From NCBI GenBank assembly GCA_964426185.1, contig CAYRPF010000049.1:1-13638 (forward strand): DNA of 13,638 bases, written 5' to 3'. Below the pieces are notes generated by a model, which saw nothing but the letters and a program-made list of their open reading frames with translations, was not told the origin of the DNA and made no database searches. The translations under genes were made by a program, and so were the position numbers. The stretch's first letter is position 1, and each line of letters begins with the position of its first letter. This stretch comes from an uncultured archaeon (GTDB lineage: Archaea > Asgardarchaeota > Lokiarchaeia > Sigyniarchaeales > Promethearchaeaceae). Shown one piece after another: positions 1 through 13,638 of the stretch.

Positions 1-2687
1 TCAACTTGAGTAATTTCTTCATCGTTTTTACTTAAGCGAATAATGTGGTGAGCGTATTCTTCAAATGTATCGTCGTGCGAAATCACAAAAATTTGCTCAA
101 ATCCATGTATATTCTGAATACTCTGCGCTAAGTTTCTTCGAGTTTCTTCATCTAAGTTAGTTGTGGGCTCATCGAAAAAGGCAAAATCAATTTGAGTTAA
201 TATTTTCAATATCGAAAGTCGAATGGCTAATGCTACAACCATTTGTTCACCACCTGACAATTGTGAAAATCTGCGCTGCGAAATTTTTTCGCTACGCAAA
301 ATTACATCATAATCTTCTTGCCATTCAATTATATAATTTGTATTATTTTTAATTTGACAGAATATGGCAGTAGCAGTTTGATTAATACTGGAAATTAAAG
401 CTTCAGTGATCTTAGGCCCAGCTTCTTTAAACCAAATTCGTAATTGTTCACAGAAATTCTCAATTTCTTCTAAATGATCAAGCTTTGCACTCAATTCTTT
501 CAATTTTTTCTCCTTTTCATACATTTTTGTTAATTTTGAGTTTATCTCAAGCATTTCTTGATTCAAGTGTTTTTTTTCTTCTTTCTTCTGAATAAGCATG
601 GTTTGTACGCGATCTAGCTTTTCTTTAAGTTCATCGTGTTTTCTTTGGTCAAAAGCCTTTGATTTTTCTAAAAAACTCTCATTTAACGATTTTAATTGAA
701 TTTGAGCTTCGGTTAGAAATTTTTGATTTTCTAAGAATTTTTTCCTATTTTCAGGGAGTGTTGCAGCTTGTTGTTGATATTTTTGATACTGCTCATAATG
801 TGGTCTTAAACTATCCATGGATTCTTGAATTTTTATCTGTATGTCTTCTAAATTATCCCCTTTTTTGACATCCTCAAGCAATTTATTTGTCGTTTTTGTT
901 ATTTGGATAATTTCTTGAGATACTTGATATGCTTGTGCTTGTTTTTGGACTAGTTCCTTCTCAACTTTTAGAGAAACAAAATTGTATCGCTCGGAATCTT
1001 GTTTTAATGGCTCCTGTTTGGTTAGAATATCTTTTAATTTAGATTGAAGCTGCACTTTTTGAGATGTTTTTTGTTCTAGTTCACCTTTTTCTTTTCGTTT
1101 TTGTTCCAGTTGCGAAAGTTGTTCTTTATACTTACTAATAAGGGTAACGATTTCTTCTTTTTCTTTTTGTAATTTAGGTTTATTTTTTAGCGTTTTTCTG
1201 TGAGATTCCAAGGTTTTGGTCAATTTTTCAATTGCTGCTAAATGATTATTGATTTTCTCTTGTAAGTAAGTAGGTAAGTCCTTGACAGGGTTATGATAAG
1301 GTTGATCACAAAGGGGACAAACTCCACTATTTGCTTGTTCAACAAACATTTTTAATTCCGATATTTGGTTTCGACGAATATGAATATTAATTCGGACTTT
1401 ATTTGATTCTTCTTCAATATCTTGGATTTGATCTAAAAGATTACTGATTTCTTCATATTTTTTCTGAGCATTTTGCCAAGCTATCGAAATTTTTTTATAT
1501 TGAGACAATTCTTGGTCAATTTTTTGAATTTGGCGTTCGAATTCGTTAATTCTGTCTAATTTAATTCTTATTTCTTCTGCATTCGTCGTTAAGGTACAAA
1601 AATGTTTATAAGATTGCTCTAAATTAGGTATTTCTTTTTTAAGAGCTTCAATTTCATTAATCTCATCAGTAATTTGATTATATTTGCTCTGCAAGGTTGC
1701 GAGTTTCCTTTCTTCGATTGCTAATTTATCTTTAATTTGAAACCATGCATGCAATTTTTGACCTATTTCTTTAAAATCTTTTTCTAATTGAATATATTTT
1801 ATGAATCCTTCTTGATTTTCTTTGCAAATCTTTTCCGCAGTCTGAGCTTCTTGCATTTTTTTTTGAAGTTCAGAATTCATATCTTGAAGTCCATTAATTT
1901 TTTCTTGCTTAATCTCTATTTCTTTTTGAGATTTTTTAATTTCTTCACTTAATTTTTCGAGTTTATCAAATTCTCCATGAATTTTACTCCATTCTGATGT
2001 AAGCTGTTTTAGATCTGAAGAAATTTTTACCACTTTTTGGGAATAAGTTTTCTTTTTTGCAAGTAATTCTGGCATTATGGATAATTCTCCTTCTAAACCG
2101 CTTTTTTGGTTTTTAGTAGATTGAATTTTTTCTTGAATCTCTCTTAGAGTGGGAAGAAAATTCTTGAATAGCTGAGAATATACGTCTACATTGAGCAAAG
2201 GTGCAAAAATCTCAGCCCGACCAGATGGAGCTCGTAGAAAAGGTTCTGTAAAAGTACCTTGTCGAACGCCAATTCCATTTTCAAAGATTGCTTTCAAATG
2301 CAAATCCTTGCGTATTCCAAGCATAGTATGAACCCATTCGTGGAAACTACTAAGCGAATTAATTTCCTTTAATTTTAAGCTTGTTTGAGTATGAGTTATT
2401 GAAAATTCATTCTTCTTTTTTCCGATTGTACGGTGAATTAAATATTCTTCTCCATCACGCGCCAAAATCCATAATTTAACTTCTCCAAAATTCTCTGATG
2501 CTCCAATTCTAACATATTGTTTCATATTTTTTCCAGGCAAGTAATCAAATAATACATAGCCTATCATTTGTAGGACAGTTGACTTTCCAGCGCCATTATC
2601 TCCCATTAATGAATTTATTCCTGGTTTGAAGGTAATTGTTGAATTTTTATGAGTGGTAATATTGATCAATTGAATTTTTTCAATCAT
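1..2687 (-). CDS. rad50: Rad50/SbcC SMC-family ATPase, 3' end truncated by the window edge (at least 895 codons)
   Basis: Manual translation from ATG 2687 gives MIEKIQLINITTHKNSTITFKPGINSLMGDNGAGKST. In one frame: Walker A at 2577-2603, Q-loop GVRQG ~2259, coiled coil, zinc hook CPLC at 1308-1319 (aa ~457, mid-protein), signature LSGGE at 246-260, Walker B/D-loop FAFFDEPTTNLD at 150-185, H-loop ISHD at 72-83. It starts 1 nt after the mre11 stop. I did not read every coiled-coil codon. All motifs share one frame, and the ORF track lists no stop-terminated ORF from this ATG, consistent with an ORF running off the edge. Confidence 0.95.
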   Translation of the reverse strand, partial: MIEKIQLINITTHKNSTITFKPGINSLMGDNGAGKSTVLQMIGYVLFDYLPGKNMKQYVRIGASENFGEVKLWILARDGEEYLIHRTIGKKKNEFSITHTQTSLKLKEINSLSSFHEWVHTMLGIRKDLHLKAIFENGIGVRQGTFTEPFLRAPSGRAEIFAPLLNVDVYSQLFKNFLPTLREIQEKIQSTKNQKSGLEGELSIMPELLAKKKTYSQKVVKISSDLKQLTSEWSKIHGEFDKLEKLSEEIKKSQKEIEIKQEKINGLQDMNSELQKKMQEAQTAEKICKENQEGFIKYIQLEKDFKEIGQKLHAWFQIKDKLAIEERKLATLQSKYNQITDEINEIEALKKEIPNLEQSYKHFCTLTTNAEEIRIKLDRINEFERQIQKIDQELSQYKKISIAWQNAQKKYEEISNLLDQIQDIEEESNKVRINIHIRRNQISELKMFVEQANSGVCPLCDQPYHNPVKDLPTYLQEKINNHLAAIEKLTKTLESHRKTLKNKPKLQKEKEEIVTLISKYKEQLSQLEQKRKEKGELEQKTSQKVQLQSKLKDILTKQEPLKQDSERYNFVSLKVEKELVQKQAQAYQVSQEIIQITKTTNKLLEDVKKGDNLEDIQIKIQESMDSLRPHYEQYQKYQQQAATLPENRKKFLENQKFLTEAQIQLKSLNESFLEKSKAFDQRKHDELKEKLDRVQTMLIQKKEEKKHLNQEMLEINSKLTKMYEKEKKLKELSAKLDHLEEIENFCEQLRIWFKEAGPKITEALISSINQTATAIFCQIKNNTNYIIEWQEDYDVILRSEKISQRRFSQLSGGEQMVVALAIRLSILKILTQIDFAFFDEPTTNLDEETRRNLAQSIQNIHGFEQIFVISHDDTFEEYAHHIIRLSKNDEEITQV

Positions 2688-2688
2688 A

Positions 2689-4341
2689 TTAAGCACCTCT
2701 CTTCTTTTTTATGAACGAATCAATATTTTCATCCATTTGTTCTTCGATATCTTCATCTAAATCATCTTCTCTATCTAAATCACCTTCTTCTGAAGTAAAC
2801 AAATGATCTATAAGAGAATTTTGTTTTTTTGATTTGGTTTTAGTTGCTTTTTTACTTTTTTTTCTGGGGTTGGATTTCTTTGAAGATAATTTTTGAGGTA
2901 CGAAATCCGCTAAAGTTTTCCGTTGTTTATCATCAATAATTGAATCTTTATTATTAGAAAAAGTCGATCTCCACCATAATTCTATAATTTGTAAGACAGA
3001 ATTTCCACCTTTTCTCGATAATAAAGATGGTTTTAAGTCTTTCATCAATTTTACTATTTGATCGGTGTAAATCTGGTAATCTGGATGCATATTTATCATT
3101 TGGGTTAAGATTTCCGTTTCAATATCATCGATAGTACGCTGTTCGGCATTGGAAATCGAAATATCATCTAACTCCGAGGTCAATCCTTGAATAAAAATGC
3201 GTACATCAAAAATTTTGAATGTTTTTAATAACTCTTCTCGTAATCGGCTGAAATTTACTTCTAATTTCGAAAACATAATACGTCCAAAAATTGAAACATA
3301 GATGAATGGTAAATTTAAATCCCGTAAATTTAATCCCTCACGATTACCACCTACTAATTCTTCAAAACCTTGCTTTTTCATTTGAATTATAACATAATCG
3401 ATTAAATCTTCAAAGTTAGCAAGGAGAACACCTTCAATATCCATTTTGACGTTGTAAAATGCTCGATTTGGTAAAGTAGAAGAGTCTTCATTTTTTCCGT
3501 TTTCAAATTCAATCAGTTCTATTTTTTGATTTATAGGGTCTTTCCCAGAAATTTCTACCAAAAACACCCCTCTTCGAAAAGGATTTCCATCATCTCCATA
3601 TAATTCTTTAGGTGCATTGATTTCAGTTGAACCTGGATTAAATATCCAAGGAGATTCTTCTGGAAGAGCATAACTTTTATGGTAGTGACCTAAAGCTAAG
3701 TAATCTATTTTTTCGTGCAAACTTTCCAGTGTTGGGGACATTTCTACACCTAATCGTCCTTTTACTTGCCCAGTAATTCCGAAATGCATCATCAGAATGT
3801 TATAGGTGGATTCATCTACAGTGAGTGAATTGTAAATTTTCGGGATCAGATCTTGAGTAATTGACCCATAATTCGGAATTCCATAAATCTTTGCATCGCC
3901 TATAGTTATTACATTTCCTTTTTTCGATTTTTTTGAATATGCCTTGAAGATCCCTGAATCTTGTGTTTCTTGAAAATTAACAGAAAGAAGAACAATTAAT
4001 TCTAAATCAGCAAGAAACTTCAACCAAGAACGTTTGGCAAAATAATTACGTTTATCGTGATTTCCTTCAATTACAATGATTGGAATAGTGCGTCCCAATT
4101 GTTCTTGCGCTTTTTGTTCAAAATTTTTAATGATAATATAAGATGCAGATAATGTTTCAGGATTGATTCTGTTTGAATTGAAAAAATCTCCGGAATGAAT
4201 AATGAAATCTACCTCTTCATCTAAGGCTTTTTCTAAAACTGCATTAAATGCCCGGTTAAAATCACGAAAACGTTCGAATAAATTGTATTGCACATTCCCG
4301 AGATGAGTATCAGCCATATGTATAAATTTGAAAGGATGCAT
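2689..4341 (-). CDS. mre11: Mre11/SbcD DNA double-strand-break repair nuclease (calcineurin-like metallophosphoesterase), 550 aa
   Basis: Phosphoesterase motifs ADTHLG, GDFF, GNHD, MMHFG, LGHYH and NPGS. It is directly upstream of rad50 and has a C-terminal ~90-aa low-complexity basic then acidic tail. Confidence 0.95.
   Translation of the reverse strand: MHPFKFIHMADTHLGNVQYNLFERFRDFNRAFNAVLEKALDEEVDFIIHSGDFFNSNRINPETLSASYIIIKNFEQKAQEQLGRTIPIIVIEGNHDKRNYFAKRSWLKFLADLELIVLLSVNFQETQDSGIFKAYSKKSKKGNVITIGDAKIYGIPNYGSITQDLIPKIYNSLTVDESTYNILMMHFGITGQVKGRLGVEMSPTLESLHEKIDYLALGHYHKSYALPEESPWIFNPGSTEINAPKELYGDDGNPFRRGVFLVEISGKDPINQKIELIEFENGKNEDSSTLPNRAFYNVKMDIEGVLLANFEDLIDYVIIQMKKQGFEELVGGNREGLNLRDLNLPFIYVSIFGRIMFSKLEVNFSRLREELLKTFKIFDVRIFIQGLTSELDDISISNAEQRTIDDIETEILTQMINMHPDYQIYTDQIVKLMKDLKPSLLSRKGGNSVLQIIELWWRSTFSNNKDSIIDDKQRKTLADFVPQKLSSKKSNPRKKSKKATKTKSKKQNSLIDHLFTSEEGDLDREDDLDEDIEEQMDENIDSFIKKKRGA
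2694..2699 (-). promoter_or_regulatory. Shine-Dalgarno GAGGTG for rad50, embedded in the last codons of mre11
   Basis: Minus strand reads AGAGAGGTGCTTAATATG. GAGGTG lies 6 nt before the ATG, and the TAA-T-ATG junction suggests translational coupling. Confidence 0.7.
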
Positions 4342-4347
4342 AGGAAA

Positions 4348-4352
4348 ACCTC
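4348..4352 (-). promoter_or_regulatory. Shine-Dalgarno GAGGT for mre11
   Basis: Minus strand TTTCGAGGTTTTCCTATG; GAGGT lies 6 nt before ATG 4341. Confidence 0.6.
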
Positions 4353-4425
4353 GAAATAATTAATAATGTTTGTTTCAGTATGCTTTTATCATTTGTGTTA
4401 TTAGCATTTTCATGTTTTAATCTAA

Positions 4426-7400
4426 TTAAAGAAGATCTTCATCTTCATCTTCTAATTTAATTGAAATTTTCTTTTCTTCCAATTTTCTACTGGTTTTTTG
4501 ATTTGAAATCTTCTGTTTTAAAGAAGATTGTGGCTTAGGGGTTTGAGAGTTTGAATTTTCTTCTTTTTGGTGAACTACTGGAAGCAAATAGGAGATAGAT
4601 TTAGGAATTGGAATTGTAGCATAATCTTTCTCTGGATCTTTTATCGTAATTTTTCCCCTTATCACCTTTTTGTCAGATCTTAGGGTAAATGTTCTTTGAT
4701 CTTTGGGTAAATTTTGAATAATTGAGAGAAAATCGGGATTGTTTGTGGCAGTAAATTCAAAGCTAGCTTGATTAATCAAATTTCCTTCATAATTGAATGA
4801 AGAGAATAATTTTTTCGGATTCTGAAGGCTTCTATCATGCCATCGAAAATAGATATATTCTGATTGACCAAGATAGTTATTTAGAAATAATGGTTCTTCT
4901 TGGTTGCAAAATTCAACCGCATATTTGTAAGATTGTGCAGCATAATTAATCAAGGTTTTATCATGGGGGATATATTCTAAGAAATTTCTGCTACAGATGT
5001 AAATTAGTTTTCGTTTTGCCCGCGAAGTTAACACATTGAATCGGTTTAAATCATAGATAAATTCTTCCTCCTTTTTGAGATGATCTTTATCTGAAATACC
5101 TATAGATGCAATAATTAATTCCCTATCTGAACCTTGAAACTTTTCTACCGAATATATAGTTGCTTGGAGACATTCCATTAGTTCTTCATCATCTAATAGA
5201 GTCAATCGGTGAGAATTATTAGTCATTTTTGTGAAAATCTGACGAAGGATGAGTCGCCCTTGAGCATTATGAGGTGACACAACACCAACAGATTGCAACC
5301 AGAAAGCTTTTTCTGCGATTTTTGTAGATAATTTTTGAGAAATCCAATAATAGAGAACAATTTGGCTAATAACATGCGCTTCTATCTGGCTGATTGCAAT
5401 TTCAAATTGGTGCTCATGAATAAGCGCGCAAACAACTCTATCTGGCTGGAATATCTCACGGATCCATGATGGTGTAGAAGAAGGAAAAATTCCATTAATG
5501 GTATAATTGCGCCCCTTAAAAAAAGCCTTTAAATTTTGATATAATGCCAATTGGCGCGTAAATTCTACAATATCAGGATGAGAACGATAATTAATTTGTA
5601 ATTGACTTTGCTGAATCCCATGATTACGAACATAATAAGAATAAAGGCTACCTAATATTGGTTCTACATTTTTGGGAGGTTCTACTGGTTGAACTGGTGG
5701 CAATTGAAAATAATCTCCCACGATCACAACTTGTGAGAGATAATCAGGGTCAATAGTTTCAAGCACTTCATTTTTTGAAGTGATCTCCCACTGAGAGGTT
5801 AACATGGAAGTAGAAGATTGAACTTGTGAAAGTTTTATTGATTGAGAGTGAATAAATTGCAAAGAAGCCAAAAAATGATCTGTTGGAACTTGACTCGCTT
5901 CATCTACAATGATTAAATCAAAATTTAGAACATTCATTGTGATACTGGGAAGATGATACAATTGATGAGCATTTCCGAAAAGAATAAACTGATCTTTTAA
6001 CACATTTTGCAGCTGCTTTTTCTTTGTAATTATCCTTTTAAGACCATTCCATTGCCAACTTCCTGAAGATTTATGCAAAAGATCATCAATGTGTGGAAGA
6101 TTGGGCTCATCATCAATGGGATCTACTGACTCTGAATGAAGGAAAATTAATTGTATGGAAGAAACATTTGTCCGATTTCCGAATTGATCCCGACTGTTTC
6201 GAATCTTATCAATTAAAACTCGAAGTGCTGCATAGGAAAAGGCGGTAATTAGAATATTAATCGGAGCGTTACTACCTCTTTTTTGCTTTATTCGGCAAAT
6301 ATATTCATCGAGAAGTGTGGTTATTGTTTGAGACTTTCCTGTTCCAGGAGGACCTTGAATAGCATAAATAAATGAATTTAATGCTTTAGAAATGGCATCT
6401 TTTTGGCTTGGGTCTGGTGCAGGATATGCTTTAGTAATTAGCTGGTAAGAGCTACTGTTTTGAATGGAAACAAATGACTTGGGTTTTTGGGGCAAATTAG
6501 AAAGAATTTCGGGATAATATAAGAATATTTCTGGCATTTCAACTTGTTGTGTTTTAGGCAATGAAGTTAATTGAATAGTATTGATTTTCCATTTATTTAC
6601 AAGATTAAAACCTAAAATACTGTCTCCAAAATGATTGTTTTGTAACAATCCACTCCCCCTTGCATTATAGAGCTTGTTACTCCAAGCATCTAAGGATAAT
6701 GGATATAAATACCAATTAGTTATTTTTTTAGGATTTGGGACGGTTTGCTGATATAAAGTAACTAAATCATTTCTATGAGGTGCAGTTTTTATCTGAAATC
6801 CGTTAATTTTTGATTTCCAAACCATCCGTTCGATCTCAACCATCCATGAATAAGTCCATTTACCAATTTTTCTATCACGTAGTTCATTAGGGATCAATAA
6901 CACACGATCTTTTTCTTTAATTTTCATATTGCTGGAAAGATTACGAATCTCGAACAGATAATATGAATTTCCCTTCCCTAAATTGGGAATATACTGTAGA
7001 TTTTGAACTTCAGCAGCATTTAATTTACTAATACTGAAGTTTGGATACATTGTCCTTATTTCATCAACTTCTAATTCTTGAATGGCTCCAGTTAATTTTG
7101 CAAAAAAATACCATAAATGGGCAATTTTATGGAAGGTGGGAGGGAGGGAAATTTCATTAAATAAATCTAAACTGACAGGGTTTGATTCCCAAGGAATAAT
7201 ATCTGTGCTTTCTACTTGGAATTTTTTACGAAGAAGGTTGATATATTTTGCTTTCCGAGCCAATTGTTTTAATATTTCATCTTTTAATACTTGTTTCTCC
7301 GCAAGTTCTTTAGCTTCCAAATACTCATACCAGACTTGATAGTCCATATAATTGAAGTGTTGTAGCCAGAATTTTTTCTTGAAATTAGTATTAAAAATTG

Positions 7401-9468
7401 CTGCTCCGATTTCGTGCCAAGTATAATTTATCAATGCTGGAAAACCCACCACAGTCTCCGTAAACTTACGAAGATCAAATAATTTATGATGTTGATAGGG
7501 ATGCTCTACTTCAGATTCCGCAGGTGTGAAATATTGGATAATTTCTAATAACTTTTGATAGTGATTTGGATGAATAATCAGTTTTTCCAAATTGCGCTCC
7601 ATCACATTTTGCATATTTTTAATTTGATCTTGTGCCCAATAGTAAACAGATAAATCCAATCGATGTTTCTGGTAAAAAACCTTCTTATTTTTTCGATTTA
7701 CAACTTTTTTTTCAAAGATAAGACGATTTTCTAAAATTGAGCATATCTTAAAAATCGAGATTAAAATCTTAATGATTTTAAATAACATATTTAACTCGCT
7801 TTGCGGATTAGATACGCTTTGATTTAACACCTCAAAGTGATATTTAACTTTGGTACGCGGGGCAATTTTTTGATCCGGTAAAATTTGTCCTTCTATCGTA
7901 ATTTCTAAGGGGATATTGTTCAAAATTTGATGATGAAAGATCTTAATTTCATTTATTGGAAAATCTTTGTAAAAAGGATTAGCTTGCTGAAGATCTTGGA
8001 GGATTACGGCAGGTGTTTTATTGTGTGTTAACCCTTCTTTCCATATTTTCCACCATTGATGAAATTTGGGATAATTTGGTGCTTTTTTTGGAACCATCAT
8101 TTCTAATAATAAAGCAAATCCAAAAACTCGTTCATTTAATGGATCGGACTCAATGGTAAAAATCAAACTAATTGGGGAATATTTTGGAATGGCATAACTG
8201 TACATTTGCTGCTTTGGGGGATAAATCGGTTTTCCTTGTACTAATGCTTCTGCTCGTTGTTTCAAAAAAGGTATTTCTGCATAAATTGGTTGAGGTATAG
8301 ATCCAACTTGTATTGTATGAATACGCTTTGCAACATCACCTACAGTCTTAAAACCTAGTTGTTTTAATTGCATGATTACAGAGGTATTCGCATAAGGGAT
8401 AACTTCCAATGCCCAATTTTCAACTGGATTCTTTTCAGTTACCCCCAAACGGTATAAACAATCATTCAAAAATTGACAACTTCCACATAAAGGTTGAATA
8501 TTCAAGGGTATTGATGCAATACTACACGGAGCTTGCTTCCATAACCATTGAAATTGCCAAATTACATCATAATACATTCTCACAACATTGTTCCAGTCCA
8601 TAATCACCATGTTTGAATATAAATCATCCAAGCAGTTAATTTGTGATATAACTGATGGATCTAATCTCGGCAATATACCGTTTCCTTCAGAAATCACCAA
8701 GAATTTATCATCCAATGTATGTTTATGGAGATACCATGCCATTGCATGCATGTAGTATAATATTTCAATAAAATGAGATTTGCCGATATTAGGTTCGAGA
8801 ACATGCTTGATATCAATTATTGAAATACCATATATCGGTTGTGATGTATTAGGTACCTTGGTGGTTAATCTATTATTATAATTTAAATATGAAATTGAAC
8901 TATGTTTACTATTATTAAGTGATAAACGCTTAAGGACTATAATATCTGGTCGAAATTTAGAATATGTAATGGGTAGTGGATCTTGAGGGTTTTTTGCAGG
9001 AAAAATTTCCTCAAAAAAATCGTCTCCAGCATTAAATTCGCCTTCCAGTATGAAGACTTCATCAATATTGTTGGGAACACATTTTTGGTAAATTGCATTT
9101 AGTAAGTCGGGTGTAATTTTTCGTTTGAGGAACACGTTTTTAGGAATGCTACGCGTAAAAATACAGTTTGCAAATGATGTTAAATGTGAATATATTGTCT
9201 GTTCATATATATGACCTTGCTTCATTGCAAATTCAGAACCTGCTCGCGCTGGAATCCGCGGTTTTGATTTTTCCAGAGGATTACGCCATTGTGGACTATT
9301 TGGAAGATAAAGAAATGCTTGACGCAAGCAACCTCCTTCAATTAATCGTTTTAGAGATAATTTATTGAAATGTTTAGGGATTTTCCATTCAGAAGTAATT
9401 TCTTTTTCAATTTCATAAACAGGTCTAGTATCTTCTATCTGAAATATATGAAATTCGTTAGCTTTCAT
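4426..9468 (-). CDS. Dna2-like nuclease-helicase fusion: Fe-S PD-(D/E)xK (Cas4/RecB/AddB-type) nuclease + TM0106-like HhH/RNase H-fold region + SF1 (Dna2/Upf1/Nam7-like) helicase, ~1680 aa
   Basis: Numbering follows the 1694-aa track ORF. Nuclease: C61...C342-x2-C345-x5-C351, RPD189, D233-I-K235, E-x3-Y (HFIEILYY). Helicase: Q-motif PSQKDAI, Walker A GPPGTGKS (6331-6354), Ia LITAFSYAA, Walker B IVDEASQ (DEASQ at 5890-5904), III VGDYFQLPP, IV NYRSHPDI, VSPHNAQ, V SVEKFQGSDRE, VI RFNVLTSRAKRKL. ATG 9468 is preferred over the track's TTG 9510 because GAGGT sits 5 nt upstream. Confidence 0.9.
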   Translation of the reverse strand: MKANEFHIFQIEDTRPVYEIEKEITSEWKIPKHFNKLSLKRLIEGGCLRQAFLYLPNSPQWRNPLEKSKPRIPARAGSEFAMKQGHIYEQTIYSHLTSFANCIFTRSIPKNVFLKRKITPDLLNAIYQKCVPNNIDEVFILEGEFNAGDDFFEEIFPAKNPQDPLPITYSKFRPDIIVLKRLSLNNSKHSSISYLNYNNRLTTKVPNTSQPIYGISIIDIKHVLEPNIGKSHFIEILYYMHAMAWYLHKHTLDDKFLVISEGNGILPRLDPSVISQINCLDDLYSNMVIMDWNNVVRMYYDVIWQFQWLWKQAPCSIASIPLNIQPLCGSCQFLNDCLYRLGVTEKNPVENWALEVIPYANTSVIMQLKQLGFKTVGDVAKRIHTIQVGSIPQPIYAEIPFLKQRAEALVQGKPIYPPKQQMYSYAIPKYSPISLIFTIESDPLNERVFGFALLLEMMVPKKAPNYPKFHQWWKIWKEGLTHNKTPAVILQDLQQANPFYKDFPINEIKIFHHQILNNIPLEITIEGQILPDQKIAPRTKVKYHFEVLNQSVSNPQSELNMLFKIIKILISIFKICSILENRLIFEKKVVNRKNKKVFYQKHRLDLSVYYWAQDQIKNMQNVMERNLEKLIIHPNHYQKLLEIIQYFTPAESEVEHPYQHHKLFDLRKFTETVVGFPALINYTWHEIGAAIFNTNFKKKFWLQHFNYMDYQVWYEYLEAKELAEKQVLKDEILKQLARKAKYINLLRKKFQVESTDIIPWESNPVSLDLFNEISLPPTFHKIAHLWYFFAKLTGAIQELEVDEIRTMYPNFSISKLNAAEVQNLQYIPNLGKGNSYYLFEIRNLSSNMKIKEKDRVLLIPNELRDRKIGKWTYSWMVEIERMVWKSKINGFQIKTAPHRNDLVTLYQQTVPNPKKITNWYLYPLSLDAWSNKLYNARGSGLLQNNHFGDSILGFNLVNKWKINTIQLTSLPKTQQVEMPEIFLYYPEILSNLPQKPKSFVSIQNSSSYQLITKAYPAPDPSQKDAISKALNSFIYAIQGPPGTGKSQTITTLLDEYICRIKQKRGSNAPINILITAFSYAALRVLIDKIRNSRDQFGNRTNVSSIQLIFLHSESVDPIDDEPNLPHIDDLLHKSSGSWQWNGLKRIITKKKQLQNVLKDQFILFGNAHQLYHLPSITMNVLNFDLIIVDEASQVPTDHFLASLQFIHSQSIKLSQVQSSTSMLTSQWEITSKNEVLETIDPDYLSQVVIVGDYFQLPPVQPVEPPKNVEPILGSLYSYYVRNHGIQQSQLQINYRSHPDIVEFTRQLALYQNLKAFFKGRNYTINGIFPSSTPSWIREIFQPDRVVCALIHEHQFEIAISQIEAHVISQIVLYYWISQKLSTKIAEKAFWLQSVGVVSPHNAQGRLILRQIFTKMTNNSHRLTLLDDEELMECLQATIYSVEKFQGSDRELIIASIGISDKDHLKKEEEFIYDLNRFNVLTSRAKRKLIYICSRNFLEYIPHDKTLINYAAQSYKYAVEFCNQEEPLFLNNYLGQSEYIYFRWHDRSLQNPKKLFSSFNYEGNLINQASFEFTATNNPDFLSIIQNLPKDQRTFTLRSDKKVIRGKITIKDPEKDYATIPIPKSISYLLPVVHQKEENSNSQTPKPQSSLKQKISNQKTSRKLEEKKISIKLEDEDEDLL

Positions 9469-9473
9469 GTTAT

Positions 9474-9478
9474 ACCTC
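9474..9478 (-). promoter_or_regulatory. Shine-Dalgarno GAGGT for the nuclease-helicase gene
   Basis: Minus strand AAGAGGTATAACATG; same motif and similar spacing as before mre11 and rad50. Confidence 0.6.
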
Positions 9479-9494
9479 TTATGTTCATGTATGA

Positions 9495-9525
9495 ATTCTT
9501 TTCTTAACAAATATTCTTTTCTTAA
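9495..9525. repeat. 13-bp perfect direct repeat ATTCTTTTCTTAA x2 (5-bp spacer), candidate operator
   Basis: ATTCTTTTCTTAA at 9495-9507 and 9513-9525, between a TTTAAAA TATA-like element (~9530-9536, minus strand) and the helicase RBS. Confidence 0.55.
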
Positions 9526-9529
9526 GGTA

Positions 9530-9609
9530 TTTTAAATTCTTGGCTCTTCTAAATTTTTAGAATAATTGGTAAGAATTATCTTTCTGCTTAATTTAGTAAT
9601 TATATATAT
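9530..9609. promoter_or_regulatory. Divergent promoter region with TATA-like boxes and a 16-bp inverted repeat
   Basis: TTTAAAA on the minus strand ~9530-9536; TTCTAAA-TT-TTTAGAA inverted repeat at 9547-9562; TTATATATAT at 9600-9609, starting 26 nt before the GT4 ATG at 9626. Confidence 0.4.
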
Positions 9610-9625
9610 CGCGGATAATTTCACC

Positions 9626-10768
9626 ATGAGAATCGTTATCTACTTGGGGACATTTAAAAAAAATCATGATGGTGTTGCTCGAGCCACCTATCAATTAGTT
9701 GACTCTCTTTTAACTAAAGGTCATAAAGTGCTGGTTGCTTCACCATTAATAACCCCTCAAAGGCGTAAAAATTTAATTTTATTTAAATTTCCGGCCATAC
9801 CACTCTTTTTTTATCCCGAATATAAGTTTGGAATCCCTATAATGCAATACTTCAACCTTATACTTCGATTTAAACCAGATATTATCCATATCGCAACTCC
9901 AGATTTAATTGGAATGATGACGAGCTTATTCGGGCATATAAGGAAAATTCCTCAAGTTTTTGCCCATCATTCAGATATAATTGCAGTTTTTCGTTATTAT
10001 GGTTTAGGTTTTTTGGAAAAGGGAATTCTTTGGATGTATCGCACCTTTTATAATCACGCTTGCGCAACTTTTGTTCCCACTCGAAAGATACAAGCAAACC
10101 TACGAAAACATGGAATTCATCGGGTGTTTTTATGGTCACGCGGCATTGATCGTAAACAATTCCATCCTAATTTACGATCTGAATCTCTTCGAAAATCTTG
10201 GGGCGCTGAAAATCGACCTGTGATTTTATATACTGGGCGTTTAGTATGGTATAAAGATTTAGATGTTCTTGCTGAGGTCTACCTTTTTTTTCAAGATCAG
10301 AAAACCAATAAACCCCTCTTTGTTTTAGCGGGAGATGGGCCTATCCGAAAAGATATTGAGAAGTTGATGCCCAAAGCGGTATTTTTAGGTTATGTCGAAG
10401 ATTTAAAGCTAGGTAAAACGTTTGCAAGTTCAGATCTATTTTTATTCCCATCTACAACTGAAACCTTTGGACAAGTAGTTCAAGAAGCCTTGGCATCAGG
10501 AATTCCTGCGATTGTTTCTAATATTGGGGGATGCCAAGAAATTATTGAAAAATCACAAGCAGGAATGATTGTAGCTGCAAAAGATTCACAAGCATTTTTA
10601 AAGGCTTGCAAAAAATTGCTTGAAGATAAAGAATTTTACCAAAGGTGTCAGTTTAATGGTTTGAAATTTGCTAAAAACCGATCTTGGTCACATATTAATG
10701 AAGAACTTCTCAAAAAATATGAAAAAATCATTGATTTCTGGCACAATGAACGCAAAAAAAAAATGTAA
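9626..10768 (+). CDS. GT4 (GT-B fold) glycosyltransferase, MgtA/SQD2/PimB-like group, ~380 aa
   Basis: MRIVIY...DGVAR N-terminus, KPDIIHIATP, WSRGIDRKQFHP, YTGRLVWYKDL, LAGDGP, and the EX7E motif ETFGQVVQEALASGIP. ATG 9626 is preferred over TTG 9566, since the family N-terminus starts there and the extension overlaps a TATA-like tract. Confidence 0.9.
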   Translation: MRIVIYLGTFKKNHDGVARATYQLVDSLLTKGHKVLVASPLITPQRRKNLILFKFPAIPLFFYPEYKFGIPIMQYFNLILRFKPDIIHIATPDLIGMMTSLFGHIRKIPQVFAHHSDIIAVFRYYGLGFLEKGILWMYRTFYNHACATFVPTRKIQANLRKHGIHRVFLWSRGIDRKQFHPNLRSESLRKSWGAENRPVILYTGRLVWYKDLDVLAEVYLFFQDQKTNKPLFVLAGDGPIRKDIEKLMPKAVFLGYVEDLKLGKTFASSDLFLFPSTTETFGQVVQEALASGIPAIVSNIGGCQEIIEKSQAGMIVAAKDSQAFLKACKKLLEDKEFYQRCQFNGLKFAKNRSWSHINEELLKKYEKIIDFWHNERKKKM

Positions 10769-10773
10769 AAAAA

Positions 10774-12165
10774 TTAAAAATCGTCCAATTTTGCCTCTGA
10801 AGATTCCTTCCCAAATACTGGAGAATCAGAAATCTGGAGATATTGCTTCTCCTTCTCCTTCACATTTAAGCGATTGGAATGATATTGTGTAATTATTCCC
10901 CGAAGTTTAATTAGAATCCATTCCAGACTAAATTTATAATGAACTTTTTCCCAATATTTGGAGAGAACCCACCAGAAAGTAACTTGAATCCCTACAAAAA
11001 GATACATCTGAATGAATCTATCTGTCGGAAACGAAGGGATTAAATCCCATAACGGCATATACCATTTAAGGGTTAAAACGCAGATGATACTCTCGAAAAC
11101 ATACATTGTCAAGGTAATTACCCCGAATCTGAACAAAAATTTCGTTCTTTTTATCATTTTCTTAGGGTTTTTCGGTTTTCGAAATTCCCAAATTTCTATA
11201 AAAATGGCTTGAACCAGTAAAATATAACCGAGATCGAAAACTTCGATTTCAAATGGAATAAAAGAACCCAATAATTCGGGTGAGAGATTATTTCCAAATA
11301 AAAGCATATATAAACCAGCACCTAACATTATAAGGGGGCCCACAACCCAGCCAATAATTCTAAAAAATCTCTTTTTCCACCTTGAGGCAAATGTAATTCC
11401 AAAGATTAAACCAAAAAAACCGTACGCTGCGCTGGGGAATGTACTGTTGGGCGGGCCAATAATAAATTTCAAGAGAATAACCGTCAGATATTGTTTTTGA
11501 TCTAATGCTTCAAAAAATAACGAATCAAACGATTGATGTAGAAATTTTGAAGCCATAAACCATAATATCCCACATACTGTTAAGATGATTAGGTTCTTTT
11601 CAACTTTTTGATAACCTTTTTTCCGCCAAAGCAAAGAAAGCGCAGTTACGCTAATCAATCCATTCAAGGCGATTAATGCAATTGCATCGGTCTGAAAAAG
11701 CACCTGGATATCTGTCCATATAAAATGTCCAACTTCTAAGGAACCAGTTATCACAGTTCGTTGAATGCTTCCATTCCAATGCAATCCATAATGAAATAGC
11801 GATACATGGAAAAGGGAAAAAATGAATAAAAGGGCAAAACTTACCCCAGATGCATAGAGTCCCCTATTAATTGATCTCCGAATCATTTGAGGATTTTGGT
11901 TCAAGTTTTTCTGCACAATAGATTGCATCTTGAACCCCAATGCGGTACTGGAAATAATGGCGAATACTGCTCCACAAGTGGAAAATGCTATTAATGGAGA
12001 AAGTACAATGACCATCCATAAAGGAAATTCGTCCAGAGGGATCAAATTGTAATCCCACAAGATGATATGGGAAAAAGAGTGCGAAAGGATGATAAAAAGC
12101 CCTACAAAACCCCTAAAAACGTCCAAGTAGAGGAGACGATTTTTTGTTTTTGTTAAATCACTCAT
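10774..12165 (-). CDS. Polytopic membrane protein, HGSNAT/DUF1624 (acyltransferase-3/DUF418-related) putative membrane acyl/acetyltransferase, 463 aa
   Basis: N-terminal RLLYLDVFRG...ILSH motif, about 10-11 hydrophobic segments, and C-terminal GVITLTMYVFES...W...FSLEW resembling the DUF418-type end. Confidence 0.75.
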   Translation of the reverse strand: MSDLTKTKNRLLYLDVFRGFVGLFIILSHSFSHIILWDYNLIPLDEFPLWMVIVLSPLIAFSTCGAVFAIISSTALGFKMQSIVQKNLNQNPQMIRRSINRGLYASGVSFALLFIFSLFHVSLFHYGLHWNGSIQRTVITGSLEVGHFIWTDIQVLFQTDAIALIALNGLISVTALSLLWRKKGYQKVEKNLIILTVCGILWFMASKFLHQSFDSLFFEALDQKQYLTVILLKFIIGPPNSTFPSAAYGFFGLIFGITFASRWKKRFFRIIGWVVGPLIMLGAGLYMLLFGNNLSPELLGSFIPFEIEVFDLGYILLVQAIFIEIWEFRKPKNPKKMIKRTKFLFRFGVITLTMYVFESIICVLTLKWYMPLWDLIPSFPTDRFIQMYLFVGIQVTFWWVLSKYWEKVHYKFSLEWILIKLRGIITQYHSNRLNVKEKEKQYLQISDSPVFGKESSEAKLDDF

Positions 12166-12189
12166 TATTTATCTAGTGACACTGTTAAT

Positions 12190-12204
12190 GAATAAATTTT
12201 ATTC
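12190..12204. promoter_or_regulatory. Inverted repeat GAATAAA-T-TTTATTC over the expected TATA position of the membrane-protein gene
   Basis: Perfect 7-1-7 palindrome 25-39 nt upstream of ATG 12165; AT-rich, so it may be chance. Confidence 0.3.
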
Positions 12205-12402
12205 TTGGGCTACTTGACTTAGCATTTTTTTCGATTTTCCATATGGATACATCAGAAGTTAATGGAATTCATATTTTAACATTCAAATCGATTGGAAATT
12301 TGACGAAGAAGAAAAAATGATCCATACGAACCTATTTTTTTTACCTCTAATCAAGAATTCAAACTAATTTATGCAAAAAACTAATAATAAAGGAGGAAAA
12401 AA

Positions 12403-12486
12403 ATGGAAAGAAAAATTAAATTTTGTTATAACCTCCCCCGTTTATGTGTGAGGTGTTTGAAGCATTTTTTTCTTAATTTTACTTAA
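12403..12486 (+). CDS. Possible 27-aa Cys/His-containing micro-protein MERKIKFCYNLPRLCVRCLKHFFLNFT
   Basis: AGGAGG at 12391-12396, 6 nt before ATG 12403; stop TAA at 12484-12486; C-x6-C-x2-C-x2-H pattern. No recognisable homology. Confidence 0.25.
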   Translation: MERKIKFCYNLPRLCVRCLKHFFLNFT

Positions 12487-12529
12487 TCTTACCGATTTTT
12501 ACTGAATTTCCTTATTTTTATATTATTTC

Positions 12530-13516
12530 TTACTTAATTTTTTTCTTTAAATTAAAATCAATATCTCTTAAGTAAATATGCTCACCTTTCTCATGAATAA
12601 CATGGCCAGTCGTGATAGTTCCATACTTAGAGGTGGAAGAAAAAACGTAATACAATCGATTCGGAAATATCTCTTGAAAAACACCTCTGGGATGCTCGTG
12701 TGAACGATAAATTCGTTGGAGATTGTTCATTTTCAAAAAAGCATCCAGCTCCGGTTCGGTATAGAAATAGAATCCATGATATGAACGGGCATTAGGGTGT
12801 TCAAGTTCTTTTTCGGTTGGGTCATTCCAGCGAATTTGTGTAAAAATTTCCTTTAACTCGCCTTTTAATTGTATATCTGATAAAGCATTAAAATTGGAAT
12901 GAGGTTTAGGCAGGAGATTTAAAGTTCCTAAAGGATATGCTACTTTAGGAATACCTGCATGAATACAAAGCGATTCCAATGGAGATACTGCGGCTAAAGA
13001 CATTAAATCATAAAGAGCAACGATAATAGCTTGTATTGCCTTAAAGACATCAGGATTTTCAAAATACTGCTGTAGTTCTTCATTAAAACCGAAAATTAAA
13101 TTTAATGCCATATCTTCATGATTTCCCCGTAGTATTATTACCCTATCAGGCCAAGCCAAGCATAAACCCAAAATATACATTAAATTTAAAAAACTGAATT
13201 TACCCCGATCTACATAATCTCCCATGAAAACCAAAGCATCAACTTTTCCTTGCAAAAATGGTCGGGTAAGCCGCAACGTCGAATCAAGGTCTCCATGAGT
13301 ATCCCCCACAATTAGTACATTTTTAAATTGAGGACCAAGTTCGGAGAGTCTTATTACATTAGGTAAGGAGAGCGCCAGCGATTGGAATTTTAGCCATATC
13401 TTGCCCATATCAAATAAACTGAAAGGAGAGACATTTCTCATAAATGTATATGCTTCTGGATCTTTCAAGAAGCGTTCTAAACTACGGGGTACGGTGTTTT
13501 GATTAAGATGACGCAT
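12530..13516 (-). CDS. PPP-family serine/threonine protein phosphatase (PP1/PP2A/PP5-like metallophosphoesterase), ~328 aa
   Basis: GDTHG (13292-13306), GDYVDRG, LRGNHE, HAG, WNDP, RSHE and VFSS motifs. ATG 13516 is preferred over TTG 13588, which lies inside the tandem repeat; TTATAT sits 27-32 nt upstream of 13516. Confidence 0.9.
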   Translation of the reverse strand: MRHLNQNTVPRSLERFLKDPEAYTFMRNVSPFSLFDMGKIWLKFQSLALSLPNVIRLSELGPQFKNVLIVGDTHGDLDSTLRLTRPFLQGKVDALVFMGDYVDRGKFSFLNLMYILGLCLAWPDRVIILRGNHEDMALNLIFGFNEELQQYFENPDVFKAIQAIIVALYDLMSLAAVSPLESLCIHAGIPKVAYPLGTLNLLPKPHSNFNALSDIQLKGELKEIFTQIRWNDPTEKELEHPNARSYHGFYFYTEPELDAFLKMNNLQRIYRSHEHPRGVFQEIFPNRLYYVFSSTSKYGTITTGHVIHEKGEHIYLRDIDFNLKKKIK

Positions 13517-13572
13517 TATAGCTGTCTCGATTAGAATATTAGATATAATACCATATTTTCTCTGAAATTTAT

Positions 13573-13638
13573 AACTTTTTACATCCAAATAATCCTATCT
13601 TTCGAACTTTTTACATCCAAATAATCCTATCTTTCGAA
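13573..13638. repeat. Perfect 32-bp tandem direct repeat AACTTTTTACATCCAAATAATCCTATCTTTCG, 2 full copies plus 2 nt, running to the window end
   Basis: Copy 1 at 13573-13604, copy 2 at 13605-13636, then AA at 13637-13638; the copies are identical and have no spacer. Confidence 0.95.

Follow-up and report, generated by a model that had tools for sequence, protein, structure and literature searches.

The DNA analyzed here (the window) is the whole stretch of 13,638 nucleotides at the end of one contig (C49) from an Asgard archaeon of the genus Ca. Harpocratesius. Its minus strand carries three co-oriented genes, which encode a 1680-aa nuclease-helicase, Mre11 and Rad50 in that order (Table 1). 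Since the window begins at the contig end, rad50 runs off at base 3. The Rad50 match to NCBIfam PRK03918 (217 bits) covers positions 3-869 of 878, and therefore only a few codons are missing. The preliminary description, made from the sequence alone, had considered the case of an Asgard host, which proved correct, and its account of the layout was confirmed. The genes lie 84 bp and 1 bp apart, and each ATG is preceded at 5-6 nt by a GAGGT(G) ribosome-binding site: AGAGGT and 5 nt ahead of the nuclease-helicase, GAGGT and 6 nt ahead of mre11, GAGGTG and 6 nt ahead of rad50. No long T-tract separates the helicase stop from the mre11 ribosome-binding site, the longest run of T being 3, and neither intergenic gap holds a terminator-like site. 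A sigma-70 promoter scan gave counts equal to those of shuffled sequences, and that model is not informative for an archaeon.

No integrase or defense island was seen around the locus or around the corresponding loci of relatives. The flanking genes are housekeeping genes that differ from genus to genus; the neighbors of the module include transporters, glycosyltransferases and metabolic genes. An integrated mobile element was considered and rejected, there being no integrase and a composition that matches the genome.

Table 1. Features on the minus strand of the window, with residue ranges in the nuclease-helicase where they apply.
Feature	Positions	Strand	Basis or remark
Nuclease-helicase gene (P0001), stop codon included	4426..9468	-	ORF and translation; 1680 aa; ATG at 9468
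Cas4/AddB/Dna2-class PD-(D/E)XK nuclease, residues ~31-345	8434..9378	-	Four Cys: C47, C328, C331, C337
(HhH)2-like DNA-binding module, residues ~347-414	8227..8430	-	VIA matches
DEDD (RNase H-like) 3'-5' exonuclease fold, family-B polymerase type, residues ~430-808	7045..8181	-	VIA
Beta-barrel and linker ahead of the motor, residues ~819-1000	6469..7014	-	Model strands at 819-895
SF1B Upf1-like helicase core, residues ~1019-1510	4939..6414	-	Pfam AAA_11 and AAA_12
C-terminal extension, residues 1546-1680	4429..4833	-	Alignment A1, columns 1860-2015
Spacer, helicase stop to mre11 start	4342..4425	-	84 bp by sequence; no terminator-like site
mre11	2689..4341	-	ATG at 4341; 550 aa; Pfam Metallophos and NCBIfam archaeal Mre11 models
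rad50	3..2687	-	ATG at 2687; 895 aa seen; 3' end beyond the contig edge

Domain architecture of the encoded proteins

Five parts make up the nuclease-helicase: an Fe-S nuclease is followed by an (HhH)2 module and by a DEDD exonuclease fold that is PolB-like, and after these come a beta-barrel and the SF1B helicase. A Foldseek search with a 1000-residue model returned nothing at E <= 0.001, and domain-level models and VIA were needed. The Fe-S nuclease domain matches no Pfam or NCBIfam profile; motif conservation and the predicted fold indicate that it is real. In a full-length alignment that takes in 31 homologues, C47, E142, D175, D219-x-K221, E235...Y239 and C328-x2-C331-x5-C337 are invariant. 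With the domain model (pLDDT 87), Foldseek placed Cas4 (8d3l_I) first and Dna2 (5eax) next, its top matches being confined to these two proteins. VIA identified Cas4 as the closest solved fold (Z 10.5, rmsd 4.3, 192 aligned), followed by MGME1 (Z 8.4), AddB (Z 8.1, ~220 residues), Dna2 (Z 7.5, 201 residues) and AdnA (Z 7.2). RecB-type motifs and four Cys on a predicted PD-(D/E)XK fold assign the domain to the iron-staple superfamily, and the Cys pattern suggests a bound 4Fe-4S cluster.

The HhH module resembles the RAD51 N-terminal domain (VIA Z 6.8-6.9, rmsd 2.4-3.1, ~60 aligned, 20-22% identity) and matches the HhH modules of Pol theta and NusA as well. For residues 430-808, a wide VIA search returned the exonuclease domains of Pol alpha, Pol epsilon and PolB (Z 10.5-12, rmsd 3.0-3.8, 168-200 aligned), with many DEDD exonucleases ranking after them. 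The conserved acidic residues of this fold are E440 (in at least 90% of the family), D442, E558 and E580 (invariant); at the first Exo I position Thr438 stands in place of Asp, and the family varies there. The catalytic status of the exonuclease-fold domain is uncertain. This domain, which lies between nuclease and helicase, had gone unmentioned in the preliminary description. Weak Foldseek matches to the Upf1, Sen1 and Dna2 cores may map to the beta-barrel region, a placement that we infer because the Foldseek output gives no query ranges.

The motor is an SF1B helicase of the Upf1-like type, with an AAA_11/AAA_12 core (Pfam, residues 1033-1508), Walker A and B, and motifs III-VI. The motifs GPPGTGK, DE, GDxxQLPP, NYRS and VEKFQGS, together with R1483, are invariant among the homologues, and PDB profiles of IGHMBP2, Dna2, Sen1 and Upf1 match the core at 54-61 bits. 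The C-terminal extension ends in an acidic tail (...EDEDEDLL) and is confined to the four closest homologues. Invariant motifs and predicted folds thus uphold the original proposal of an Fe-S RecB-class nuclease joined to an SF1B helicase in one protein.

Mre11 carries the phosphoesterase motifs DxH, GD and GNHD, and Rad50 carries Walker A and B, the signature motif and a long coiled coil with a CxxC zinc hook (CPLC, residues 457-460), as is characteristic of archaeal Mre11-Rad50. The best full-length matches of both proteins are archaeal repair-type models, at scores below the curated NCBIfam equivalog cut-offs (for Rad50, 217 bits vs 700). Nuclease, helicase, Mre11 and Rad50 all retain their catalytic residues, and the genome has no second Mre11 or Rad50, so that this pair is its sole Mre11-Rad50. 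A complex prediction with Mre11 residues 1-465 and nuclease-helicase residues 430-960 scored 0.00, which gives no indication either way on binding. Conservation restricted to the orthologues with linked Mre11-Rad50 amounted to modest differences at residues 467-616, 917-976 and 1097-1156 and pointed to no clear docking region.

Distribution of the module and the place of HerA and NurA

The adjacency of the nuclease-helicase to mre11-rad50 is conserved in relatives, where gaps go down to 9-23 nt. The gene order helicase, mre11, rad50 is kept in 24 of 25 informative loci from the host's order and across ~20 genera, and two cultured archaea, Promethearchaeum syntrophicum MK-D1 and Ca. Lokiarchaeum ossiferum, are among the carriers. 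The helicase-mre11 gap is 9-97 nt in relatives, and Ca. Lokiarchaeum ossiferum B35 has a 58-nt gap. Several rearrangements are informative. One locus (L080) has a flipped orientation with adjacency kept, and in MK-D1 an insertion of two genes (2.8 kb) leaves all three module genes within one locus. One genome (G133) has a herA paralogue between helicase and mre11, and another (G229) keeps the helicase with Mre11-Rad50 missing downstream. Across 154 genomes of the order, the helicase and this type of Rad50 occur together in 36, the helicase alone in 2, this Rad50 alone in 6 and neither in 110. Three of the six genomes with Rad50 only (G143, G175, G252) are fragments, and in two further cases (G271 and one of two G254 copies) the gene starts ~2 kb from the contig start.

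The module is accessory in the order, and its presence is patchy, varying even inside one genus. A second cluster, composed of mre11, a short rad50, a herA-like gene and a 387-aa gene, is found in other genomes. The nuclease-helicase module alone is present in 39 genomes, the second cluster alone in 52 and both in only 3; the three-gene module thus largely excludes the second cluster within the order. Among 39 high-quality genomes of the order, at least 15 lack both types of Rad50.

The preliminary description had named herA/nurA directly after rad50, combined with a lack of physical or functional interaction, as an outcome that would tell against its proposal. Neither gene adjoins mre11-rad50 in the 20-kb loci of relatives, and rad50 of the closest relative is followed by convergent ABC transporter genes. 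In the host genome HerA (contig C12) and NurA (contig C73) are both solitary. Of the 154 genomes, 143 have HerA and 140 have NurA, and the canonical pair are unlinked core genes. The idea that one polypeptide supplies both helicase and nuclease stands as to the protein, but HerA-NurA has not been replaced in gene content. Simple replacement of HerA-NurA by the nuclease-helicase was rejected, both being retained. With canonical HerA and NurA in nearly all genomes, a second long-range resection system is therefore not obviously needed. In two other Asgard families, herA fills the slot directly upstream of mre11-rad50.

Full-length members of the nuclease-helicase family also occur in Heimdall and Myxococcota MAGs, where they do not adjoin Mre11-Rad50, and clustering of neighboring genes found no conserved partner beside these bacterial and Heimdall homologues. 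Since these members stand alone, the nuclease-helicase has a function that does not depend on Mre11-Rad50. Its family, which is unnamed and separate from Dna2 proper, is common to Asgard archaea and Myxococcota and seems to have crossed between the two groups.

A candidate end-resection machine and competing readings

We favor, with a probability of roughly 0.55, a reading in which the operon encodes an end-resection machine whose nuclease-helicase works with Mre11-Rad50 as a functional analogue of Dna2/AddB and is not an ancestor of eukaryotic Dna2. The three genes would form one operon for a DNA-end-processing machine in which Mre11-Rad50 would recognize, tether and clip DNA ends. The 1680-aa protein, presumably in physical contact with Mre11-Rad50, would next load onto the 5' strand, and its SF1B motor, probably moving 5'->3', would pass single-stranded DNA to the Cas4-type Fe-S nuclease. 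The DNA would be held, and possibly trimmed, by the HhH module together with the exonuclease-fold domain. The expected products are long 3' tails for RadA, in what would be a role in recombinational repair. The module counts toward this reading because of its operon, its co-inheritance, its intact residues and folds, its status as the only Mre11-Rad50 of the genome, its relation to the herA slot, its exclusion of the second cluster and its housekeeping flanks. A more specific scenario is possible, and we advance it tentatively: Loki-type Asgard archaea may have evolved a single-chain, Dna2/AddB-like enzyme of their own for long-range resection, which would dock on Mre11-Rad50 and would have taken the slot of herA in an ancestral herA-mre11-rad50 operon, with G133 as an intermediate having both, and the three-gene unit may be a cassette that alternates with the mre11-rad50-herA-like cassette.

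The main competitor, which we place on the unlikely side, is an anti-virus or anti-plasmid module in which Rad50-Mre11 would detect invading DNA by its free or unusual ends, to be degraded processively by the nuclease-helicase. The patchy distribution within genera and the alternation with another Mre11-Rad50 cluster suit such a role, as do the apparent crossing of the family between Asgard archaea and Myxococcota and the fact that repair is already covered by HerA and NurA. In PADLOC searches the helicase domain scored best against defense helicases (MkoA of Mokosh, 101 bits, residues 1247-1505; DpdJ; PDC-S37), and Rad50 matched the LmuB and mad3 models. However, all of these are helicase-domain or ATPase-head matches, with no system model matched beyond generic ATPase domains. 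The neighbors are not defense islands or mobile-element genes, Rad50 (with its zinc hook) and Mre11 best fit archaeal repair-type models over their full length, and two further points count against defense: the module holds the only Mre11-Rad50 pair in the genome, and in G133 a herA paralogue lies within the operon. Patchiness, including variation within a genus, weighs against a resection machine and is also typical of defense genes. Membership in the Prometheus/ProA or Hhe defense proteins was set aside: the match is limited to the P-loop, and the genome encodes its DUF4011 protein in another gene (contig C29).

It is also conceivable, and we judge it improbable, that the genes are neighbors and co-transcribed while the nuclease-helicase serves another pathway, such as the processing of stalled forks or flaps or the removal of RNA or R-loops, and does not act on Mre11-Rad50 substrates. 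Upf1-like motors often act on RNA, the Heimdall and Myxococcota homologues lack an adjacent Mre11-Rad50, and the helicase of G229 persists without Mre11-Rad50 downstream. Nonetheless, near-perfect co-occurrence and adjacency across ~20 genera, maintained through rearrangements, are hard to explain without a shared function.

Finally, it is highly improbable that eukaryotic Dna2 has its Asgard orthologue or precursor in the nuclease-helicase and that MRX-Dna2 resection descends directly from the operon: the shared order of Fe-S nuclease before SF1B motor, the place of Dna2 among the structural matches of the nuclease (VIA Z 7.5, Foldseek rank 2-4) and a published tree with Asgard homologues close to eukaryotic Dna2 (PMC12680538) are outweighed by a better candidate in the same genome. 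This gene, on contig C7, matches Pfam PDDEXK_1 and Dna2 (the latter at 29-30 bits, above the cut-off), whereas Pfam Dna2 (PF08696) has no match on residues 1-1000 of the nuclease-helicase even at E <= 10. In BLASTP comparisons with scallop DNA2, the C7 gene scored 127 + 31 bits and the nuclease-helicase of the window 55 bits, in the helicase only. In a maximum-likelihood tree of the helicases, thinly sampled with one eukaryote and neither Upf1 nor Sen1, eukaryotic DNA2 fell on the C7-type side of a 100/100 split. The closest nuclease fold is that of Cas4 and not Dna2, the nuclease-helicase has an extra DEDD-fold domain, and its family includes bacterial members. The evolutionary link to Dna2 envisaged in the preliminary description was thus not borne out, and the precursor reading is already largely refuted. 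Because a different Asgard gene fits better, we caution against reading this locus as the ancestor of Dna2.

Significance and comparison with known systems

How DNA ends are resected in non-thermophilic archaea, and how eukaryotes came to rely on Dna2 and Exo1 rather than on HerA-NurA, are open questions. A review from 2026 describes resection in Asgard archaea as "completely uncharacterized" and raises the question whether nucleases such as Dna2 functionally substituted for NurA (PMC13748450). The locus described here offers a conserved nuclease-helicase as a concrete candidate partner of Mre11-Rad50 in Asgard archaea, and since the module is present in the cultured strains MK-D1 and Loki-B35, the proposal can be tested. 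Contrary to the usual statement that Mre11-Rad50 is conserved in archaea (PMC12993045), the complex is not universal in this order.

Literature searches gave no description of a nuclease-helicase-mre11-rad50 operon or of the protein family. Like the archaeal herA-mre11-rad50-nurA operon, the module encodes a helicase and a nuclease with mre11-rad50, but HerA, a hexameric FtsK-like ATPase, and NurA, a nuclease of the RNase H fold, share no homology with the nuclease-helicase. Proteins of the TM0106 family (TIGR03491; Cas4-like + RNase_H_2/PF13482) have a Cas4-like nuclease, an HhH module and a PolB-like RNase H-fold exonuclease domain in that order. The succession of a Cas4-like fold (31-345) and an RNase H-fold (430-808) recurs in the nuclease-helicase, which gave no TIGR03491 match at E <= 0.1 and no PF13482 match at E <= 10; it differs in its fused beta-barrel and SF1B motor and in the lack of a conserved Asp at the first Exo I position. 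With Cas4 itself it shares the catalytic and Cys pattern and the closest solved fold, but here the nuclease sits in a 1680-aa motor protein, with no CRISPR context. AddAB and AdnAB likewise combine a motor with a Cas4-type Fe-S nuclease and are dedicated to double-strand ends; they are, however, two-subunit SF1A enzymes with no known genomic link to SbcCD, in contrast to the single SF1B chain encoded here with Mre11-Rad50. From Dna2, which is made up of nuclease, beta-barrel and helicase and has no DEDD domain, the protein is set apart by its inserted DEDD exonuclease fold and HhH module. Like Dna2, it joins two activities in one polypeptide, with a PD-(D/E)XK nuclease of four Cys (Cx2Cx5C) on the N-terminal side of an SF1B motor, and, if our reading is right, it has a functional link to Mre11-Rad50, which in eukaryotes is Mre11-Rad50-Xrs2/Nbs1.

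The apparent operon and its conservation

The contig that carries the window is 23.9 kb long and belongs to a genome of 3.26 Mb (92% complete, 34% G+C). A taxonomy check supplied the Asgard host on which the preliminary description had made its evolutionary argument depend: in homology searches the nearest homologues are named Ca. Harpocratesius, Promethearchaeota and Heimdallarchaeota, and the same-genus genome is that of Ca. Harpocratesius repetitus FW102, order Promethearchaeales. Reading of the sequence also confirmed the co-oriented array of nuclease-helicase, mre11 and rad50 genes described earlier. The genes are separated by 84 bp and 1 bp, GAGGT sits 5-6 nt before each of the three start codons, the longest T run ahead of the mre11 ribosome-binding site is 3, and a sequence scan for terminator-like hairpins found none in either gap. 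Since the rad50 match extends to position 869 of the 878 in the NCBIfam Rad50 profile, just a few codons are missing at the contig end. A 463-aa ORF elsewhere in the window has no Pfam, NCBIfam or PADLOC match and is conserved (59% identity) and syntenic in Ca. Harpocratesius repetitus only.

Coordinates and loci of the features discussed
Feature	Location	Strand	Remarks
Nuclease-helicase gene, 1680 codons	window, ATG 9468, stop ending 4426	-	ORF/translation
Acidic tail of nuclease-helicase	window 4429-4470	-	residues about 1667-1680
mre11, 550 aa	window 4341..2689	-	head to tail behind nuclease-helicase
rad50	window 2687..3	-	cut by contig end
463-aa ORF	window 10774-12165	-	
HerA paralogue (606 aa) and broken mre11-like gene	C53:16958-19622 (L011:2959-5623)	-	window genome
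Dna2-like protein, 1199 aa	L070:5745-9347	+	window genome, contig C7
Type IA (Top3-like) topoisomerase	L070:9367-11655	+	window genome, contig C7
DUF4011 helicase protein, 1421 aa	L071:4239-8504	+	window genome, contig C29
Operon with herA paralogue	L127 (G133:C103:1-7894)		genome G133
Alternative mre11-rad50 cluster	L075:7319-13670; L076; L077; L128		genomes G146, G148, G167, G241
Bacterial homologues	L105, L106, L109, L114, L115, L117-L121, L123, L125, L126		

Of 400 genomes of the phylum searched with the N-terminal 1000 residues, 52 carry a full-length homologue. In twenty 20-kb loci, mre11 and rad50 follow the primary orthologues of the window's order in every case, with helicase-mre11 gaps of 9-97 nt except in Promethearchaeum syntrophicum MK-D1 (L083/L046), where two unrelated genes form a 2.8-kb insertion; one encodes a CitMHS transporter and the other, on the opposite strand, is oxidoreductase-like. 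When named genomes were scanned, Mre11-Rad50 adjoined the helicase in 24 of 25 informative Promethearchaeota loci, including those of MK-D1 and Ca. Lokiarchaeum ossiferum B35, and the adjacency is conserved across the order. It is kept even at one locus (L080) where mre11-rad50 is divergently oriented; one genome (G229) has the helicase without Mre11-Rad50 downstream. Mre11-Rad50 does not adjoin the paralogue carried by some genomes, the orthologues in other Asgard families (Heimdall MAGs) or the homologues in Myxococcota and "Deltaproteobacteria" MAGs. Neither herA nor nurA is present in the 20-kb loci of relatives, and their placement downstream of rad50, raised earlier as an objection, was not found there; downstream of rad50 the closest relative has convergent ABC-transporter genes. 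In genus g21 (L052, L057, L058, L089, L094) a second SMC/Rad50-like gene (839-863 aa) follows rad50, and further on lie a 175-aa gene and a MoxR-type AAA_5 ATPase.

Anatomy and breadth of the nuclease-helicase family

Residues 1033-1508 of the window protein form an SF1B Upf1-like helicase core (AAA_11/AAA_12 in Pfam and NCBIfam), and all helicase motifs are invariant in two alignments, with 14 and 31 homologues, on which motif conservation was judged. The first 1000 residues have no Pfam or NCBIfam match, even at E <= 10. AlphaFold models had a pLDDT of 82 for residues 1-1000 and 87 for residues 1-430, and comparison with known structures matched residues 31-345 best to Cas4 (Z 10.5, rmsd 4.3, 192 aligned), followed by MGME1 (Z 8.4), AddB (8.1), RecE, SSO0001, Dna2 (7.5; 201 aligned, within its nuclease domain) and AdnA (7.2). 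With the nuclease-region model, the plausible Foldseek matches were Cas4 and Dna2 only. C47, E142, D175, D219-x-K221, E235...Y239 and C328-x2-C331-x5-C337 are invariant in both alignments; these are the catalytic residues and cysteines that characterise "iron-staple" nucleases of the Cas4/AddB/Dna2 kind.

An (HhH)2-like module, similar to the RAD51 N-terminal domain (Z 6.9), occupies residues 347-414 of the model, and ahead of the motor lies a beta-barrel (residues 819-895). Between them, the fold of residues 430-808 is the DEDD exonuclease type found in family-B polymerases, with the exonuclease domains of Pol alpha, Pol epsilon and PolB (Z 10.5-12) ranking ahead of dozens of other DEDD exonucleases. 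E440, D442, E558 and E580 are conserved; the position of the first Exo I aspartate is Thr438 in the window protein and varies across the family, so the activity of this domain is uncertain. The C-terminal extension is common to the four closest homologues, to which its acidic tail with hydrophobic last residues (...EDEDEDLL; relatives ...DDDLF) is confined. This tail is reminiscent of the C-terminal tip through which bacterial SSB binds its partners.

Searching 1.84 billion proteins with an N-terminal profile retrieved 359 cluster representatives at E <= 0.001. Among the best matches most are full length, at 1400-1750 aa; proteins of a second tier (1370-1480 aa) have the same general architecture and share the nuclease-HhH part. 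Full-length homologues occur in Myxococcota, Bradymonadales, Polyangiales and 'Deltaproteobacteria' MAGs, with 26-31% identity over the N-terminal 1000 residues and 38-44% in the helicase, and a search of their loci for a conserved neighbour found none. In a helicase tree the four bacterial homologues included group together as a single clade within an unresolved polytomy of archaeal sequences, which suggests transfer between domains, in either direction.

Phyletic pattern and other mre11-rad50 clusters

Among 154 genomes of the order, whose relatedness makes the counts descriptive rather than a statistical test, the helicase family is present in 38 and the long, module-type Rad50 in 42; 36 have both, two the helicase alone, six the long Rad50 alone and 110 neither. 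Three of the six Rad50-only cases (G143, G175, G252) are fragments, and the copy in G271 and one of two in G254 begin about 2 kb from a contig start. Complete genomes without the module carry instead a cluster of mre11 (424 aa), rad50 (700 aa, with a zinc hook), a herA-like gene (585 aa) and a gene for a 387-aa protein that has no Pfam match and is possibly NurA-like. In G146 a MoxR-type ATPase also follows this cluster. The second cluster is found in 55 genomes of the order, only three of which have both Rad50 types, leaving by subtraction 39 with the module only, 52 with the second cluster only and 60 with neither type. The two are almost mutually exclusive in the order, and a second Rad50 was looked for in the window genome and not found. 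For the 39 high-quality genomes the tally is 8 with the module, 16 with the other cluster and at least 15 that lack both types of Rad50. Mre11-Rad50, conserved in archaea according to reviews (PMC12993045), seems dispensable in the order, while HerA and NurA are nearly universal.

Two other Asgard families have a bona fide herA (HAS barrel + DUF87) directly upstream of mre11-rad50. The module Mre11 scores 87-103 bits against the herA-linked Mre11 of other Asgard families and 39-47 bits against the short type; the module Rad50 aligns full-length to herA-linked Rad50 and to the short type at the ATPase ends only. By these comparisons the module pair is closer to the herA-linked type. In G133 the 3' end of a nuclease-helicase gene is followed by a herA paralogue, mre11 and rad50, an arrangement that may be intermediate between herA-mre11-rad50 and the three-gene module. 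A similar HerA paralogue lies on contig C53 of the window genome, followed by an mre11-like gene that a stop codon interrupts and whose product is 40% identical to the window Mre11 along about 200 aa; the locus looks like a decayed second herA-mre11 cluster.

A proposed end-processing machine and its relation to Dna2

The three genes are best read as a conserved operon encoding an end-processing machine, in which Mre11-Rad50 would be paired with a 5'->3' motor-nuclease that is made of a single chain and resembles Dna2 or AddB in function. This reading is supported by the adjacency and co-inheritance of the genes, by their intact catalytic sites, by a position equivalent to that of herA and by the gene order in G133. 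We found no description of a nuclease-helicase-mre11-rad50 operon in the literature, and a review describes Asgard resection as uncharacterised (PMC13748450). Replacement of HerA-NurA in gene content is ruled out, because both are kept, unlinked to Mre11-Rad50: NurA is present in 140 and HerA in 143 of the 154 genomes, and the window genome has a solitary copy of each (NurA, C73, 557 aa; HerA, C12, 536 aa). That same retention, with the accessory, patchy distribution of the module and the defence-like affinities of its helicase domain, keeps a defence role alive, although the neighbourhoods are housekeeping rather than those of a defence island. The window genome also encodes, on contig C29, a protein with DUF4011, AAA_11/12 and MTES_1575 restriction-endonuclease-like domains; this is a Hhe/Prometheus-like defence architecture, and its gene is distinct from the window helicase.

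Of the three-component resection machine first proposed, the conserved adjacency and the union of nuclease and helicase in one chain stand; the evolutionary link to eukaryotic Dna2 is largely refuted. Scallop DNA2 matches the window protein at 55 bits, in the helicase only, whereas it matches the Dna2-like protein of contig C7 at 127 bits in the helicase and 31 bits in the nuclease. The C7 protein has Pfam Dna2 and PDDEXK_1 nuclease matches and strong AAA_11/AAA_12 matches, and shares just 20% identity with the window protein, in the motor. A maximum-likelihood tree of 27 helicase cores, in which branches are long, eukaryotes are represented by one sequence and Upf1, Sen1 and IGHMBP2 are absent, places eukaryotic DNA2 with the C7 type, across a 100/100 split from the window family and its distant relatives. 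These comparisons suggest that the Asgard homologues to which a 2025 paper relates eukaryotic Dna2 (PMC12680538) are of the C7 type, and the C7 gene is a better candidate than the window protein for an Asgard relative of the eukaryotic enzyme. The topoisomerase gene begins 19 nt downstream of it, a pairing reminiscent of the eukaryotic partnership of Dna2 with Sgs1-Top3.
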